Source of the DNA: a virus
IMG/VR virus record: IMGVR_UViG_3300045988_063015
Span: 1 to 45,976 of that record
Length of the DNA: 45,976 nucleotides
Reading direction: 5' to 3' (one strand)
In this document: one piece after another, positions 1-45,976 of the stretch
Numbering within the stretch: position 1 is the first letter of the stretch
How the letters are laid out: each line of letters opens with the position of its first letter
Notes under the pieces: generated by a model
Told to the model about the DNA's origin: nothing
What the model saw: only the letters and a program-made list of their open reading frames with translations
The model's database searches: none
Made by a program: the position numbers and the translations under genes

Positions 1-75
1 AAGTCCGATGCAATACACTTATAAGCCGACAGGGCAGAAGATTATCTTCCGCGGGCTGGACAAGGCAAAAAAAAC
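1..75. repeat. Terminal overlap, copy 1 (identical to 45902..45976)
   Basis: Base-by-base comparison of aagtccgatgcaatacactt...caaggcaaaaaaaac at both window ends gives 75/75 identity. Confidence 0.95.
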
Positions 76-958
76 GAAATCAATTAAGGCAAGCCGCGGA
101 TGGTTCAAATATTTGTGGTTCGAAGAGCTTGACGAATTTGCCGGAATCGAAGAAATCCGAACCGTACAACAGTCCGTGCTGCGTGGTGGCGATAAGTTCG
201 TTGTATTCAAGACGTTCAATCCGCCGATCAGCCGGAACAACTGGGCGAACGTATACGTTGAAGAGCCGAGAGATGACAGTTACAGGCATAAGAGCGACTA
301 TACAAGCGTTCCTGTGGACTGGCTTGGACAGCAGTTCATCGACGATGCAGAACATCTTAAAAAGACCAATGAGCGCGCGTATAAGCATGAGTATCTCGGT
401 ATTCCGGTTGGACTTGGAACGAATATATTTGAGCTTCTTGAGATCCGAACCATTACGGACGAGGAAATACAGAAATTCCAGTCTATCTACCAGGGACAAG
501 ACTGGGGTTGGTATCCGGATCCGAAAGCATTTATTCGGGCGGCTTATATGCCTAATCAAGAAAAAGTGTATCTGCTTGACGAACTGGGCGGATGTAAGAT
601 CAGAAATACCGCCATGGCGAAGCAGATCAAAGATAAGAGCTATGATGATTATTCTATATACTGTGGTGTAGACGAAGAGGAAAGCATAGTAGACTTCCGA
701 GATGCAGGACTTCCGGCCAGAAGAGCGCTTGTTACTCCGGGCAGCCGAAAATATACTTTCGAATGGCTCCAGTGCAGAACGCTTGTTATTGATCCGGCAC
801 GGACACCACGAGCATACAAAGAAATCATCAATTACGAACATGAAATTGATGCAAACGGAGAAGTGATAGCAGATTATCCAGACGGTGACGATCACTGGAT
901 AGATTCTCTCAGGTATGCTACGTCTCCAATATCAATGCGCAGGGGGTATAGTGCATAA
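2..958 (+). CDS. terL: Terminase large subunit, C-terminal (nuclease) part; continues from 45597..45976 across the circular junction
   Basis: ORF-track 8..958 is in frame with the open frame that runs off the window end. The joined product is 420 aa. Confidence 0.88.
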   Translation, partial: SPMQYTYKPTGQKIIFRGLDKAKKTKSIKASRGWFKYLWFEELDEFAGIEEIRTVQQSVLRGGDKFVVFKTFNPPISRNNWANVYVEEPRDDSYRHKSDYTSVPVDWLGQQFIDDAEHLKKTNERAYKHEYLGIPVGLGTNIFELLEIRTITDEEIQKFQSIYQGQDWGWYPDPKAFIRAAYMPNQEKVYLLDELGGCKIRNTAMAKQIKDKSYDDYSIYCGVDEEESIVDFRDAGLPARRALVTPGSRKYTFEWLQCRTLVIDPARTPRAYKEIINYEHEIDANGEVIADYPDGDDHWIDSLRYATSPISMRRGYSA

Positions 959-1149
959 TGTGCGAGTTTTGCGACGAATTGAAGAATTGGAAAACCTTAG
1001 AAAGATTCGATCAGCGTGCACGGTACGTCTATAAATGTAAGCTGATACGCAAGACGATGGTCGAGACAAGAGCGGCTGGGAGCATCGAGGGAACGCCGCA
1101 TAACGTCAATTACTGCCCGATGTGCGGCAGAAAAGTGACAGAGGGCTAG
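958..1149 (+). CDS. Small zinc-ribbon protein (CxxC ... CPxC)
   Basis: 63 aa with CEFC at the N-terminus and CPMC at the C-terminus. Its start overlaps the terL stop (TAATG). Confidence 0.55.
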   Translation: MCEFCDELKNWKTLERFDQRARYVYKCKLIRKTMVETRAAGSIEGTPHNVNYCPMCGRKVTEG

Positions 1150-1151
1150 GA

Positions 1152-2597
1152 ATGGGACTGATAACAACTATTAAGAGGTGGCTAAGCATGTTTTTTCGAA
1201 GCGAAGCGGAGCAGGCGTTTGATGTTGATGTGATCGAATCTCCGGTAATGGATACGGTCATAAAAAAGTGCGCTGCGGTTTATTCCGGAGAACCGCCGTG
1301 GAAAGATGTAAAAAACGGCATCCGAACAATTAATTTTGCAAAATCGTTAAGCTCCGAAACAGCGCGGCTTGCGACACTAGCAATTAAAATCACAATCGAG
1401 GGATCAGCAAGGGCGGAATGGCTGCAGCAACAGACGGATGCAGTGTTTTTCAGCATCCGAAAATGGGTGGAATATGGCTGTGCGTATGGAACGGTAGTCA
1501 TCAAGCCGAACGGGAAGACACTGGATGTATTCACGCCGGATGAAGTGCTTATAACAGATTATGATAACCAGAATATCACCGGAATGATATTCAAAGATAC
1601 GTACACACAAGGAAAATGGTACTACACGCGGCTGGAATATCACAGATTTGCAGAAGAAAAGCAGGGCGAGGAAACAGTACGCCCTTACTATATTTCCAAC
1701 CGGGCGTATCGGTCGAAATCTCCCGATTCAATCGGCGATCCGGTGGCACTGAAAGATACGAAATGGTCTGAGCTTATGGCAGACTCCCCGCCGATTCTGA
1801 AAGCGAACGGAGAAAGCCTGGATGGCCCGATGTTTGGCGTATTCGTGACCCCGCAAGCGAACAACGTGGACAAGTCAACACCGCTCGGCCTTCCGATATA
1901 TGCAGAAGCGCTGGAAGAGCTGAAAGATCTTGATGTAGCGTACTCGCGCATGACTGGAGAAATCCACGACAGTGAACGAATCGTTCTGGCAGATGATCGG
2001 TTATTGTCTCCGGCGGGCACTCCGGTCAACAAGATGACCCCGGGAGCCGCTGCAACAACGCACCTGCCGAAGTATGTCCGAAACGTATATGGCGACGGAA
2101 CGGATACATTCTATCAAGAGATTAACCCGACACTCAACACAGAGGTAAGAGTTAATGGCATCAATGCGCTATTATCTCAGATCGGCTATAAGGCGGGCTT
2201 CTCAAACGGCTATTTTGTATTCGACCAGAAAACCGGCATGGTAACGGCAACACAGGTTGAATCCGATGACCGGCGGACGATCCAGTATATCAAAGATGTT
2301 CGGGATCAGCTCGAGAAGTGCATGGATGCCGTCTATTACGCGCTGAGCGTCTATGCGGATCTGTACGGCGAGAGTCCGGCAGGGGAATACGAAGTAACGT
2401 ATGATTTCGGTGATATTACGTACAACCGCGAGGAGGATCGTGCACGCTGGTGGGGTTATGTGAATGCTGGTAAGGTACCGGCGTGGATGTATTTCGTCAA
2501 ATTCGAGGGATTCTCGAAGGAAGACGCAAAGGCGATGGTCGAAGAAGCCACCCCGAAAGAGGATGAGCTTTTTGATAGTAAATATAAGGAGGAGTGA
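1152..2597 (+). CDS. Portal protein (SPP1 Gp6-like)
   Basis: About 480 aa directly after terL, with portal-like sequence. The ATG at 1152 is preferred over the upstream alternative start at 1122. Confidence 0.85.
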   Translation: MGLITTIKRWLSMFFRSEAEQAFDVDVIESPVMDTVIKKCAAVYSGEPPWKDVKNGIRTINFAKSLSSETARLATLAIKITIEGSARAEWLQQQTDAVFFSIRKWVEYGCAYGTVVIKPNGKTLDVFTPDEVLITDYDNQNITGMIFKDTYTQGKWYYTRLEYHRFAEEKQGEETVRPYYISNRAYRSKSPDSIGDPVALKDTKWSELMADSPPILKANGESLDGPMFGVFVTPQANNVDKSTPLGLPIYAEALEELKDLDVAYSRMTGEIHDSERIVLADDRLLSPAGTPVNKMTPGAAATTHLPKYVRNVYGDGTDTFYQEINPTLNTEVRVNGINALLSQIGYKAGFSNGYFVFDQKTGMVTATQVESDDRRTIQYIKDVRDQLEKCMDAVYYALSVYADLYGESPAGEYEVTYDFGDITYNREEDRARWWGYVNAGKVPAWMYFVKFEGFSKEDAKAMVEEATPKEDELFDSKYKEE

Positions 2598-2601
2598 TAA
2601 C

Positions 2602-2868
2602 ATGGATATGAGTGGAGTAGCAACAGTAGTTTGCATCACAGTAGTCTGCTATCTGGTGGGCATGGTGATGAAAGCAACGGATATTAGCAACAAGTGGATT
2701 CCGTGCGCAGTAGGATTTACGGGAGCGGTGCTTGGCGTTGTTGGTATGTACACTATCCCGGACTTTCCGGCACATGACGTGCTTAACGCGGTAGCTGTCG
2801 GCATTGTAAGCGGCTTAGCAAGCACCGGAGCAAACCAGATCATTAAACAGGCACAGAAAGAGGAATAA
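2602..2868 (+). CDS. Holin-like small membrane protein, paralogue of the lysis-cassette holin
   Basis: 88 aa with AGGAGG 9 nt upstream and 2-3 hydrophobic helices. The C-terminus GANQIIKQAQKEE matches VNQIIKQAQKTE of 25023..25316. Confidence 0.6.
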   Translation: MDMSGVATVVCITVVCYLVGMVMKATDISNKWIPCAVGFTGAVLGVVGMYTIPDFPAHDVLNAVAVGIVSGLASTGANQIIKQAQKEE

Positions 2869-2871
2869 GAC

Positions 2872-4110
2872 ATGCTTACCCCGGAGTATCTGCAGCACGC
2901 GGCAGAGGGCGCAGAAGCCATCACAGAGGATTTGCACAACAGGATCATGCGGAAGATCGTAAAGGCGATTCTAACCCGCATGGAACGCGGCGAGAATTAC
3001 ATGTTGACGGCGGCGGACAAGTGGAGAATCGAAGCACTGCAGGAAGCTGGCTATTTGCTGGAAGATATACAGAAAGAGATAGCAAAGGCGACCAACCAGC
3101 AGCTATCAGAGATCAAATCAGCCTGCATTGACGCTGGAATACAGACGCTCAAATGGGATGACGCAGTATACACGGCGGCTGGGCTGGCACCAACGCCGCT
3201 TCTTCTTTCCCCAACACTTATGCGTGTTCTTGAAAGGGATTACAAGGCGACTGCAGGCACATGGCGTAACTTCACCCGGACGACCGCGGAAGAAGCGCAG
3301 AGACTCTTCATCAACGAGCTTGACAGCGCCTACCACAGGGTTCTGAGCGGCGGAGAGTCTTACGGCGCTGTGGTGGCTGATCTGATCGAGAAAGTGTCCG
3401 AGGAGGGGCTAACAGTCAAGTACCCGACCGGATACCGGCAAAGCCTTGAATCTGCGACCATGACCATTGTACGCACTGGTATAGCGCAGGCAGCGTGTGA
3501 TGTATCAGAAGCGCGAATGGAAGAAATGGATTGGGATATCATTCTTGTATCTGCTCATGTAGGCGCACGAACGGGAGACGGCGGGCAGAACCCGGGGAAT
3601 CATCTTTGGTGGCAAGGGCGATTCTATTCCCGAACCGGAAAAAACAAGAAATACCCGAATTTCTACGAGGTGACCGGATACGGCACCGGCGAGGGACTGG
3701 GCGGCTGGAATTGCCGTCATAGTTTCGGATCTGGTGACGGAAAGAACAATCCATTCGACGAGAAAAATATCTCTTACGCAGATAATCGTAAGGTGGAAGA
3801 AGCACAGAAGCGGCAACGATTGTTGGAACGCAGGATACGAAACAGCAAAAGGCAAATTCAAACATTGCAATTTGCTATAGACAACGCAAGCGACAATGAG
3901 ACGAAAAGCAAATTGCAAAGTAGAACAGAGCAAAAAGCTAATTTGCTTAGTAAACAAAATAAAGCATATCGCAAGTTTTGCGAAGACAACAACCTGCGCC
4001 CTTATGATGAGCGATTGAAAATAGCCCATTGGGACAGAAAACAGGCAGCAAGAGCCGCAGCGGATGCACGGCGATATCAAAAACGCAAAAAGGAAAAAGC
4101 AGATGATTGA
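2872..4110 (+). CDS. Minor head / head-morphogenesis protein (Mu F / SPP1 gp7 family)
   Basis: 412 aa directly after the portal region. It carries the GGWNCRHS motif typical of the MuF family and a basic coiled C-terminus. Confidence 0.85.
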   Translation: MLTPEYLQHAAEGAEAITEDLHNRIMRKIVKAILTRMERGENYMLTAADKWRIEALQEAGYLLEDIQKEIAKATNQQLSEIKSACIDAGIQTLKWDDAVYTAAGLAPTPLLLSPTLMRVLERDYKATAGTWRNFTRTTAEEAQRLFINELDSAYHRVLSGGESYGAVVADLIEKVSEEGLTVKYPTGYRQSLESATMTIVRTGIAQAACDVSEARMEEMDWDIILVSAHVGARTGDGGQNPGNHLWWQGRFYSRTGKNKKYPNFYEVTGYGTGEGLGGWNCRHSFGSGDGKNNPFDEKNISYADNRKVEEAQKRQRLLERRIRNSKRQIQTLQFAIDNASDNETKSKLQSRTEQKANLLSKQNKAYRKFCEDNNLRPYDERLKIAHWDRKQAARAAADARRYQKRKKEKADD

Positions 4111-4435
4111 GACGATTAATCAAATCATGATTCTCTGCGGCTGGATAACTACAGTAGGTGGCGCGATTGTGGTTCTGACCGGAGCATGGAAGAAATTCAA
4201 AAAGCCCGAGAGGGATCTGGAAAAGAGGATGCAGACAATAGAGGAGGATATCAAGGATATCAAGTCAAAACTTGAGAAAGATTATACTTCCATCCGAACC
4301 CAACGAGACGATATGAATCTGATAATGAGGAGTATGTTCAACCTGATCGAAAATAAGATTACAGGGAACAACATCGAGGGCTTAAAAAAAACGAGGGAAG
4401 AACTTGTAAATGCGATGACTGACAAGAAAAATTAA
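4103..4435 (+). CDS. N-terminally membrane-anchored coiled-coil protein, unknown function
   Basis: 110 aa starting MIETINQIMILCGWITTVGGAIVVLTGAW, followed by a charged helical region. It overlaps the upstream stop by 8 nt. Confidence 0.55.
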   Translation: MIETINQIMILCGWITTVGGAIVVLTGAWKKFKKPERDLEKRMQTIEEDIKDIKSKLEKDYTSIRTQRDDMNLIMRSMFNLIENKITGNNIEGLKKTREELVNAMTDKKN

Positions 4436-4446
4436 GAGGGCTTATC

Positions 4447-4647
4447 TTGAAAGTGTATGAATTCACAGTACCGGAGCTGGAATATTTTCGCACGTATTGT
4501 AATTTTACGCGTGACGAACGTACACTTTTTGATTATCGGAGTAGGAATATTCCGCTCGAAAAGTGTGCGGAACTAATGAACATTTCTGTTTCTACTGCAA
4601 AACGGATCAGCAGAAACGTAAACACCAAAATCATTAAAGTATGTTGA
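4447..4647 (+). CDS. Small HTH protein resembling a stand-alone sigma-70 region 4 / LuxR-type HTH
   Basis: 66 aa with a TTG start. The segment TRDERTLFDYRSRNIPLEKCAELMNISVSTAKRISRNVNTKI has the region-4 HTH pattern. Confidence 0.5.
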   Translation: MKVYEFTVPELEYFRTYCNFTRDERTLFDYRSRNIPLEKCAELMNISVSTAKRISRNVNTKIIKVC

Positions 4648-4672
4648 TTGATACTTTTTTGAGTATTTCATG

Positions 4673-4704
4673 GGACTTTGACGAACTGTCAGAGTCCTTT
4701 TTTT
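4673..4704 (+). terminator. Rho-independent terminator
   Basis: GGACTTTGAC / GTCAGAGTCC forms a 10-bp stem (one G-U pair) with a 5-nt loop, followed by T7. Confidence 0.7.
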
Positions 4705-4738
4705 GCGCCTAAAATAGGGGTAGAAAGAGAACGGAGGA

Positions 4739-5185
4739 ATGAATATGTATCCGTATATTGACCCGCAGGCATTTGCGAATGAACAGGCAATGCTGCAGCA
4801 GAGAATTAATCAGTTGGAACAGGCGAGAAACCAGCAGATGAGCATGTATGCCCCGCAGAACCAGCAACAGCCGCAGGCACCGACCAGTAACGTAAACTGG
4901 ATACAGGTTGCTGGAATTGAGGGAGCAAGAAACCAGATTGTCCAGCCTGGGCATACGGCGTGGATGATGGACAACAACAGCCCTGTATTCTACGTCAAGT
5001 CTGTGGATGGCATGGGAAGCGCGACTTTTAAGGTGTTTCAGTTCGCCGAGATCTCGCCAGAAGCCCTAAACCCGGCACAGAACCAGTCGAAAGAAGAAAG
5101 ACAAGAATACGTTACGCGGCAGGAATTTGACGCTCTGCTGACGCGATTAGGCGAAAAGCCGGAGAATAAGGAGGAATCCGTATGA
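4739..5185 (+). CDS. Gln/Asn-rich protein, unknown function
   Basis: 148 aa with a Q-rich N-terminal half (QQRINQLEQARNQQMSMYAPQNQQQPQAP) and a globular C-terminal half. The second ATG at 4745 has better spacing to the GGAGGA. Confidence 0.6.
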   Translation: MNMYPYIDPQAFANEQAMLQQRINQLEQARNQQMSMYAPQNQQQPQAPTSNVNWIQVAGIEGARNQIVQPGHTAWMMDNNSPVFYVKSVDGMGSATFKVFQFAEISPEALNPAQNQSKEERQEYVTRQEFDALLTRLGEKPENKEESV

Positions 5186-5442
5186 ATCCATTAATGAGCA
5201 TGATAGGCAATATGGGCGGCGGCAACAACCCGATGGGTGCGATGATGCAGGCTATGCAGATGGTCAATAAGCTCAAACAGGCGGGCAACCCGCAGGCCGC
5301 AGTAGAACAGATGGCGCAGACTAACCCGAACGTCAAGAAAGCTATGGATATGTGCAGAGGTAAGAACCCAAAGCAGGTATTCGAGGACATGTGCAGACAG
5401 AACGGGATGGATCCGGGGCAGTTCTCCGGGCTGATGAAATAA
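5182..5442 (+). CDS. Met/Gln/Asn-rich small protein, unknown function
   Basis: 86 aa with a strong AAGGAGGA RBS and an ATGA overlap with the upstream stop. Composition is M/Q/N/G-rich. Confidence 0.55.
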   Translation: MNPLMSMIGNMGGGNNPMGAMMQAMQMVNKLKQAGNPQAAVEQMAQTNPNVKKAMDMCRGKNPKQVFEDMCRQNGMDPGQFSGLMK

Positions 5443-5495
5443 GATATTAGGGCGGTGCACAGCCTTAATAAATAGAAGGATAAGGAGAAAGAACC

Positions 5496-6185
5496 ATGAC
5501 AGATGGAACAATGGGACTTAGCGCGGCTGATGTAGCAGCCGTCACAAGAAACAACGACGATGATGGTTGGGGAAATAATTCCTGGATTTGGATTATTTTC
5601 TTAGCTTTCTTATTCCCAATGATGATGGGCGGATGGAACCGCGGCGGCGTTGAGACTGGCGTACAGGACAATTTCATTTCAGATGAATTTGTGAAACGTG
5701 ACATTTTCAATACCAATCAGAACGTTTCCAACACAGCTTGCCAGACGCAGAGAGACGTACTGGAAAACCGGTATACCAATCAGCTCGGCTTACAGCAGGT
5801 GCAGGCGGCACAGCAGAATTGTTGCTGTGAAACACAGAAAGAGATTCTGCAGAGCCGATATGATGCGGCACTCATGGCACAGAATATGCAGGCTCAGATG
5901 GCACAGTGTTGCTGCGACATCAAGGAGAGCATTCTGGCCGATGGAAACGCAACCAGACAGATGATGCAGGAAAACACCATCCAGGCACTTAGGGATAAGC
6001 TGTCAGACCGTGACCGTGATCTGCAGAATGCGTACAATCAGATTTCACAGGTTTCGCAGACCCGTACAATCATTGATGCGGTACGCCCGACACCTACACC
6101 GGCTTATCTTACATGTTCCCCGTATTTCGCGTACAACATGACCGGATACGGCGGATGTTGCGGAAATGGCGGTAACGTGCTTTGA
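5496..6185 (+). CDS. Single-pass membrane protein with Cys-triplet repeats
   Basis: 229 aa with a TM helix WIWIIFLAFLFPMMMGGW. Three repeat units follow (ACQTQRDVLENRY / CCCETQKEILQSRY / CCCDIKESILADG), and the C-terminus is GGCCGNGGNVL. Confidence 0.6.
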   Translation: MTDGTMGLSAADVAAVTRNNDDDGWGNNSWIWIIFLAFLFPMMMGGWNRGGVETGVQDNFISDEFVKRDIFNTNQNVSNTACQTQRDVLENRYTNQLGLQQVQAAQQNCCCETQKEILQSRYDAALMAQNMQAQMAQCCCDIKESILADGNATRQMMQENTIQALRDKLSDRDRDLQNAYNQISQVSQTRTIIDAVRPTPTPAYLTCSPYFAYNMTGYGGCCGNGGNVL

Positions 6186-6397
6186 TGAACACAAGCGAGC
6201 TGTCCGCACTCGATCTTCTGAACCTGTTCGGTGTATTCCTGCAGGCGATGAACTATCAGAGCGACCTGTCACAGGCGAGCAATGCAGATATCGCAAAGCA
6301 CCTGCAGGAACAGGACAGAAAGTACCTTGACCGGATCATCGAAAACCAAAATAAAATAATCAGCATGTTGGAAGATTCCAAATCTACGAAACAGTAG
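6185..6397 (+). CDS. Small hypothetical protein
   Basis: 70 aa with a TGATG overlap with the upstream gene. Confidence 0.5.
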   Translation: MNTSELSALDLLNLFGVFLQAMNYQSDLSQASNADIAKHLQEQDRKYLDRIIENQNKIISMLEDSKSTKQ

Positions 6398-6409
6398 TTG
6401 TGCAAAATT

Positions 6410-6444
6410 GCAGGGGTAGGCGTGGAGCTTGCCCCTGTTTTGTT
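6410..6444 (+). terminator. Weak terminator-like hairpin
   Basis: CAGGGG / CCCCTG stem with a 15-nt loop, followed by TTTTGTT. Confidence 0.35.
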
Positions 6445-6462
6445 AAGAGAAGGAGAGAAATT

Positions 6463-6891
6463 ATGTTAAATGTAATTGCAAAAGCAGAACAGACAGTAGC
6501 AGCAGGACAGAATGTTGTATTTACCAATACACGCGTAAAATCCCGTCGTTGTGGATGCTCCAGCGGATGGCTGAACCACATCGAGGGAAGCGGAATTTTC
6601 ACAATCACGAACCGGACGAACCTTCCTATCGCGGTAGAATTACAGTTCAACGGAAACGTAACAGCGGCGGCAGCGGGCGCGACCGTGCTTACGCTGAAAT
6701 TGAACGGAGAAGCGGTTGGAGGAACAGAGATGGATTATACCGTAGTTACTGCGAACACTTATCAGAACGTGAGCGCAAACACACTGATCCCTGTACCGGC
6801 GGGAACGAGCCTTACTGTGTCAGTCGGAAATATTTCTGCAACCGAAGTCCTCGTAAAAGACGCGAACCTCATCATCAAAAAAGTTGCGTAG
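6463..6891 (+). CDS. BclA C-terminal-domain-like (C1q/TNF-like jelly-roll) protein without a collagen stalk
   Basis: 142 aa with RBS GAAGGAGAG. LTLKLNGEAVGGT and the C-terminal ANLIIKKVA resemble LTIQVNGVPVPGT and SIIIEKVA of Bacillus BclA-CTD as I recall that sequence. Confidence 0.6.
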   Translation: MLNVIAKAEQTVAAGQNVVFTNTRVKSRRCGCSSGWLNHIEGSGIFTITNRTNLPIAVELQFNGNVTAAAAGATVLTLKLNGEAVGGTEMDYTVVTANTYQNVSANTLIPVPAGTSLTVSVGNISATEVLVKDANLIIKKVA

Positions 6892-6904
6892 GGGGTGACG
6901 AATC

Positions 6905-7498
6905 ATGATTACTTTCCGAAGCAAAACAGACGTAACAGATGCGGATGCTATCTTTTCGGAAATCAACAGCCGCTTCATTGCGGCTATCATGATGCACGAT
7001 CAGCTCGCGGATTATTTTGATTTTCTCGGATTGAAAGGATATAAGCGGCTCCATGAGTACCAGCACCTAGCGGAAAGCATCGAACGAAGAAAAATATGCA
7101 ACTATCGCATCGAAAGACACGGAAAACTGATTAAAAATGCGTTTTCTGGTGAAGTGAAGATGATTCCGGATAGCTGGTATTCCGCAAAAAGTATATCTGT
7201 AGGAAAAGGAACTAAGCAGAAAGCTGTAGAAGATGGATTCTCAGCATATCGGGAATGGGAAGAGGAAACAAAAGAGGTGTATCAGATCTATGCCGCCGCG
7301 CTACTTGAGAAAGGTAACGTGGAAGATTTCACGCTTGTAACTTCTCTGGTGGACGACGTAAGTAATGAGCTGAAAGAAATCGACAAGATTATTCTGAACC
7401 TGATCTCAACCGGCTATGATATGGTCCATATTACCGAATCGCAAAAAGAGTTGCACAAGAAATACAAGAAACGCATGAAGGAAATTGAGGTGGAATGA
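6905..7498 (+). CDS. Helical protein with ferritin-like residue pattern (tentative)
   Basis: 197 aa. The segments LGLKGYKRLHEYQHLAESIERR, REWEEETKEVY and LVDDVSNELKE resemble the E..H / E / E..E ligand layout of ferritin-like four-helix bundles. Confidence 0.4.
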   Translation: MITFRSKTDVTDADAIFSEINSRFIAAIMMHDQLADYFDFLGLKGYKRLHEYQHLAESIERRKICNYRIERHGKLIKNAFSGEVKMIPDSWYSAKSISVGKGTKQKAVEDGFSAYREWEEETKEVYQIYAAALLEKGNVEDFTLVTSLVDDVSNELKEIDKIILNLISTGYDMVHITESQKELHKKYKKRMKEIEVE

Positions 7499-7920
7499 TG
7501 GGAAGCGTAAAAGAAATACTGGAAAAGCAGTTGGAGAGAGAAAAAGAATCTGCGATGCAGAAGCTTACGACAGATAACCTTGACGCAATGTTCAAAATCA
7601 CGACCACGTTATGCAATATGCGAAAAATGGAGTGTGAGAGCATTCCTGCGGCCATGATGGACGCGTCAGAAACGCTGATTAAGAAGTACAGCAATGGAAA
7701 ATACGATAAGAATATTGACGCGCTGTATGACGAGTACATTGCGGCAAAAATGGCGTACCAGGAACACGGAGACGCGGCGCACAAAGATAAGCTGATGGAT
7801 TCCGTCGGCCGTCTGATGGTTGAAGTGTTCGATATGCTGCAGGCTATGATTCTCGATGCGGATTTCCGCGACGAAAGACAGGCTATCATGCAGCAGATTC
7901 GGAAACTTGCCGACACATAA
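7495..7920 (+). CDS. Helical hypothetical protein
   Basis: 141 aa with an ATGA overlap with the upstream stop. Confidence 0.55.
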   Translation: MMGSVKEILEKQLEREKESAMQKLTTDNLDAMFKITTTLCNMRKMECESIPAAMMDASETLIKKYSNGKYDKNIDALYDEYIAAKMAYQEHGDAAHKDKLMDSVGRLMVEVFDMLQAMILDADFRDERQAIMQQIRKLADT

Positions 7921-8083
7921 GACAAGATGGGTACAATGGGGAGGGAAAAATATAGTACGATAAGACCGTGAAAAGAAGTTGGGATTGGCTTGTAAGTCAT
8001 TTTGATGTTCAATTCACCTCCTTTCGACGTTCTAGGGGATCCTGTTAAGAGCCTGCACAAGGCTCGGAACGTGTCTGAAATAT

Positions 8084-8123
8084 GCCGCGTTTTCCGTTCC
8101 TCGAGCCTTTCTGAAAACGCGGC
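8084..8123 (+). promoter_or_regulatory. Perfect 11-bp inverted repeat (RNA hairpin) inside the non-coding leader
   Basis: GCCGCGTTTTC (8084..8094) pairs with GAAAACGCGGC (8113..8123), with an 18-nt loop. Confidence 0.45.
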
Positions 8124-8137
8124 GTGTTTCTTGTTAT

Positions 8138-8232
8138 TGGGAAACAGAAAAGAAGATTGTGTGTTCCTCTCACACTGCCATACATTCAATCTCTCTTGGA
8201 CTGCTTGATAGGTTCGAATCCTATTTTCCCAT
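8138..8232 (+). ncRNA. tRNA-like element (canonical T-arm plus 7-bp acceptor-like stem; not a canonical tRNA)
   Basis: ATAGG-TTCGAAT-CCTAT (8208..8224) is followed at once by TTTCCCA, which pairs with TGGGAAA at 8138..8144. An internal hairpin GTGTG-TTCCTCT-CACAC is present, but there is no D-arm and the element is 94 nt long. Confidence 0.35.
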
Positions 8233-8309
8233 TACCCCGGCAGAGGTTGATCTGCCTAAATCCATTACTGCCGACGGGCAGTTAAAAACAACGTTTAGGA
8301 GGATAGAAA

Positions 8310-8972
8310 ATGCAGAATTATGAAACGATTCTTACGGAACTTGGAATCGAGATTCCGGAAGATAAAAAATCGGATCTGAAAAAGAAGATGGAGGAAAACT
8401 ATCGAACAAAATCAGATTACGACAAGGTGGTATCGAAACGCGATGAATATAAAAACTCGCTGGACGATGTGCAGAAAGAGCTTGAGGGATTCAAAGACGT
8501 AAACGTTGAAGAATTACAGTCGAAAGTAACAACCCTCACCACACAGCTCAATGAAGAGAAAGCCGGACGGGCAGCAGATGCCAGAAAGGCAGAGGTCGAA
8601 AAACAGGTAAATGATTTCTTGACGGCTACAGATGAAAAGGGAGCAAAGAAATACGAGTTTTTGAACAGCATTACGGCTGATTACTACCGCGCGGAGCTTG
8701 CGAAAGCTCTGGACGCTGATTCTGCAAAAGGAAAGTCCATCGCGGACATCTTCACGGAGATGATTACCGATAAGGATGGAAAACAGAAAACAGGGATTTT
8801 TGTGGATGCCGGAACTGAAAACGCCAAGAACCACGCGGCACGGTTTACTCAGCCTACAACTGGTGGCAAAGGCGGCGAGCTTACAAAAGAAAGTTTCCGC
8901 AAAATGAATCTCGATGAGAGAGTTAAGTTAAAAGCAGAAGATCCCGAATTGTATGAAGCACTCTCGAAATAA
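8310..8972 (+). CDS. Capsid scaffolding protein (Phage_GP20-like)
   Basis: 220 aa, charged and helical, directly upstream of the major capsid gene. Confidence 0.8.
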   Translation: MQNYETILTELGIEIPEDKKSDLKKKMEENYRTKSDYDKVVSKRDEYKNSLDDVQKELEGFKDVNVEELQSKVTTLTTQLNEEKAGRAADARKAEVEKQVNDFLTATDEKGAKKYEFLNSITADYYRAELAKALDADSAKGKSIADIFTEMITDKDGKQKTGIFVDAGTENAKNHAARFTQPTTGGKGGELTKESFRKMNLDERVKLKAEDPELYEALSK

Positions 8973-8997
8973 CACCGTTATCATGCGATAACGCTTG

Positions 8998-9027
8998 ACC
9001 GCAAAAAGTTACGCGGTAGAAAGGAAA
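8998..9027 (+). promoter_or_regulatory. Hairpin+SD leader motif, copy 1 (upstream of major capsid gene)
   Basis: Sequence ACCGCAAAAAGTTACGCGGTAGAAAGGAAA. The stem is ACCGC/GCGGT and the SD lies 5 nt before the ATG at 9032. Confidence 0.6.
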
Positions 9028-9031
9028 CACA

Positions 9032-10060
9032 ATGCCAAGAACTGGTACTTTTGGCGGCTTTTCGTTTGACCCGGAGGTGTTCTCCGACTACATGAGCGAG
9101 CAGCCGACCTGGAATGACCGAATCTTAGCGTCTGGAATCCTTGTACAGGATCAGACGATCATGGATCTGATCGGAACCAAAGGAAACGTTGCGACGCTTC
9201 CATTTTATGTTCCGATTGACGAGGATGAATCTCACGCGCTCAACAATGATGGTGAAACCGACAACACCCCGACTGAGATCAGTGGAAAGAAACAGACTTG
9301 TATGCTGACCCAGCGTATGAAAGCATGGAAAGCCCAGGATTTCACAAAGGAGCTGACCGGCGCTGACCCGATGACGCATGTTGCAAACTCTGTTGCCGGA
9401 TTCTATCGGCAGGTAAGAACACGCGATCTCATGGCTATTGTTGACGCGGTTCTTTCACTGGACGGTATGAAAGATCATGTTACGGATCTTTCGGCGACGG
9501 CATCTTCTGGGGTTACAACCGTAACCGATGCAAACAAAATCAATGATACAACACTGATTTTCGCGCAGCAGAAAGCAGTTGGAGACGCAGACGAGAACAT
9601 GGGTCTGCTGGTCATTAACTCTTACATCTACGCTCGATACAAGGCTATGGGGCTGGTTGATTACAACAAGTACACCATCACCAATGCTATCGAGCGAGAT
9701 GTTGAACTTCCAACGATCGGCGGATTCATTCCGGTTGTATCTGACCGTTTCACGGTAGACACATCTACAGACGTTCCGATCTATAAGAGCTATATGATCG
9801 GATCTGGAACGGTGCTCACCTGCGATAAGACCAACTACGAGGACCCGTACTATGCAGACTACGATCCGGAAACCAAAGCCGGTATTCGTAAGTTATACAC
9901 AAAACAGGGCTACGTGTTGCATCCGAACGGATTCTCAATTAACGCAAATAGAATCGCAAAAGAATCCCCGACCAATGCAGAACTCGGAGCAAAAGCGAAC
10001 TGGTCACTTGCGTTCAATCACAAAAATATCCGTATGGGACTGATTAAGTCCAACGGTTGA
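9032..10060 (+). CDS. Major capsid protein (HK97 fold expected)
   Basis: 342 aa between the scaffold and head-tail connector genes, with a strong leader and RBS. Confidence 0.85.
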   Translation: MPRTGTFGGFSFDPEVFSDYMSEQPTWNDRILASGILVQDQTIMDLIGTKGNVATLPFYVPIDEDESHALNNDGETDNTPTEISGKKQTCMLTQRMKAWKAQDFTKELTGADPMTHVANSVAGFYRQVRTRDLMAIVDAVLSLDGMKDHVTDLSATASSGVTTVTDANKINDTTLIFAQQKAVGDADENMGLLVINSYIYARYKAMGLVDYNKYTITNAIERDVELPTIGGFIPVVSDRFTVDTSTDVPIYKSYMIGSGTVLTCDKTNYEDPYYADYDPETKAGIRKLYTKQGYVLHPNGFSINANRIAKESPTNAELGAKANWSLAFNHKNIRMGLIKSNG

Positions 10061-10074
10061 CGGAGGTATCTGGC

Positions 10075-10557
10075 ATGGCATATGCAGACTATGAATTTTA
10101 CACAACTTCATATTTCGGCGATACCGTGCCAGAATCCGACTTCCCGCGGTATGCCGAGCGGGCAAGCGATCGAATCGACATTCTGACGTTCGACCGGCTT
10201 GCCGACGGGCTGCCGGAAAACGAGCGGGCACAGAAGAAGATCAAGAAAGCGGTATGCGCTCTGGCGGATGCGCTCTTTCAGATCGACACCGTGAAAAATG
10301 CCGCAATGGAAACAGTAGGAACCGTAAAGAGAGAAGACGGAACAGTCATCAATAAGGCCGTTTCTTCGGTTTCTTCCGGCAGTGAAAGTATTTCCTACGT
10401 GACCGGAACCAGCGGCACAAATTCCAGCGTCTACGGACAGGCGGCGATGGATAAAAAGGTCGAAAATGTACTCGTGACACAGACTATTCTCGAAAATCTA
10501 CAGGGAGTTATGACGGATGACGGCGTCCCGCTCCTGTATGCAGGCGTTAGGTTATGA
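10075..10557 (+). CDS. Head-tail connector (gp6-like) protein
   Basis: 160 aa starting MAYADYEFYTTSYFGD...FPRYAERASDRIDILTFDRL, typical of gp6-like connectors. GGAGG lies 8 nt upstream. Confidence 0.65.
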   Translation: MAYADYEFYTTSYFGDTVPESDFPRYAERASDRIDILTFDRLADGLPENERAQKKIKKAVCALADALFQIDTVKNAAMETVGTVKREDGTVINKAVSSVSSGSESISYVTGTSGTNSSVYGQAAMDKKVENVLVTQTILENLQGVMTDDGVPLLYAGVRL

Positions 10558-10558
10558 T

Positions 10559-10756
10559 ATGGGCGGAAGAGGTAGCAACAGCGGACTGATGAAAACTGTA
10601 AATGGTAAGACAGTAAAACGTTTCAACCTCTCCCCTAAAGGCTGGAAACCCGTAGAAAATGCTCTTACGAATCCTAAAGGCTATACGTGGTATTCAAATG
10701 GAAAATCACGTTTTAGCGGTCAATATGAGACTGCGCTTGTAAAGAATAAGAAGTAG
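10559..10756 (+). CDS. Small protein with MGGRG N-terminus
   Basis: 65 aa starting MGGRGSNSGL. It is inserted between neck genes, and its N-terminus is shared with the 44092 and 44489 products. Confidence 0.5.
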   Translation: MGGRGSNSGLMKTVNGKTVKRFNLSPKGWKPVENALTNPKGYTWYSNGKSRFSGQYETALVKNKK

Positions 10757-10764
10757 GTGAACCC

Positions 10765-11316
10765 ATGTATGACGAAACCATAACTCTTTTCAATCGGTAC
10801 GAAGATCAGACCGGGAATGTATTCTGGTATCCGACCGTGCTGCAGCATGTTGATCTTATCACAGATAAGGTCGCAAACATCGTCCGAACGGGCATTGACA
10901 GTGCTGATACGGCCAGCCTACATGTGGAATACACGCCAGATAACGGCACAATTATTGTACAGGGAAAGAAATGGTTATCGCCGAAAGCCTGGAAAGCTCA
11001 GACGAATGAAGAACTTCCAGGAACACTCACTTTTGCGAACGAAGACTTTTTCGTGCTTGGCGATCATTGCGTCACGAAAGAGCAGGCGTATCTTATCGAC
11101 CACAACGGAGCATACGTGCAGGATCACGAAAAAATGCCGATTGCCACAATCGTTGAACGTCAGATGTACGGCGTGGTGAAAGACGCGGAATACACAAGCA
11201 GAGTAGACCGCGGATTCTACGACTACATGAACAAGAAGTATGATAACGTGTTTTCTATCAGTAATGTAGGTGGTCCGTACAGGCTTATTCCCCATTTTGA
11301 GATAGGGGGAAAATAA
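10765..11316 (+). CDS. Neck / head-closure protein (Minor_capsid_1-like)
   Basis: 183 aa; the call rests on position and size in the neck module. Confidence 0.6.
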   Translation: MYDETITLFNRYEDQTGNVFWYPTVLQHVDLITDKVANIVRTGIDSADTASLHVEYTPDNGTIIVQGKKWLSPKAWKAQTNEELPGTLTFANEDFFVLGDHCVTKEQAYLIDHNGAYVQDHEKMPIATIVERQMYGVVKDAEYTSRVDRGFYDYMNKKYDNVFSISNVGGPYRLIPHFEIGGK

Positions 11317-11768
11317 TGAGTAATACAAAGCATTTTCCCAGTTTTTCGGTGGTTAATGGACACGTTAAAGTGCAAGTAGACCTTACGAGATTCGATAAGC
11401 AATTCCAGGAAGCCCAGTTCTGGCTTGACGGGCAGGTTATGAACGATATGATTCCATACATGCCGTTTCGTGACGGAATCATGGTAGATGCAACCAGAGT
11501 GCGCAGCGCATCCATGCAAGGTACTGGAAAGGTGTGTGCAGGCGCTCCGCCGTATGGTCGCTTTCTGTACGAAGGAAAGCTGATGGTTGATCCGGAGACG
11601 CGCTCAGCGTGGGCGAGACCCGGAGCGAAAAAGGTAGTTACTGACACGCCGCTGAAATTTGATAAAACGGCGCATCCGTCCGCAACAGATCACTGGTTTG
11701 ACGCGGCAAAGGCGGCGCACGGTAAGCAATGGGTGAAAGGAGTGAAGAAACATGCCGGAGGAGGTTAA
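11316..11768 (+). CDS. Neck protein (HK97 gp10 / Minor_capsid_2-like)
   Basis: 150 aa with the PPYGRFLYEGKLMVDP motif, in the neck module. Confidence 0.65.
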   Translation: MSNTKHFPSFSVVNGHVKVQVDLTRFDKQFQEAQFWLDGQVMNDMIPYMPFRDGIMVDATRVRSASMQGTGKVCAGAPPYGRFLYEGKLMVDPETRSAWARPGAKKVVTDTPLKFDKTAHPSATDHWFDAAKAAHGKQWVKGVKKHAGGG

Positions 11769-12261
11769 AAAACCTGTTACATACGATGTGGACGGATACG
11801 ACATCGTAACAAAAGCACTGGAAACCGTTCTGAACACTTTCCCCGGACTGCAGCCGACCGAAAAGATCAAGTTTTCGTCACTCAAAGAGGATGACGGGAT
11901 TGCATTCTATCCGGTGAGTGGAGCTGTGGTTGCTTCTGAAAAGAAATACATCACAGGAATTGTGGATCAGCTTTGCAACTATCCGTTTTACATCGTGTAT
12001 CGCTCAGCACCTACAACGCCTGGAATTAAGACAGAAATCAAAGAATTTCTTGACACTCTCGGAAAATGGCTGGAAAAACAGCCTGTGCAGGTGGACGGTA
12101 CTATCTACCACCTTGACGAATATCCGACTCTTACAGAGGGAAGAGTTATCGAATCTATAACCCGTCTGACCCCGTCGTATCTTGATACAGTGTCAGAGAA
12201 TAAGGTGGAAGATTGGGTTATCAGTATGTCCTTAAAATATCGAAAAAAATTCAAAAAATAA
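11752..12261 (+). CDS. Tail completion / terminator protein (Minor_capsid_3-like)
   Basis: 169 aa, the last gene before the major tail gene. Confidence 0.6.
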   Translation: MPEEVKKPVTYDVDGYDIVTKALETVLNTFPGLQPTEKIKFSSLKEDDGIAFYPVSGAVVASEKKYITGIVDQLCNYPFYIVYRSAPTTPGIKTEIKEFLDTLGKWLEKQPVQVDGTIYHLDEYPTLTEGRVIESITRLTPSYLDTVSENKVEDWVISMSLKYRKKFKK

Positions 12262-12290
12262 TCATACCGGCACCGATTCGGCAGCCGCTG

Positions 12291-12320
12291 ACCGCGAAAA
12301 GTTACGCGGTAGAAAGGAAA
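12291..12320 (+). promoter_or_regulatory. Hairpin+SD leader motif, copy 2 (upstream of major tail gene)
   Basis: Sequence ACCGCGAAAAGTTACGCGGTAGAAAGGAAA, with a perfect 6-bp stem ACCGCG/CGCGGT. Confidence 0.6.
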
Positions 12321-12324
12321 AAAC

Positions 12325-12858
12325 ATGTCAAAACTTGAACGTGAAGCAATGGCCACTTACCTTGATTCGACATTCAAAAGAGTTGTGGCATCCGCAAGCT
12401 GGGTGCTGGTAGGTGACGACATCGAGGATATGTCCGTAGAGCTTAACCCGGACACCGAAACAACTAAAAATATTCTCGGACAGACCAAAACGAGAGATAA
12501 CGGATATGAGCCGTCTATGGATGCTGACCCGTTCTATGCTGATCCGGACAACAAACTGTATCCGGTACTGCGGGATATCGCTCTCGAGCGTAAAAAAGGC
12601 GATGCATGTAAAACACTTATGCTGGAGGTCATCGTGGAGGACACATCGGCGACGAATCATCTTGCGTACGTGCGCGAGGTCATCGTAAAACCGCAGTCTT
12701 ACGGCGGCGATACTGCAGGTCTCAATATCCCGTTCACTGTCTCTGAGGATGGCAAATTCACAAAAGGATACGTAAGCGCAGCTTCTCTGAAAACCGGAAC
12801 TCCGGAATTTAGTGAGGGCGCAGTGCCAGCTTCCAGTAAAAGCACATCTCTGGCGTAA
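12325..12858 (+). CDS. Major tail protein
   Basis: 177 aa, between the neck genes and the tail chaperones. Confidence 0.8.
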   Translation: MSKLEREAMATYLDSTFKRVVASASWVLVGDDIEDMSVELNPDTETTKNILGQTKTRDNGYEPSMDADPFYADPDNKLYPVLRDIALERKKGDACKTLMLEVIVEDTSATNHLAYVREVIVKPQSYGGDTAGLNIPFTVSEDGKFTKGYVSAASLKTGTPEFSEGAVPASSKSTSLA

Positions 12859-12888
12859 GAGTACACACAAATAGAAAGGAGCTTTCCA

Positions 12889-13320
12889 ATGAGTAATAAA
12901 CTGGTAAAACCGCAGAGTAACGACATCATTATTGATGACGGCTTAAAAACTTATTACATCAAGAATAAGCAAGGCCATGTATACGGCAAGTTTGATTTTC
13001 GGCCGTCCGACACCAATCTTATCTCACGATATGATGAGGTAGTGGAGCATCTGAACAGCTTTTCAGTTCCAGAGAACGAATCGGCGGATATCAAAAAAGT
13101 TGAAAACATGGTTGCTGATGAGCTTTCCTATCTGATCGGATCGGATTCGAAAGAATCATTTTTCAGCATCTTAGGCCCGTTCTCTCCACTTGCTTCTGGA
13201 AAGCTGTTTTTCGAAGAAGTTGTTGACGCTATCGGCCGCGTGATCGAGACAGAGACCGAACACCGAGCGAAAAAGGTTCGAACACGTATGAATAAATACG
13301 TTGCTAAATATCGTAAATAA
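12889..13320 (+). CDS. Tail assembly chaperone
   Basis: 143 aa, in the position between the major tail and tape measure genes. Confidence 0.6.
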   Translation: MSNKLVKPQSNDIIIDDGLKTYYIKNKQGHVYGKFDFRPSDTNLISRYDEVVEHLNSFSVPENESADIKKVENMVADELSYLIGSDSKESFFSILGPFSPLASGKLFFEEVVDAIGRVIETETEHRAKKVRTRMNKYVAKYRK

Positions 13321-13919
13321 TGGACGCGTGGAGCCTTCCGACATCGCTCAACGTTGCTGGTAAAGAATATCCAATACGCTCAGATTACCGAGTGGTATTG
13401 GATATTTTGCAATGCATGAACGATCCAGAAATTTTCGAGCCAGATATGACCGAGGACGAAAAAAAGGCGGAACAGGTCATAAGCATGTTAGCCATCCTAT
13501 ATATTGATTTTGACGATATGAAACCCGCCGAATGGGAAGAAGCTGCGGAAAAAGCATGTGAATTTATTGACTGCGGGTTTTCGGAGGATACAAAGCGGAA
13601 AAGGCCAAAATTAATGGACTGGATACAGGATGCAACCATTATTATTCCGTCTATCAATAAGGTTGCCGGAAAAGATGTGCGCGGTCAGAAGTATCTGCAC
13701 TGGTGGACTTTTTTTGCATTCTACATGGAGATCGGGGAAGGCACGTTTTCGACCGTGGTAAGTATCCGAGATAAAAAAGCCAAAGGAAAAAAACTGGACA
13801 AGTGGGAACAGGAATATTACAGAGATAACAAGGCTATCATCGATCTTAAATCGGCAAGCAGCCAGAGAAGCGAAGAAGAAAAAGCAGCTCTTAGAGAACT
13901 TTTCGGAATATCAAAATAA
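13320..13919 (+). CDS. Phage Gp15-family protein (second tail chaperone position)
   Basis: 199 aa with LPTSLNVAGKEYPIRSDYRVVLDIL, a Gp15-like N-terminus. It has a TAATG junction with the upstream gene. Confidence 0.65.
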   Translation: MDAWSLPTSLNVAGKEYPIRSDYRVVLDILQCMNDPEIFEPDMTEDEKKAEQVISMLAILYIDFDDMKPAEWEEAAEKACEFIDCGFSEDTKRKRPKLMDWIQDATIIIPSINKVAGKDVRGQKYLHWWTFFAFYMEIGEGTFSTVVSIRDKKAKGKKLDKWEQEYYRDNKAIIDLKSASSQRSEEEKAALRELFGISK

Positions 13920-13948
13920 CTGCCGGAGCATACGGAGCACCGGCACAA

Positions 13949-13978
13949 ACCGTTAAAAGTTACACGGTAGGAAGGAAA
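13949..13978 (+). promoter_or_regulatory. Hairpin+SD leader motif, copy 3 (upstream of tape measure gene)
   Basis: Sequence ACCGTTAAAAGTTACACGGTAGGAAGGAAA. The stem ACCGT/ACGGT keeps pairing through a compensatory C-G to T-A change. Confidence 0.6.
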
Positions 13979-13983
13979 AACGC

Positions 13984-16900
13984 ATGGCTGGACAGGCTGA
14001 CGGCTATATCATCATTGATACGGAGATTGACACCAACGGCGCAAAAGCTGGCAGTAAGGAGCTGGAAGCGAATGTGCGGCAGTGTATCTCGTCTATTAAT
14101 GGTCTTGGAGACAAGGCCAAAGCATCACTTAATAAGCAAGCAAATGCATTTTCAAAGCTGAACGATCAATACAGAGAGCAAGAAAAAAAAGTCGAACAGC
14201 TCAAAGAAAAGGTTTCTGAACTCGGAAAGCAGCAGATACCGACCGACGAATACAAAGAGATCCAGACGCAGATAGAGTCTGCTAAGACGCAGATGGACAA
14301 ACTCATCTATGCGCAGGAAAAATTTGTGGCACTTGGCGGAAGCGAGGACAGTAAAAAGTATAAGAGCTATCAATACGAAATTGATCAGCTCGCGAAAACA
14401 ATTGAATACGCAAAAGGCGAGTTGCAAGATCTTGAGAAAACAGGAAAAGATTTTGCGTCTGCGTTCGGGTCAGAAATTCCAACTCAGAAGTACGCACAAC
14501 TCGAATCAGAATTTGCGAAACTGGAACAGGAAATTTCGAGTGTAAAAGGAAAACGGGATGAACTTCTGTCATCAAACGGTGACGGAAGTAAGACATCAGA
14601 AATTCAAGATCTTACGATTGACCTTGAATTTCTGAAAGATGAGTACGATGCAGTCGCAAGAAAAATGCGTGAAATGGAAAAATCCGGTACTGCAACGATT
14701 AAGAGTGAACCTACAAAAGAAGCAGCGGCAGTAACGGAAAAATTGGCCCAGGAAGAAGAAAAACTTGCCAGTATCAATGACCGGTTAAAAACGTCTTATG
14801 ACGGCGTAAAAGACAGCATTGACAGCTATTCAAATTCGGCGAATAATTCAGCGACTAAAAACGCAGCAGACAACGCGTCAAAATTGGAAAAATCCAATGA
14901 AAAGGTTGCTGACAGCGGAAAGAGGGCCGCAAATTCACTGAAAGAAACCGGAAGTGCGGCTGGAAATGCCAAAAACGGAATTATGACGTTGTTAAAATAC
15001 GGTCTCGGCATCCGCTCATTATTCGTGCTTTTCAATAAGCTGAGAAGCGCGGTTGTGGCTGGAATGTCAAATTTGGCGCAGGAATCCGGCTCAACCAACT
15101 CGGCTATCTCTATGTTGTGGGGCAGCCTGGAACGGCTCAAAAACAGTCTTGCGACAGCATTTGCGCCGATTCTTACGGCGATTGCACCTATTCTGTCCAA
15201 ATTTATCGACATGCTTAGCACCGCGGCAACATACGTGAGTATGTTTTTTTCGATGCTTTCCGGGCAGAAAACATACACCCGAGCATTAGCCGTCCAGAAG
15301 GACTACGCGGCATCTCTAAGCGATACGGCATCGAGTGCGGAAGATGTAGCGGACGCAACCAACGACGCGGCAGATGCGGCAGATGCGGCCGCAGAAGCAA
15401 CGGAAAAATACCTTTCCCCTCTCGATGATCTGAACAAGATGGATTCGAAAAGCGACAGCGGTTCCGGCAGCGGCGGTGGCGGAAAATCCCCGGGAGCTGG
15501 CGGCGGTGGAGGAGGGACAGGCAGTGCGCCGATGTTCACGGAAGAGCAGATCCCTAACGCTTTTCTGGATAATCTGCAGAAAGTTTTTGATTTACTGAAA
15601 AAGATTAAAGACCTGTTTATGTCCGGCTTCTGGGATGGCCTTGGAGATTACAAACCGCAGCTTGCAGAGCTGAAAAAGGATCTGGCATCCATCAAAAAGA
15701 ATCTTGTGGAGATCTTCACAGATCCGGAAGTAGTAGGAGCCGCGAAACGCTTTGCAGAATCTGTAATCTATAATCTAGGGGTCGTTGCCGGATCAATAGC
15801 AAGCGTCGGTCTTACACTGGCTGTCAATCTTGTAGGCGGTTTTGAAAGCTATCTAAACAGAAATAAAGATAGAATCAAGAAATTTTTGGTTGACGTTTTC
15901 AACGTCGGAACAGAAATTGCAGATGAATTCGGACTTATCGCAAAAACGATAGCCGAAGTATTTGCAAAAACGTTTGGCACACAAACAGCGCAGGATTTGA
16001 CAGGAAATCTTATCGGAATTTTTGCATCTTTAGGCGGCTTGGCTGTAGAAATTTTTGCACGATATGAGCGCGATAAAATGTATCTTGCCTGGCAGCCATG
16101 GATCGATAACAAAGATAAATTAGTCGAAGCGATTAACGAAACAATCGCACCTATCCAGCATCTCGCGCAGGTTATCGAGGACTTTTTAAACGATACATCC
16201 GATAAAATCATTGCATTTTATGATGAGAGCGTTAAGCCATTTATTGATGACATCGAATCAGGCTGTGCGTCTATTTTGGAAACATTGCTTGATCTTTATA
16301 ACAGTTATGTAGCACCTATCATCGATGAATGGGGAACGCGGCTCGAAGATTTGATTAATGGACCTCTTACAGATTTTGTCGATAAATTCCTTGATGTGTG
16401 CGCAAAAATCATTGATGCGCTACAGCAAATTTGGAATAACGTTCTTGTTCCCCTTATTAATTGGATTCTTGAAAACGTAATTCCATTGTTGGCGCCTGTT
16501 GTACAATGGCTAGGCGACGCGGCTATTGATTTATTGGGCGCTGCGGTAAAAATGGCGAACGGAATTCTGGATATGCTCGGTGGGTTGATCGATTTCCTCG
16601 TTGGCGTGTTTACGGGCGACTGGAAAAAGGCTTTTTCTGGCGCAGAACAAATAGCACAGGGATTTGCGGATACCTGCGGCGCTGTAATTGAATGGATTGG
16701 CGATTATATTTTAACTCCGTTTATGTCGCTGGTAAAAAAATTATTCTCGGTTGACTGGGTAAAATATTTTGGAGTAGCTGGTATTGCTCCTCAGGTGCTT
16801 TGCGATTTAATCAAAGCGATTTTCGGAACGATGAAAAACGTATTTATTGGAATTATGAATTTTATTAAATACGCCTTTACTGGTGATTGGCGAAACGCTT

Positions 16901-17325
16901 GGCAGAGCGTGAAAAATATTTTTTTCAGCATCATGAGCGGACTTGGTGATGTTCTGCGAGCTCCGATTAACGGAATTATTGATATGATTAACCAGGCAAT
17001 CAACGGAATCAACACGTTGATTCGTGGGGCAAATAAAATTCCTGGCGTAAATATTTCTACAATCGGAAAAATTCCGCATCTGGCATCCGGCGCAGTTATT
17101 CCGCCGAACCAAGAATTCCTTGCTGTCCTTGGTGATCAGCGGAGCGGGAACAACATCGAAGCCCCAGAAAGCCTTATTAGGAAGATTGTGCGGGAAGAAT
17201 CCGGCGGCGGTGGAAAAACATACAGATTTGTAGCACAGCTTGACCGGAAGACTATTTTTGACGAAACAATTTCCGAAGGGAAATTGCGGCAGCTTCAGAC
17301 AGGCCAAAACCAATTTGAATTTTAA
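13984..17325 (+). CDS. Tape measure protein
   Basis: 1113 aa with a coiled-coil N-terminus, a hydrophobic helical core, and a Gly-rich linker SGSGSGGGGKSPGAGGGGGGTGS. Confidence 0.9.
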   Translation: MAGQADGYIIIDTEIDTNGAKAGSKELEANVRQCISSINGLGDKAKASLNKQANAFSKLNDQYREQEKKVEQLKEKVSELGKQQIPTDEYKEIQTQIESAKTQMDKLIYAQEKFVALGGSEDSKKYKSYQYEIDQLAKTIEYAKGELQDLEKTGKDFASAFGSEIPTQKYAQLESEFAKLEQEISSVKGKRDELLSSNGDGSKTSEIQDLTIDLEFLKDEYDAVARKMREMEKSGTATIKSEPTKEAAAVTEKLAQEEEKLASINDRLKTSYDGVKDSIDSYSNSANNSATKNAADNASKLEKSNEKVADSGKRAANSLKETGSAAGNAKNGIMTLLKYGLGIRSLFVLFNKLRSAVVAGMSNLAQESGSTNSAISMLWGSLERLKNSLATAFAPILTAIAPILSKFIDMLSTAATYVSMFFSMLSGQKTYTRALAVQKDYAASLSDTASSAEDVADATNDAADAADAAAEATEKYLSPLDDLNKMDSKSDSGSGSGGGGKSPGAGGGGGGTGSAPMFTEEQIPNAFLDNLQKVFDLLKKIKDLFMSGFWDGLGDYKPQLAELKKDLASIKKNLVEIFTDPEVVGAAKRFAESVIYNLGVVAGSIASVGLTLAVNLVGGFESYLNRNKDRIKKFLVDVFNVGTEIADEFGLIAKTIAEVFAKTFGTQTAQDLTGNLIGIFASLGGLAVEIFARYERDKMYLAWQPWIDNKDKLVEAINETIAPIQHLAQVIEDFLNDTSDKIIAFYDESVKPFIDDIESGCASILETLLDLYNSYVAPIIDEWGTRLEDLINGPLTDFVDKFLDVCAKIIDALQQIWNNVLVPLINWILENVIPLLAPVVQWLGDAAIDLLGAAVKMANGILDMLGGLIDFLVGVFTGDWKKAFSGAEQIAQGFADTCGAVIEWIGDYILTPFMSLVKKLFSVDWVKYFGVAGIAPQVLCDLIKAIFGTMKNVFIGIMNFIKYAFTGDWRNAWQSVKNIFFSIMSGLGDVLRAPINGIIDMINQAINGINTLIRGANKIPGVNISTIGKIPHLASGAVIPPNQEFLAVLGDQRSGNNIEAPESLIRKIVREESGGGGKTYRFVAQLDRKTIFDETISEGKLRQLQTGQNQFEF

Positions 17326-17337
17326 GGAGGGCGAAAG

Positions 17338-17718
17338 ATGGCACAAAAGCATTTGAAATTCGGAGACTATACAGCCCCTGAAGTGGACGATGATGGATAC
17401 ACTTTAGCGTATGCTACTACGTCCTCGGATGATTCTGGGCGAATAATGACCGGAAAAATGATGAACACGACTCTTTTTACCGTGGAAGCTTATACGCTCA
17501 AATGGACGGATATATCTGCCACAGATGTCGCACAGATTCTACAGCGGATTAAAGGCCGCCAGCAATACGAATTTTATCATTTCAACGTTTATTCCGGCGA
17601 ATGGGAAACAACCACGTTTTACACGGCGAACATTGATGTTGGATTCTATTCGCTGGTTGAAGGAGAGGAAAAATGCTCAGAATTGAGTTTTCAAGCTACG
17701 GGGGTTAATCCAGTATGA
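17338..17718 (+). CDS. Distal tail protein-like small tail protein
   Basis: 126 aa directly after the tape measure gene; the call rests on position. Confidence 0.45.
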   Translation: MAQKHLKFGDYTAPEVDDDGYTLAYATTSSDDSGRIMTGKMMNTTLFTVEAYTLKWTDISATDVAQILQRIKGRQQYEFYHFNVYSGEWETTTFYTANIDVGFYSLVEGEEKCSELSFQATGVNPV

Positions 17719-20700
17719 AAAACGTTAGTTCAAAATTCATAGAAGGTATCAAATCCGGTATACCAATTTATCCGGCGGCAAAAGTTACCTTGGCAAACGG
17801 CGAAATACTGGAATTTACGGCCAAAAAGAATTTCCGTGTGACCGGGAATTCTATCACGCAGACGGCGGGAAACAATTCTTTCCCGCTTGGTGCTGCGATC
17901 TCGAAAACGATTAAATTGACGGTTGACAACAGCGATGAAACACTTGATTCAAAAGATTTTCTTGCCGCGATAATCGAGCTTAAAAGCCAAATGCACTACG
18001 CTGATGGGACGACAGAAGAACTAAAAGAAGGTACTTTTATCGTTACGGATCCGGTAACACCAGCAACTACACTAGAGATAACAGCTGCAGACGATATATC
18101 TAAAACGGCTATCACTTATAAGCCTGCTATACAGTATCCGGCAACCCTGCGCAGAATATACCAAGACGTTTGCAGACAGTGCAATTTGACCATCGGAACG
18201 GCAACTTTTAAAAACGACACGTTCACGGTCGAGACAGCACCAGACGGCTGTACATGCCGAGATTTGCTAGGTTATATTGCTATGATTGCTGGCGGGAACG
18301 CTATGTGCGATGAAAACGAGCGCGTAGTTATTAAAAGTTACGACTTGAGCAGTGTAAAAAAAGAAGATGGAAGTTATAACACCGATGCATTTCAAGTCCT
18401 TGAAAATTTTAAGGAATCCCCTACCGTTTCTACTGATCCTATACGCGTGACCGGAGTAAAGACAACAATAGAAGGCGAAGAAGGAAAAGAATCAGAACTT
18501 ATTGTTGGAACAACAGAATACTGTTTTTCTGTTTCGAATCCTCTGCTAGACGGAAAGGAAAAAGATGGATTGCAGCTTATTTCCACTAGCGCGGTTGGAC
18601 TTGAAATGTATGCGTTTAGTGGTGACCATATCGCATACCCAATTGCGGAAGTCATGGACACATGTTTTGTAAAAACGTTAAAAGGGTCTATTTATCCGAC
18701 TGTGATTACATCGGTAGAATACAACTATCTAGGAGCCACAAAGCTGCAATGCGATCTTGACACACCAGAACGAACGGCTACATCATATGGCGGAAAAGCT
18801 GCTGAGATATATCAAAAATTCCGACGTGTTGTGAAGCGGCATTATACAGAATTTGAAAAGCAAATGAGTGACCTTTCTGAACGTATTGAAAATTCTTCTG
18901 GCGTTTTTATGACGCAGGAAACGCAGCCGGATGGAAGCGTTATTTATTATTTGCACAATCGCGAAAAGTTGGAAGAATCAACAATAGTCTGGAAAATGAC
19001 CGCGGAAGCAGTTGCTGTCTCTACGGACGGAGGAAAAACGTGGAACGCTGGTCTTACTGTTGATGGTGATCTGATTTCGAAAATCATGACAACAATCGGC
19101 ATTAATTTTGATTGGGGTGTCGGTGGCACTCTCGTTATACAGGATGCAAACGGGAAGGAAACAGCTTACATGGACGCCACGACCGGAGTCGTGCGCTTTA
19201 ACGTGGATTCTTTGACGATACAGGGTCAGACTGTAGAGAGTATAGCAAGCGGAGCCGCTGAAAAGGTTGCTGAGTTAGCCAAAAATATGACCTTACAGTT
19301 AACGAACGAATACCAGGCTATTAGTGTTGATTCTTCCGGCAACTATTCCACGTTTCCAACGGTTACTACTTCCCCGATTGTTATGTACGGGACGGAGGAC
19401 ATAACAAAAAAATGTTCTTATAGTTTCACATGTTCTGCTGGTGTAACAGGTGTGTGGGATGTTTCCACACTCACGTACACTGTTAAGACGTTGACCAAAA
19501 ACGAGGGATGGGTGGATGTAAGGGCTTCTTATTTGGGGACGCTTGCAGTTACCCGCAGGTTTTCCCTTGCTAAAGTATATGCCGGGGCAGACGGTGCAGA
19601 TGGGAAACCAGGCACAGATGGAAAACCGGGGCGAACTTATTACATTGAACCGTCCGCGCTTGTGGTCAAGCAGGGAAATGATTGCAGCCTTTCGCCTAAC
19701 GTTCTTACGTTTCACTCTTATTATAGGGACGGTACAGACGTTGCAAGATATGATTACGCTGGACGCTTCAAGGTCGAAGAATCATACGACGGCGGGCAGA
19801 CATGGAAAACCATGTATACATCTACAGCGAACGAAAGCGGCATCGAGTATAGCCTTTATACGAATATTGTTACAGCCGCAGGAAAGGCTATTGTAACAGC
19901 AGGCAAAAAGGCTATCAGTGTACCACGTAAAATGTCAATGATACGATGCTCTTTTTACGCTGCGAGTGACACGACACACGCGCTTGATGTGCAGACGCTA
20001 ACAGTAGTTAAGGATGCATCCGCGCTTGGATTTGATGAGCTTTTCAACATCCTAACCAATAACGGAGAAATCAAAGGCATTTATCAAAAAGGTGGGCAAT
20101 TATATATTTCTTTTACCTATGCGCAAGGAGGTGTTCTTACCCTTGGCGGAAAGAATGATGGCCATGGACAACTCATAGTTCTCGATGAAAACGGAACCCA
20201 AATAGGTGCGTGGACAAAAAACGGGTTAATTCTTGACAGCGTAAAACGTTTTACGCTCGGCGATTTTCTCAGCTATGACGACAATCGGGACTCTGTAAAA
20301 CTTACAATGGGCGGATGGCAGGTTAAAAGAACAACAGTCGAAGGAGAACCAGCTGAATACTGGGAGACGTCAGAAACGCAGGAAAACGGTATAGGTGCTT
20401 ATGGCCCGTGGGTTGTCTGGGGCGGTTGGAATGGAAAAGGCCCATTTAACAAAGCCAATTATAATTTCGTGGTTACCGAAGACGGAAGCTGTAAAGCTAT
20501 GTCGTGGGTAACTGGATCCAGGAGCGAGTGGAAAGAAGAAATATGCTCTTACGAGGACGGTGCCCTTGAAAAGGTAGAAAACAGCAAAGTATACAGATAC
20601 AAACTTAAAAACAGGCGGAGAGAGAACGAAGAACACATAGGATTTGTTATTGGTTCTGAATATCCTCTTTCTGATGACCTTCTGGACTATGAAAAAGACA

Positions 20701-20807
20701 ATATAGACATGTATAGCGCGCTTGGAGTTGCGTATAAGGCAATACAAGAACTGAGCGCGAAAGTAAAAACACTCGAAAAGCTCATAGAATCAAAACAGGG
20801 AGAATAA
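17715..20807 (+). CDS. Tail-tip / Tal-like minor structural protein with C-terminal S74-type intramolecular chaperone domain
   Basis: 1030 aa with a prophage-tail-like N-terminus and a short G-X-Y run (GADGADGKPGTDGKPGRT). The C-terminal GSRSEWKEEI...EHIGFVIGSE...YSALGVAYKAIQEL matches the auto-cleaving chaperone pattern. Confidence 0.8.
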   Translation: MKNVSSKFIEGIKSGIPIYPAAKVTLANGEILEFTAKKNFRVTGNSITQTAGNNSFPLGAAISKTIKLTVDNSDETLDSKDFLAAIIELKSQMHYADGTTEELKEGTFIVTDPVTPATTLEITAADDISKTAITYKPAIQYPATLRRIYQDVCRQCNLTIGTATFKNDTFTVETAPDGCTCRDLLGYIAMIAGGNAMCDENERVVIKSYDLSSVKKEDGSYNTDAFQVLENFKESPTVSTDPIRVTGVKTTIEGEEGKESELIVGTTEYCFSVSNPLLDGKEKDGLQLISTSAVGLEMYAFSGDHIAYPIAEVMDTCFVKTLKGSIYPTVITSVEYNYLGATKLQCDLDTPERTATSYGGKAAEIYQKFRRVVKRHYTEFEKQMSDLSERIENSSGVFMTQETQPDGSVIYYLHNREKLEESTIVWKMTAEAVAVSTDGGKTWNAGLTVDGDLISKIMTTIGINFDWGVGGTLVIQDANGKETAYMDATTGVVRFNVDSLTIQGQTVESIASGAAEKVAELAKNMTLQLTNEYQAISVDSSGNYSTFPTVTTSPIVMYGTEDITKKCSYSFTCSAGVTGVWDVSTLTYTVKTLTKNEGWVDVRASYLGTLAVTRRFSLAKVYAGADGADGKPGTDGKPGRTYYIEPSALVVKQGNDCSLSPNVLTFHSYYRDGTDVARYDYAGRFKVEESYDGGQTWKTMYTSTANESGIEYSLYTNIVTAAGKAIVTAGKKAISVPRKMSMIRCSFYAASDTTHALDVQTLTVVKDASALGFDELFNILTNNGEIKGIYQKGGQLYISFTYAQGGVLTLGGKNDGHGQLIVLDENGTQIGAWTKNGLILDSVKRFTLGDFLSYDDNRDSVKLTMGGWQVKRTTVEGEPAEYWETSETQENGIGAYGPWVVWGGWNGKGPFNKANYNFVVTEDGSCKAMSWVTGSRSEWKEEICSYEDGALEKVENSKVYRYKLKNRRRENEEHIGFVIGSEYPLSDDLLDYEKDNIDMYSALGVAYKAIQELSAKVKTLEKLIESKQGE

Positions 20808-20808
20808 C

Positions 20809-21309
20809 ATGGCTGACAACATTTTAATTAGTGGATTGACTGAAAAAACACAGACCGGGTCAGATGACTATTTTATCATCGGAAGCTCTGATGCTAAGAA
20901 AATTTCTTCCGCCAATTTGAAAAAGGAATTTGAAAGTAGTCTTTACGCTGGAGCTGTAGGTGCTTCTTTAAAGAACAGCACTGTTAAAACTACGGGAGAG
21001 CGCTTAATTGGAACCTATAACGGAGCAAATGTATATGAGCAAATCATCGAAACGAAAATGACTAGCTTTGTTAGTGGAACATCGTTTGCAACGATAGAAA
21101 TTTCTATGTCTACCACGCCTGGTAAAGTGCTGAGCGTAGAAAATACGATTTATGGAGACAATAGCACGTATTCTCTACCTTATTTTTCGTGGGAAGGTGC
21201 TGTGAATACGTTTTTCTGGAACGTTGCAGGAACAAAATTAAAGTTCCGAAATAAGGCAGCGTGGGGGGCTAATTATACTCTTGTCACTACGGTTAGATAT
21301 CTTAGATAA
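20809..21309 (+). CDS. Fibre-associated structural protein
   Basis: 166 aa. The N-terminal ISGLTEKTQTGSDDYFIIGSSDAKKISSANLKKEF resembles the N-terminus of the next fibre gene. Confidence 0.55.
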   Translation: MADNILISGLTEKTQTGSDDYFIIGSSDAKKISSANLKKEFESSLYAGAVGASLKNSTVKTTGERLIGTYNGANVYEQIIETKMTSFVSGTSFATIEISMSTTPGKVLSVENTIYGDNSTYSLPYFSWEGAVNTFFWNVAGTKLKFRNKAAWGANYTLVTTVRYLR

Positions 21310-21382
21310 CAAGACCACTGAGTAAAACGACACAGGAAGTATAATAGTTATATGAAAACAGTATCTTATAGGGAGAGAAAAA

Positions 21383-22540
21383 ATGCCACAGTTTAATGAA
21401 TACACAGATAAAACGGAACTGTCTGATTCTGACATTTCCGTTTTATACGACGCGTCCAGCAGGACGACAAAAAGGTTTTCTTTTTTGAACATAAGCCGTT
21501 ATGTGCTTGCGAAGCTTTCCACTCGGTTGTTTACAAATCTTTCCACAGAAGATAAAACAATCCCGGGTGCTATCAACGAGGTCAACACTAAGGCGGCGAA
21601 GATTGATGATTTTGAAAACGTAATCGCCGAAAAAGCGAACAAGGAAGATATTCCGACGACGCTTTCTGAGCTAGCAAGTGACAGTGAACACAATACGGTT
21701 ACGGCTGCGGAAAAAGAAATCTGGAATAAAAAAAGTGATTTCAGTGGAAGTTACAATGATTTGACAGATAAACCGGAAATCCACGGTGTTACGGTTGACG
21801 AAACACTTGATGAAACATCAGAAAATCCCGTGCAGAATAAAGCTGTATACGCTGAATTCCAGAAAAAGGCCGGGAAAAATGACATTCCTAAATCGCTGTC
21901 AGCGTTGGCCGCTGATGAAAACCATAGAACTGTTACAGACACTGAAAAAGAAAATTGGAATGCAAAAAGCGATTTTTCCGGCGACTACAGCGAACTTTCC
22001 AACAAACCAAAAATTCCAGAAAAATTAGCGGATCTTGCGGAAGATGAAACACATCGTACCGTTACCGACAGCGAAAAAGGTGCGTGGGACGCAAAAAGTA
22101 ATTTTTCTGGTAACTATTCGGATCTGTCCGGCGTTCCAGCGATCCCGGAAAAACTTCCGAACCCAAACAAGCTGACATTTTCCGGCGCTGTTACTGCTGA
22201 GTATGACGGCTCTGGCGCGGTAACGGTGGAAATTCCAGAGGAAAACGACTACAGAGTTGCCAGAATCGAAAAAGGAACGACGGACAGCACAGTGGAACTT
22301 GAACCGAATAAGCTTTATATTTTTCCAGAAATGGGGAGCTTAACTTATACGCTTGCGGTGCCGAACGACTCGGCGGTTGCGAACGAATATCATTTTGTTT
22401 TCAAAAGCGGCGCAACAGCAACAAGAGTTGTACACCCGGCAGGGGTCAATATCGGGAGCTTTAGCGTTGAGTCAAATAAAATCTATGAGGTGTCGATCCT
22501 TGAGGGCTTGCTGACGAGCCAGAGTTGGGCGGTGAGCTGA
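21383..22540 (+). CDS. Tail fibre protein with three ~45-aa repeats
   Basis: 385 aa. The unit L(S/A)xLAxDxxH(R/N)TVTxxEKxxWxxKSxFSGxYxxLxxxPxI occurs three times. Confidence 0.75.
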   Translation: MPQFNEYTDKTELSDSDISVLYDASSRTTKRFSFLNISRYVLAKLSTRLFTNLSTEDKTIPGAINEVNTKAAKIDDFENVIAEKANKEDIPTTLSELASDSEHNTVTAAEKEIWNKKSDFSGSYNDLTDKPEIHGVTVDETLDETSENPVQNKAVYAEFQKKAGKNDIPKSLSALAADENHRTVTDTEKENWNAKSDFSGDYSELSNKPKIPEKLADLAEDETHRTVTDSEKGAWDAKSNFSGNYSDLSGVPAIPEKLPNPNKLTFSGAVTAEYDGSGAVTVEIPEENDYRVARIEKGTTDSTVELEPNKLYIFPEMGSLTYTLAVPNDSAVANEYHFVFKSGATATRVVHPAGVNIGSFSVESNKIYEVSILEGLLTSQSWAVS

Positions 22541-23001
22541 TGGAACGAAGAAGAACATTAGGAAGTGAGGCAGAAAGCTCAATGAATGAAGAATATGAAC
22601 TTGTCGGCACTGCAAGTATAACGGAAGAAACGGCTACTGTAAACATACAGTTGAGTAAACCTTGTACAGAGTTATATTTGTTTTGCGAGAAATTAAAAGC
22701 AACAAATAATACGCAATTAATTATTGGTATAGGTAATAACAATATTATGTCGGGTATAAATAATGAATTATCAGCAAATGTACAAAATACCATTCAGCAT
22801 ATAAGAAAGATAGGAAAGACGTGGATGAGGACGGGAAATAATCATGCGTCCTATCCGTTATCTACTGCCACGTCAACAATGTATACTGCAAAATTAAATG
22901 CAAAGAATCCAATACCAGAACAAATTTCTGCGATCACATTACAAGCAAATACGGGCATTGATAAAATCACATCTGGCACAATAGAAGTTTACGGGAGGTA
23001 A
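22540..23001 (+). CDS. MxRRR paralogue 1 (fibre-associated, unknown function)
   Basis: 153 aa starting MERRRTLG. Its ATG overlaps the fibre stop (TGATG), and it is more AT-rich than its neighbours. Confidence 0.6.
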   Translation: MERRRTLGSEAESSMNEEYELVGTASITEETATVNIQLSKPCTELYLFCEKLKATNNTQLIIGIGNNNIMSGINNELSANVQNTIQHIRKIGKTWMRTGNNHASYPLSTATSTMYTAKLNAKNPIPEQISAITLQANTGIDKITSGTIEVYGR

Positions 23002-23007
23002 GTTGAC

Positions 23008-23109
23008 ATGAAACACAAATTAAACCACAATCTGGTCGGTCGGTCGGTCGGTCGGTCGGTCGGTGATCTAACTGACTCGCTCCTGCCGAGCAAGGCGGTG
23101 AGGGTATGA
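23008..23109 (+). CDS. Leader ORF 1 (33 aa) carrying the (GGTC)7 tract
   Basis: GGGAGG lies 9 nt upstream of the ATG. The product is MKHKLNHNLVGRSVGRSVGDLTDSLLPSKAVRV, and its stop TGA overlaps the next start (ATGA at 23106..23109). Confidence 0.4.
   Translation: MKHKLNHNLVGRSVGRSVGDLTDSLLPSKAVRV
23034..23064. repeat. Tetranucleotide microsatellite (GGTC)7+GGT
   Basis: Counted directly: 31 nt with perfect periodicity. Confidence 0.97.
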
Positions 23110-23564
23110 GCCGCCGGAGAATGATGATGCAAGCGCAGGAGGTAGAAAATATGAATTGGAAAGAAGTAAAAACAGTAGTTGCGCAGAATGATGGCGATAC
23201 ATTATATGTAGACGGATTTGAAGCGGAAAGAATTAGAGTGACAGCGATGCTTGCGACCGTAACAGATAATAGAGGACTCCGCTTTAATATTTCGGAAAAT
23301 GCATATGAAAATTCTTTTAACATAGGAACATCTACGTCGACTGAATTTAGACCGCTTTTATGCGAAATTGGAGTTGTTGGAAATTATGCGATAAGCACAG
23401 CCTTTTGCCCTCCCCGAGTTTCTGCTGCTGTTAACGTACAAAACGCAGTAGCGGGAGGAATGGCATTACCAAACGGAGAAACACTTATAAAGCGATTCAG
23501 AATTGGCTCATCGAACGACAAATTGAAAGCGGGGTCTTGGTTGAAAATAGAAAAATGGGAATAG
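23106..23564 (+). CDS. MxRRR paralogue 2
   Basis: 152 aa starting MSRRRMMM. The GGCGGTGAG-N3-ATG junction is identical to the one in front of paralogue 1. Confidence 0.6.
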   Translation: MSRRRMMMQAQEVENMNWKEVKTVVAQNDGDTLYVDGFEAERIRVTAMLATVTDNRGLRFNISENAYENSFNIGTSTSTEFRPLLCEIGVVGNYAISTAFCPPRVSAAVNVQNAVAGGMALPNGETLIKRFRIGSSNDKLKAGSWLKIEKWE

Positions 23565-23578
23565 GAGTTGATACAGAT

Positions 23579-23644
23579 ATGAATGATGCTAAAATCCTGA
23601 CAGCACAGCACAGCACAGCACAGCACAGCACAGCGGGTAATTGA
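23579..23644 (+). CDS. Leader ORF 2 (21 aa in this sequence) carrying the (ACAGC)7 tract
   Basis: The product is MNDAKILTAQHSTAQHSTAGN, ending at TGA 23642. With 8 (or 5) repeat units it would extend to TAA 23688..23690, overlapping the ATG at 23684. Confidence 0.35.
   Translation: MNDAKILTAQHSTAQHSTAGN
23600..23634. repeat. Pentanucleotide microsatellite (ACAGC)7
   Basis: Counted directly: 35 nt with perfect periodicity. Confidence 0.97.
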
Positions 23645-23683
23645 GCTTAAAAACCGCATCAACGCCGAGAAAGCTGTGGAGAC

Positions 23684-24040
23684 ATGGTAAGGCGGCGGAC
23701 GATGCTGGCAGAGATGCCACAAGGGGCGGATGGTATGATGCTGGAATATGTTGGCGATGTTACTTTGGCCAATAACTACGGTACGGTAACGGTAAATTTC
23801 CCGGTCGAAAATGATACTCTGTATATCTTGAGACCGAAAAATTACCCGTACATCAAAGTTATAGCAATATTAGTGCACGGCGATAAATATGGTTTTATAT
23901 TTTGCGCTGAGAATACAACAGGCGGAGCATGGACAGAACGAAACTATGACGTATCTGACGGAAAAGTAGATTTTAAGGCGCGTATCGCCGAAAACAAAAA
24001 TGAAACTATTGATTTTGCAATCTATAAAATGGATCTGTAA
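23684..24040 (+). CDS. MxRRR paralogue 3
   Basis: 118 aa starting MVRRRTML. No well-spaced SD is present (GGAG sits only 2 nt from the ATG). Confidence 0.55.
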   Translation: MVRRRTMLAEMPQGADGMMLEYVGDVTLANNYGTVTVNFPVENDTLYILRPKNYPYIKVIAILVHGDKYGFIFCAENTTGGAWTERNYDVSDGKVDFKARIAENKNETIDFAIYKMDL

Positions 24041-24067
24041 AATCAAACGGAAGGGGGTGATTAAAAA

Positions 24068-24427
24068 GTGCACGCAAAATTGTTAAACGGCTGCCTGCGC
24101 AGCTCCCCGTCTACTGTTATTTTAGACGGCAGATCGATCAATAACCCGCTACCGGAAGAACTGGAACAGCTGGGCTATAAACCTGTGGTATACACGGATG
24201 CACCAGCCGATCAGACCGAGGGCAAGCACTGGGAGTCAGAGTGGGCAGAGGGAGAGACGGAGATCAGACAAGTCTGGAGGCTTGTCGATGATCCGATCTA
24301 TCCGGATCCGGAGCCGACACCAGAGGAAAGAATCAGCAATTTAGAAACCGAAACAGATGAGTTAAAGGCCACATCAGATGATATCATCTTGATGATGGCG
24401 GATTTAATCGGAGGAGAAAAGAAATGA
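24068..24427 (+). CDS. Conserved phage protein of the fibre/lysis junction
   Basis: 119 aa with a GTG start after AAGGGGGTGA. The LEQLGYKPVVYTDAP pattern is common in Firmicutes phages upstream of XkdX/holin genes. Confidence 0.55.
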   Translation: MHAKLLNGCLRSSPSTVILDGRSINNPLPEELEQLGYKPVVYTDAPADQTEGKHWESEWAEGETEIRQVWRLVDDPIYPDPEPTPEERISNLETETDELKATSDDIILMMADLIGGEKK

Positions 24428-24576
24428 AGACTTTAAATAATTTAAAAATGAAAATCATGGTAAGAGCTTTTAGAATCCGGATCAAGGACGGAGAGAATTT
24501 TGAGGACATTGCAGCTGACTACCCGGCGCTGACGGTTGACGACCTCGAAGCGATCAAAGCCGAGCTTGAGAAATAA
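24424..24576 (+). CDS. XkdX-like small protein
   Basis: 50 aa (MKTLNNLKMKIMVRAFRIRIKDGENFEDIAADYPALTVDDLEAIKAELEK). It has an ATGA overlap with the upstream gene and is below the ORF-track size cutoff. Confidence 0.45.
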   Translation: MKTLNNLKMKIMVRAFRIRIKDGENFEDIAADYPALTVDDLEAIKAELEK

Positions 24577-24703
24577 GGGGCGCGAATGGAGATCAGAGGA
24601 AGACCGTAAGACCTCGTTAAAAAAATCAAAAAATAAATCACAAAATAACCGTTGTGGGACTAATATATATCATCCTGCGGCGGTTTTTGAAAACGAGGTA
24701 AAA

Positions 24704-25018
24704 ATGAAAGAATTTATCATGCAGAGCTATACCATCATCCTGCCAATCGTAACCACGGCTCTTATGGGGTATATCGTCTGGCTGCTAAAAAATCAAAAAA
24801 AAGACAGGGATGCCAACAGCAAGGGCACCATGCTCTTGCTGAGAGTGCAGCTGATTGAGTACCATAGCAAATATACGACTCTTGGTGATATCCCATCATA
24901 CGCCTACCAGAATTTCTGCGAGATGTATGACGCCTACCATGCGCTCGGCGGAAACGGCATGGTCACAAAAATGAAGCAGGAAATCGAAGAACTACATATA
25001 AAAAAGAAAGGAAATTAA
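24704..25018 (+). CDS. Lysis-cassette membrane protein (N-terminal TM)
   Basis: 104 aa with a GAGG RBS, starting MKEFIMQSYTIILPIVTTALMGYIVWLL. Confidence 0.6.
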   Translation: MKEFIMQSYTIILPIVTTALMGYIVWLLKNQKKDRDANSKGTMLLLRVQLIEYHSKYTTLGDIPSYAYQNFCEMYDAYHALGGNGMVTKMKQEIEELHIKKKGN

Positions 25019-25022
25019 AGAA

Positions 25023-25316
25023 ATGGAACAGATTATGAACTATGTAAAGCCGGAACTCATCGTTGTTGCTGTAGCCCTGTATTTTCTGGGCATGGCGCTC
25101 AAACAGGCGCAGGCCGTAAAGGATAAATATATCCCGCTGATCCTGGGCGGCGTGAGCATCGTCCTGTGCGCCGTGTGGGTGCTGGCCACCAGCGAAATCG
25201 GAACCGGTCAGCAGGCAGCGATGGCTGTATTTACGGCGATTACACAGGGAATCCTTGTGGCAGGGCTGAGCAACTATGTAAATCAGATCATCAAGCAGGC
25301 ACAGAAAACAGAGTGA
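25023..25316 (+). CDS. Holin
   Basis: 97 aa with multiple TM helices and a charged C-terminus, directly upstream of the endolysin. Confidence 0.75.
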   Translation: MEQIMNYVKPELIVVAVALYFLGMALKQAQAVKDKYIPLILGGVSIVLCAVWVLATSEIGTGQQAAMAVFTAITQGILVAGLSNYVNQIIKQAQKTE

Positions 25317-25376
25317 GGGCGGTATACAACCGTTCTTTTTTGCGCCGGCGCAAACCGGCAGAATCGAGGGAAAACA

Positions 25377-26456
25377 ATGAGGATTGACAGATCATATATC
25401 AGTAACCAGAACACTTACGCCGAAAACGATCCGCGGTGTATCGTGGTGCATAATACGGATAACTTCGCGGCAGGAGCGAACGCGCTGGCACACGCGAGAG
25501 CGCAGTATAACGGTAACTTTGAGAGCATGTCCGCCCATTATTACACAGATGACGGGGACGTTGCCTACCAGGCTGCGCCGCATAGCCGCGGATGCTGGCA
25601 TGTGGGCGTAAATTATGGTGGTAATAACCTGTTCGGCAGATATGGCAACCGTAGCAGCATCGGCGTGGAGATGTGTGTGCAGAAGGGATACAATTACGAA
25701 AAAGCGTTTCAGAACACGGTTGCCGTGGTCAAAGAGATCATGCGTGAAACCGGTATTCCGGCAAGCCGCGTATATCGCCACTATGATATCTGTAGTAAGC
25801 ACTGCCCGAGTCAGATTATGGAGAGGGGCGACTGGGATCGTTTCAAGCGTCTGATCAGTGGCAGCGCATCGGCTGATACGCCGAAGCAGCCTGAAAAGTC
25901 AAAATACGAGCCAGGAATCTACAAGGTCAATACCGACCTTAATATCAGAGAGCAGCCAAACGCAGACAGCCGTATCGTTGGCATGATCACGGATCAGGGC
26001 AGCTATACGGTAACAGAGATCCAAAACACAAGCTGGGGACGGCTGTTATCCGGTGCGGGCTGGATCAACTGCCATGCTAAGTATTGCACTTATGGCGGTG
26101 CAGCCAAAAAATCAAACGAGAAAGCGATCACGGTTGATGGCATTTGGGGGCATGAGCTGACCAAACGCTTGCAAGAGATTTTTAAGACCGGCGTAGACGG
26201 CGTGATCAGTGATCAGCCGACGAGCAACAAAAAATACTGCGCTGGCATTGCGGCGGCCGAATGGTCTGGCAAGCTGTCCGGAGGCTCCGATCTGATCAAG
26301 GCCATGCAGAGATGGGTTGGAGTGACCGCGGACGGATATATCGGACCGCAGACCATCCGCGCGCTCCAGAAAAAACTCGGCACACCGGTTGACGGCGTGA
26401 TTAGCTACCCGTCAGCGATGGTCAAGACTTTGCAGGAGTGGTGTAATCGGCAGTAA
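25377..26456 (+). CDS. Endolysin: N-acetylmuramoyl-L-alanine amidase (Amidase_2) + SH3 + two PG-binding repeats
   Basis: 359 aa with amidase motifs VVHNTDN, IGVEMC and HYDICSKHCP. An SH3-like segment YKVNTDLNIREQP is followed by VDGIWGHELTKRLQ and ADGYIGPQTIRALQKKLG. Confidence 0.9.
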   Translation: MRIDRSYISNQNTYAENDPRCIVVHNTDNFAAGANALAHARAQYNGNFESMSAHYYTDDGDVAYQAAPHSRGCWHVGVNYGGNNLFGRYGNRSSIGVEMCVQKGYNYEKAFQNTVAVVKEIMRETGIPASRVYRHYDICSKHCPSQIMERGDWDRFKRLISGSASADTPKQPEKSKYEPGIYKVNTDLNIREQPNADSRIVGMITDQGSYTVTEIQNTSWGRLLSGAGWINCHAKYCTYGGAAKKSNEKAITVDGIWGHELTKRLQEIFKTGVDGVISDQPTSNKKYCAGIAAAEWSGKLSGGSDLIKAMQRWVGVTADGYIGPQTIRALQKKLGTPVDGVISYPSAMVKTLQEWCNRQ

Positions 26457-26463
26457 TTAAAAA

Positions 26464-26486
26464 GCCCCGGAAATAATTTCCGGGGC
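26464..26486. other. GC-rich hairpin downstream of the endolysin
   Basis: GCCCCGGAAA-taa-TTTCCGGGGC. It is flanked by A-runs on the + strand, so a U-tract exists only on the - strand. Confidence 0.4.
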
Positions 26487-26600
26487 AAAAAGAAACGCCG
26501 CAGCTACGCGGCGAAAAGAATAATTCTTTTTTCTGGCCTTTTACATATGACCATCACTATAGTAACACGTACAAAATCAGAACGCAACAAAAAAATGACA

Positions 26601-26632
26601 AAAGGCGTGGGGATTTTCCTACGCCTTTTTTT
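26601..26632 (+). terminator. Rho-independent terminator (probable end of the late operon)
   Basis: AAAGGCGT / ACGCCTTT stem with a 12-nt loop, followed by a T-run. Confidence 0.65.
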
Positions 26633-26651
26633 ATTGCAAAAAAAATAAAAA

Positions 26652-26688
26652 TATTGCGCAATATGCATTGACATATTACGCAATATGT
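26652..26688 (+). promoter_or_regulatory. Two 15-bp direct repeats bracketing the -35 box (operator-like)
   Basis: TATTGCGCAATATGC (26652..26666) and TATTACGCAATATGT (26674..26688) match at 13/15 and are offset by 22 bp. Confidence 0.45.
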
Positions 26689-26696
26689 GCTATATT
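26668..26696 (+). promoter_or_regulatory. Sigma-A-type promoter of the moron cassette
   Basis: TTGACA, a 17-nt spacer, then TATATT. Confidence 0.7.
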
Positions 26697-26741
26697 ATAA
26701 TCAGCAACAGGGAGATAACCAAAGACAAGGAGGACAACAAA

Positions 26742-27041
26742 ATGAAATACGATAAGAAAAACATCATGAGAAATGCATGGGCTATCAAAAGAGCAGACAA
26801 AGTCAGCATGAGCGTAGCACTTAAAGCAGCCTGGAACATCGAAAAAGCCATGATGGAAGCAGAAGAAGAAGGCAAAGTATCAGGCTGGAATTACAAAGTT
26901 CTGGCAAACGACTGGATTAAATACGGAAAAAGCAGAACTTACATTTCCGCAAGAATTTATACAAACGCGTGGAATGCGAAAAGAGAAGTAAAGGTTGGAT
27001 TTATTGACCACTTTACAGGAGAACTTCACAGAGCAGCGTAA
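26742..27041 (+). CDS. Hypothetical protein (moron cassette gene 1)
   Basis: 99 aa with RBS AAGGAGGA. Confidence 0.6.
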   Translation: MKYDKKNIMRNAWAIKRADKVSMSVALKAAWNIEKAMMEAEEEGKVSGWNYKVLANDWIKYGKSRTYISARIYTNAWNAKREVKVGFIDHFTGELHRAA

Positions 27042-27074
27042 AAAATCGAGCATCGTAAAAAAGGAGACGAAGTC

Positions 27075-27407
27075 ATGAGCAAAGAAAAATTATACAAAGA
27101 ATCTAAAGAATTTATAATCTATTGTAATTATGGAGTACTTGGCGCAGAAAAAAGAACTGTATTTACTTATGGAGCAACAGCAGAAACTTGTTGCTATGAA
27201 AAAATTATGGTGAGATTGCCAGAGAACGACTGTTTCGAGATATACGAGACAGTAACGGGGGAACTGGCAGTAGAAGCAGCATGGGGATATCAGTACGATA
27301 TCAACGACGTGTTGCAAGGAGACGAGAAGCCGTGTTTATTTGCAAAGGACACCGAAGGCAAAGGACACCGAGTATACCTCGATATCCTCGAGCAGGGAGA
27401 AGAATAG
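27075..27407 (+). CDS. Hypothetical protein (moron cassette gene 2)
   Basis: 110 aa with RBS AAAGGAGA. Confidence 0.6.
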   Translation: MSKEKLYKESKEFIIYCNYGVLGAEKRTVFTYGATAETCCYEKIMVRLPENDCFEIYETVTGELAVEAAWGYQYDINDVLQGDEKPCLFAKDTEGKGHRVYLDILEQGEE

Positions 27408-27439
27408 TCAACCATATAAAACAGAAAGGTGGTAGCAAG

Positions 27440-27823
27440 ATGGAAGATCGAAGCAAGTATTTTACAGCATACTTCAACGCATGGAACGGAAGAATGTGTG
27501 AGGCGAGCTGGTGCATTTCCGTAAGCAAAGAACACGGGAAAGTGTTTACAATCGAATTTGCGAACGAATTAATAGAAATGGCGAATGAAAAGTATAAAAA
27601 AATATTTGGAAAAGAGGTTGACTTTAACGAGGTGGAATATGATATGACAGATTACTACGAGAATAGTGATGGACTCATAAGACACACCGGAGAAAAGAAA
27701 ACAGGAAGATATTTCAAGAGAAAAAACATTTTAAGAATTTATATTGATGACATGCCGATATACGAAAACTATAACGGAAAAATTTGCAGAGACGCTGCGG
27801 CGCTTGCGGACTCTTTGATGTAA
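27440..27823 (+). CDS. Hypothetical protein (moron cassette gene 3)
   Basis: 127 aa with RBS AAAGGTGG and an internal ATG of ORF-track 27281..27823. Confidence 0.55.
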   Translation: MEDRSKYFTAYFNAWNGRMCEASWCISVSKEHGKVFTIEFANELIEMANEKYKKIFGKEVDFNEVEYDMTDYYENSDGLIRHTGEKKTGRYFKRKNILRIYIDDMPIYENYNGKICRDAAALADSLM

Positions 27824-27834
27824 AGGCGGCAATT

Positions 27835-28446
27835 ATGAGCGGAACAAAAGAATTTAATCAAATCGAATATATTAACAACTATATAAAGAAAAAATACGAT
27901 CGAATAAACTTGGTAGTACCGGCGGGAAACAAACAAGTTATTAAAATCAGGGCAGCGCAAAAAGGGAAAAGCGTCAATCAATATATAAATGATCTGATTG
28001 ACGAGGACTTAAAAAATAGTAAAGAGAAAAAAGGAGATAAAAAAATGAAAAAATTTGAAATCGTAAAAACAACAGCAGAAATCAGCTGGAAAGAAAGGGA
28101 TGAAATCAAGGAAGGATGCACGATGTACGATGTGGATCCGGAAAAAATTGCTTCATTTAGAACCAAAGAGGAAGCCGAAAAGGAATTGAAAAAATACAAA
28201 ACGGATGTTTGCGCATCCGGAAGCCTCTTCACGGTCGAAGAGTTTTCGATCCAGGAAAACGAATATGACGAAGACGGCGAGTGGATCGGAGGCGGAGATA
28301 TTTGGAAGTTTACTCCAATGGAAATTTTCGTGGTCGACAAAGAAACGCGGAAAACGATCGCAAAAGCCGAAACTTACGAAGAGGCGGAGGAGGCCGCAGA
28401 AGAGTATGAGGGCGATGCAGGCGCCGATATAGCGTTTTGCGAATAA
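27835..28446 (+). CDS. Ribbon-helix-helix-like N-domain fused in frame to a very acidic C-domain (internal start possible at 28045)
   Basis: The N-terminal segment is MSGTKEFNQIEYINNYIKKKYDRINLVVPAGNKQVIKIRAAQKGKSVNQYINDLIDEDL. A strong AAGGAG RBS sits 8 nt before the in-frame ATG at 28045, and the tail is Glu/Asp-rich. Confidence 0.55.
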   Translation: MSGTKEFNQIEYINNYIKKKYDRINLVVPAGNKQVIKIRAAQKGKSVNQYINDLIDEDLKNSKEKKGDKKMKKFEIVKTTAEISWKERDEIKEGCTMYDVDPEKIASFRTKEEAEKELKKYKTDVCASGSLFTVEEFSIQENEYDEDGEWIGGGDIWKFTPMEIFVVDKETRKTIAKAETYEEAEEAAEEYEGDAGADIAFCE

Positions 28447-28452
28447 AAAAAG

Positions 28453-28481
28453 AGTCGTGTCAAAATGGCACGACTTTTTTT
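28453..28481 (+). terminator. Rho-independent terminator of the moron cassette
   Basis: AGTCGTG / CACGACT stem followed by T6-7. Confidence 0.8.
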
Positions 28482-28513
28482 GTTTGACACACTGGCCTCT
28501 GTGTGTTAATATC

Positions 28514-28535
28514 AAATGTGTCATTTTTGTGTCAC
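28514..28535 (+). repeat. 22-bp direct repeat, copy 1 (putative integrase arm-type site)
   Basis: AAATGTGTCATTTTTGTGTCAC matches 28750..28771 at 21/22. Confidence 0.6.
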
Positions 28536-28585
28536 TGAAAAACGCGAAAATGGCGTATTTGCGGGCAGAATAAGAGGTATGGATA

Positions 28586-28632
28586 CTTGACTTTTAATCA
28601 AGTTGTCCGGGGTTCGAATCCCCGATGCTTCA
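28586..28632 (+). other. attP core: 3' two-thirds of a tRNA-Lys(UUU) (anticodon arm, variable loop, T-arm, 3' acceptor strand)
   Basis: CTTGA-CTTTTAA-TCAAG (anticodon TTT), then TTGTC, CGGGG-TTCGAAT-CCCCG, and ATGCTTC-A. No matching 5' acceptor strand or D-arm lies upstream, and the site is adjacent to the integrase. Confidence 0.7.
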
Positions 28633-28643
28633 CTAAATGAAAA

Positions 28644-28684
28644 GGCTGGAAACCATAGTAAAATCAAGGGTTTTCAGCCTTTTT
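28644..28684 (+). terminator. Terminator following the tRNA fragment
   Basis: GGCTGGAAACC / GGTTTTCAGCC stem (one G-U pair) followed by T5. Confidence 0.6.
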
Positions 28685-28711
28685 GTGTTGTCAGAATGAA
28701 ATTCTCAAAAA

Positions 28712-28760
28712 ATCAATGTAAGGGATTGTAGGGGAATGTAAAGGAATGTAAATGTGTCAT
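28712..28760 (+). repeat. Tandem ~10-bp repeats (GGAATGTA-like, four copies)
   Basis: caatgtaa gggattgta ggggaatgta aaggaatgta aatgtgt, with roughly 10-bp phasing, between attP and the int 3' end. Confidence 0.5.
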
Positions 28761-28771
28761 TTTCGTGTCAC
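28750..28771 (+). repeat. 22-bp direct repeat, copy 2
   Basis: AAATGTGTCATTTTCGTGTCAC, overlapping the int stop codon. Confidence 0.6.
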
Positions 28772-29874
28772 ATGGAAAGAGCTGCTTCTACCGCTCCGGC
28801 GGTGTCCTCTTTTTCCAGCATAATATGATTGTAAATCCTCAAAACCATTGCTTCGTCATCCCCCAGGAGCGACGCGATGTTCTTGATCGAGATGCGCGGG
28901 ATCTGGTAGCAGAGCGACGTGCAGTAGTTGTGCCGGAAGATATGGGCTGTGAGTCCGCATACGGGCTTTTCAGCGACTCTATTCATTTCCTTGATGATTC
29001 TTTCCCACTTCCGGCGGTAAGAGGATTTAGATACCATTTTGCCGCCCTGCATGGAAAACAGAAGCGTTCCCTTGATACAGAACCGCACGTAGCTTTCCAG
29101 CGACGTATAGAGCTGCTGCGGAATTGGAACCTGCCGGAATCCGTTCTTCGATTTCGGTTCTTTGATGCTCGGCTTTCCGGCATCATCGAACTCGATTGAT
29201 TTATTCACGTTGATGACCTTTTCGGAAAAATCAATATCAAACCGTGTGAGAGCAAGAACTTCTCCACATCGTAGCCCCGTGCAGTATAAGATATCCACAA
29301 AAATCCGATCAGATGGGGATAACTCTGCTTTCACCATGGCGTTTTTTTCGTTTTCGGTTAACGGTCGTTTCTCATCCGCCTTGTAGTCGATCGGCTTCAT
29401 CACGTCCTTGAGATCCTCCAGCAGGTTGGCGGGATATAATCGGTCATGCACCGCGGCCTTCATGATCTGCGAGAATGTAAGCTGTATCTGCTGCTGGATG
29501 CGTTTCTTTCCGGCCGCGTCGTTAAGGACTGTCTGGTAGTGGATCGGCAGGACATCGCAGAGCCGCACGCCGTCCATCTGTCGCAGATGCTTTTCAATGA
29601 TATTTTGGTACATCCTCTTCGTGTTGTTCGTTGCTTCGGCTTTGTAGGCTGTCAGCCACCGCCCGGCGTAGTCCAGAAACAGGATGTTTTTATCTCGGAC
29701 GGCTTCAAGGTTCTTAATTTTGTCGTTGTAGGCTGCCACCTTTGCTTCCAGATCCTTACTGCTTTTCTTCGACCGGATCGTAATATAGTGCTTTTTCCCA
29801 TCAACATAACTTCCATCCCACACACGGGCTTGAAAATACCCGTTCTTTTGCTTTGTATACTTCGCCTTTGCCAT
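28768..29874 (-). CDS. int: Tyrosine recombinase / phage integrase
   Basis: 368 aa with an N-terminal SAM-like domain. Catalytic-region motifs are TGLRCGEVLAL, AHIFRHNYCT and LRIYNHIM. Confidence 0.92.
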   Translation of the reverse strand: MAKAKYTKQKNGYFQARVWDGSYVDGKKHYITIRSKKSSKDLEAKVAAYNDKIKNLEAVRDKNILFLDYAGRWLTAYKAEATNNTKRMYQNIIEKHLRQMDGVRLCDVLPIHYQTVLNDAAGKKRIQQQIQLTFSQIMKAAVHDRLYPANLLEDLKDVMKPIDYKADEKRPLTENEKNAMVKAELSPSDRIFVDILYCTGLRCGEVLALTRFDIDFSEKVINVNKSIEFDDAGKPSIKEPKSKNGFRQVPIPQQLYTSLESYVRFCIKGTLLFSMQGGKMVSKSSYRRKWERIIKEMNRVAEKPVCGLTAHIFRHNYCTSLCYQIPRISIKNIASLLGDDEAMVLRIYNHIMLEKEDTAGAVEAALSM

Positions 29875-30075
29875 CTATAGGCTCCTTTCGTTTAGTGGCT
29901 GGAAAAGCCACAGAGACGGCGCAAAATGGGTGCAAAAAAGCGGCCGCAAACAGACGGAAAAAAATAGTCGAAAAAAATCGAAAATTTTCCCATTCCACTT
30001 GCGAAGCCGCCGGAAGTGTGATAACATAATCATGTTCATTAGATTATTCCTTCCGGGGAGTAACCTCTTATGAAA

Positions 30076-30108
30076 GGCCTAACAGATTGCGCCACAGTCT
30101 GTTAGGCC
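30076..30108. terminator. Hairpin terminator between the TM2 gene and int (better U-tract on the + strand)
   Basis: GGCCTAACAGA / TCTGTTAGGCC 11-bp stem, followed by ATTTTTT on the + strand and TTTCAT on the - strand. Confidence 0.5.
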
Positions 30109-30120
30109 ATTTTTTATTAT

Positions 30121-30510
30121 CTATACATAATACGGATTCGGTTTTCCAAGAATCGAAAACAGGTCGATAATCCAGCCTATTCCGAAAAGACCCATAGTAC
30201 AGAGGTACAGGATACCCATTCCGAATTTTCCTTCGTAAAATTTGTGTCCGCATAAAGTAAAAAGACACAGGAAGAAAGCAACCCATTTATTCTTTGGTTT
30301 TCCTGTGACGTATACTCTTTGGCTTGCACTCGCCGCCGCAGCTGCTGATGAAGAAGCAGAAGAGGATGCGCTGCTACTGTTGTTGTTATTGATAATAACG
30401 CTCTGTTGATCTGTTTTAAGATCCTCAACCTGCTTTCCACACTTCGGACACACGACACAATCCGCGTCAATAATCTGTCCGCAATGTTTGCAATATTTTG
30501 TCTCTGCCAT
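30121..30510 (-). CDS. Zinc-ribbon + TM2-domain membrane protein
   Basis: 129 aa with CKHCG...CPKCG and a Ser/Ala low-complexity linker. The TM2-like segment is GHKFYEGKFGMGILYLCTMGLFGIGWIIDL. Confidence 0.75.
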   Translation of the reverse strand: MAETKYCKHCGQIIDADCVVCPKCGKQVEDLKTDQQSVIINNNNSSSASSSASSSAAAAASASQRVYVTGKPKNKWVAFFLCLFTLCGHKFYEGKFGMGILYLCTMGLFGIGWIIDLFSILGKPNPYYV

Positions 30511-30521
30511 ATTGACTCCCC

Positions 30522-31256
30522 CTATCTGCGCAGAACCGTGATAACCACGCCAAATTTAACCCATTCCCTCATCTCGTCCGGGTTGTTGGTATCTATGGTT
30601 ATGATATCCCCATACCCGTTTATCGGCTCCATTCTGCACGGTTCCGACTGGATAAATTTACGGATGTACGCCCGCCCGTTCTTTTTATTGACCAGGACGC
30701 ATGTATCACCGTCCCTGGGCGGCCGCTTCGAGATTCCGATGATGTCACCCTTGATATATACGGGATGTAAGTGGTTCGATGTTATCCGGATGCCACAGTG
30801 CAGCCGCTCTCCGTATTTCTTGATATATTCCGAGCAATACACATGCTCTTCATGTGCGGAATCCAGAACCATCCCATCTTCCATGTTTCCTGTCAGAAGC
30901 AGGACATCCAACATGTTCGCAGGGTCTTCCTCTTTGGCTTTCATCTCAAGCTCGAATTCTATTTTGGCGGTTATGTAGGCTTTCTGCCGATCTGTTAATT
31001 TGCGGAATTTGTTCAGCACTTCAATCTCGATACTGCGTTGCCCGAACATCTCGTATAAGAATCTTCCTGTCAGCTCATAGAGTTTCGGCGCAAGCATGAT
31101 ACTGAACGTGTCCACGCGGCGGGAAATGATGTTCCGGTAAGAAGATGCCGAAATTCCCAGCTTTTTCGCGAATTCACATTGAGTATACCCGAGCTTTATG
31201 CGCTCTTTTTCCAGATTTTCCGCAAACGTGTCTAACATCTCTTTCTTTGTAGTCAC
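30522..31256 (-). CDS. CI-like repressor: XRE HTH + S24 (LexA-like) C-terminal domain
   Basis: HTH segment LGYTQCEFAKKLGISASSYRNI and an S24-like C-terminus (IKGDIIGISK...DGDTCVLV...AYIRKF). A GTG start at 31256 lies 7 nt after AGGGGGA; the ORF-track start at 31316 is less likely. Confidence 0.8.
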   Translation of the reverse strand: MTTKKEMLDTFAENLEKERIKLGYTQCEFAKKLGISASSYRNIISRRVDTFSIMLAPKLYELTGRFLYEMFGQRSIEIEVLNKFRKLTDRQKAYITAKIEFELEMKAKEEDPANMLDVLLLTGNMEDGMVLDSAHEEHVYCSEYIKKYGERLHCGIRITSNHLHPVYIKGDIIGISKRPPRDGDTCVLVNKKNGRAYIRKFIQSEPCRMEPINGYGDIITIDTNNPDEMREWVKFGVVITVLRR

Positions 31257-31384
31257 CTTAAATTCCCCCTTTGTATCAAGATTCTGACGAAAATTATCAA
31301 GCAAAAGAGCAAGCACACATGAAATTACGTCAACATCTTGTGCGGTATCCGGTGTAATATAAGTATAAAGATGTTATACAGAAA

Positions 31385-31412
31385 ATTTTATCATATTTTT
31401 AAAAACTGTCAA
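31385..31412 (-). promoter_or_regulatory. Candidate promoter for the repressor operon
   Basis: On the - strand: TTGACA, a 16-nt spacer, then TAAAAT. Confidence 0.5.
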
Positions 31413-31482
31413 TAAGGGGGGAGAAAAAAGTTGAAAAATTAGAGATTCTGTATATCGAAATAGGCAGATACGTGGCGCACGG

Positions 31483-31511
31483 TTGATATTTTCGAACGAA
31501 TGTTCTATAAT
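31483..31511 (+). promoter_or_regulatory. Near-consensus promoter facing the 44-aa ORF
   Basis: TTGATA, a 17-nt spacer, then TATAAT. Confidence 0.65.
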
Positions 31512-31557
31512 CGTGGTATCACTATTTTGATTGGCACTGTCAGGGAGGTACATAATC

Positions 31558-31692
31558 ATGAGAGATGAACAACCGGAAGATAAAAAGAAAGAAATAAAAC
31601 GGATGATTGAGCAAATAGAAAGTGAAAAGATGATTGAACTTATCTATTGGTTCGTCAGAAGAGGATACAAAGAAGAAAGAGCGGGGGAGTGA
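31558..31692 (+). CDS. 44-aa highly charged small protein
   Basis: MRDEQPEDKKKEIKRMIEQIESEKMIELIYWFVRRGYKEERAGE. GGGAGG lies 9 nt upstream, and the ORF sits between a consensus promoter and a terminator. Confidence 0.5.
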   Translation: MRDEQPEDKKKEIKRMIEQIESEKMIELIYWFVRRGYKEERAGE

Positions 31693-31706
31693 TCCCCGCT
31701 CTTTTT
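31678..31706. terminator. Bidirectional terminator between convergent genes
   Basis: AGAGCGGGG / CCCCGCTCT stem, with T5 downstream on the + strand and a T-rich run on the - strand. Confidence 0.75.
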
Positions 31707-31709
31707 GTG

Positions 31710-32120
31710 TCACATAACGAATTTTTCAAAAAAATCACAAAGCAAATCTTTTTTCTCTGGGCTTAGCTTGTCGTAATAAAGAACGATTCTTTTAAATCTG
31801 CTATCGTTAAGTCCTATTTTCATTGCCACATCGGCGTATTCAGCATCAATTTCTTTTTCTTCCTTAAGGTCTGTAAGATCAGTCATTCCTATTCTGAAAT
31901 AATCAGCCAACGCTCGTATTTTTCCAGTACCAGGCATTGCTTTTCCTGTACACCACATATTAAATGTTGTTACGTTTACTCCAAGGTCTTTAGCAACATC
32001 TTTCTGCATTTTTTGAGACAAGGCAATGTAACGATTGAGATTTTTCGCAAAAATTTGTTTCTGCTCTTCATCTGTCAACGGGTTCTCACCTCCTTCCTCT
32101 ATAGAATACATCACTTTCAT
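31710..32120 (-). CDS. Second XRE-family HTH regulator
   Basis: HTH segment QKMQKDVAKDLGVNVTTFNMWCTGKAMP. The start is ambiguous: ATG at 32120 or 32111, or TTG at 32078 after GGAGGTGA. Confidence 0.75.
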   Translation of the reverse strand: MKVMYSIEEGGENPLTDEEQKQIFAKNLNRYIALSQKMQKDVAKDLGVNVTTFNMWCTGKAMPGTGKIRALADYFRIGMTDLTDLKEEKEIDAEYADVAMKIGLNDSRFKRIVLYYDKLSPEKKDLLCDFFEKFVM

Positions 32121-32135
32121 AAAAAATTCAACACC

Positions 32136-32185
32136 AAATCCAATTATTTTGGATTTTGGTGTTGACAATCCAAACAAATTGGATT
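32136..32185. promoter_or_regulatory. Two palindromic operators AATCCAA-N5-TTGGATT
   Basis: AAATCCAAttattTTGGATTT (32136..32156) and AATCCAAacaaaTTGGATT (32167..32185). The second fills the promoter spacer. Confidence 0.6.
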
Positions 32186-32190
32186 ATGAT
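32162..32190 (+). promoter_or_regulatory. Early rightward promoter (cro side)
   Basis: TTGACA, a 17-nt spacer, then TATGAT. Confidence 0.7.
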
Positions 32191-32221
32191 ATAACCAACA
32201 AGACAGGAAGGAGGAAAATAT

Positions 32222-32425
32222 ATGCCGAAGATTTCACTTGAGGCGGTTCGCGTTAATGCACGCTATACCCAGAAAGCTTGGGCAAAAGAGTTTGGTGTTT
32301 CCAATTCTACAGTTCTTAATTGGGAGAAAGGAAAAACAGAACCTACTCTTTCTCAGCTTAGAAAAATGAGTGAATTATCTGGTATTCCGATGGATTTTAT
32401 TTTTGTACCAGATAAATCCAATTAA
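32222..32425 (+). CDS. Cro-like XRE HTH protein
   Basis: 67 aa with YTQKAWAKEFGVSNSTVLNWEKGK and RBS AGGAAGGAGGA. Confidence 0.8.
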   Translation: MPKISLEAVRVNARYTQKAWAKEFGVSNSTVLNWEKGKTEPTLSQLRKMSELSGIPMDFIFVPDKSN

Positions 32426-32445
32426 ATTGAATTGGAGGAGCAAAT

Positions 32446-32979
32446 TTGAACAAGGTGGTCTATGTGATGGATTGCGGAGACTTTGTGAAAATTGGTGTTT
32501 CATCCAATGTAAAACGAAGATCGCAGGAAATTCCATACGAAGTAAAAAGAACTTTTTCAACGGAGCCTTTAGAAAATGCTTTTTCTCTTGAAAAAGAGAT
32601 GCATGATTTCTTTGCAGAGAACAGATGTGATGACGCAGATGGACGAGAGTATTTTTCGGTTCCGTTTGAAAAAGCCGTAGAGGTTTTAAAAACTAAAGAA
32701 CCGAGACTCCATCGAAAAGAAAAAGATTTGCACAAAGAGAAAATCATGCTAAATGTAATTTCCAAACTGTATTATATGAACGATTTTGACCTTGGCTATC
32801 TTGCTGGAATTGCTGATTTCACAATAATTCCAGAGGAAGATGAGGAAGCAACTTTTTTTGAACATGGAATAAGGGCACTTACGGAGCTTAGCCATGATGA
32901 TCTAAAACTGGTTTTGGTTTACGCTACAGCGTTCCGAGACAAAGCCGAAGCGGACAAAGCCCGGTTACAGAAAACATAA
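32446..32979 (+). CDS. T5orf172 / GIY-YIG-like domain protein
   Basis: VYVMDCGDFVKIGVSSNVKRRSQEI has the T5orf172 pattern. The start is TTG after TGGAGGAG. Confidence 0.65.
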   Translation: MNKVVYVMDCGDFVKIGVSSNVKRRSQEIPYEVKRTFSTEPLENAFSLEKEMHDFFAENRCDDADGREYFSVPFEKAVEVLKTKEPRLHRKEKDLHKEKIMLNVISKLYYMNDFDLGYLAGIADFTIIPEEDEEATFFEHGIRALTELSHDDLKLVLVYATAFRDKAEADKARLQKT

Positions 32980-32989
32980 GGAGAAAGCC

Positions 32990-33136
32990 ATGAAGAAAAC
33001 GTTTATCTTGGCTCTGAACATATTCTTATTTCTTTTCGCGGCGATGAACGGAATTAAGGAGAAGAGAACAGAGCCAAAGATTCTATATTGGTCGGCGGCA
33101 GCGTTGACCGCGTTAGCGATCATGGACGGATTCTGA
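32990..33136 (+). CDS. 48-aa hydrophobic small protein
   Basis: MKKTFILALNIFLFLFAAMNG...LTALAIMDGF, with RBS AAGGAG. Confidence 0.4.
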   Translation: MKKTFILALNIFLFLFAAMNGIKEKRTEPKILYWSAAALTALAIMDGF

Positions 33137-33208
33137 AACAGGAGGTGGATATGCGGAAAAATTTAAAATGGCCAACGTCCTCTCCAAAGACAGGAAAGGA
33201 GGTCAGCC

Positions 33209-33304
33209 ATGAGAAATAGAGTTGCGTTTTGGATTCTTTGCAGTGCACTTTCTATAACCTGCGGAGCATTTGGTTGTTTTCTTGCTCATTGGCTTTTCAG
33301 ATAA
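33209..33304 (+). CDS. 31-aa hydrophobic peptide
   Basis: MRNRVAFWILCSALSITCGAFGCFLAHWLFR, with RBS AAAGGAGG. Confidence 0.35.
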   Translation: MRNRVAFWILCSALSITCGAFGCFLAHWLFR

Positions 33305-33484
33305 TTAATGAACAAGAAGGTCGGTAATCAATCCGGCGATTACGCTTGCGACCACGCTAAAGAGAGTTACAAGAAAATCATGACGACGCTGCTTTTTGCG
33401 AAGTTCTCTTTCCTTGGCTTCTCTTAGCTGAACTTCCATAGGAACGAATGTTCCGTTTGCAAGGTTAGGAATATGAAAATCCAT
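33305..33484 (-). CDS. 59-aa C-terminally membrane-anchored small protein (opposite strand)
   Basis: MDFHIPNLANGTFVPMEVQLREAKERELRKKQRRHDFLVTLFSVVASVIAGLITDLLVH. GGAGGTG lies upstream, and its stop abuts the stop of 33209..33304. Confidence 0.45.
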   Translation of the reverse strand: MDFHIPNLANGTFVPMEVQLREAKERELRKKQRRHDFLVTLFSVVASVIAGLITDLLVH

Positions 33485-33534
33485 TTTCGCACCTCCTTTC
33501 AAGCGGAGTATACCACAAAAAAGAGGGAGAAGCG

Positions 33535-33684
33535 ATGGGAAATAGCAAAAAATTGGAAAATTCGACATTAGCAATTATCCTCAGCGTGATTTCGATTTTA
33601 ATAAATGTTTTCTTTAACGGAGAAAAACTATTAAGAAATTTATGCTGGCTTTTAGAAAAAATCGTGCATTTTTTACCATTTTAA
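33535..33684 (+). CDS. 49-aa hydrophobic small protein
   Basis: MGNSKKLENSTLAIILSVISILINVFF..., with RBS GAGGGAG. Confidence 0.3.
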   Translation: MGNSKKLENSTLAIILSVISILINVFFNGEKLLRNLCWLLEKIVHFLPF

Positions 33685-33724
33685 TGCACAGCAAAATGCA
33701 ACTAGGAACATTGCAATTTGCTTA

Positions 33725-33798
33725 GTAACGTTATCGTAACGTTACGCTAACAGAGGTGTAGCGTCACTGTAACGCCCCTAGAATAAGAATAAGAATAA
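33725..33798. repeat. GTAACGTTA twice (11-bp phasing), a third GTAACG, then (GAATAA)3
   Basis: GTAACGTTA at 33725..33733 and 33736..33744, GTAACG at 33769, and GAATAAGAATAAGAATAA at 33781..33798. Confidence 0.6.
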
Positions 33799-33888
33799 GA
33801 AAAAGATATAAAAACATATATTGAGCATCGCAAGCGCTGCTCGGTAAGCAAAATAGCTTTTTCTTGACCACAGAAAGAAGGTGAAAGC

Positions 33889-34650
33889 ATGAACGAGTTG
33901 AAAGGATTCTACTCAGACCAGTTCGGAGCGATCCGGGCGGTGAATATTGATGGCGAACCGTGGTTCAATGCTACCGACATCACAACCGCATTGGGTTACA
34001 GAAACTCGCGGGATGCGATTGCAAAGCACGTAGCGAGAGAAGATGCACGGCTTTTCCTAAAGTCGCAAATCGCGACATTAGAGGATTTCCCAAACAGAGG
34101 GCTTACATTCATCAACGAGTCCGGGCTGTATGCGCTGATCTTCGGTAGCAAGCTGGAGAACGCAAAACAATTCAAACGCTGGGTGACAGCCGAGGTTCTC
34201 CCAGCGATCCGGAAAACCGGCGGGTATCAGCAGACAGCACCGCAGGGCAAGGAGTTACTGGCTCTGGCAGTCCTCGAAGCGCAGAAAACCATTGAGGAGC
34301 AGAACCGAGCCATTGAGCGGATGCGTCCGAAAGAGATTTTCGCGGACGCGGTGAGCGCAAGCAAAACGTCAATCTTGATCGGCGACCTTGCAAAGCTGAT
34401 TAAGCAGAATGGGGTTGACATCGGCGAGAAGCGGCTCTTCCAGTGGATGCGGGAAAACGGTTATCTGATCCGGAAGGACGGAGCCAGCTACAACATGCCG
34501 ACTCAGAAGAGCATGGATCTCGGCGTTATGGAGATCAAGGAGTCAACCATAACCCAGCCGAACGGAAATGTTCGGATCAGCCGCACCCCGAAAGTAACGG
34601 GGAAAGGGCAGAGATATTTCGTCAACAAAATTCTAGCCGCAATGGCATAG
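33889..34650 (+). CDS. Antirepressor (BRO-N + KilA-C/Ant C-terminal domain)
   Basis: FGAIRAVNIDGEPWFNATDITTALGYRNSRDAIAKHV has the BRO-N pattern; 253 aa. Confidence 0.85.
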   Translation: MNELKGFYSDQFGAIRAVNIDGEPWFNATDITTALGYRNSRDAIAKHVAREDARLFLKSQIATLEDFPNRGLTFINESGLYALIFGSKLENAKQFKRWVTAEVLPAIRKTGGYQQTAPQGKELLALAVLEAQKTIEEQNRAIERMRPKEIFADAVSASKTSILIGDLAKLIKQNGVDIGEKRLFQWMRENGYLIRKDGASYNMPTQKSMDLGVMEIKESTITQPNGNVRISRTPKVTGKGQRYFVNKILAAMA

Positions 34651-35100
34651 CTGAGACTGCAACGCTAAGGAAAAGCACAGCGGTGAATTGAAATGCGATG
34701 GAAAGGCAAAGAACAGAACGGCAAAGAAATGCAAAGGAGCAGCAACGCGTGGGCATGATCAGCGATGGCAAGGAAAAACGTTGAGTAGAAGGGCTACGGA
34801 ATACTGGGAAATGAAAAGCCATGGAATGGCGCCGAACAGTAGAGCTGAGCGATGGCATGGTACAGCGAGCCAACGAACCGGAATGCTACGGAAAGGAATT
34901 GCAGGTCGGAGCAAAGGAATAGCAGTGTAAGCCAAGATGAGCAACGGAAGAGCGTCGAGCAGCTCGGCAAGGGAATGGAATAGCACAGAAAGGAATTTCT
35001 GAGCAAAGAAATGAAGTGCGGCGATTTGATACGCGAAGGCGTGGAGAAGAGTATCGGAGCAACGAAAGGATCAGAATTCAAAACGAAAAGGAGAAACAAC
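34651..35100 (+). other. 450-nt purine-rich, T-poor non-coding block with degenerate short repeats
   Basis: Recurring words include AGCGATGGCA (twice, plus one variant), AGCAACG (four times), GCTACGGA (twice), GGAATAGCA (twice) and GCAAAG (five times). All six frames stay open for compositional reasons. Confidence 0.6.
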
Positions 35101-35745
35101 ATGAAGGAAATGAAAGTAAGATTAACATTCACCGAGGAAATTCTTGGAACAGCGGCGGCAGATAAGGAGATCCATAAGACCTATATTGCGTCTATGGCAC
35201 CGAACGCGCCGAGCAAGAAGGAAGAGGTCGAAGCGCTCGGCGTGGAAGCAGCCATCGAGAAGGGAATGACCATATTCCCGAGAAACAAAGAGGGAGTGCC
35301 GATCTATTGGGACTACCAGATCAAGGGATTCTTCAAGGATGCGGCTGGAATGCTGAGAAAGGTACCCGGAACAAAAAGTTCTAAGATTAAGGCTTACAAA
35401 AAAGAGATTGATGGACTGATCTTTGTGAAAGAACGTCAGATCCCGATTCATTTTGAGGGAACAATCGGAAATTGTGAGCGACCGCTCAGGGGACAGACAC
35501 CACAGGGAGAAAAAACAGCCCTGGCGAACAGTGAGAGCATCCCAGCGGGAGCATGGATTGAGTTCACGGTACAGTGCTTAACTGACACGATGGCTGGAGC
35601 AGTGGCTGAATGGTTCGATTACGGCGCACTCAGAGGTCTTGGACAGTGGCGAAACTCAGGGAAAGGCCGCTACCTGTGGGACTGGCTGGACGAAAAAGGG
35701 AACGTGATAGGAGGAAACAGAAGTGTCCATAAGGACGGAAAATAA
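35101..35745 (+). CDS. Unknown protein with C-terminal glycine-rich loop GLGQWRNSGKGRY (RAMP-like pattern)
   Basis: 214 aa with RBS AAAGGAG, the first gene of the recombination/replication module. Confidence 0.6.
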   Translation: MKEMKVRLTFTEEILGTAAADKEIHKTYIASMAPNAPSKKEEVEALGVEAAIEKGMTIFPRNKEGVPIYWDYQIKGFFKDAAGMLRKVPGTKSSKIKAYKKEIDGLIFVKERQIPIHFEGTIGNCERPLRGQTPQGEKTALANSESIPAGAWIEFTVQCLTDTMAGAVAEWFDYGALRGLGQWRNSGKGRYLWDWLDEKGNVIGGNRSVHKDGK

Positions 35746-36331
35746 AAGCATCTACTGGGCTTGGAAAGCCATGAAACAAAGATGCAAAAATCCAAAATGC
35801 AAAGCGTACAAAAATTACGGAGCACGGGGAATAAAAGTTTGTAATGAATGGGAAAAATTTGAGCCGTTTTTAAGTTGGTGTTTAGAGAACGGATATCAAA
35901 AGGGCTTAGATTTAGACAGACGTGATAATAACGGAAATTATTCTCCAGATAACTGCAGGTGGATTTCACGAAAAGAAAATCTAAACAATCGAAGAAACAC
36001 GATTTTCATTGATGTGAACGGAGAAATCCTTCCGGAAACTGTTTGGTCAGAAAAACTCGGAATAGATAGGGCGCTCATCAAGTATTGGATAAAAACAGGA
36101 GGAAAATCTTATGCAGAAAAAAGGGCAAAAGAAATTTTAAGAAATGGTTACAAACCGAAAGATTTTGGATATAGCCATAGAAAAGCGATCCAACACGTAG
36201 AAACAGGAATCGTTTTTGAATCTGTTAGGAAAGCGGCAAATTATTTTGGAATTGCTCCGTGTACTATTTCCAATGCAATGAGAAGCGGAAGGAAAACAGG
36301 AAAAGGTAAATTTGTTTGGGCAGAATCATAG
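35723..36331 (+). CDS. HNH homing-endonuclease-like protein with C-terminal HTH
   Basis: LDLDRRDNNGNYSPDNCRWISRKENLNN is HNH_3-like, and VFESVRKAANYFGIAPCTISNAMRSG is NUMOD/IENR-like. A GTG start follows GGAGGA, and the gene overlaps its upstream neighbour by 23 nt. Confidence 0.75.
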   Translation: MSIRTENKSIYWAWKAMKQRCKNPKCKAYKNYGARGIKVCNEWEKFEPFLSWCLENGYQKGLDLDRRDNNGNYSPDNCRWISRKENLNNRRNTIFIDVNGEILPETVWSEKLGIDRALIKYWIKTGGKSYAEKRAKEILRNGYKPKDFGYSHRKAIQHVETGIVFESVRKAANYFGIAPCTISNAMRSGRKTGKGKFVWAES

Positions 36332-36338
36332 GAGGAAC

Positions 36339-36485
36339 ATGGAAGAAACGACATGGGAGCAGGCGGAAGGATTCGCAGTCAGCGTGATACGAGAAGCCAG
36401 AATAAGAGCAAAATTCTGGTTTGCGGCGTGGCTGGTAACTTTCGTGGTGCTGATAACGGTTGTGGCGGCCGTGTTAGTGATGTAG
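36339..36485 (+). CDS. 48-aa membrane protein
   Basis: MEETTWEQAEGFAVSVIREARIRAKFWFAAWLVTFVVLITVVAAVLVM, with RBS AGGAGGA. Preferred over the overlapping ORF-track frame 36353..36538. Confidence 0.45.
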   Translation: MEETTWEQAEGFAVSVIREARIRAKFWFAAWLVTFVVLITVVAAVLVM

Positions 36486-36501
36486 TAAGGAGGTTCCCCG
36501 G

Positions 36502-36786
36502 ATGGAAGAAATTACGAAAGCAGAAGCAGAAAAAATGATTTTTCTGTTCCTGGGCCGAGAGGTCCGCATCAAAGAAAAAGAAGAAAACCGGATATCATAT
36601 CCGGCGCGGTACATGCGAAAATCGGAATTGCTCAAAATGAAGAACCCGTTTTTGGGGGAAGCAGTTCTCGAGCGCGCCGAAAAGACCGCACCGGCGGGAG
36701 TTGTGCGAAAACTAAACCCACTGAAAAGGAACAGCCCGCTGGTTTTCGATACCGTTGAGCTGGAGAAATGGAGGGCAAAGCATTGA
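36502..36786 (+). CDS. Hypothetical protein
   Basis: 94 aa with RBS AAGGAGG. Confidence 0.55.
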   Translation: MEEITKAEAEKMIFLFLGREVRIKEKEENRISYPARYMRKSELLKMKNPFLGEAVLERAEKTAPAGVVRKLNPLKRNSPLVFDTVELEKWRAKH

Positions 36787-37004
36787 AGAAAAAAATTGTA
36801 GCCGCAGAAGTGATTCTGTGGGTTACGGCACTCGTGGCTATCAGCAATATCAATTGGGGCGGGTTCTTCTGGTGCTTTTCGCTGATGATTCTCGGGTATC
36901 TTGCTTTTCTGGCGGTTGACGCGGAGGAGAAGAGAAAGAAAACAGAAGCCGAAAAGGCGGAAAAGAAGAAAGACAGAGTGTTCCAGATGTGGTTGAAAAT
37001 GTAA
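36768..37004 (+). CDS. Small two-TM membrane protein with Lys/Glu tail
   Basis: 78 aa, with hydrophobic helices followed by EEKRKKTEAEKAEKKKD. Confidence 0.5.
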   Translation: MEGKALKKKIVAAEVILWVTALVAISNINWGGFFWCFSLMILGYLAFLAVDAEEKRKKTEAEKAEKKKDRVFQMWLKM

Positions 37005-37078
37005 AAATGCCCTCCGGTGAGACGAAGGGCATCCGTAAAAAGACAACATCATCATAGCACATGAAAGGAGAAAAGGCA

Positions 37079-37777
37079 ATGGGAATGAAAGGATTTAAAG
37101 GGTTCGAGAAAGATTTTTCCTGCAGAGGGAAACAGTACGAGGAAAACACGACTTACGAGGAGAACGGAACCGGATGCTGCCATAAAGGAGTTATGCATTT
37201 CTGCGAGGATCCGTGGGAGGTGCTGAATCATTATGATCTCGTAGATGGAAATGGAGATTTTTCCGAATTTGCGGAAGTGGACGCCCGGGGACAGGTTTGG
37301 AGTGATGGGGATAAGCGTGCGACAGATAAGCTCCATATCGGAGCAAAGCTCGGATTTAAAGGCTTTATCAAAGCGTGTGTTGATTTTACGGTCGAGCGTA
37401 CAAAATTTGACGACTTAATCGGCTCGTCCGGGAACTCTGCGAAGATCGGAAGCTCCGGGAACTCTGCGAAGATCGGAAGCTCCGGGGACTATGCGAAGAT
37501 CGGAAGCTCCGGGGACTATGCGAAGATCGGAAGCTCCGGGAACTCTGCGCAGATCAATAGCACCGGTGAAGATGCGGTGATTATGTGTGCGGGTAATGAA
37601 TCACGAGCAAAAGCCAAAAAGGGAAGCTGGATCACGCTTGCGGAATGGGTGGAAGATGAAGAAAAAGGACGCTATGTGCCGGTATGCGTAAAAACTGAGT
37701 ACGTAGACGGCGAAAAAATCAAAGAAGACACCTATTACACGCTGAAAAGCGGAGAATTTGTGGAGGTAGAAGAATGA
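37079..37777 (+). CDS. DUF7666-like protein with five 9-aa IGSSG(N/D)(S/Y)AK repeats
   Basis: KGFKGFEKDFSCRGKQYEENTTYEE...MHFCEDPWEVLNHY has the family pattern as I recall it. The start is ATG at 37079 or 37085. Confidence 0.65.
   Translation: MGMKGFKGFEKDFSCRGKQYEENTTYEENGTGCCHKGVMHFCEDPWEVLNHYDLVDGNGDFSEFAEVDARGQVWSDGDKRATDKLHIGAKLGFKGFIKACVDFTVERTKFDDLIGSSGNSAKIGSSGNSAKIGSSGDYAKIGSSGDYAKIGSSGNSAQINSTGEDAVIMCAGNESRAKAKKGSWITLAEWVEDEEKGRYVPVCVKTEYVDGEKIKEDTYYTLKSGEFVEVEE
37418..37552 (+). repeat. 27-bp tandem repeat, five copies, in frame
   Basis: ATCGG(C/A)(T/A)(C/G)(G/C)TCCGGG(A/G)ACT(C/A)TGCG(A/C)AG units, 135 nt in total. Confidence 0.95.
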
Positions 37778-37977
37778 AAAAGTATGAGTATGTAGGCTTG
37801 GATGTAAGTGTAGAAAAAAGCGCGGCAGATGCGGCAACATGTTACATCGAAGCAGTACGCCGGTATCTGGAAAGCGAGAAATTCCCGCAGGTTGAGACAA
37901 TCGCGGCGATTCTCGGACTGAAAGAAGTGGAGGTGCAGCCATGTGGGACAGCGACGAAAACGGGAGAAGAGTGCTGA
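37774..37977 (+). CDS. Hypothetical protein
   Basis: 67 aa with an ATGA overlap with the upstream gene. Confidence 0.5.
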   Translation: MKKYEYVGLDVSVEKSAADAATCYIEAVRRYLESEKFPQVETIAAILGLKEVEVQPCGTATKTGEEC

Positions 37978-38135
37978 TCTGTGATTTTTGCGGCGAGGTC
38001 ATTGCGTCTGCAAAGCCTGGATATTACGGCGAGGACTACGTAGAGGTCAATGGCGAGTGCATCCACACAGAAAACTGTATGGACAGATGGATTCATGAGC
38101 ACAGAAAGGAAGCTACATATGGCGAAAATAGATGA
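37941..38135 (+). CDS. Small Cys-containing (zinc-finger-like) protein
   Basis: 64 aa with CDFCG...C..ENC and RBS GGAGGTG. Confidence 0.45.
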   Translation: MWDSDENGRRVLICDFCGEVIASAKPGYYGEDYVEVNGECIHTENCMDRWIHEHRKEATYGENR

Positions 38136-38694
38136 GAAAATCATGCAGATCCAGACACGGATCAAGGTTCCGAAGAACCACGTTAATGAGTTTGGAAATT
38201 TCAAATATCGGAGTGCCGAGGATATCATGAAAGCGTTGAAGCCGATGGAAAAAGAGCTGCTAGTGTCAGTACAGATCACCGACGAAGTGGTAGCGGTAGG
38301 AGTGAACGTGTATCTGCGGGCGACGGTGACCGTGTACGACCTGGAAAGCGGAGAAAGCCGTAGCACAAGCGCTTTTGCGCGGGAACCGGCGACACCGAAA
38401 GCTAAGATGGATGAAAGCCAGACAACCGGTTCTGCATCGTCCTACGCGCGGAAATACGCGCTCTCAGGAATGTTCCTGCTCGATGACAGCATTGATCCGG
38501 ATTCTAACAGGGCGATTGACAGCGGAGAACCTTGCTCGGATGCGCAGGAAAAAACCATCCGGGAACTGGCGGAAAAACACAATGTCAATCTTGAGGAGCT
38601 GTATAAGAGACAGAAAGTTAAGAATAACCGCCCGACGGCGATGCAGGCCGGAAAGATTCTTAACATGTTCAAAAAACAGCTCGGGGGCGAGTGA
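38119..38694 (+). CDS. ERF-family single-strand annealing protein
   Basis: NEFGNFKYRSAEDIMKALKP...TGSASSYARKYALSGMFLLDD has the ERF pattern. The start is an internal ATG of ORF-track 38050..38694. Confidence 0.85.
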   Translation: MAKIDEKIMQIQTRIKVPKNHVNEFGNFKYRSAEDIMKALKPMEKELLVSVQITDEVVAVGVNVYLRATVTVYDLESGESRSTSAFAREPATPKAKMDESQTTGSASSYARKYALSGMFLLDDSIDPDSNRAIDSGEPCSDAQEKTIRELAEKHNVNLEELYKRQKVKNNRPTAMQAGKILNMFKKQLGGE

Positions 38695-39338
38695 TGCACG
38701 CTCTGGCTGAAATCGTAAAATCCGTAGAAAAAGACGGTGATACGTGGCTTGTAGTGCGGCTGCCGAAAAGCAGACTGAAAGAAGAAATCGAGAACAAAAC
38801 CATCACGAATACAGAAATGCGTTTCGACGATGGGCGGCATATCTCCAATCTGCAGCGGAAGAAAGCATACGCAACCATCCGGGATATAGCTATTGAGTTG
38901 GGCTATCTCCCGGAGGAGATGAAAGAGATTATGAAATGCAACTACATGATCGAGACCGGAGAGCCGTATTTCTCCCTTTCAGACTGTTCGATGGGGACGG
39001 CGCGGGATTTCATCACGTTTCTGATGGATTTCGTGCTTAAAGAAGGAATACCGCTATCAGACAGCGGAATAGAGCGCGCGGATGATGTCGGGAAGTACCT
39101 GTACGCGTGCATCAAGCACAGAAAATGCGCGGTGTGCGGGAAAGATGGCGAAATCCACCACGTTGATACAATCGGCATGGGAAATGACCGGCGGCGGGTG
39201 GATGATTCGGGATACCGGAAAATCTGCCTGTGCAGGACGCACCACACGATTGCACATAAACGCGGAATGCCGAGCTTCGAAAAAATGTATCACGTATACG
39301 GAATTGTTGTAGATGATAACCCGGATGGGAAGTCATAG
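38694..39338 (+). CDS. Protein with C-terminal HNH / His-Me-finger-like motif
   Basis: CAVCGKDGEIHHVD...ICLCRTHHTIAH, with a TGATG overlap with erf. Confidence 0.55.
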   Translation: MHALAEIVKSVEKDGDTWLVVRLPKSRLKEEIENKTITNTEMRFDDGRHISNLQRKKAYATIRDIAIELGYLPEEMKEIMKCNYMIETGEPYFSLSDCSMGTARDFITFLMDFVLKEGIPLSDSGIERADDVGKYLYACIKHRKCAVCGKDGEIHHVDTIGMGNDRRRVDDSGYRKICLCRTHHTIAHKRGMPSFEKMYHVYGIVVDDNPDGKS

Positions 39339-39439
39339 AGTCCAGCATGGAACTGTCAACAGAGTATCTCAAAACGGTTCATGTTTTATACGTCACGACA
39401 AAAAAGGCGGCTGGCTGGAGCCGCCGGAAAGGGGCATAG

Positions 39440-39814
39440 ATGCCGATTAACAGCAAACAGAAAGGGAAGCGCTTCGAGCTGGAGCTTTCCAGAAAGTTCC
39501 GGGAATATGGCTACACGGAGTCACGCCGGACCGCGCAATACTGCGGAAATACCGGTGACGCATCCGATGTTGTAGGCCTCCCGGGAATCCACGTGGAAGC
39601 GAAACATCAAGAGCGAATGCAGCTCTATGATTGGATGGATCAGGCGAAACACGACGCGAAAGAAAGTGGAAAAGACGTTTTGCCCGCAGTATTCCACAAA
39701 AGAAACAATCATAAGATCCTGGTCACGATGGAACTCGACGACTGGATGATAATATTCCGCGAATACGAAGCGGGAATGAGTCTGAAAGAAGGTGCGGACG
39801 ATGGGCGAGGTTAA
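39440..39814 (+). CDS. PD-(D/E)XK nuclease, Holliday-junction-resolvase-like
   Basis: KGKRFELELSRKF...DASDVVGLPGIHVEAKH has the D...E.K pattern. Confidence 0.6.
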   Translation: MPINSKQKGKRFELELSRKFREYGYTESRRTAQYCGNTGDASDVVGLPGIHVEAKHQERMQLYDWMDQAKHDAKESGKDVLPAVFHKRNNHKILVTMELDDWMIIFREYEAGMSLKEGADDGRG

Positions 39815-40631
39815 GTGGGTTAAGATGTCGATAGACATGTTCGATAATCGAAAGATCAAGTATCTGCGCGGCCTGCCAGAGGGAAACAACATCGTTCTTA
39901 TCTGGGTCATGCTGCTGACTCTGGCAGGGCGGTGCAATTCCAATGGCTATATTTTCCTTACCGAAAACATCCCGTACACTCCGGCGATGCTCGCAAATGA
40001 GCTTGGATTCCCAGAAAGTACTATTCTGGTAGCCATGAAAGCGCTGGAAAGTATGGGAATGATAAGCCGAAACGAGGAAAACACGATTCTGATCCCTGGA
40101 TGGGAAGAACATCAGAACGTAGCCGCGTTGGAACAGATCCGGGCGAGCAACCGGAAGCGGCAGGCGCGGTACAGGGAACAGGCGAAAATAGAAGCTGTGG
40201 AGCAGGAAACACCACCACCGGTAGAGGAGAAGCAAGAGGAACACGAAGAACCAAAAGAGCCGAAGCCGTCGAAAAAGGCGGAGGAAACCAAAGAAGCAAA
40301 GATTCTTTTCGAGCGGTTGTGGAGCCTATATCCGAACAAAAAAGGCAAGGGGCAGGTAAGTGATACAGCAAAGAAAAAACTGCTTAAAATCGGGCAGGAA
40401 GAGCTTGAGAGAGCAATTCAGAGGTATAAGACGGAACTGGAAAAGGAGGACTGGAGAAAGCCGCAGTACGGCAGTACCTTTTTCAATTCTGGTTACGTGG
40501 ATTATCTCGACGCGAATTATGAGCCGGGAAAAAGAGAGCCGACGAAGCAGCAGAAAGAAAACAAATTTAACAACTTTAATCAACGTGACTACGATTTCGC
40601 GGCGTTAGAGCAGGCATTGACAGGAGGTTAA
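39801..40631 (+). CDS. Replisome organizer (Phage_rep_org_N-like)
   Basis: VKWVKMSIDMFDNRKIKYLRGLPEGNNIVLIWVMLLTLAGRCNSNGYIF, followed by an acidic/Pro linker and a DnaD-like C-terminus. Confidence 0.8.
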   Translation: MGEVKWVKMSIDMFDNRKIKYLRGLPEGNNIVLIWVMLLTLAGRCNSNGYIFLTENIPYTPAMLANELGFPESTILVAMKALESMGMISRNEENTILIPGWEEHQNVAALEQIRASNRKRQARYREQAKIEAVEQETPPPVEEKQEEHEEPKEPKPSKKAEETKEAKILFERLWSLYPNKKGKGQVSDTAKKKLLKIGQEELERAIQRYKTELEKEDWRKPQYGSTFFNSGYVDYLDANYEPGKREPTKQQKENKFNNFNQRDYDFAALEQALTGG

Positions 40632-40730
40632 GCATGGTATCAGTAATCAAAACAGCAATTATCTGCGCAACAGTAGCATTTTGCTTCTTCCAGATGATGA
40701 AACGTTAAGAAAAGGACAGGGGAGGGACCT

Positions 40731-41147
40731 ATGAGCAACAAATTGAAGAAAAAGCCGTCAACTAAGTTAAGCCCTGAGACGATGACAGCCGCAGAGGTAA
40801 GCGGGATCACAGGTGTAAAGCTCGAGATCCTGCGGAAATGGGTGGACAGGATGCAGAGAAACCTGTCCGAAGCCTACCAGAAAGAAGCACAGGAAAAGCT
40901 GCTGAAAGCAGAGGACTGCATCAGCGCGGCGAACGTCGTGTGCTCGGCACTGGCGATCTATGAGACCTGGGGGTACAAAAAGGCGCTTGACCGGTACATG
41001 GACAACTACACTACGGCAGTACGGAAGATGAACAGTGTAGGGCTGGCTAAGATGTACGAGGAGCTGAACGAAAAGACCGGCGCGACGTTGGAATTTGAGG
41101 ATATGGATCTCGCAAAAGAGTTTGGTTTTGGAGGAGCGGAAGAATGA
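40731..41147 (+). CDS. Hypothetical protein
   Basis: 138 aa with RBS GGGGAGGG. Confidence 0.55.
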   Translation: MSNKLKKKPSTKLSPETMTAAEVSGITGVKLEILRKWVDRMQRNLSEAYQKEAQEKLLKAEDCISAANVVCSALAIYETWGYKKALDRYMDNYTTAVRKMNSVGLAKMYEELNEKTGATLEFEDMDLAKEFGFGGAEE

Positions 41148-41243
41148 AAGAAACGAAATACGGTAAAAACGATTTCCCGGATGCTCTTCTGAAAGAATGG
41201 GATAAAACGAGAAAACAGATTCTCGGAAAGGAAGGAAAAGAGA

Positions 41244-41393
41244 ATGGAGATCATCGGAATTGTTCTGTTCTGCGCGGTGATTCTCGCGTCAGCAAAACTA
41301 ATGCTTGACCCGCCGGATCGGAAAAAAGATCCGAAAGAGGATGAGGAGCAAATTGAATTTCTGAACGAGTGGAACAAGAAACATAAAAAATAA
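41244..41393 (+). CDS. 49-aa N-terminally anchored small protein
   Basis: MEIIGIVLFCAVILASAKLMLDPPDRKKD..., with RBS GGAAGGAAAAGAG. Confidence 0.35.
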   Translation: MEIIGIVLFCAVILASAKLMLDPPDRKKDPKEDEEQIEFLNEWNKKHKK

Positions 41394-41455
41394 CAAACAC
41401 AAAGAAAGGAGCCAGCCTCCGGCCGGGGCAAGGGTATACCGGTCTTCTTGAGAAA

Positions 41456-41884
41456 ATGGGAGAATTAAGCACAGAAGAATGGAAAAAACAGAAAAAGATA
41501 CAGAGAGCAATCTTCACGGCAAAACAGAATCTGCCGTATGAAGTGAAAATTCGTCGTCAGGCCAGAAGAGCTGAAGCTGATGCAGGGATTCCCAAAAGAT
41601 TATTTTTGAAGTCAGAACTTGGTGGAAGTTTACAGGAATGTGTGATCGCTTGGGATCACTGGTTGACAGAACTTAGAAAGTTTAACATTGATACCGTTGG
41701 TCAGGAATATAGAGAAACAAGAAAAGCTGCTGATTGGTGTCAGGCACAGTGGGAAGTATTTCAGATTGTAATGCGTCAGTTTTACAACATAGAATATCAT
41801 TTCAGTAGAACAGATGAATATTTTGGTGTATGTACCGCAGATGAAACGGATTGGCTGTTTAAGGTAGAAAGAGAGGTGAAATAA
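41456..41884 (+). CDS. Hypothetical protein
   Basis: 142-aa ORF with coding-like composition. Confidence 0.55.
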   Translation: MGELSTEEWKKQKKIQRAIFTAKQNLPYEVKIRRQARRAEADAGIPKRLFLKSELGGSLQECVIAWDHWLTELRKFNIDTVGQEYRETRKAADWCQAQWEVFQIVMRQFYNIEYHFSRTDEYFGVCTADETDWLFKVEREVK

Positions 41885-41886
41885 AA

Positions 41887-42159
41887 ATGAAAATGACAAA
41901 GAAAAATATATCTGAATACTGTTTAAGAAACGGTGTTCTGGTATATGAAAAGTATGACGAAAAAGACAGGAGAAAGAGATTTTATAGAATGAGCATTCCT
42001 GTATTTACAGAAGGAGAGACCATTCCAACATCAAATTATGATTATATCGTGAAAAGACCAGTTGATTGCTATGATTATGTAAATAAATTGTTGGAAGATG
42101 ATAAGTTCAGGCACAACGTAGCAAAATGGGTACGGACATGGGCTGGATATGAAATTTGA
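41887..42159 (+). CDS. Hypothetical protein
   Basis: 90 aa with RBS GAGGTGA. Confidence 0.5.
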   Translation: MKMTKKNISEYCLRNGVLVYEKYDEKDRRKRFYRMSIPVFTEGETIPTSNYDYIVKRPVDCYDYVNKLLEDDKFRHNVAKWVRTWAGYEI

Positions 42160-42216
42160 ATAAGCCGAAACGGTCAGCAATGACCGTCACGCCGTGGGGT
42201 AACTTCCCGGCGTCTG

Positions 42217-42419
42217 ATGATGGCAGGTTATCAGTGTAAAAAAAGAAAGCAGAAAAGGTTCTTGATGAAATTGCTGAGCAAATTGGATGCTGCAAAGCAG
42301 ATGAAATCATTTACGCGGGTAGAGGGATCGGCGGACTCCGTGTAACCGTGTATCAAGCGCTTGCGCAGGAATATGTGTATCAAATGCCAGCAGAAGAGGA
42401 GGAAAAAGATGCTGATTAG
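42217..42419 (+). pseudogene. Small gene split by an A7 run (needs one extra A, or a -1 slip, to be continuous)
   Basis: The ATG at 42217 reads MMAGYQCKK into A7 (42238..42244). The protein-like frame KKAEKVLDEIAEQIGCCKADEIIYAGRGIGGLRVTVYQALAQEYVYQMPAEEEEKDAD has no start codon of its own. Confidence 0.3.
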
Positions 42420-42711
42420 AAGACAGGACAAGAAAGCAATCGTCAATATTGAGACTTGCAGAGTGCTTTATATCGGAAAAACGATTTCCAATCGTTTCAC
42501 GATTCACACAGAGAAAGGCGAACAACTTGGAACCTACAAAACAGAAGAAAGAGCAATGGAAGTGCTGGATATGATCGCAAAGAAGAGCGCAGAGAACAAA
42601 GCAACAGAAATTCTGCGTGGACTATTAGATGAGGAACAATCACTAAACACGGCTCTTTTGACGGCGGAAGAAATCGAAAAAATGTGGTATGTGGATATGC
42701 CGGAGGAGTGA
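42409..42711 (+). CDS. Hypothetical protein
   Basis: 100 aa from the ATG after GAGGAGGAAAAAG. Confidence 0.55.
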   Translation: MLIRRQDKKAIVNIETCRVLYIGKTISNRFTIHTEKGEQLGTYKTEERAMEVLDMIAKKSAENKATEILRGLLDEEQSLNTALLTAEEIEKMWYVDMPEE

Positions 42712-42718
42712 AGACAGA

Positions 42719-42889
42719 ATGACGAAAGAAGAGCTTGTGATAGGGAACAGGTATAAGATCCGCCGCCCGTCAATCGCGGATGGCAACGTAAATTCGTATC
42801 AGTGGAGTGATGCAACTTTAGTTGATATCTCTACACATATTGCGGTATTCAGTGTGGGAGAGTATTGCGTCACTTACAAATTCTGCTAG
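42719..42889 (+). CDS. Hypothetical small protein
   Basis: 56 aa with RBS GGAGGAG. Confidence 0.5.
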   Translation: MTKEELVIGNRYKIRRPSIADGNVNSYQWSDATLVDISTHIAVFSVGEYCVTYKFC

Positions 42890-42935
42890 TTAAGAGATGA
42901 GGTAAAAGAAGCGTAACGCAGAAAGGAGCTGCACC

Positions 42936-43235
42936 ATGAGCATTCGGAGCACATTTTTGAAAGATTACGGGATTTCGAAAGAACTTGGGGATAAGATCGT
43001 ATCATATTGCAGAAACGCGCACGACTACGACCAGAATCTTATCTTGCAGGCCGCACAGAAGACTTGCCCGGAGATATCGAGTGCCCTGTTCGCGAATCTT
43101 ACGCTTGGAATTGGATATGACCGGATCAGCCAGGTGCAGTACATCCCAATGCAGCGGAAAGATTTCCAGGGGTACAGGCGGAAGACAATCGAGGAGCTGT
43201 ATAGATTGCTGCTTCTGCACGGGAAGGAGTTATGA
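42936..43235 (+). CDS. Hypothetical protein (position compatible with a late-gene regulator)
   Basis: 99 aa with RBS AAAGGAG, near the end of the early region and upstream of the packaging module. Confidence 0.5.
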   Translation: MSIRSTFLKDYGISKELGDKIVSYCRNAHDYDQNLILQAAQKTCPEISSALFANLTLGIGYDRISQVQYIPMQRKDFQGYRRKTIEELYRLLLLHGKEL

Positions 43236-43396
43236 TGAAAATTGGAAACAAAAATGTTGCAGAAATCCAGATACTGGACAGAGACAATGATCTGATCGTA
43301 AGTATGGTTGATGAAAATATGATTATCGAGAAAGATTATAAGGTGGTTTTAAGACTGGAAGGAGAAGAAAAAACAGAAACATATCCAGAAGAGTAA
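43232..43396 (+). CDS. 54-aa hypothetical protein
   Basis: MMKIGNKNVAEIQILDRDNDLIVSMVDENMIIEKDYKVVLRLEGEEKTETYPEE, with an ATGA overlap and RBS GGAAGGAG. Confidence 0.45.
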   Translation: MMKIGNKNVAEIQILDRDNDLIVSMVDENMIIEKDYKVVLRLEGEEKTETYPEE

Positions 43397-43417
43397 CAAA
43401 AAGGGTACAACGAAAAG

Positions 43418-43470
43418 CCCCCATGCCAGTACACTAAGAATAGAAGTGTATTAGTATGGGGGTGATTTTT
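43418..43470 (+). terminator. Two-segment hairpin + T5 directly in front of the DUF4417 gene
   Basis: CCCCCAT pairs with ATGGGGG and AGTACAC with GTGTATT, followed by TGATTTTT. The 3' arm contains the GGGGGTGA SD of the ATG at 43471. Confidence 0.5.
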
Positions 43471-44091
43471 ATGCCTACAAACAAGACTTACGACAATCTC
43501 GAGAAAATGATATTCTCCGGCGTGGGAGAATACGGAATCCCCGAAATTATGCCAGAACAGTACAGGAAGTGCGAGTGGATCGGATTCAATTACGCTGCGA
43601 GCACTGCGAGGCGAGCCGGGAAGGGCGTGCATTTCTTCCTGGATGACTACCAGTTCGAACGGGTATGGAACAACCCGGACAGGTATATTGAGGTACTGAG
43701 AGACTATGACTACGTGCTTTCACCGGATTTCAGCATGTACACGGACTTTCCGAAAGCCATGCAGATTTACAACCATTACAGAAAACACTGGTGCGCGGCA
43801 TATATGCAAATGAATGGACTGCGTGTAATACCTACGATCGCATGGAGCGATGAAAGCTCGTTTGAGTGGTGCTTTGATGGCGAGCCGGTGGGAAGCGTGG
43901 TGGCAGTATCCAGTGTGGGAACGCAGAACAGCAAGGCGAAAAAGGCGGCATTCCTGCGGGGATATGAAGAAATGATGAAACGATTATCACCGGAGCATGT
44001 GATCTTCTTCGGGAAAGTTCCGGAAGAACTGGAAGGGTACGTGGAAAAGGTCGCGGCATTCCAGGAGAGATACAAGAAGGAGGGAACCTAA
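43471..44091 (+). CDS. DUF4417-family protein
   Basis: GVHFFLDDYQFERVWNNPDRYIEVL...LSPDFSMYTDFPKAMQIYNHYRKHW has the DUF4417 pattern. An alternative start lies at 43456. Confidence 0.7.
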   Translation: MPTNKTYDNLEKMIFSGVGEYGIPEIMPEQYRKCEWIGFNYAASTARRAGKGVHFFLDDYQFERVWNNPDRYIEVLRDYDYVLSPDFSMYTDFPKAMQIYNHYRKHWCAAYMQMNGLRVIPTIAWSDESSFEWCFDGEPVGSVVAVSSVGTQNSKAKKAAFLRGYEEMMKRLSPEHVIFFGKVPEELEGYVEKVAAFQERYKKEGT

Positions 44092-44483
44092 ATGGGGGGG
44101 GGCGCGGAAGTAGCAGCAACTTACAAAACAGAAGCACCAAGCAATCATTAGAGGAGTTTCTGGGGAAAAGAGGCCTTTCCTCTCCTATGAGTGATTACAT
44201 GGTAGATAAGATGCGTATTCCTCATGGAATGACGCAGAGACAGCAGAAAAAATTCGAAAAAGATGCTGCAAAAGCAAGAGAAGAGTACTCCGCAAAGCGA
44301 GAATCAGCAATCAAGGAATACAATCAAAAAGTTGCATCTGGACAAATTACACAACCAGGTAAGTATGATAAGTTACTGAAAACCGCGAAAGGTCATTCGG
44401 ATAACGAATCCGTGCAGGCGGCCAGAAGAACGCTTACAAAACGCGGCATAGACTGGAAAACAGGAAAAAAATTGAAGAGGTAA
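44092..44483 (+). pseudogene. Gene interrupted by a G9 tract just after its start codon (intact 130-aa product with G10)
   Basis: AGGAGGG RBS lies 8 nt before the ATG at 44092. G9 (44094..44102) gives a 19-aa peptide. G10 reads MGGGRGSSSNLQNRSTKQSLEEFLGKRGLSSP into ORF-track 44187..44483, whose own ATG has no SD. Confidence 0.5.
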
Positions 44484-44488
44484 ACGAT

Positions 44489-44905
44489 ATGGGCGGACGA
44501 GGGGGGGCAAGCGGAATAGGCAGGAAAAGCCAATCCGCGTTGGACCCGAAAGCGAAAGAGCAGACGATCACGACCTATTACCGAAGAAATTCAATCTACG
44601 GAGCACATTATGGAGATGACGTCTTTGAAGCTATGGAGAGAAAGAACGAAAAAGGTGGAATTGAGATTGTAAAAGCATATGGAACGTTTGATAATAGTAA
44701 CCCGAAAGCAAACACCAAGGACGTAACGTATAAGATTAAGCACGGTATTGTGAGCTGGCATGATTCTCGAGGAGTTGAGAGTTATGGAATCAATTGGGAT
44801 AAGGTAAGCAGCGTATCCGGGCAAACCTACAACTTACGCGGAACACTGAAAGAAAAAGGCTTTCGGTGGGACGGTAAAACAAAGAGTTGGGTAAAGAAAG
44901 ACTGA
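44489..44905 (+). CDS. MGGRG-N-terminus protein, unknown function
   Basis: 138 aa starting MGGRGGASGIG, with C-terminal GQTYNLRGTLKEKGFRWDGKTKSWV. Confidence 0.6.
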   Translation: MGGRGGASGIGRKSQSALDPKAKEQTITTYYRRNSIYGAHYGDDVFEAMERKNEKGGIEIVKAYGTFDNSNPKANTKDVTYKIKHGIVSWHDSRGVESYGINWDKVSSVSGQTYNLRGTLKEKGFRWDGKTKSWVKKD

Positions 44906-44927
44906 TCGGTAGGACGGGGAGGACATT

Positions 44928-45191
44928 ATGGCAAACCTAAACGCGATCATTAAAAAATTGCAACGCGCGCTGGTGAAGAACGGGCAAATCGTGAAGATAG
45001 GGACAACACAGTTCTATTCAAAGGAGCAAGAGAGGATGATAACCATGTATATACTGTCAACCCCTGTTGATTTTCTCGGAAAAGCTGGTGTATGGAAACA
45101 AATGGACTATCAGATCATCAGAACAGCATCACAGCTCGATTTGCTGAACTGTCTGGTAGATATGTGGAGGGCACTGCAAGAATGGCAATAG
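44928..45191 (+). CDS. Hypothetical protein
   Basis: 87 aa with RBS GGGGAGGA. Confidence 0.55.
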   Translation: MANLNAIIKKLQRALVKNGQIVKIGTTQFYSKEQERMITMYILSTPVDFLGKAGVWKQMDYQIIRTASQLDLLNCLVDMWRALQEWQ

Positions 45192-45205
45192 ACAGAGGTG
45201 ATTAG

Positions 45206-45631
45206 ATGAGCGTAACAAAAAAACAAAAAGATTTCTGCCATGAGCTGATGGAATGCGGGAATAAGGCGGAAGCGGCAAGAAAAGCGGGGTATTCTGAGAA
45301 GACAGCACCGCAAATGGCAAGCGAGAACTTAAAAAAGCCGAATGTCCGAGAATATTTACGCCATCTGGAGGAGCAAGTTGAGAGCGAAAAGGTCGCTACT
45401 ATCAAGGAAATACAGGAATTTTACACTTCGGTTATGCGAGGTGAGGTAAAGGACCAGTTTGGGCTTGAAGTATCAATTGATACCAGAATGGCGGCAGGCC
45501 GGGAGCTTATGAAACGAATTGAGCTGACGGAGAAAACGAAAGCAAACGGCGATGGCATTACGATAATCAACAATATTCCACGCCCGGAGGGAAAGAATGG
45601 AAAGCAGCGTAAACGCAGTAAATCTAACTGA
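45206..45631 (+). CDS. terS: Terminase small subunit (Terminase_2 / P27-like)
   Basis: KKQKDFCHELMECGNKAEAARKAGYSEKTAPQMASENLKKPNVREYL has the terS pattern, and the gene overlaps the terL start. Confidence 0.8.
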   Translation: MSVTKKQKDFCHELMECGNKAEAARKAGYSEKTAPQMASENLKKPNVREYLRHLEEQVESEKVATIKEIQEFYTSVMRGEVKDQFGLEVSIDTRMAAGRELMKRIELTEKTKANGDGITIINNIPRPEGKNGKQRKRSKSN

Positions 45632-45976
45632 CATCATCGCGCCTGCTTTCTATGCTGTCCATTGGGATATTCTTGACGGCAACCACACTTATTATGACCT
45701 GTACGGAGGACGCGGATCCACAAAGTCATCATTTGTAGGTGTTGAAATTCCGCTCGGGATGATGATGGACGCGGAAAAAGGAGAGCATACAAATGCTGTG
45801 ATATTCCGAAAGGTTGGAAATACCCTGCGAGAATCAGTGTTTGAGCAGATCGCATGGGGAATTGATGCACTTGGTGCGAATGATCTTTGGTCGGCGAGCG
45901 TAAGTCCGATGCAATACACTTATAAGCCGACAGGGCAGAAGATTATCTTCCGCGGGCTGGACAAGGCAAAAAAAAC
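45597..45976 (+). CDS. terL: Terminase large subunit, N-terminal (ATPase) part; runs off the window end and continues at 2..958
   Basis: MESSVNAVNLTDIIAPAFYAVHWDILDGNHTYYDLYGGRGSTKSSF carries a Walker A motif (GGRGSTKS). There is no stop before the window end, and it is in frame with 8..958 through the 75-nt overlap. Confidence 0.88.
   Translation, partial: MESSVNAVNLTDIIAPAFYAVHWDILDGNHTYYDLYGGRGSTKSSFVGVEIPLGMMMDAEKGEHTNAVIFRKVGNTLRESVFEQIAWGIDALGANDLWSASVSPMQYTYKPTGQKIIFRGLDKAKK
45902..45976. repeat. Terminal overlap, copy 2 (identical to 1..75)
   Basis: Same 75-mer as at the window start. Confidence 0.95.

Follow-up and report, generated by a model that had tools for sequence, protein, structure and literature searches.

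The MuF and scaffold-like genes of this gut prophage are separated by a horizontally mobile gene cassette which, with its core of four genes (i2-i3-i4-i5), is shown to occupy several genome positions in phages of Clostridia, and the nine genes present here are a strongly conserved set, most of which form a self-contained unit that travels between unrelated phages and probably builds a membrane-anchored protein complex. The window, i.e. the whole stretch of DNA analysed, comprises 45,976 nucleotides (IMG/VR virus record IMGVR_UViG_3300045988_063015), and the island consists of nine ORFs (i1-i9) on the + strand at 4103-7920 (Table 1), confirming the nine-gene insertion reported in the preliminary description. 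The same description held that most of these genes are translationally coupled; we found overlaps at only four junctions (MuF/i1, i3/i4, i5/i6 and i8/i9), with gaps of 11-90 nt at the remaining island junctions.

Table 1. Features of the island and its flanks in the window
Feature	Position	Strand	Details
MuF / minor capsid protein 2 gene, left flank	2872-4110	+	Pfam Phage_min_cap2 PF06152, E 4.5e-72; phrog_581 'minor head protein', E 1.5e-76
i1	4103-4435	+	110 aa; start overlaps MuF stop
i2	4447-4647	+	66-aa stand-alone HTH
Two GA(T/G)ACTTT motifs, candidate i2 binding sites	4650-4658, 4672-4680	+	upstream of and overlapping the hairpin
Intrinsic terminator	4672-4705	+	hairpin 4672-4698, 11-bp stem and T7 run; dG -16.5 kcal/mol, z -4.9
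Promoter-like site for i3-i9	4686-4715	+	CTGTCA, 18 nt, TAAAAT; consensus-level prediction only
i3	4739-5185	+	phrog_21718, E 1e-19
i4	5182-5442	+	86 aa, Met/Gly-rich
i5	5496-6185	+	hallmark gene; TM helix and long helix with CCC
i6	6185-6397	+	about 70 aa, helical
Stable hairpin, i6-i7 gap	6410-6438	+	followed by TTTTGTT; dG -23.1 kcal/mol, z -4.9
i7	6463-6891	+	C1q/TNF-like jelly roll (predicted); phrog_20016, E 8e-20
i8	6905-7498	+	ferritin-like (weak)
i9	7495-7920	+	141 aa, helical; phrog_28802, E 1.5e-9
Non-coding spacer, right island boundary	7921-8309	+	389 nt; stable hairpin 8078-8128, dG -23.8 kcal/mol, z -4.75
Scaffold-like gene, right flank	8310-8972	+	from position and homologues; function from the preliminary description and context, not from a profile
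Major capsid gene, after scaffold-like gene	9032-10060		

We compared the island with 152 related IMG/VR loci. Relatives are Lachnospiraceae prophages, with a cultured Coprococcus comes strain among the hosts. The full nine-gene set was present in 133 of these loci and i6 was the sole missing gene in 15, with colinear gene order in 151 and both MuF and scaffold flanks in 150. Around the island, identity fell into separate allele classes for the major capsid protein (at least 75% vs. below 35%) as well as for terL (at least 75% vs. below 60%), and the island stayed constant while the major capsid protein was swapped for a type only 25-28% identical. Synonymous sites were saturated against relatives (dS above 1.4 or undefined, with dN of 0.07-0.40 across the nine genes) and omega was 0.02-0.20 wherever computable; all nine ORFs are real genes under purifying selection. 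That they are independent morons, neighbours by chance, is scarcely credible: the ORFs are small, two hairpins lie among them and the i2-i3 gap is an insertion hot spot, but the reading is contradicted by the synteny, with order and content the same in 133 loci and the core turning up again, elsewhere in the genome, in very distant phages. The earlier proposal of one functional set thus stands as far as co-inheritance goes, but not as a single coupled operon; nor is the set tied to the head module.

The island is shown to be in two parts, with i1-i2 presumably read with the late head transcript and an autonomous i3-i9 unit lying behind a predicted promoter, the two being split by the terminator and the promoter-like site. 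The strong terminator noted earlier after the HTH gene is indeed present, but it is not the sole internal hairpin, the second one, between i6 and i7, being a candidate terminator-like or processing site. Among relatives (L numbers denote individual loci), the terminator hairpin is kept via compensatory changes (L001, L059, L067, L073, L140 and L002) or is formed by an unrelated stem sequence (L166, L168, L169, L171, L175, L177 and L186), and an extended -10 element, TRTGn-(C/A)ATAAT, directly follows the T-run upstream of i3; the whole arrangement of hairpin, T-run and TRTGn-ATAAT before i3 is kept even between loci with protein identities of only 30-45%. The GA(T/G)ACTTT motif recurs by i3 in relatives, even where kilobases separate i2 from i3, and the bare pattern shows no enrichment elsewhere in the window. 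As described earlier, i2 resembles sigma region 4, matching region 4 of phrog_1190 'sigma factor' (E 1.4e-5), and its profile also matched the NarL C-terminal domain (1.4e-6), GerE (2.9e-5) and FliA region 4 (7.7e-5) in the PDB, which by profile places it in the GerE/LuxR/sigma-70-region-4 class of HTH proteins. In many distant loci i2 is the gene immediately before i3, and we propose it as a candidate regulator of the cassette.

The hallmark gene i5 encodes the Cys-triplet membrane protein noted earlier: a single TM helix preceded by a short tail at the N terminus, then a helix of 114 residues with an invariant CCC-x-T and a C-terminal region of the form RP-x-P-x-PAY...CSPY...Cys/Gly tail. 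Two CCC triplets are present, the first being invariant family-wide in our alignments. An AF2 model built from 81 sequences places the TM helix at 29-43 and the long helix at 83-196; between residues 121 and 190 the means of 10-residue blocks are 92-97. No Pfam family was found with 81 members searched, while homologues formed 798 clusters (50% identity, E<=1e-3) and extended to crAss-like phages (E 6.5e-28); judged by these comparisons, i5 is the founder of a family, so far uncharacterised, that numbers about 800 clusters.

We start i7 at the ATG at 6463, where PHROG and homologue alignments begin; a GTG at 6400 was rejected on the same grounds. It harbors a conserved Cys pair (C30 and C32), and although it scored only 20.8 bits against Pfam BclA_C, under the 38-bit cut-off, Foldseek with its AF2 model (pLDDT 68.8, moderate confidence) returned BxpB (8d02, TM 0.66) and ExsFA (7r1m, TM 0.63) from the PDB, as well as the ExsF-peptide complex 9h3d, and same-size proteins of uncultured phages from BFVD (TM up to 0.76). 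The model thus predicts that i7 is a C1q/TNF-like jelly roll standing alone, with exosporium BxpB/ExsFA as its closest matches, in keeping with the BclA-CTD-like protein described before. This raises the idea that the host spore receives coat- or exosporium-like proteins made under the control of a GerE-like regulator: the supposed coat set would be i7, whose best PDB matches are exosporium proteins, Cys-rich i5, Gln/Tyr/Arg-rich low-complexity partners and ferritin-like i8; i2 resembles GerE, distant cassettes carry R/D/Y-rich and Cys-rich partners, spore-forming Clostridia are among the hosts, and the soluble members i3, i7, i8 and i9, as read from their sequences, have no signal peptide, like mother-cell coat proteins. 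We nevertheless consider this improbable, since the TNF-like fold is generic, BclA_C is sub-threshold with no other coat or exosporium family among Pfam/NCBIfam matches, the promoter by consensus match is sigma-A-like, unlike sigma-E/K, some carriers are MAGs from lineages not known to sporulate, and homologues of i5 and of DUF7841, a recurrent cassette partner, occur together in crAss-like phages. Hosts of Crassvirales are non-sporulating Gram-negative Bacteroidota. The spore-surface flavour suggested earlier therefore amounts to resemblance only.

The ferritin-like assignment of i8 holds weakly, from profile matches over helices A-B to ferritins 5ls9, 3kx9 and 1s3q (E 2.5e-3 to 4e-3), with no Pfam match. 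R23, E57, E60, E119 and E155 are invariant, and the putative ferroxidase site appears altered, with an invariant Arg where the first ligand would be and Glu in place of the His ligand. If these genes formed a metal/redox module, sequestering or delivering iron or copper or detoxifying oxidants in anaerobic hosts during infection, one could invoke, besides the ferritin matches, the invariant CCC and CxxC motifs, Met-rich i4 and a short rubrerythrin-like protein that fills the i8 slot in L175 and L177 (E 1.4e-3). Every match is weak, however, the ligand changes argue against it, and i8 is missing from many cassettes, whereas i3-i5 are near-universal; we regard such a role as very improbable.

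As for the remaining members, i1 reads as an N-terminal hydrophobic segment followed by a coiled coil, with weak PHROG matches to unknown-function families (6e-5), holin (2.4e-3) and Rz-like spanin (1.2e-2); its homologues sit ahead of the cassette in L165, L170 and L178, all distant loci, and by eye a similar TM plus coiled-coil protein is present in L166 and L168. Comprising a Gln/Pro-rich N-terminal region, a conserved middle segment of about 55 aa that reads from the sequence as beta-rich and a C-terminal YVTR-E-F/Y segment conserved in alignments, i3 has no relative in PDB or Pfam, and its homologues are all annotated 'hypothetical'. i4, which has two conserved Cys and repeats of NP-started helices, adjoins i3 and i5 in most distant cassettes. 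i6 is dispensable, being absent in clade L140-L154, and has no fixed order with respect to i7: in L073, L165 and L184 it comes behind the i7-type gene. i9 has a conserved C-terminal half but no PDB relative; compared with DUF7841, it proved unrelated.

Downstream of the core, distant cassettes carry one or more of the following: a C1q-like or Cys-rich beta protein, a small helical protein, a ferritin-/rubrerythrin-like protein, and an i9-type or DUF7841-type protein. Cassette positions differ widely: 1) flanked by MuF and scaffold (the lineage of the window, Dulem virus 35, Bajarodcaudo virus 2 and L178); 2) in the early region of C. perfringens phages HMD-PC1, PMQ04 and 17DYC (integrase-less in that none is annotated), well away from their head genes, with an antirepressor on one side (annotated 'DNA binding protein' in PMQ04) and, on the other, Gam/recombinase-type genes, so named in some records only; 3) beside integrases, namely between lysis genes and integrase in Dulem virus 33 and after the integrase in Dulem virus 39; 4) after lysis genes, directly following Phage_holin_Dp1 and a Peptidase_M23 endolysin in L184/L185, and following endolysin-like, holin-like and i1-like genes in L166, as read by eye from translations. 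In crAss-like cr125_1 and cr53_1 the order is holin, TM protein, DUF7841-like gene and i5 homologue. The set is thus not specific to the head module.

Two further explanations have to be weighed against this distribution. In the first, i7 trimers would decorate the three-fold axes of the head while i5 and i1 are internal or ejection proteins packaged with MuF; the MuF/scaffold position speaks for it, as do the C1q/TNF-like domains of phage fibre and spike knobs and the TM-bearing coiled coils typical of ejection proteins. We find it unlikely, because elsewhere the cassette is early or post-lysis, it is constant across the capsid swap, it has its own terminator, predicted promoter and candidate regulator, and PHROG head-family matches are at chance level only; searches of Pfam, NCBIfam, PADLOC and PHROGs linked none of the nine proteins to any known head accessory protein. 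The second, slightly less unlikely, is a superinfection-exclusion or defence cassette whose sigma-A-type promoter is on in the lysogen, with an i5 complex blocking DNA entry or aborting infection by other phages. Its moron-like architecture (terminator upstream and its own predicted -10 promoter), high mobility with mosaic flanks, frequent location between lysis genes and integrase and single-pass i5 would fit, but i2-i9 have no PADLOC match, there is no enzymatic effector domain, and carriers include phages without annotated integrase and crAss-like phages, in which a lysogen-protecting role is unlikely.

We tentatively favor instead a membrane complex that is directed at the envelope and works late, as an aid to lysis or exit, rather than a capsid or spore-surface part. 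We postulate that late-made i2 turns on a -35-less promoter by binding the ACTTT repeats; i5 would then insert in the cytoplasmic membrane and form a roughly 17-nm coiled-coil stalk, stapled by the CCC motif and C-terminal cysteines, on whose Pro/Cys-rich tail an i7 trimer may dock. This pairing is pure inference, modelled on the ExsF trimer, which binds an N-terminal peptide of F-Anchor (9h3d); a retracted paper (PMC3104494) offers a similar analogy in the attachment of BclA by BxpB. The other proteins (i3, i4, i6, i8 and i9) could serve as assembly or partner proteins of a complex whose target, late in the lytic cycle, would be the cell envelope. With no signal peptide read in the sequences of i3, i7, i8 and i9, an extracytoplasmic i5 stalk would be reached only after holin action, or else the stalk would be cytoplasmic. 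The slot after lysis genes is a classic cargo position of temperate phages, so that adjacency to them is by itself weak evidence, and two further points speak against the favored reading: cassette members matched no lysis, spanin, defence or secretion family in the four collections above, and the window already encodes an ordinary endolysin (25377-26456). We rejected a spanin-like role, which would be meaningless where the host lacks an outer membrane. The slot of the spacer at the right island boundary, in which no Rfam family or tRNA was found, is occupied in relatives by a RAGATH-21 RNA and tRNA genes.

In the window, a genome of the temperate siphovirus type, a terL fragment, the portal gene and then the MuF (minor capsid/head protein) gene lie to the left of an island of nine genes, here called i1 to i9 in their order. 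The preliminary description had the coordinates of this island and the count of nine genes right, with the start of i7 now corrected to the ATG at 6463. Translational coupling, which had been ascribed to most of the genes, is confined to overlaps at four junctions (MuF/i1, i3/i4, i5/i6 and i8/i9). The strong hairpin described as a terminator within the island is present, but is not the only strong hairpin there, as a second occurs further on; the 389-nt spacer 3' of i9 contains a third, and all three have z values near -4.8 versus shuffles. Comparison with three relatives shows purifying selection on each of the nine genes (synonymous sites saturated, dN 0.07-0.40). Rfam and ARAGORN searches over the island found nothing. 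Elsewhere in the window, Rfam reported a tRNA match of 59 nt (39.8 bits), at a distance of about 140 nt from the putative integrase ORF; this match probably represents a partial tRNA at the attachment site. ARAGORN detected no tRNA anywhere in the window.

Coordinates of features in the window and in related loci (L numbers)
Feature	Sequence	Position	Strand	Remark
MuF	window	2872-4110	+	Pfam Phage_min_cap2, E 4.5e-72
i1	window	4103-4435	+	
i2	window	4447-4647	+	
Predicted terminator	window	4672-4705		hairpin 4672-4698 plus T7 run; kept in distant loci
-10 element	window	4710-4715		sequence match; kept in distant loci
i3	window	4739-5185	+	
i4	window	5182-5442	+	
i5	window	5496-6185	+	
i6	window	6185-6397	+	
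Second hairpin	window	6410-6438		
i7	window	6463-6891	+	
i8	window	6905-7498	+	
i9	window	7495-7920	+	
i9-scaffold spacer	window	7921-8309		
Third hairpin	window	8078-8128		
Scaffold-like gene	window	8310-8972		
Major capsid gene	window	9032-10060		
Motif-bearing small ORF	window	10517-10756		
Amidase endolysin	window	25377-26456		
Partial tRNA match	window	28574-28632		
Putative integrase ORF	window	28768-29874	minus	
i2-i3 gap	window	4648-4738		
i2-i3 gap	L050	3927-5254		
i2-i3 gap	L052	3864-5280		
i2-i3 gap	L053	2974-5265		
i2-i3 gap	L068	2819-4460		
i2-i3 gap	L140	5067-6279		
Spacer with RAGATH-21	L001	5745-6084		
Spacer with RAGATH-21	L050	8558-8934		
Spacer with RAGATH-21	L052	8592-9168		
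Spacer with RAGATH-21	L059	8558-8652		
Spacer with RAGATH-21	L068	8589-9028		
Motif-bearing small ORF	L052	3886-4455		
Motif-bearing small ORFs	L053	2997-3389, 3613-4068		
Site of apparent loss	L071	6879-7228		
DUF7841-type protein	L168	5336-5965		
DUF7841-type protein	L183	1559-2011		
DUF7841-type protein	L184	8436-8879		
DUF7841-type protein	L180	3864-4469		

To assess synteny, the window proteins were compared by tblastn with 152 IMG/VR loci drawn from two partly overlapping scans, with i7 and i5 as bait. The full nine-gene complement was found in 133 loci, with i6 alone absent in another 15 that form one clade; gene order was colinear in 151 of the 152, and the flanks were MuF and scaffold in 150. 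Identities ran from 99% to about 50%, and in the distant relative L073, i2, i3, i5, i7, i8 and i9 are 29-55% identical, with portal and MuF at only 31-33%. The proposal that the nine genes form a co-occurring, ordered set rather than scattered genes is thus borne out, and we regard their being nine independent morons as essentially excluded. As a side observation, a near-identical relative, L071 (IMGVR_UViG_3300007717_000023), apparently lacks i4 to i6 along with the N-terminal half of i7, as a result of either natural deletion or an assembly artefact; if the loss is real, a phage genome persists without the core of the set.

Given its position between MuF and scaffold, the island could encode head-associated proteins. 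Profile searches of the nine proteins against Pfam, NCBIfam, PADLOC and PHROGs, however, returned only PHROGs of unknown function and sub-threshold matches; none of the nine matched a known head accessory protein in these databases, such a match being an outcome that the preliminary description had considered. In addition, identity of the major capsid protein (MCP) to that of the window was at least 75% in 97 of the 152 loci and below 35% in 49, while for terL 59 loci had at least 75% and 74 had less than 60%; judging from these sequences, the island is not bound to one capsid type. We therefore consider a head-associated role distinctly unlikely. The head module of relatives L003-L154 is itself mosaic (relative to window 8-958 and 9032-10060): MCP and terL allele classes combine freely, and portal, MuF and island remain joined.

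In the window 90 nt separate i2 from i3, but in relatives the gap extends to as much as 2.3 kb and holds unrelated genes, part of them on the reverse strand; with a gap so variable and occupied by foreign genes, the island splits into i1-i2 and i3-i9. The gap is an insertion hot spot (0-2.3 kb) for small genes, several on the reverse strand, some of which by eye resemble an XRE-type HTH, a ribbon-helix-helix protein and a Zn-finger/AP2-like protein. L053 carries a duplicate i2 at this place. Upstream of i3 we noticed a recurrent order of elements, comprising a hairpin, 7-9 T residues, a TRTGn-(C/A)ATAAT-like element, about 25-40 nt and then a ribosome-binding site. This arrangement is common to loci whose proteins are only 30-45% identical and is present even where i2 is kilobases distant. 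Stem sequences vary with pairing kept, as compensatory changes among the window, L001, L059, L067, L073, L140 and L002 reveal, and the stems at L166, L168, L169, L171, L175, L177 and L186 are unrelated. We surmise that the hairpin and T-run act as a terminator insulating the downstream genes, followed by an extended -10 promoter devoid of a -35 element. In the clade of the window, two GA(T/G)ACTTT motifs precede the hairpin; ACTTT-N6-ACTTT as a mark of other window promoters was discarded, with 4 matches vs. 5 expected.

Profile comparison with the PDB places i2 in the GerE/LuxR/sigma-region-4 HTH class (NarL C-terminal domain, 1.4e-6; RhlR, 7.2e-6; GerE, 2.9e-5; FliA region 4, 7.7e-5), with additional matches to the C-terminal domain of SdiA and to region 4 of SigF and SigA; single-sequence Pfam matches were below threshold. 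At 66 aa, i2 is similar in size to GerE (74 aa), but, unlike sigma-70 factors, it comprises a region-4-like HTH only, without regions 2 or 3, and it carries no receiver or ligand domain. It would be the obvious candidate activator of the genes that follow.

Profile HMMs made from relatives and run on other loci revealed the set, mainly i2 or i3 to i9 and hereafter called the cassette, at other genome positions. In the C. perfringens phages HMD-PC1, PMQ04 and 17DYC, genes in the order i3-i4-i5-x-i6-x-i8 form part of the early region, flanked by an antirepressor or DNA-binding gene at one end and by Gam/recombinase-type genes at the other, more than 10 kb from the portal, MuF and capsid genes; the HMD-PC1 record has no annotated integrase. 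The cassette of Dulem virus 33 has lysis genes on one side and an integrase on the other, whereas in Dulem virus 39 it follows an integrase beside replication genes. It comes directly after Phage_holin_Dp1 and Peptidase_M23 endolysin genes in L184/L185 and, by eye from translations, after endolysin-like, holin-like and i1-like genes in L166. The MuF-scaffold slot also houses it in Dulem virus 35, Bajarodcaudo virus 2 and L178/L179. Close relatives were found by genome scan in Lachnospiraceae (Coprococcus comes MSK.16.63, with all nine genes, Marvinbryantia and Clostridiales MAGs). Among these cassettes i3-i4-i5 is a near-universal core; i2 stands directly 5' of it in L002, L073, L166, L169, L171, L175, L177 and L186, preceded in some cassettes by an i1-like TM and coiled-coil gene. 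What these gene orders show is a putatively autonomous, mobile and co-inherited cassette with an HTH gene of its own.

The slots after i5 are variable, and may be occupied by: 1) either a C1q-like protein of the i7 type or a beta protein, rich in Cys and about 120-150 aa long, with CxxC in its N-terminal part; 2) an i6-type small helical protein; 3) an i8-type ferritin-like or short rubrerythrin-like protein; and 4) an i9-type protein or one of the DUF7841 type, with Arg/Asp/Tyr-rich low-complexity tails. Pfam searches with ten alternative slot proteins yielded DUF7841 and a weak rubrerythrin match only, and a profile of the alternative Cys-rich protein found nothing meaningful in the PDB. The idea that the Cys-rich proteins are Ena/DUF3992-like spore appendage subunits was dropped, as neither Pfam nor PDB gave such a match; likewise, i8 or i9 as a DUF7841 protein was discarded at an hhalign probability of 0.1. 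Proteins of the DUF7841 type recur as partners in the cassette, often with those low-complexity tails, and tie the Firmicutes-phage cassettes to a gene of crAss-like phages with the annotation 'RNA polymerase sigma factor/ubiquitin-like protein'.

The hallmark protein of the cassette is i5. A scan of 1.84 billion representative proteins retrieved relatives in 798 clusters at E<=1e-3 (266 at E<=1e-10), and a Pfam scan of 81 diverse members matched no family. An AF2 model built on 81 sequences has a TM helix (residues 29-43) and one long helix of 114 residues (83-196; block-mean pLDDT 92-97 at residues 121-190), followed by a disordered Pro/Cys/Gly tail; as modeled, i5 crosses the membrane once and has a helix about 17 nm long. 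Foldseek found no match to this model among viral structures. Alignments reveal as invariant a CCC-x-T within the long helix, a further cysteine (C140), RP-x-P-x-PAY and C-terminal cysteines, and in family alignments A3 and A8 members carry the Gly-rich TM segment, CCC-x-T and RP-x-P-x-PAY...C tail. With the C. perfringens homologue as query, tblastn matched crAss-like Suoliviridae genes annotated 'spike protein/glycoprotein', a name that derives from remote profile matches and not from experiment. Two of the crAss-like proteins, cr125_1 gp031 and cr53_1 gp66, with HMM E values of 1.5e-24 to 6.5e-28, are genuine homologues of i5 and have the Gly-rich TM, CCC and RP-x-P-x-PAY...C tail in common with it; they are longer, at about 300 aa, and lie next to a holin. 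Their genes stand in the order holin, 'LysB/FtsL-like' TM protein, DUF7841-like protein, i5 homologue, two hypotheticals and virion structural genes, and an HMM search at these loci detected no homologue of i2, i3, i4, i7, i8 or i9. Standard-code translations of the two loci (L180 and L181) have in-frame stops at conserved positions, consistent with the stop-codon reassignment known in some Crassvirales. Crassvirales infect Bacteroidota; at least the i5 and DUF7841 proteins, having homologues in these phages, thus work in Gram-negative, non-sporulating hosts.

For i7, the AF2 model is all-beta (pLDDT 68.8), and the best PDB structures by Foldseek were B. anthracis BxpB (8d02, E 5.9e-4, TM 0.66) and B. 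cereus ExsFA (7r1m, TM 0.63), followed by Pgp3, C1q, TNF ligands and phage fibre knobs; in a viral structure library the best matches were same-size proteins of uncultured phages. The model thus shows a predicted C1q/TNF-like jelly-roll fold, stand-alone and of about 140 aa as in BxpB and ExsFA (8d02; 7r1m, 7r5i; TM 0.63-0.66), but with an identity of only about 13%. A profile of i7 found nothing meaningful in the PDB. Its match to Pfam BclA_C (PF18573) reached 20.8 bits vs. a gathering threshold of 38 bits, while a few homologues, 81-83% identical, have a precomputed match to this family; unlike BclA, i7 (142 aa) has no collagen-like Gly-X-Y region. One might surmise from the likeness to BxpB/ExsFA, along with the GerE-like regulator i2, that the cassette remodels the spore surface. 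We have downgraded this reading, since i5 and DUF7841 homologues occur in crAss-like phages of non-sporulating Bacteroidota, and now view it as improbable.

A metal or redox role might be suggested by i8, which aligns to PDB ferritins over helices A-B only (E 2.5e-3 to 7e-3), including the YFD-x-x-GLKG-F/Y of archaeal and bacterial ferritins, and agrees with the Ftn family in length and predicted four-helix layout. In contrast to ferritin, an invariant Arg23 stands in place of the first di-iron Glu, and Glu60 in place of His. The ferroxidase set (Glu, Glu-x-x-His, Glu, Glu/Gln) is therefore incomplete, with E57 kept and, by manual alignment, E119 and E155. i8 had no Pfam match at E<=1, and we think such a role highly improbable. 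No relatives of known function were found for i3, i4, i6 and i9, and profiles of i3 and i9 against the PDB gave nothing meaningful.

How these proteins might work together can be outlined in a model, held tentatively and at somewhat less than even confidence, in which the cassette builds a late, envelope-directed membrane complex. i2 would switch the cassette on late, i5 would form a disulfide-stapled coiled-coil stalk in the membrane, and an i7 trimer would dock on the i5 tail, a mode suggested by ExsF trimers, which bind the N-terminal peptides of partners (9h3d); the remaining proteins would assist assembly, and the complex would act on the envelope late in infection. A lytic-cycle role at the envelope is favored because: 1) the cassette repeatedly adjoins holin and endolysin genes; 2) it occurs in phages without an annotated integrase; and 3) in the window it lies within the late operon. 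Against the model, known lysis proteins have no match in the cassette, export signals appear from the sequences to be absent in its soluble members, and the position after lysis genes is also the usual slot for cargo.

A known parallel to i5 in design is the i-spanin of the lambda Rz type, which likewise has an N-terminal TM anchor, a long coiled coil and a Pro-rich C-terminal region; the conserved cysteines of i5 are suited to intermolecular disulfides, and in several phages i5 adjoins lysis genes. However, i5 is unrelated to spanins in sequence, with none among its PHROG matches at E<=0.1, and no lipobox ORF for a lipoprotein partner was noticed in the island. The close relatives of the window are Lachnospiraceae prophages, and its host has no outer membrane such as two-component spanins act with; i5 also has soluble partners of a kind not known in spanin systems. 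The cassette could even specify an undescribed envelope apparatus, with i5 as membrane-anchored, disulfide-stapled stalk, i7 as C1q-like trimer cap, ferritin-like and low-complexity partners and its own GerE-like regulator, used in late exit or exclusion by phages of Clostridia and crAss-like phages of Bacteroidota. We consider this rather unlikely; if true, it would be a step beyond the holin-endolysin-spanin paradigm. That the cassette serves exclusion or defence is, in our view, unlikely as well: PADLOC gave chance-level coiled-coil matches for i1 and none for i2-i9. Literature on the C. perfringens carrier phages, and on BxpB/ExsFA in phages, yielded no functional data.

In architecture the cassette is of a known kind, a moron-like autonomous unit. 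Morons, reportedly defined by Hendrix and colleagues in lambdoid phages, are autonomous transcription units between essential genes, and at the sequence level the cassette likewise has an upstream terminator, a promoter-like -10 of its own and a downstream hairpin, sits inside a late operon and is found at differing places in different phages. Unlike a moron of one or two genes, it comprises seven to nine, has its own regulator, is conserved across very distant phages and does not differ clearly in base composition from its flanks (GC 0.43-0.50 over the island vs. 0.44-0.52). All relatives were sampled via island genes; the MuF region of HMD-PC1 is without the cassette, yet has other genes after MuF. 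The content of the cassette matches no described system, and as a unit it is, to our knowledge, undescribed.

A multi-gene unit whose order is conserved across very distant gut phages almost certainly has an important role, and this one also changes genome position and carries its own regulator, with none of its proteins of known function. The i5 family, with about 800 sequence clusters and no Pfam entry, extends to the crAss-like phages, which are the most abundant viruses of the human gut. Of the carriers, several are phages of the cultivable C. perfringens, and one close relative resides in a cultured Coprococcus comes strain, making the cassette experimentally tractable. Knowing its function could extend the textbook account of how phages multiply in anaerobes by a new step; should it be dispensable cargo, annotation would still benefit, with five PHROG families and DUF7841 gaining context.

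The spacer between i9 and scaffold differs among relatives: a RAGATH-21 RNA (Rfam RF03097, 75-86 bits) occurs in that of L001, L050, L052, L059 and L068, with one to three tRNA genes (Ile-TAT, Met, Tyr, Ser, Asp) in all of these but L059, while that of the window has neither, and just the third, stable hairpin. Small ORFs inserted in the islands of L052 and L053 carry the N-terminal motif MGGRG(G/S)(S/N)SG. It recurs 15 residues into a 79-aa ORF of the window, in the run of genes that follows the major capsid gene, and could be a signal for targeting or processing that these ORFs share.

Follow-up and report, generated by a model that had tools for sequence, protein, structure and literature searches.

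The DNA downstream of the tail-fibre-like gene carries a row of three small genes, P1, P2 and P3, which start with an MxRRR motif and appear to code for proteins of the fibre-tip type; P2 and P3 would each be gated by a slippage-prone repeat in a leader ORF, and we consider, with a probability of about two in three, that the array acts as a bet-hedging device on host recognition. The window, i.e. the whole stretch of DNA analysed (45,976 nucleotides), belongs to a temperate, siphovirus-like phage from the gut, which probably infects a bacterium of the family Lachnospiraceae.

The gene order is tape measure, tail protein, fibre, MxRRR array, and holin plus amidase; an integrase is encoded in another part of the window. 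The fibre gene and the three cassettes, P1 to P3 all being on the plus strand, are located as follows:

21383..22540, plus strand: tail-fibre-like gene, 385 aa; its TGA (22538-22540) overlaps the start of P1
22540..23001, plus strand: P1, MERRR cassette (MERRRTL), 153 aa; its ATG overlaps the fibre stop as TGATG
23106..23564, plus strand: P2, MSRRR cassette (MSRRRMM), 152 aa; coupled start at 23106
23684..24040, plus strand: P3, MVRRR cassette (MVRRRTM), 118 aa; predicted to be OFF in the window

In the fibre-like protein, a shaft with three copies of HxTVTxxEKxxW is followed by a KLPNPNKLTFSGAVTAEYDGS linker and by a C-terminal domain that is rich in beta structure and ends in LLTSQSWAVS. It matched the fibre protein P0180, one of the longer proteins hit by the P1 profile described below, by BLASTP (E 4e-12), with the linker in common; its C-terminal domain is about 41% identical to Enterocloster bolteae phage proteins, and its C-terminal end is kept across all related loci. 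The P1-type position is always the first behind the fibre gene, with no repeat switch upstream. The body of P1 (approximately residues 16-153) corresponds to a beta domain of the fibre-tip type: a P1 profile matched the C-terminal domains of proteins of 307-592 aa (E 6.5e-8 to 2.6e-4), spanning residues 458-592, 177-307, 231-359 and 278-407 of these longer proteins, the N-terminal parts of which are of collagen-like or fibre type and match tail-fibre PHROGs. By sequence comparison the P1 body is homologous to a tail-fibre C-terminal domain, P1 being the only one of the three for which this is the case. This homology fits the suggestion, made in an earlier note on this DNA, of alternative fibre-tip or receptor-binding modules; for P2 and P3 no homology to fibre tips could be detected.

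The same note had described the three proteins as diverged paralogues, which sequence comparison does not support: only about 20 N-terminal residues are common to P1, P2 and P3, and neither BLASTP nor hhalign found significant homology past the first 6-50 residues. AlphaFold2 models of P1 and P2 (pLDDT about 60) are, however, all-beta sandwiches, and in both the ten beta strands follow one another in the same way at almost the same positions. Foldseek searches with these models gave weak matches to CBM, lectin, receptor-binding-protein (RBP) head and tail-fibre proteins; at this model confidence (pLDDT about 60), the sole match with E <= 1e-3 was to a predicted viral protein (E 8e-4).

The elements preceding P2 and P3 are the following:

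23003..23031, plus strand: promoter-like TTGACA-17-CACAAT, which covers the first part of leader 1 and stops 2 nt short of repeat 1
23008..23109, plus strand: leader ORF 1, 33 aa, MKHKLNHNL(VGRS)n...AVRV, at present in the through frame
23034..23064, plus strand: simple-sequence repeat 1, perfect (GGTC)7.75, within leader ORF 1
23069..23075, plus strand: TAA (23069-23071) and TGA (23073-23075), closing both OFF frames just past repeat 1
23080..23086, plus strand: anti-SD stretch CTCCTGC, part of the leader 1 through frame; its predicted pairing partner is GCAGGAG (23135-23141)
23094..23115, plus strand: predicted hairpin GGCGGT (23094-23099) : GCCGCC (23110-23115), with the P2 ATG (23106) in the loop
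23568..23595, plus strand: promoter-like TTGATA-16-(TGc)TAAAAT, which overlaps leader 2 and stops 4 nt short of repeat 2
23579..23644, plus strand: leader ORF 2, MNDAKIL(TAQHS)n..GN, with SD AGGAG at 23563-23567
23600..23634, plus strand: simple-sequence repeat 2, perfect (ACAGC)7.0, within leader ORF 2
23638..23644, plus strand: TAA (23638-23640) and TGA (23642-23644), closing both OFF frames past repeat 2

The SD of leader ORF 1, GGGAGG (22994-22999), is made by the final codons of P1, and its TGA (23107-23109) overlaps the P2 ATG as ATGA; with leader 1 in the through frame, P2 is predicted to be ON in the window. Leader ORF 2, the frame of which is also open from TTG 23537 and ATG 23555, presently ends at the TGA at 23642-23644, 40 nt upstream of the P3 ATG, which corresponds to the OFF state. 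The third frame past repeat 2 reaches a TAA (23688-23690) that overlaps the P3 ATG as ATGGTAA, and coupling of P3 would require the gain of one ACAGC unit (or the loss of two) in leader ORF 2.

The three MxRRR ORFs and their stop/start overlaps reported in the earlier note were found again. Of the overlaps that it lists, TGATG and ATGA are present in the sequence as it stands, while ATGGTAA comes into play only after one more ACAGC; its statement that no well-spaced SD is present applies to the MxRRR ATGs and not to the internal start sites of P1 (22582) and P2 (23151). Absent from that note is the presumed source of the variable upstream translation, namely the tetra- or pentanucleotide repeat within each leader.

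The conservation of this arrangement was analysed in approximately 45 related phage contigs with 61 sense switches, 50 of which were evaluable. When repeat numbers were set in silico to -1, 0 and +1 units, exactly one frame of three reached the cassette in all 50 switches, 36 of them coupled, the stop lying at position +1 or +4 relative to the ATG, whereas the other 14 are fused (leader joined to an L-RRR-LL body). This conserved frame logic agrees with the proposal that P2 and P3 expression is built to depend on upstream translation. By their frames, 23 switches were ON and 27 OFF, with repeat counts from 4.75 to 21. The repeat unit varied by lineage (GTCA, GGTC, GTCG, ACAG/GACA, ACAGC, ACGGC) and the plan of the switch remained constant: homologues of repeat 1 were (GTCA)5-21, (GTCG)8.5 and (GGTC)6-6.75, and the counterparts of repeat 2, at the same place, were (ACAGC)4.8-15, (ACGGC)9 and (ACAG)4.75-13.75. 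The SD and ATG of the leaders were conserved. MxRRR arrays occur in these related phages too, with shuffled cassettes.

Repeat number was polymorphic between nearly identical genomes. Contigs L143 and L164, with 2 mismatches in 4.4 kb, carried (GTCA)11.25 versus 16.25 and (ACAG)12.5 versus 8.5 and showed opposite ON/OFF states; L155 and L175 differed by (ACAG)5.75 versus 4.75, corresponding to ON versus OFF. The locus combines, by in silico analysis, perfect repeats of a non-triplet unit, a polymorphic unit number and a frame switch upon a change of one unit, as in a simple-sequence-repeat (SSR) contingency locus.

It is very unlikely that the repeats, together with the overlaps, are neutral features or artefacts, i.e. 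assembly errors or selfish microsatellites lying between ordinary small genes that are translated independently. Numerous short contigs do end at the repeats, and in five contigs from other samples, all of them 100% identical to the window, the repeat counts are those of the window, which indicates that switching is not fast enough to make consensus assemblies differ and counts against the switch model as well. Against an artefact, the same architecture recurs across dozens of assemblies made independently of one another from different samples, and position and frame logic persist even though the unit changes. Moreover, the repeats are perfect, with 5-21 copies, and (GGTC)7.75 and (ACAGC)7.0 are the only such arrays in the 46-kb window (chance expectation 0.00).

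RNA folding suggests how leader translation could act on the cassettes. In the folding ensemble, the internal SD region was paired with the leader (P 0.83-1.0) in 29 of 29 unique coupled switches, and the energy of the leader/RBS duplex, compared with 500 shuffles of the leader, gave z <= -2 in 27 of the 29. Switch 1 of the window was weak in this respect (fold z -1.2, duplex z -1.44, with 41/500 shuffles equally good). The anti-SD:SD helix survives two double and four single changes, with one mismatch, and pairing is kept despite different leader peptides (ADSLLSS versus VDSKSCVK). A cruder test, the probability of the SD being paired compared with shuffled leaders, was non-significant for one class of switch, and RNAalifold found no consensus structure on an automatic alignment; the switch sequences represent only about five haplotypes, so that covariation events are few. 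The predicted helices close the SD and the start codon. No U-tract lies behind them, and no terminator-like site was found on the plus strand between 20700 and 25400.

The position of the start sites bears on a rather unlikely alternative, according to which the repeats control an N-terminal extension only: the main product would be made constitutively from the internal ATG on the late transcript, leader coupling would add a long MxRRR form, and the ratio of isoforms would vary, the MxRRR peptide being maybe an anchoring or targeting tag. SD-like sequences at the MxRRR ATGs are weak or too close, and a strong internal SD-ATG, predicted to be masked, lies 45 nt downstream. All cassettes of this type have an internal ATG at codon 15-17 with an AGGAGG or GTGAGG SD; in P1 it is codon 15 (22582), with GTGAGG (22565-22570) 11 nt upstream, and in P2 codon 16 (23151), with AGGAGG (23137-23142) at a spacing of 8 nt. 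The canonical SD gives a stronger duplex at the internal ATG (-10 to -11.6 kcal/mol) than that at the MxRRR ATG (-1.5 to -8), and on contigs identical to the window gene callers chose internal starts, the start codons differing on identical sequence. Also in favour of two isoforms, the internal Met is exactly where the cassette bodies start, the N-terminal module is exchanged between bodies (cluster 9 versus P3), and fused fibre homologues are without the RRR segment. On the other hand, the predictions have the leader pairing with the internal SD in all of the coupled switches, and fused-type cassettes, having no internal Met, rely wholly on the leader frame. The codons of the RRR motif differ between contexts, which marks RRR as a feature at the protein level, and this conservation argues for selection on the long form and against the isoform explanation.

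The strong internal RBS of P2 could nevertheless leave its synthesis partly independent of the leader, a possibility that counts against the switch model.

Promoter-like sequences, TTGACA/TTGAYA-16/17-(C/T)A(A/C)AAT, end 2-4 nt before the repeat in 53/61 leaders. The switch model gives no account of these conserved hexamers, and they count against it.

[quoted passage not shown] Recombination within repeats is suggested by the hybrid tracts that occur where cassettes join (L007, L012, L159), and at least 23 body families are shuffled over about 45 loci. The absence of fibre homology in P2 and P3 also speaks for this explanation, as does the location between the fibre and lysis genes, which is a common position of accessory genes. 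However, the three-frame design in 50/50 switches would be purposeless if translation of the leader did not pass through the repeat, and any transcript that began within the repeat would miss the leader start. The conserved SD of the leaders, which in two leader types lies outside coding sequence, and the homology of the P1 body to fibre C-terminal domains argue in the same direction. Searches of P1, P2 and P3 against Pfam and PHROG gave no match at E <= 0.1, and so none to a chaperone family (Tfa, gp38 or Mu U), which counts against this explanation.

The switch reading, which we prefer, may be formulated as follows. P1 would be translated together with the fibre gene through the TGATG overlap. 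Each later cassette would stand behind a switch of four parts: a leader ORF with its SD, a repeat of 4- or 5-nt units, stops in two frames, and a through frame in which ribosomes continue for about 14 more codons until they reach a stop that overlaps the MxRRR ATG or, in other loci, pass into an in-frame fusion. Polymerase slippage during replication would alter the repeat number, shifting the leader among the through (ON) frame and two closed (OFF) frames. Ribosomes in the ON frame would cross the 5' arms of the predicted anti-SD:SD helix, which would shut the internal RBS, and of the predicted hairpin holding the MxRRR ATG, so that they could re-initiate at this ATG and ribosomes could also initiate at the internal one. 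The progeny would then differ, heritably but reversibly, in the tip proteins that they make, and presumably in those that they incorporate into the virion and use in receptor binding.

A wider reading is put forward tentatively, at somewhat less than even odds: that the array represents an undescribed modular host-range switch, widespread in temperate gut phages of Clostridia, with non-covalent tips from more than 20 shuffled families docked on a constant fibre by MxRRR, and with leader gates derived from a duplicated fibre 3' end and working by helix opening and re-initiation. If so, the phages released by one prophage could bear as many as 2^n combinations of receptor-binding tips.

Three routes by which phages vary host recognition are known: DNA inversion, diversity-generating retroelements and the polyG tracts of Campylobacter phages. 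The switch reading, if true, would add a fourth route, used by abundant temperate phages of human-gut Clostridia, in which long leader repeats of 4- or 5-nt units gate a row of tip proteins. It would contribute to an understanding of how prophages in the gut deal with host surfaces that differ from strain to strain, and of why their fibre regions assemble poorly. The combination of repeat, two stops, anti-SD and overlapping stop/start is a compact natural design that could be put to use elsewhere as a stochastic translational switch. In annotation, ON and OFF states and contig breaks at the repeats will mislead gene callers.

Among known systems, phages Mu and P1 use invertible G/C segments (Gin/Cin) to pick alternative distal fibre modules downstream of a constant fibre part. 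The predicted purpose is the same here, a stochastic and reversible switch among side-by-side fibre modules. In contrast to site-specific inversion, the cassettes lie on one strand, inverted repeats flanking them were looked for and are absent, and a general scan of the ORFs beside the array noticed no invertase gene; the switch states are not mutually exclusive, since each switch acts independently. In Haemophilus influenzae lic1 (CAAT) and Neisseria opa (CTCTT), a non-triplet repeat near the 5' end of the coding sequence switches the frame by slipped-strand mispairing. The fused-type switches (leader-repeat-LRRRLL body) have exactly this design, whereas the coupled switches put the repeat in a separate upstream ORF; lic1 and opa are, moreover, host genes for surface structures. 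The cassette proteins, as modelled, also resemble BppL, the small baseplate receptor-binding protein of the lactococcal phages Tuc2009 and TP901-1, a beta-sandwich of about 160 aa that docks by an N-terminal segment and binds carbohydrate through a variable head; 5e7t_H and 5e7f_G were among the weak Foldseek matches of the P1 model (E about 0.03, TM about 0.26). Sequence similarity to BppL is lacking, and an N-terminal MxRRR motif is not known from it.

A close parallel to the leader is the pilus operon pil1 of Streptococcus gallolyticus, where (GCAGA)n lies in a short leader ORF and a change of units shifts the leader stop relative to a stem-loop, which ribosomes reading further melt, raising downstream expression (Danne et al. 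2014, PMC3894217). Common to both is a repeat within a short leader ORF ahead of the regulated gene; the leaders here have a conserved SD and ATG. The pil1 structure is a transcription terminator acting by attenuation, whereas here there is none and the predicted helices shut the RBS and the start codon; the stop of the leader shares bases with the following ATG, unless leader and cassette form an in-frame fusion; and the setting is not a bacterial pilus operon but a phage, with several switches in series before alternative cassettes. In Campylobacter Fletchervirus phages, the genes of receptor-binding proteins contain polyG tracts that are hypermutable (Sorensen et al. 2021, Cell Rep 35:109214, as related in 10.1101/2025.10.21.683753 and in PMC12823448). 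As far as that account goes, a phage-encoded simple repeat likewise makes host-recognition proteins phase-variable and the progeny mixed (here a prediction), but the Fletchervirus tract is a homopolymer within the RBP coding sequence, unlike the units of 4-5 nt in 5-21 copies in leader ORFs, the action here by translational coupling or fusion, and the temperate phages of Gram-positive gut hosts. Slippage-prone repeats in phage genes have also been linked to bet-hedging in T2 and T4, as homopolymer SSRs of >= 6 bp spread over many genes and under-represented in tail fibres, with neither a leader ORF nor a cassette array (Gomez, Barrick & Waters 2025, 10.1101/2025.10.21.683753).

The earlier note had seen no described system in this array. 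Its components have precedents in SSR contingency loci, the pil1 leader repeat and polyG-controlled RBPs; judged from the sequence, the array would be a novel form of phase variation.

The coordinates and junctions of the three MxRRR ORFs downstream from the tail-fibre-like gene, here called P1, P2 and P3, were confirmed together with the stop/start overlaps described in the earlier note. For P3 the overlapping sequence is present, but leader ORF 2 currently lies in another frame. The region is organized as follows.

21383..22540, fibre-like gene, 385 aa, TGA at 22538-40
22540..23001, P1 (MERRRTL...), 153 aa, ATG overlapping the fibre stop as TGATG
23008..23109, leader ORF 1, 33 aa, TGA overlapping the P2 ATG as ATGA
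23034..23064, perfect repeat (GGTC)x7.75 inside leader ORF 1
23106..23564, P2 (MSRRRMM...), 152 aa, start overlapped by the leader 1 TGA
23600..23634, perfect repeat (ACAGC)x7.0 inside leader ORF 2
23684..24040, P3 (MVRRRTM...), 118 aa, ATGGTAA overlap with a frame that leader 2 does not occupy at present

Both repeats were identified with Tandem Repeats Finder, which found no comparable array elsewhere in the 46 kb of the window; the chance expectation of a 16-nt (GGTC)4 probe was 0.00. These two perfect repeats, which the earlier note did not name, are the organizing feature of the region. A -1 frameshift joining the fibre to P1 was rejected: upstream from its start the P1 frame stays open for just 12 codons, and no slippery heptamer was seen there. 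An invertible segment as the basis of switching was also rejected.

P1 ends in ..Y-G-R-stop (..TAC GGG AGG TAA), and its last two codons provide the GGGAGG ribosome binding site (RBS) of leader 1, 9 nt upstream from the ATG. The RBS of leader 2, AGGAG, overlaps or lies just downstream from the P2 stop, 11 nt before the ATG at 23579. Directly downstream from each repeat, stops close two of the three frames (gatcTAAcTGA after the GGTC repeat, ggTAAtTGA after the ACAGC repeat), and the remaining frame ends at a stop overlapping the next MxRRR start. A leader in this through frame is referred to as ON, and a leader in either closed frame as OFF. Switch states were simulated in silico for -1, 0 and +1 repeat units. 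In the simulation leader 1 is presently in the through frame and P2 is coupled and ON; leader 2 presently terminates at 23642-44, 40 nt before P3, and is OFF, and one additional ACAGC unit would carry it to the TAA at 23688-90. The best reading of the locus, from its sequence, is a row of repeat-gated translational switches preceding alternative cassettes of the fibre-tip type, and we infer that these switches control cassette expression.

Twelve IMG/VR contigs encode relatives of P1 and P2 (63-84% identity); about forty further contigs were recruited with two leader-derived DNA patterns, and more were added through the P3 relatives that they encode. Comparison of these related phages recovered the same MxRRR arrangement in about 45 loci. 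A script detected 61 sense-strand switches, 50 of which were evaluable. In all 50, exactly one of the three leader frames reached the cassette, which supports the earlier proposal that expression would be built to depend on upstream translation. The leader stop overlaps the MxRRR ATG (ATGA, or ATGnnTAA/TGA) in 36 of these switches, termed coupled; in the other 14, termed fused, the leader continues in frame into an L-RRR-LL... body, which is the classical in-ORF design. Copy numbers ranged from 4.75 to 21, and 23 switches were ON and 27 OFF. The repeat unit varied with lineage (GTCA, GGTC, GTCG, ACAG/GACA, ACAGC or ACGGC) at unchanged position and frame logic, as expected if repetitiveness itself is under selection.

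The most direct evidence suggesting hypermutability of the repeats came from two related contigs, L143 and L164, which differ over 4.4 kb by two mismatches and two gaps, both gaps being the two repeats: (GTCA)11.25 versus 16.25 at the first, corresponding to ON versus OFF, and (ACAG)12.5 versus 8.5 at the second, corresponding to OFF versus ON. A repeat difference of the same kind was found between contigs L155 and L175. Against hypermutability, five contigs from other samples that are 100% identical to the window had equal repeat counts.

In the set of 61 switches, nine contigs terminate at or just past a repeat, and many short metagenomic contigs (L137, L181-L190 and these nine loci) begin or end exactly within repeats. 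Repeat-bearing loci thus systematically break assemblies, which may be due to k-mer length, to length heterogeneity inside samples, or to both. Hybrid repeat tracts were seen at cassette junctions in four related contigs: L007 (6495..6600), L012 (6493..6540), L140 and L159 (minus strand, ~1711..1790). One example reads (GTCA)19, then CAGCACAGC, then an LRRRLL body, and the L159 tract mixes GTCA, ACAG and ACAGC units. These tracts look like products of recombination between unlike repeats, deleting the cassettes in between.

The leader parts following the repeat (..ADSLLSSWAVEL, ..LLPSKAVRV) resemble the C-terminal end of the fibre gene (..EGLLTSQSWAVS*) in DNA and protein, including the ..GGGCGGTGAG..ATG junction, when window positions 22490..22540 and 23065..23109 and the leaders of contigs L003-L013 are compared. 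This likeness suggests that the leaders originated as copies of the fibre 3' end and that the array was enlarged through tandem duplication of a unit of fibre end plus cassette. Near-consensus sigma-70-type hexamers (TTGACA-17-CA[CA]AAT, or TTGA[TA]A-16-TAAAAT with TGn) are located at 23003..23031 and 23568..23595 and are conserved over three leader types, in 53 of 61 leaders of the related loci. They extend over the leader start, their 3' end lying 2-4 nt ahead of each repeat; a transcript from them would start within the repeat and lack the leader ATG. The switch model does not explain these promoter-like hexamers.

The earlier statement that no MxRRR ORF has a well-spaced Shine-Dalgarno (SD) sequence held for the MxRRR ATGs, but P1- and P2-type genes contain internal in-frame ATGs with an SD. 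In every cassette containing ..QEVEEM.. an in-frame ATG occurs at codon 16/17, with AGGAGG, from the Q-E-V codons, 7-8 nt upstream (in P2, AGGAGG at 23137-42 and ATG at 23151). In P1-type genes the internal ATG is codon 15, and GTGAGG lies ~11 nt upstream. On contigs identical to the window, gene callers placed starts at these internal ATGs.

The leader segment whose translation requires the through frame contains a complement to the internal SD region. In the window, CTCCTGC (23080-86) can pair with GCAGGAG (23135-41) and does so in the minimum-energy fold; an inner predicted hairpin, GGCGGT/GCCGCC, has the MSRRR ATG in its loop. In the folding ensemble the SD region was paired with the leader at a probability of 0.83-1.0 in all 29 unique coupled switches. 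A first shuffle control, based on the probability of SD pairing, was uninformative for one switch class, because pyrimidine-rich leaders often pair by chance with the purine-rich SD. The second control compared the leader/RBS duplex energy with 500 dinucleotide shuffles of the leader: z was -2 or lower in 27/29 switches, typically -3 to -4.6, and just -1.44 for the window's own switch. RNAalifold found no structure in an automatic MAFFT alignment of 25 switches, owing to the out-of-register alignment of the two main switch classes; it was replaced by per-sequence folding, the duplex-energy shuffles and an anchored pair table. This table contained two double compensatory changes, four single pairing-preserving changes and one mismatch. 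The two classes encode unlike leader peptides (..ADSLLSSWAVEL and ..VDSKSCVKSEIAVEIC), yet the leader of each class matches its own RBS. Since haplotypes were few and the controls mixed, the predicted anti-SD:SD helix between leader and internal RBS is rated probable, not proven.

The description of P1-P3 as diverged paralogues is borne out by sequence for the first ~20 residues, which share M-x-RRR-[TMI]-[LM], an acidic stretch and a (Y/W/L)-x-x-(L/V)-V strand, but not for the bodies, among which pairwise BLASTP and profile-profile comparisons found no significant homology, whether or not the N-terminal 22 residues were included. Across the about 45 loci, the same N-terminal module precedes at least 23 body families. 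In one related locus, L152, a P3-like body is joined to the standard MLRRRMMMAKAQEVEEM module; module and body are therefore exchangeable. RRR is written by five different codon sets, also in fused cassettes that have no ATG, which rules out a purely nucleotide-level element and identifies RRR as a protein-level feature.

Sequence searches of Pfam, PHROGs and the PDB gave no match for P1-P3. AlphaFold2 models of P1 (pLDDT 59.7, pTM 0.62) and P2 (pLDDT 61.4, pTM 0.60), of modest confidence, each contain ten beta strands, in closely corresponding positions. Foldseek matched the models weakly to CBM29, galectin and L-type lectin domains, SPP1 Dit, the Tuc2009 receptor-binding-protein head and, in BFVD, a library of predicted viral structures, collagen-repeat and tail-fibre proteins.

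The firmest clue to function is a profile link to fibre C-termini. In a P1-family profile search over 1.84 billion representatives, the P1 body (positions 16-153) matched the C-terminal domain of proteins of 191-592 aa (E 6.5e-8 to 2.6e-4), the N-terminal parts of which are collagen-like or match tail-fibre PHROGs. In one protein, P0180, the P1-like domain directly follows a KLPNPNxLTFxGAVTxxYDGS linker that is also found in the window fibre (E 4e-12). P1 is therefore read as a fibre-tip domain made as a separate polypeptide, the MxRRR peptide putatively taking the place of a covalent link. The proposed role as fibre-tip or receptor-binding modules is thus supported for P1 but not for P2 and P3, which a broadened tip-domain profile did not link to the P1 family; the same profile did link another cassette family, c7. 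The cassette proteins would be incorporated into virions and bind receptors. The three acidic HxTVTxxEKxxW fibre repeats were considered as docking sites for the three cassettes, an idea that was rejected because repeat number (0-3) does not follow cassette number (1-4) across loci.

The C-domain of the window fibre resembles proteins of Enterocloster bolteae phages. The cultured Enterocloster phage CB473P1 (L191; OP172755.1, 39858..42019) encodes a 194-aa protein with a C-terminal half like this domain, ending in ..LLTFQGWKVSN, directly followed by a 525-aa gene where the window has MxRRR cassettes; the fibre C-domain homologue is present, but no MxRRR gene and no repeat were found. This phage could be a tractable relative for asking whether distal proteins dock on the C-domain.

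The window comprises the complete genome of a temperate siphovirus-like phage. An SPP1-type portal and a minor capsid protein are followed by the tail genes, the fibre, the cassette array, a Hol44 holin and an Amidase_2 endolysin, and later by a tyrosine integrase, a repressor and an antirepressor. Further features are as follows.

13984..17325, tape measure
17715..20807, tail protein
24068..24427, 119-aa ORF between cassette array and holin
24424..24576, 50-aa ORF overlapping the 119-aa ORF (phrog_28526, borderline DUF433)
28715..28751, 10-nt repeat (AATGTAAGGG)x3.7 adjoining the integrase gene end
28768..29874, minus strand, integrase gene
37427..37576, 27-nt tandem repeat, 4.8 copies, 95% matches, inside ORF 37061..37777

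In the gene tables inspected, the 119-aa and 50-aa ORFs also occur downstream from the array in P3-type related loci. The 10-nt repeat may consist of binding sites or belong to the attachment region. The 27-nt repeat, alternatively 81 nt x 1.9, is located in the early/regulatory half of the genome.

The tail protein is similar to those from phages of Blautia and Ruminococcus gnavus and from human faecal phage contigs; this and the fibre C-domain likeness suggest that the host is probably a member of the Lachnospiraceae. In a cultured-phage collection, neither the DNA of the region nor P1, searched by tblastn, had a match. On genome contigs the P1 profile had no match and the leader DNA pattern, too unspecific, had 120, none followed by a repeat; these scans identified no host genome. 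In a 217-kb bacterial contig (L013; GCA_003604455.1, QZLQ01000010.1), a fibre, two cassettes, a CBM_5_12 protein and a holin lie between terminase genes and a minor-capsid gene, in a block that adjoins a Cas_Csd1 gene and differs from the window in gene order.

In Streptococcus gallolyticus pil1, the leader peptide carries a repeat by which ribosomes are enabled to melt a structure located downstream (PMC3894217). That structure is a terminator, whereas no terminator-like site is present in the region studied here. Phase-variable receptor-binding proteins of Campylobacter phages, switching via polyG tracts, have been described, as cited in PMC12823448, and homopolymer contingency loci have been described in T2 and T4 (10.1101/2025.10.21.683753). 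Full-text searches of an open-access library found no phage for which leader switches with tetra- or pentanucleotide repeats are reported. The earlier note did not recognise this as a described system; the parts are known, and their combination, as far as we found in that library, is apparently new.

Follow-up and report, generated by a model that had tools for sequence, protein, structure and literature searches.

The question that this locus raises is whether a perfect tetranucleotide repeat within a short leader reading frame can act as a heritable ON/OFF switch for a gene in the tail region of a bacteriophage. The window, by which we mean the whole 45,976-nt stretch of viral DNA that was analysed, is that of a temperate siphophage with hosts among the gut Lachnospiraceae and encodes an integrase, an HTH repressor, an antirepressor, a portal protein, a minor capsid protein and a tape measure protein. 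A 1030-aa tail protein (phrog_6616), a holin and an amidase are also encoded, and a Phage_holin_5_2 match was obtained from an identical contig. The order of genes from the tail protein to the lysis genes is a 166-aa gene, a 385-aa fibre-like gene, cassette p1, leader 1, cassette p2, leader 2, cassette p3 and a 119-aa gene. The genes that frame this array, together with the first cassette, are the following.

21383 to 22540, plus strand: fibre-like gene, 385 aa, downstream of the genes for the tape measure and the phrog_6616 tail protein
22540 to 23001, plus strand: cassette p1, 153 aa (MERRRTL...), with a TGATG overlap with the fibre gene and without a microsatellite
24068 to 24427, plus strand: conserved gene, 119 aa, located in related phages between the cassette array and the holin and amidase genes

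The 385-aa fibre-like protein had no sequence match in Pfam or the PDB, and no family was assigned to it by Pfam or PHROGs. The C-terminal ~125 aa of the protein are conserved, and it precedes the cassette array in all related loci. Cassette p1 is directly coupled to the fibre gene and has no microsatellite, and it is presumably always expressed. A comparison with GenBank phages returned no close relative of the locus, only short matches around the holin genes. Enterocloster phages carry a distant homologue of the fibre C-terminus that is followed by an overlapping large gene, and they have no tract.

The repeat lies between p1 and p2, and the features of this part of the locus are as follows.

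22993 to 22998, plus strand: Shine-Dalgarno (SD) sequence of leader ORF 1, GGGAGG, 9 nt before the ATG at 23008 and overlapping the p1 stop codon TAA (22999 to 23001)
23008 to 23109, plus strand: leader ORF 1, 33 codons, MKHKLNHNL(VGRS)n...KAVRV*, in the ON frame
23034 to 23064, plus strand: (GGTC)7GGT microsatellite (TRF: 100% matches, score 62)
23064 to 23075, plus strand: stops that shut the other two frames, TGA at 23064 and TGA at 23073 in one frame and TAA at 23069 in the other
23106 to 23564, plus strand: cassette p2, 152 aa (MSRRRMMM...), the ATG of which overlaps the leader 1 stop

An initial annotation of this stretch had described a leader with a good ribosome-binding site, a perfect repeat, TAA and TGA stops close behind the repeat in two frames, and a third frame, the one present here, which alone stays open to the start codon of p2; the coordinates, the TRF run and the reading frames agree with each of these points. 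Two frames terminate 0-12 nt past the repeat, and the open frame runs to the TGA at 23107 to 23109, which overlaps the p2 ATG at 23106 (ATGA). The annotation had also held that gain or loss of one unit shortens the leader and uncouples p2. Frame analysis bears this out, as a change of one GGTC unit in either direction would place the leader stop about 37-42 nt before the p2 ATG. Leader 1 with seven units sits in the frame that ends on the p2 ATG, and p2 is therefore taken to be currently ON. The GGTC tract, read in the GTCG register, differs by a point change in the unit from the common (GTCA)n tract of relatives. In a regular-expression scan of the 46-kb window only two perfect simple sequence repeats (SSRs) with 4-5-nt units were found, the GGTC tract and an ACAGC tract, and a perfect 31-nt tetranucleotide tract in 46 kb cannot be of chance origin. 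The frame layout was additionally examined in shuffled spacers that kept the real start region, where the layout was scored when two frames were shut within 16 nt and the third terminated at the start codon. It recurred in 1.7% of the shuffles for tract 1 and in 3.5% for tract 2.

Tract 2 belongs to an equivalent second switch ahead of p3, which was absent from the initial annotation. It consists of (ACAGC)7 and has the same layout.

23563 to 23595, plus strand: SD sequence AGGAG (over the p2 stop TAG), followed by the promoter-like TTGATA-N16-TAAAAT, the motif end being 4 nt before tract 2
23579 to 23644, plus strand: leader ORF 2 in the present OFF frame, MNDAKIL(TAQHS)n..GN*, with ATG at 23579 and stop TGA at 23642
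23600 to 23634, plus strand: (ACAGC)7 microsatellite (100% matches)
23637 to 23690, plus strand: third frame past tract 2, open to the TAA at 23688 to 23690, which overlaps the ATG at 23684 (ATGGTAA)
23684 to 24040, plus strand: cassette p3, 118 aa (MVRRRTML...), currently uncoupled

The other frames past tract 2 stop at the TAA at 23638 and the TGA at 23642. Because leader 2 with seven ACAGC units stops at 23644, p3 is taken to be currently OFF; frame analysis predicts that the coupled frame is reached at 5, 8 or 11 ACAGC units.

Related loci were collected by searching IMG/VR with p2 and with the fibre C-terminus, which gave about 50 loci, and species genomes added prophages. The fibre C-terminus search returned 45 viral and 7 genomic loci, further tracts were found by a (GTCA)6 scan, and the prophage hosts among the species genomes include Dorea, Bariatricus, Sellimonas and other Lachnospiraceae. 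Most of the related loci have perfect tracts at the same two, sometimes three, positions. Across about 60 related loci, 54 tracts of at least 4 units (4-27 copies) occupy equivalent positions, and their units are exclusively 4, 5 or 7 nt long, with no multiple of 3. The longest tracts reach 135 nt. The units and their copy numbers are listed here.

GTCA: 5-21 copies
GACA/ACAG: 4-25 copies
ACAGC: 4-15 copies
AGAGC: 9 and 27 copies
AGAACGC: 4 copies
GGTC: 7 copies

These tracts can be divided into two types. Type A comprises 37 complete tracts, each of which has the repeat in a separate leader, as in the window; the third frame extends over 42-73 nt, and its stop overlaps the cassette ATG as ATGA or ATGnTAA or is placed in an equivalent overlapping or adjoining way. 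Type B comprises 12 tracts, in which the ACAGC repeat (GTCA in locus L006) is fused in frame to the cassette, giving M..ML(TAQHS)nLRRRLL. The type B cassettes have no ATG of their own, and the leader ATG must therefore be functional. The non-productive frames stop within 17 nt in all 49 of the 49 complete tracts, and by eye the frame layout is kept in L060, L061 and L064 despite spacers that are unrelated to those of the window. Long tracts are absent from the first cassette behind the fibre gene, which has at most an invariant, in-frame (ACAGC)3, and the gated cassettes are those at the second and later positions. The isolate genome of Bariatricus sp. HCP28S3_D3 (L062) has a fibre homologue and one cassette, and no tract.

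The tract lengths are hypervariable among the relatives. Loci L028 and L029 differ by 2 substitutions over 8373 aligned nt, yet they have 11 and 16 GTCA units and 12 and 8 ACAG units, respectively. With flanks that have at most 4 mismatches in 400 nt, L038 and L144 have 10 and 11 units, and L106 and L151 have 12 and 6 units at one tract and 5 and 4 at another. The lineage of the window showed no length variation, as 7 and 7 units were found in every resolved assembly (L051, L052, L160, L161). The phage is present in the samples SAMN03283278/ERZ28622486, SAMN03283291, SAMN03283271, ERZ1749116, SRR1761705 and SRR31618395. Seven units is at the short end of the copy range, and a relative with a 91%-identical p2 has (GGTC)7 as well. 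A left-flank pattern of the window locus gave 0 matches in metagenome contigs, a right-flank pattern gave one unrelated chance match (L159), and an AATCT(GGTC)4 pattern gave 0 matches in viral contigs. Exact-protein look-ups of p1, p2 and p3 returned only window-identical contigs with 7/7 units or contigs that were broken at a tract. About 15 assemblies end at or inside a tract, which is an indirect hint of length change within populations, although short-read limits could also cause such breaks. We infer that slippage would occur in the window phage itself.

Both states are found among the relatives. Type A tracts comprise 17 ON and 20 OFF states and type B tracts 4 ON and 8 OFF. Among the unique tetranucleotide type A tracts, 21 of 35 were ON compared with the one third expected (binomial P=0.001, with samples that are not fully independent). 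The unit numbers of the ON alleles within one cassette family are 8, 11, 14 and 17, which are steps of three.

The start sites of the cassettes are structured. In the minimum-energy folds, in which upstream sequence pairs with downstream sequence, 31 of the 32 unique type A cassette starts have their ATG within a hairpin. The mean dG is -12.5 kcal/mol for the cassette starts and -6.0 kcal/mol for 43 other gene starts in the window, and at least 6 enclosing pairs are present in 97% of the cassette starts versus 37% of the other starts. The hairpins were judged by their energy against these control gene starts, as the offset of the stem from the ATG differs among cassette families. The stems also vary by family and include GGCGGU/ACCGCC, GCCGU/ACGGC, GGGGGCGA/UCGCUCC, UGAGGUG/CAUCUCA, and GGAGGUGG/UCACUUCU. 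The corresponding feature of p2 is the following.

23094 to 23115, plus strand: hairpin GGCGGU/GCCGCC around the p2 SD (GGUGA) and AUG, 6 enclosing pairs, -12.2 kcal/mol, z=0.17

The fold at the p2 start is no better than that of shuffled sequences, either in the 51-nt start region (z=0.17) or in the 74-nt region after the tract (z=0.71). The p3 region is modestly structured with its AUG region paired (z=-2.5). As p2 has a usable SD of its own (GGUGA) and a weak start hairpin, the OFF state may be leaky, with p2 merely reduced. In L060 and L061 a strong hairpin with a U-run lies between the tract and the start hairpin (z from -3 to -6). The ON frame in these two loci crosses this terminator-like hairpin, and transcriptional read-through is therefore probably gated too. 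Behind the two tracts of the window no terminator-like element, as leader-peptide attenuation calls for, was found. Long-range RNA pairing between an upstream TTGAC and a downstream GTCAA around the tract was considered separately and rejected, as folds of the whole module were no better than those of shuffled sequences.

The reading that we consider probable is slipped-strand phase variation that acts through translational coupling to the leader ORF, with terminator read-through added in some relatives, and that gates accessory tail-fibre tip proteins. On this reading, replication slippage would alter the unit number and thereby shift the reading frame of the leader. In two of the frames the ribosome would halt no more than about 12 nt past the tract, with 35-45 nt left to the cassette. 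The third frame would take it to the stop that overlaps the cassette ATG, where it would melt the hairpin that holds the SD and the AUG and reinitiate, and in some distant relatives the ON frame would on the way traverse the intrinsic-terminator-like hairpin, so that read-through would probably be gated. The translation of p2 and p3 would then depend on the leader. A switch of this kind, ON at present, is what the initial annotation had proposed from the window, and the comparison of relatives with respect to copy number, units, frames and hairpins supports it at the level of sequence.

A further element that has to be accommodated is a promoter-like motif beside the tracts. In the window it occurs twice.

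23003 to 23031, plus strand: sigma-70-like motif TTGACA-N17-CACAAT, ending 2 nt before tract 1, the top-ranked promoter-like site in the region
23568 to 23595, plus strand: sigma-70-like motif TTGATA-N16-TAAAAT, before tract 2, among the best promoter matches in the region

The general form of the motif, TTGA(C/T)A-N16-18-(T/C)AN(A/C)AT, is found 2-5 nt upstream of nearly every tract and was present in 43 of 52 unique tract contexts, compared with a background of 0.05%. TTGACA lies at a fixed 25-27 nt from the tract, and the leader ATG floats within this interval. A transcript driven by the motif would have its 5' end inside the repeat, with the leader ATG missing, and it therefore cannot account for the frame features. 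The motif may be an added layer that is concerned with repeat instability, with the timing of ribosome and polymerase, or with a small RNA.

A broader reading makes the firing of this promoter into the repeat part of the device. The promoter-like element, leader ORF, microsatellite, in some cases a terminator, start-masking hairpin and MxRRR cassette would together form a self-contained and exchangeable module for stochastic expression. Phages of gut Lachnospiraceae would stack one to three of these modules behind a constitutive cassette and so randomise the receptor-binding tips of their virions (up to 2^n combinations). The promoter could keep the repeat DNA unwound, and hence hypermutable, or it could time the loading of ribosomes. 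We regard this broader reading as rather doubtful; if it is true, the locus would be the first example both of a microsatellite with a readout by leader-ORF coupling or attenuation and of one whose instability is driven by a dedicated element.

The same motif is an argument for an explanation in which the tract, placed just behind a sigma-A-type promoter (TTGACA-N16/17-TAnAAT), acts on transcription and the leader frame is secondary. Transcription would start inside the repeat so that the tract length sets the length or structure of the 5'UTR, or the promoter would make a short RNA of repeat plus hairpin or open the DNA for slippage. The tract-adjoining sites rank first or joint first among the promoter-like sites of the window region and take the first three ranks in L061, the motif keeps its distance from the tract while the leader ATG does not, and the terminator-like hairpin behind the tract in L060 and L061 would delimit a small transcription unit. 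The absence of units that are multiples of 3, the simultaneous closing of two frames and the placement of the third on the cassette ATG are left unexplained by an effect on transcription, however, as are the enrichment of the ON frame and the three-unit spacing of the ON alleles. The type B cassettes, which have no ATG past the tract, could not be translated from such a transcript. Phase variation by an SSR in a promoter spacer does not apply either, since the tracts are downstream of the -10-like hexamer by 2-5 nt and outside the spacer, and the -35/-10 spacing is constant at 16-18 nt. We therefore judge an action of the tract on transcription to be unlikely, and it is more likely that the promoter complements the frame mechanism than that it replaces it.

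It could also be argued that the tracts are neutral hypermutable microsatellites, or recombination joints for the exchange of cassettes, and that p2 and p3 are translated from their own ribosome-binding sites. At least 10 sequence clusters of MxRRR cassettes were distinguished, the same type occurs at different positions in different phages, and hybrid tracts in L006, L067 and L108 (for example, GTCA19 followed by cagcacagc) suggest recombination at the repeats. The SD of p2 has a good aligned spacing, the start hairpin in the window is not significant, and the window lineage shows no length variation. Mere spacers, however, would not keep a leader SD and ATG, stop-free non-triplet units, immediate stops in two frames and a stop-start overlap across highly diverged sequences, nor would an excess of the ON frame or unusually structured starts be expected of them. 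Neutral tracts are on this evidence very unlikely. Transcriptional slippage or ribosomal frameshifting on the repeat without a DNA change, which would couple a fixed fraction and set stoichiometry and not a heritable ON/OFF state, is extremely improbable, for although repetitive RNA can in principle promote slippage and the window lineage stays at 7/7, copy number differs extensively between near-identical phages, so that the change is in the DNA itself, and we know of no evidence that the 4-5-nt units of these tracts are slippery sites.

With slipped-strand coupling as the preferred reading, the proteins that would be switched can be considered. Cassettes p1, p2 and p3 are of similar size and have a common N-terminal motif, M-x-RRR-(T/M)-(L/M). 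In BLASTP the E-value of p2 against p3 was at least 0.12 and that of p1 against p3 was 41, and p1 and p2 gave no alignment. With hhalign only 7 N-terminal residues of the p2 profile aligned with p1, and the probability with p3 was 6.7%. Cassettes p1 and p2 fall into one single-linkage cluster by way of intermediates. The term paralogue, which the initial annotation had applied to p2, is too strong, since beyond the N-terminal motif the three proteins have no significant similarity to one another and share only their size and position. The 43 clusters that make up the narrow p2 family are at least 69% identical throughout and have no Pfam match, and no family was assigned to the cassettes by sequence searches of Pfam, PHROGs or the PDB.

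The AF2 model of p2 is of mediocre quality (pLDDT 62, pTM 0.62) and has a predicted N-terminal helix (residues 3-14) and a beta-sandwich. A fold search with this model gave no match at E<=0.001 in the PDB and five weak matches at E<=0.001 in BFVD (1.2e-4 to 4.4e-4), all to uncharacterised phage proteins. What the fold searches matched, in each case weakly, were C-terminal portions of uncharacterised siphophage proteins, of tail and fibre proteins, carbohydrate-binding modules and a tail-needle knob. These matches, the conservation of the fibre C-terminus, the variability of the cassettes and their common N-terminal motif together suggest that the cassettes probably serve as distal tip or receptor-binding proteins, which would attach to the conserved end of the fibre and have a role in host range. 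Small baseplate receptor-binding proteins of lactococcal siphophages, for example BppL of TP901-1, have about 120-165 aa and consist of an N-terminal helix and then a beta-sandwich head, and their genes come directly behind those of the distal tail. The cassettes may resemble BppL in size, in the predicted helix and beta-sandwich and in gene position, but they have no detectable sequence similarity to it and only the weak fold matches given above.

The locus can be compared with several known systems. Bacterial contingency loci include the tetranucleotide tracts of Haemophilus influenzae lic1, lgtC and mod and the CTCTT pentamers of Neisseria opa. As in these loci, perfect 4-5-nt repeats set the frame, the copy number varies among close relatives, and ON and OFF states are mixed; the type B relatives, with ACAGC in the 5' coding region, have exactly the opa/lic1 design. 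Unlike bacterial contingency loci, the present ones are borne by phages and prophages and would gate accessory tail-fibre genes of the virion, and in the window the repeat is outside the regulated gene, in a separate mini-ORF that would act by stop-start overlap. In translational coupling, termination is followed by reinitiation at a downstream start that is sequestered, and in the trp and erm leaders attenuation is controlled by a leader peptide. The cassettes have in common with translationally coupled genes an upstream stop that overlaps the downstream ATG (ATGA, ATGnTAA) and, across the family though weakly at p2, an SD and AUG that are predicted to lie in a hairpin, and L060 and L061 have in common with trp and erm attenuation a terminator-like hairpin inside the ON frame of the leader. 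The input differs from that of the trp and erm leaders, as it would be a heritable frame set by a microsatellite and not amino-acid supply or an antibiotic. Two further papers bear on bacterial simple-sequence contingency loci (PMC2651432, PMC11868660).

Among phages, hypermutable polyG tracts are noted in the receptor-binding genes of Campylobacter phages (Sorensen et al. 2021, Cell Rep 35:109214, cited in PMC12823448), and homopolymer contingency loci in T2/T4 are the subject of a 2025 preprint (PMC12633550). In these phages, as would be the case here, slippage at a phage-encoded repeat leads to phenotypic heterogeneity, which in Campylobacter phages concerns host recognition. Those phages are lytic, infect Gram-negative hosts and have the mononucleotide runs within the affected ORFs, whereas the present group consists of temperate phages of gut Firmicutes with tetra-, penta- and heptanucleotide tracts in leader ORFs and with arrayed cassettes that would be switched independently. 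A homopolymeric G tract of the Campylobacter type inside a receptor-binding ORF is absent from the window, the tracts of which have 4-5-nt units in leader ORFs; its only G run is a G9 (44094 to 44102), which is intergenic and away from the tail module. A recent gut-phage study (PMC12823448) names only three known diversifiers of phage host range: invertible segments, retroelements and the Campylobacter polyG tracts. The apparent stochastic alternation of a distal tail-fibre specificity module is a feature that the window group has in common with inversion of the Mu G segment and the P1 C segment and with the diversity-generating retroelement of BPP-1. The process differs, as slipped-strand frame shifting would take the place of the inversion in Mu and P1 and of retrohoming in Bordetella phage BPP-1. 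Because the cassettes would be switched independently and not exchanged one for another, combinations are possible.

Our searches of the accessible literature returned nothing on multi-nucleotide microsatellites in phage tail modules, which agrees with the earlier remark that tetranucleotide contingency tracts in a Firmicutes-type phage were not known to be described, and they returned no repeat-gated leader-ORF coupling for any contingency locus. Judged by its sequence, the element has the features of a bacterial contingency locus and would work like one, and its carrier, its target and its readout appear to be new. A large group of temperate phages of the abundant human-gut Lachnospiraceae thus appears to switch accessory tail-fibre proteins independently by means of microsatellites. 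If confirmed, this would be a new class of phage bet-hedging that helps to explain how gut prophages cope with strain-level receptor diversity, and synthetic biology would gain from it a compact natural stochastic-switch module. As contigs often break at the tracts, consensus assemblies would in that case hide functional heterogeneity. Among the sources of the related loci is the complete genome of Sellimonas caecigallum JCM 35759 (NZ_CP173660.1), from which L064 was taken, and the prophage locus, which lies at about 1.059-1.068 Mb in this genome, has a tract of (AGAGC)27.

Each of the two microsatellites in the window, (GGTC)7GGT ahead of cassette p2 and (ACAGC)7 ahead of cassette p3, is preceded by a conserved sigma-70-like promoter motif, and the tract begins 2-5 nt past the end of this motif. 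The motif is found at the equivalent site in 43 of the 52 related tract contexts, and the spacing between motif and tract is constant whereas the position of the leader ATG varies. The features considered here are as follows.

Window 23003..23031 and 23568..23595: sigma-70-like promoter motif, one before each microsatellite
L060 4864..4945; L061 5478..5560 and 6143..6225: terminator-like hairpin with U-run and second hairpin, 3' of the tract
L064 4901..5035: (AGAGC)27 tract, 135 nt, Sellimonas caecigallum JCM 35759 (NZ_CP173660.1)
L006 4883..4967 (likewise in L067 and L108): hybrid tract module
L158 3677..5838: gene for a 194-aa protein and overlapping 525-aa gene, Enterocloster phage CB473P1 (OP172755.1)

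In the Dorea and Lachnospiraceae MAG prophages L060 and L061, a strong terminator-like hairpin follows every tract, and a second hairpin beyond it is predicted to mask the Shine-Dalgarno sequence and AUG of the cassette. The ON frame of the leader spans both hairpins. The related prophage locus L064 comes from the complete genome of a culture-collection strain, which provides an experimental system ready to hand; here the tract precedes an MSLLRRR cassette and the present frame is OFF.

L006, L067 and L108 combine a GTCA tract and a tetranucleotide-type leader, linked via 'cagcacagc' to a cassette usually found behind an ACAGC tract. The existence of these hybrid modules suggests that cassettes are shuffled by recombination inside or beside the repeats. 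In cultured Enterocloster bolteae phages, the C-terminus of the 194-aa protein is 41% identical to residues 303-385 of the window fibre; an overlapping 525-aa gene comes next (L158), and neither the RRR motif nor a microsatellite is present.

A separate, unrelated IMG/VR phage family carries (GTCA)6-18 within the 5' portion of a ~270-aa ORF (L068, L069, L070, L080, L082 with the tract at 10015, L089, L092, L099, L119, L122, L125, L129, L130, L141 and L154). Motifs resembling those of C5 DNA methyltransferases flank the tract (..FDSGNGC.. before it, ..SPPCESWS..ENPASS after it). Tracts of 8 and 14 units keep the ORF in frame, as do 6 units where the flank is a variant one; with 7, 9, 12, 13, 15 or 18 units it is out of frame. 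This ORF looks like a phage-borne phase-variable methyltransferase.

Other repeats in the window include a G9 homopolymer (44094..44102), its longest G/C run, between the DUF4417 gene (43456..44091) and the following ORF (44187..44483). The DUF7666 gene (37061..37777) contains a 27-nt tandem repeat (37427..37576; 4.8 copies, 95% matches) that is in frame and gives 9-aa repeats.

Follow-up and report, generated by a model that had tools for sequence, protein, structure and literature searches.

The window analysed here is a stretch of 45,976 nucleotides (positions 1 to 45,976 of the IMG/VR virus record IMGVR_UViG_3300045988_063015) that carries a phage tail module. Its genes are arranged in the order tape measure (13984), tail protein (17715), fibre-like gene (21383), a cassette array, an XkdX-like gene, a holin and an amidase. 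The fibre-like gene contains repeated DFSGxYxDLxxKPxIP motifs, and the cassettes are encoded distal to the tape measure, Tal and fibre genes. The features of the array are listed in Table 1. ORF-1 follows the fibre-like gene directly and is predicted to be a constitutive cassette, while ORF-2 and ORF-3 each lie behind a short leader ORF containing a perfect tandem repeat.

Table 1 Features of the cassette array and its leaders (window positions)
Feature	Position	Strand	Details
Fibre-like tail gene, 385 aa	21383..22540	+	After the tape-measure gene and the phrog_6616 tail protein; precedes the array
Cassette ORF-1 (MERRR..., 153 aa)	22540..23001	+	No repeat; start overlaps the fibre stop (TGATG)
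Leader ORF 2	23008..23109	+	(GGTC)7.75 at 23034-23064; TGA overlaps ATG 23106 (ATGA); predicted ON
Cassette ORF-2 (MSRRR..., 152 aa), predicted to be gated by the GGTC leader	23106..23564	+	
Shine-Dalgarno AGGAG of leader 3	23563..23567	+	11 nt upstream of ATG 23579; anti-SD duplex -10.8 kcal/mol
Leader ORF 3, present frame	23579..23644	+	21 codons, MNDAKILTAQHSTAQHSTAGN, MNDAKILT(AQHST)2.6..GN, then TGA 23642-23644
(ACAGC)7 hypermutable tract	23600..23634	+	TRF, frame analysis, shuffle test; ON at n = 5, 8 or 11
Off-frame stops TAA 23638-40 and TGA 23642-44	23638..23644	+	Within GGGTAATTGA
ON-frame leader tail, VIELKNRINAEKAVETW and stop	23637..23690	+	Ends at TAA 23688-23690, which overlaps ATG 23684
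Predicted RNA hairpin over the ORF-3 start	23654..23708	+	Stems 23654-60/23701-08, 23663-67/23693-97, 23673-78/23683-88
Cassette ORF-3 (MVRRRTML..., 118 aa), predicted gated gene	23684..24040	+	
Conserved 119-aa gene	24068..24427	+	Downstream end of the array; anchor for finding related loci

Frame layout of the repeat leaders

The repeat in leader 3 was detected by TRF as a perfect period-5 array of 7.0 ACAGC units (35 nt, score 70, 100% matches). Its extent and the leader ATG that reads through it are exactly those given in the initial annotation. We asked how often such tracts arise by chance: none of 300 dinucleotide-preserving shuffles of the window contained a period-4 or period-5 tract of at least 20 nt, the longest being 17 nt, while the real window contains two (31 and 35 nt), both within cassette leaders. 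A chance origin of the two tracts is thereby excluded.

Past the repeat, the present frame is closed by the TGA that ends the leader after 21 codons, and a second frame is closed by the TAA just before it. The third frame reads VIELKNRINAEKAVETW and terminates inside the heptamer ATGGTAA, on the start codon of ORF-3. To reach this frame, the number of units must satisfy 5n = 1 mod 3, i.e. n = 5, 8 or 11; with n = 7, the allele is predicted to be OFF. The initial annotation had described both early stops, the opening of the third frame by gain of one unit or loss of two, the OFF state of the present allele, and a GGTC leader with the same logic and the opposite state; frame analysis bears out each of these points, the GGTC leader being ON.

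Related loci in gut phages were located using the conserved 119-aa gene as an anchor. Two stops and one open frame recur in each of the 43 distinct post-repeat sequences: two frames are closed 1-14 nt past the tract and the third remains open for 42-63 nt, up to a stop overlapping an ATG (stop/start overlaps of the other cassettes are ATGA or ATGNTAA/TGA). This lends support to the proposal of the initial annotation that the leader frame gates the downstream gene through the stop/start overlap. The repeat unit found at this same leader position differs (ACAGC, ACGGC, ACAG, GTCA or GGTC) and tracts are 21-110 nt long; (ACAGC)n has 7-15 units in relatives, and a compound ACGGC/ACAGC tract reaches about 22 units. 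In locus L009, TAATTGA is replaced by TAACTGA, a substitution that preserves both early stops, and in L111 a GTA-to-GTG change, synonymous for ORF-3, has turned the leader stop TAA into TGA. The leader start is lost in L015, and L109 has only about 3 units.

Homologues of leader 3 read MYNDKILT (L009), MNKILT (L017) or MNNAKMLT (L026 and others). In L026, L031, L054 and L060/61, tract and cassette form one continuous reading frame (MNNAKMLT(AQHST)n-LRRRLL...) and no second start codon lies close by; judging by these fusions, the repeat is translated. In the arrays of all relatives, a cassette of the MERRR type, free of SSRs, comes first after the fibre, and the cassettes behind it always have an SSR.

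Predicted hairpin, proposed switch and the cassette proteins

In the hairpin predicted over the ORF-3 start, AUG 23684-86 is base-paired and the 3' arm consists of the R-R-R codons of ORF-3. Its folding energy is -23.9 kcal/mol (z = -3.43); none of 200 shuffles was as stable, and a single structure accounts for 78% of the ensemble. Comparing 29 gated with 22 constitutive junctions, the predicted pairs enclosing the ATG average 12.3 versus 2.1, and no enclosing hairpin was found at the ORF-1 start codon. We take this predicted hairpin, restricted to gated cassettes, as a physical basis for the proposed coupling. The signal is confined to the 60-nt junction, the whole 171-nt leader region showing no significant structure when folded (z = -0.31). 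RNAalifold found no compensatory pairs in the hairpin, hence no formal covariation support, because its stems are nearly invariant. The junction thus combines the stop/start overlap ATGGTAA (23684-23690) with a poorly accessible ORF-3 start, two marks of translational coupling of which the second is weaker for the ORF-2 type. Indeed, ORF-2-type hairpins are energetically unexceptional (z = 0.01) and ORF-2-type starts carry a good SD-like AAGGCGGTGA, so that coupling of these cassettes may be leaky. For the same SD, strength of the Shine-Dalgarno sequence did not discriminate significantly between leaders and coupled ORFs overall (p = 0.5), even if the ORF-3 start, at -7.4 kcal/mol, compares with a median anti-SD energy of -11.7 kcal/mol over leaders.

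We consider it probable that (ACAGC)7 is a phage-encoded contingency locus, i.e. a slippage-prone repeat in a dedicated upstream leader ORF that gates ORF-3. Ribosomes would enter leader 3 at its own Shine-Dalgarno sequence and ATG, while the ORF-3 start would have a weak, badly spaced SD and be locked in a stable hairpin, with its own R-R-R codons supplying the 3' arm. In the two OFF frames, ribosomes would halt 3-10 nt past the repeat, upstream of the inner stems that pair with the AUG, leaving ORF-3 silent. In the ON frame (5, 8 or 11 units), they would read through the hairpin's 5' arm as far as the TAA that lies on the ORF-3 ATG and terminate there; the terminating ribosomes would open the hairpin and reinitiate at ORF-3, which would constitute translational coupling. 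Replication slippage by plus or minus one or more 5-nt units would flip the state in a heritable and reversible manner. Translation of ORF-3 would thereby depend on the leader frame.

One alternative is a hypermutable repeat that regulates nothing: in any leader frame, translation of ORF-3 would begin at its own start or at M7 (23702), and the leader would be a leftover of a duplication of the fibre 3' end. All public gene calls do start ORF-3 at M7, giving a protein of 112 aa, which is why an exact-protein look-up of the 118-aa ORF-3 returned no record. The R-R-R residues upstream of M7 are, however, conserved as amino acids despite being written with different codons in ORF-1, ORF-2 and ORF-3, and we therefore take ATG 23684 to be the true start. 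The SD-like pairing at this start is comparable to that of two other operon genes, and the leader tails (..LLPSKAVRV and ..AEKAVETW, each before a stop) do resemble the fibre C-terminus (..LLTSQSWAVS, likewise), pointing to the 3' end of the fibre gene as their evolutionary source. ORF-3 is also under purifying selection (median dN/dS 0.24) and intact in 9 lineages though the sampled alleles are all OFF (0/7 complete alleles of the ORF-3-type leader are ON, P about 0.06 by chance), which is easily accommodated if OFF is not truly off. Against these points, a neutral leftover would not retain the three-frame stop design in 43 diverged sequences with five different units, long perfect tracts are maintained solely at these sites, start-codon hairpins are confined to repeat-gated cassettes, and the in-frame variants make the repeat obligatory coding sequence. 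We therefore regard a repeat devoid of effect as unlikely.

The hexamers around the leader starts raise a second alternative, in which internal promoters (TTGATA-16-TAAAAT at 23568-23595 and TTGACA-17-CACAAT at 23003-23031) drive transcription and the length of the repeat, not its frame, tunes expression via the 5'-UTR. In a promoter scan, sigma-70-like hexamers overlapped both leader starts with 10/12 matches each, TTGAC(A) directly ahead of the leader ATG shows no variation despite adjacent indels, and the TTGxxA-16-TAAAAT spacing is found again in L009, L027, L032 and L069. These are matches to a consensus only, and the scan gave 14 of them in the region versus 5.5 expected. Moreover, the conserved leader codons (D/N)-K-I-L occupy the same nucleotides as the -10 hexamer; SD and ATG persist in L017, where the -35 box is missing, and in L060/61, where the spacer has been deleted; and where the ATG has changed, in L008, it has become GTG, still a start codon. 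A frame-independent model does not predict conserved stops in three frames, and the in-frame variants require transcripts that include the upstream ATG. Tuning through the 5'-UTR thus appears quite improbable, and we retain frame-dependent gating by the leader as the preferred reading.

What the switch would control can be gauged from the cassette proteins. The initial annotation had called ORF-3 a third paralogue, and this holds for the N-terminal 45 residues or so, which are homologous to the other cassettes; the homology extends no further. In hhalign comparisons, the ORF-1/2 family matched the ORF-3 family with 95% probability (E = 2.8e-8) over residues 1-45 only, and the profile signal was gone once 14 residues were trimmed. 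BLASTP between ORF-1, ORF-2 and ORF-3 was not significant and full-length paralogy was rejected. We found 80 distinct cassette proteins with at least 8 body types, so that a conserved N-terminal module is joined to variable C-terminal bodies, as in distal tail proteins. AF2 models of the cassettes are beta-sandwiches (pLDDT 70-72), and the ORF-3 model comprises a disordered N-terminus and a beta domain of 8 strands. Their best Foldseek matches were lectins, CBMs, TNF-like folds and parts of phage baseplates and tail fibres, at E > 1e-3 and TM < 0.4. We infer from these weak fold matches that the products are tail-module beta-sandwich proteins, with alternative receptor-binding or tip proteins as the most likely function.

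Searches of Pfam, PHROG and PADLOC gave no match for the cassettes. Against annotated phages, tblastn returned no match for ORF-1 and only partial hypothetical matches for the fibre gene. The ORF-3 cassette body is rare, being present only in ENA and Logan assemblies: an ORF-3 profile search of IMG/VR and JGI metagenomes found nothing, and an exact DNA search of the same collections with flank plus repeat gave 0 matches. A reference-genome search for the host produced only weak C-terminal matches, in Eubacteriales and Faecalibacterium MAGs.

Repeat-length variation and cassette exchange

The initial annotation had made the existence of length variants in populations a requirement for the switch. 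Such variants are found in relatives; the clone to which the window belongs has only 7 units, in 5/5 complete contigs, which are 100% identical clones and hence weak evidence. A seven-unit tract may switch slowly.

Near-clonal relatives are more informative. L069 and L071 differ by 2 SNPs over 10,267 nt and by two SSR indels (GTCA, 45 vs 65 nt; ACAG, 50 vs 34 nt), which takes their predicted states from ON/OFF to OFF/ON. The five-sample set L113-L117 is likewise near-clonal (0-1 mismatches in 1.2-4.3 kb), with GGTC tracts of 54, 58, 66, 66 and 70 nt and GACA tracts of 33, 58 and 62 nt, and again the predicted states flip. Assembly of tandem repeats may miscount long tracts. Relatives with both switches comprise all four predicted combinations (L061 ON/ON, L069 ON/OFF, L071 OFF/ON and L070 OFF/OFF), just as the initial annotation had anticipated for two independent switches. 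By frame, alleles are nearly random: 17/42 (40%) are predicted ON versus 1/3 expected (p = 0.33), so that no excess of ON alleles, which would have been a sign of selection, was found. The locus thus has the perfect long repeat and frame-changing position of an SSR contingency locus, and unit-step polymorphism in relatives, not in its own allele. In addition, 16 contig ends and 3 scaffold gaps fall at SSRs, which is only suggestive of switching within clones.

The repeats and the conserved leader and junction boxes might, alternatively, act chiefly as hot spots for recombination that exchanges tail cassettes among phages, with frame effects secondary. Traces of shuffling are present: positions 1-107 of L009 are 100% identical to window 23036-23142 and the rest of the locus is 84-86% identical, one GACA leader stands before a 172-aa cassette in L008/L009 and before an ORF-3-type cassette in L017, and arrays contain 1 to 4 cassettes. 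Recombination, however, has no need of perfect long tracts and leaves the stop design and the hairpin unexplained, and the near-clonal phages differ by pure whole-unit indels with no cassette exchange. As the main role of the repeats it is very improbable; as an additional role it is compatible with a contingency locus. An invertible segment or a DGR was rejected, no qualifying inverted or long direct repeats being found in 20800-24600; the only recombinase found is an integrase (28768-29874).

If each leader is a switch of the kind proposed, the first post-fibre cassette would always be made and each extra cassette would have its own switch. A phage population would then contain varied combinations of small beta-sandwich tail proteins sharing an N-terminal module, and such combinations would amount to bet-hedging on host range. 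More tentatively, and with somewhat less confidence than doubt, we suggest that temperate phages of gut Firmicutes have their own combinatorial phase variation, in which 1-4 alternative tail-tip cassettes share a docking module, each extra one is gated by SSR, leader and hairpin, and virions with differing receptor-binding sets result, giving slippage-driven bet-hedging on host range.

Relation to known switching systems

SSR phase variation is known from tetranucleotides in lic, lgtC and mod of Haemophilus influenzae, from Neisseria opa, where CTCTT pentamers lie within the signal-peptide region, and from Streptococcus pyogenes sclB, where CAAAA pentamers follow the start codon. As in these bacterial contingency loci, perfect 4-5-nt repeats lie here at the 5' end of a translated region, where unit slippage shifts the frame, a genome has several independent switches, and repeat number varies among otherwise identical genomes; the in-gene form of the repeat also occurs in relatives of the window phage. 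Unlike them, the present system belongs to the tail module of a temperate phage, and the repeat of the window sits in a separate leader ORF predicted to act through a stop/start overlap and a hairpin.

Control by start-site hairpins or leaders is well established for coat-to-replicase and lysis coupling in MS2, for ribosomal protein operons and for the ermC leader peptide. The predicted arrangement resembles MS2 and ribosomal operon coupling in that the downstream start is sequestered until upstream translation occurs and stop and start overlap (ATGA, ATGGTAA). Known couplings either operate all the time or answer to a physiological cue, antibiotic-induced stalling being one, whereas the input here would be a mutable genotype, the frame set by the repeat.

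Phages diversify their tails by the invertible tail-fibre segments of Mu (Gin) and P1 (Cin) and by the diversity-generating retroelement of Bordetella phage BPP-1. The outcome would be alike, namely heritable heterogeneity of the distal tail within one lineage, presumably as host-range bet-hedging. Unlike in Mu and P1, the cassettes have no flanking inverted repeats and no invertase beside them, and unlike in BPP-1, neither a reverse transcriptase nor a template/variable repeat pair is present: slippage and translation would take the place of recombination and mutagenic retrohoming.

The closest precedent in phages is the study of Gomez, Barrick and Waters (bioRxiv 2025, PMC12633550), who describe slippage-prone phage SSRs causing reversible frameshifts and population heterogeneity, which they read as bet-hedging. 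They deal with mononucleotide runs (6 nt or longer) located within genes of lytic coliphages and vibriophages, e.g. T2 agt and T4 rIIA; they report that SSRs are under-represented among tail-fibre genes, and make no mention of tetra- or pentanucleotide repeats, of leader ORFs or of temperate gut phages. In contrast, the tracts described here are 21-110 nt long, consist of 4-5-nt units, are confined to a tail cassette array and have a dedicated coupling architecture. The system would be a phage-encoded variety of contingency-locus phase variation, new in form. SSR phase variation, a textbook strategy of bacterial pathogens, had only just been proposed for phages, and there for short homopolymers in lytic models (PMC12633550), while the long tetra- and pentanucleotide tracts seen here are concentrated in the tail module of widespread temperate phages of the human gut.

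Should the cassettes be receptor-binding proteins, slippage would represent a third general route to phage host-range plasticity, beside invertible segments and DGRs. It would then have a bearing on the engineering or locking of phage host range, and the leader/hairpin module would be a compact, portable and heritable stochastic switch. There are practical consequences for assembly, many contigs breaking at these repeats, and for gene calling, public calls omitting the leaders and probably all mis-starting ORF-3. Interpretation of strain variation in gut viromes would also be affected, since near-clonal phages from different people differ almost solely in these tracts.

Repeat-bearing leaders 3' of the fibre gene

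The window is the genome of a temperate siphovirus from the human gut, encoding a portal, minor capsid, tape measure and tail protein, a holin, an amidase and a tyrosine integrase, together with a CI-like repressor, an antirepressor and a replisome organiser; no close cultured relative of this phage was found. Three small ORFs (ORF-1 to ORF-3, hereafter cassettes) follow a fibre-like gene, and the region 5' of ORF-3 proved to be as the initial annotation described it in all details of repeat, frames, stops and overlap. There, a short leader ORF, MNDAKILTAQHSTAQHSTAGN, opens at ATG 23579, reads through a perfect (ACAGC)7 tract (found by TRF) and ends at TGA 23642-44. A second frame is closed by TAA 23638-40, and the third, VIELKNRINAEKAVETW, ends at TAA 23688-90 inside ATGGTAA, overlapping the ORF-3 start codon. 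Since only this third frame reaches ATG 23684, the ON state requires 5, 8 or 11 ACAGC units; with 7 units, this switch is predicted to be OFF. The sister leader, which carries (GGTC)7.75 and whose TGA overlaps ATG 23106, is predicted to be ON. These two tracts are the only period-4/5 tracts of at least 20 nt in the 46 kb, and 300 dinucleotide-preserving shuffles of the window produced none, the longest reaching 17 nt. The reading of the (ACAGC)7 leader as the OFF allele of a repeat-gated translational switch is well supported in silico.

Features of the window
Feature	Position	Detail
Fibre-like gene	21383-22540	385 aa
ORF-1	22540-23001	
Sigma-70-like hexamers	23003-23031	TTGACA-17-CACAAT; overlap leader start
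Leader before ORF-2	23008-23109	
(GGTC)7.75	23034-23064	
ORF-2	23106-23564	
Sigma-70-like hexamers	23568-23595	TTGATA-16-TAAAAT; overlap leader start
(ACAGC)7	23600-23634	
Folded start region of ORF-3	23652-23711	60 nt
ORF-3	23684-24040	
tRNA-like stretch	28574-28632 (+)	59 nt
10-nt tandem repeat	28715-28751	AATGTAAGGG, 3.7 copies
Tyrosine integrase gene	28768-29874 (-)	
DUF7666 protein ORF	37061-37777	replication/early region
27-nt tandem repeat	37427-37576	4.8 copies, 95% matches

Frame design and repeat length among related phages

For comparison, 80 IMG/VR loci were retrieved using as anchor a conserved 119-aa gene downstream of the array, and further contigs were obtained from ENA, Logan and NCBI by exact-protein look-ups (L numbers designate these loci and contigs). 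Period-4/5 simple sequence repeats (SSRs) of at least 20 nt occur in 28 of about 50 close loci, and only within ~1.6 kb upstream of the 119-aa gene. They comprise (ACAGC)n with 7-15 units, (ACAG)n with ~6-14, (GTCA)n with ~5-17, (GGTC)n with 6-17.5 and a compound (ACGGC)19(ACAGC)3 of ~110 nt. The 43 distinct post-repeat sequences all have two frames that close 1-14 nt after the repeat and a third that stays open for 42-63 nt, up to a stop that overlaps the ATG of an x-RRR ORF (ATGA or ATGNTAA/TGA). The design is preserved through substitutions, TAATTGA becoming TAACTGA in L009 and the leader stop TAA becoming TGA in L111 through GTA to GTG, synonymous in ORF-3. Tracts of ORF-3-type leaders can be compound, (ACGGC)19(ACAGC)3, or interrupted by ACGAC (L117 1900-2009; L008 2837-2933; starts of L011/L013). 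Homologous ..NKILT leaders carry either the tetranucleotide ACAG or the pentanucleotides ACAGC/ACGGC; the repeat unit therefore changes in evolution without loss of the switch design.

A second architecture fuses an ACAGC/ACAG tract in-frame to the cassette (MNNAKMLT(AQHST)n-LRRRLL...). The sole nearby start codon lies upstream of the repeat, which must therefore be translated; the L-R-R-R codons TTA AGG CGT AGG supply the off-frame TAA and TAG, and ON alleles yield proteins with an N-terminal extension of variable length. L026, L031, L054 and L060/L061 are predicted ON, and L029, L032, L033, L035, L045, L048 and L073 OFF.

Length variants, whose existence in populations the initial annotation had anticipated, were found in relatives. 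L069 and L071, from different samples, are identical over 10,267 nt except for 2 SNPs and two indels, one in each SSR (GTCA, 45 versus 65 nt; ACAG, 50 versus 34 nt), giving predicted states of ON/OFF and OFF/ON, respectively. Similarly, L113-L117, five contigs from five samples with an identical ORF-1 protein and 0-1 mismatches over 1.2-4.3 kb, have GGTC tracts of 54, 58, 66, 66 and 70 nt and GACA tracts of 33, 58 and 62 nt, and predicted states flip accordingly. All four predicted ON/OFF combinations are present among relatives, in line with the proposal that the two switches vary independently. ON accounts for 17 of 42 distinct alleles (40% against an expected 1/3, p = 0.33), which is the expectation for an unbiased switch sampled at consensus level. 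Sixteen contig ends and 3 scaffold gaps fall exactly at SSR tracts, suggesting, though not proving, within-sample heterogeneity. The window's own clone is represented by five contigs from at least 3 studies, all with 7 and 7.75 units; given that identity to the window is 100% (0-1 SNP in 6.3 kb), this constancy says little, although it hints that shorter tracts are more stable.

The first cassette 3' of the fibre gene invariably belongs to the MERRR type, lacks an SSR and directly overlaps the fibre stop. Arrays hold up to four cassettes, and each one after the first comes with an SSR of its own, of at least 20 nt in 43 cases and a short, probably locked, tract in 7; single-cassette phages have none. 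Leader tails derive from the 3' end of the fibre gene. The leader of L015 (~2905-3000) has lost its ATG and most of the repeat, that of L109 (~1140-1175) retains only ~3 ACAG units, and several IMG/VR phages (L057, L058, L062, L063, L066) carry just (ACAGC)3; these alleles are apparently locked, which may reflect decay or fixation of one state.

Start-codon hairpins and competing explanations

The start region of ORF-3 has one dominant predicted fold (-23.9 kcal/mol, 78% of the ensemble; z = -3.43, with 0 of 200 shuffles folding as well), in which AUG 23684-86 is paired and the leader tail pairs with a 3' arm made up of the R-R-R codons. At the 29 distinct gated junctions (those behind an SSR leader), the ATG is enclosed by 12.3 pairs on average (-15.8 kcal/mol), and at the 22 constitutive ones (no SSR) by 2.1 pairs (-9.6 kcal/mol). 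The register of pairing between 5' box and R codons differs per cassette type (GGCGGT/ACCGCC, GCCGT/ACGGC, CGCCG/CGGCG); RNAalifold detected no compensatory changes in the hairpin. SD energies are good at leaders (median -11.7 kcal/mol) and -7.4 kcal/mol at the ORF-3 start. The ORF-2-type hairpin is energetically ordinary and an SD-like AAGGCGGTGA is present at ORF-2-type starts; gating may be leakier there. The simplest reading of these predicted folds is that gating would be classical translational coupling by unmasking: ON-frame ribosomes alone would get as far as the hairpin and unfold it, then terminate on the ATG and reinitiate, and OFF-frame ribosomes would halt just past the repeat with the hairpin still closed. 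Coupling would also explain why off-frame stops lie immediately 3' of the tract.

Purifying selection acts on ORF-3 (median dN/dS 0.24), which is intact in 9 lineages, yet none of the 7 complete ORF-3-type leader alleles (window, L009, L112, L017, L109, L117, L015) is in the ON frame (P about 0.06 for random frames). Two explanations offer themselves: the majority population, for instance as prophage, disfavours the ON state, or the ON frame is not needed for expression. A neutral repeat, with ORF-3 expressed independently of its leader, would account for selection despite the OFF frames, but leaves the conserved frame design, the restriction of the hairpins and the in-frame variants unexplained. 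Frame-independent expression could also come from sigma-70-like promoters inside the array, which would overlap the starts of both leaders. The TTGAC(A) box directly 5' of the leader ATG, which could be such a promoter or another binding site, is strikingly invariant in relatives (leaders of L024-L073), even beside indels. However, L017 and L060/61 lack promoter geometry and keep SD and ATG, L008 has GTG, still a start codon, and the stop design is not expected under a frame-independent model. Repeats acting as a recombination hot spot would be compatible with the coupled switch but not sufficient alone. Leaders and cassettes are mosaic among phages, and L009 1-107 (GGTC leader tail and ORF-2 start) is 100% identical to window 23036-23142 against 84-86% for the rest of that locus, indicating recent recombination at the leader/junction. 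An invertible segment or DGR is excluded for this array.

Cassette proteins, annotation and neighbouring elements

The three ORFs had been taken for paralogues, which was not borne out over their full length: pairwise BLASTP is not significant, and the common part is an N-terminal M-x-R-R-R module, the bodies being unrelated. Profile comparison (80 distinct relatives) matches the ORF-1/2 and ORF-3 families over residues 1-45 only (95% probability, E = 2.8e-8), a similarity that is gone once 14 residues are trimmed. The R-R-R codons differ (CGA AGA AGA, CGC CGG AGA and AGG CGG CGG); conservation of the motif is therefore at the protein level, and the true ORF-3 start is ATG 23684. All public gene calls (P0001-P0007) start ORF-3 at M7 (23702), giving 112 aa, some records truncate ORF-1 and ORF-2 (139 and 137 aa), none calls the leaders, and many assemblies break or carry N gaps at these repeats. 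Annotations thus systematically miss the switch system.

AlphaFold models ORF-3 and ORF-1 (pLDDT 72 and 70) as beta-sandwiches whose N-termini are disordered. Foldseek gave weak matches (E > 1e-3, TM < 0.4) to lectins, carbohydrate-binding modules, TNF-like folds and phage tail/baseplate parts, and Pfam, PHROG and PADLOC gave none. Position, fold class and the layout of conserved anchor and variable body agree with the cassettes being alternative distal tail or receptor-binding proteins, as we infer.

Phase variation by SSRs is well known in bacteria. The first report of contingency loci in phages, a 2025 preprint, is limited to intragenic mononucleotide runs (at least 6 nt) in lytic coliphages and vibriophages, and describes SSRs as depleted in tail-fibre genes (PMC12633550). 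Full-text literature searches returned no description of tetra-/pentanucleotide switches in phage tail modules, or of a leader ORF that carries a repeat and is coupled via a start-codon hairpin to its target.

A prophage-like locus, L118 (NCBI GCA_003604455.1, QZLQ01000010.1), on a 217-kb contig of a bacterial assembly, could reveal a host; it carries an MERRR cassette, a (GTCA)7.75 leader (predicted OFF) and an MNRRR cassette, in an unusual gene order, immediately preceded by terminase genes and followed by a CBM_5_12 protein. In the window, the tRNA-like stretch (39.8 bits with Rfam, not called by ARAGORN) is separated by ~140 nt from the integrase gene's end and is adjoined by the 10-nt tandem repeat; this is probably the attP region with a tRNA gene fragment, which could point to the integration site in the host. 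Finally, the 27-nt repeat in the DUF7666 ORF, which can also be read with an 81-nt period, would encode in-frame 9-aa repeats whose copy number may be variable.
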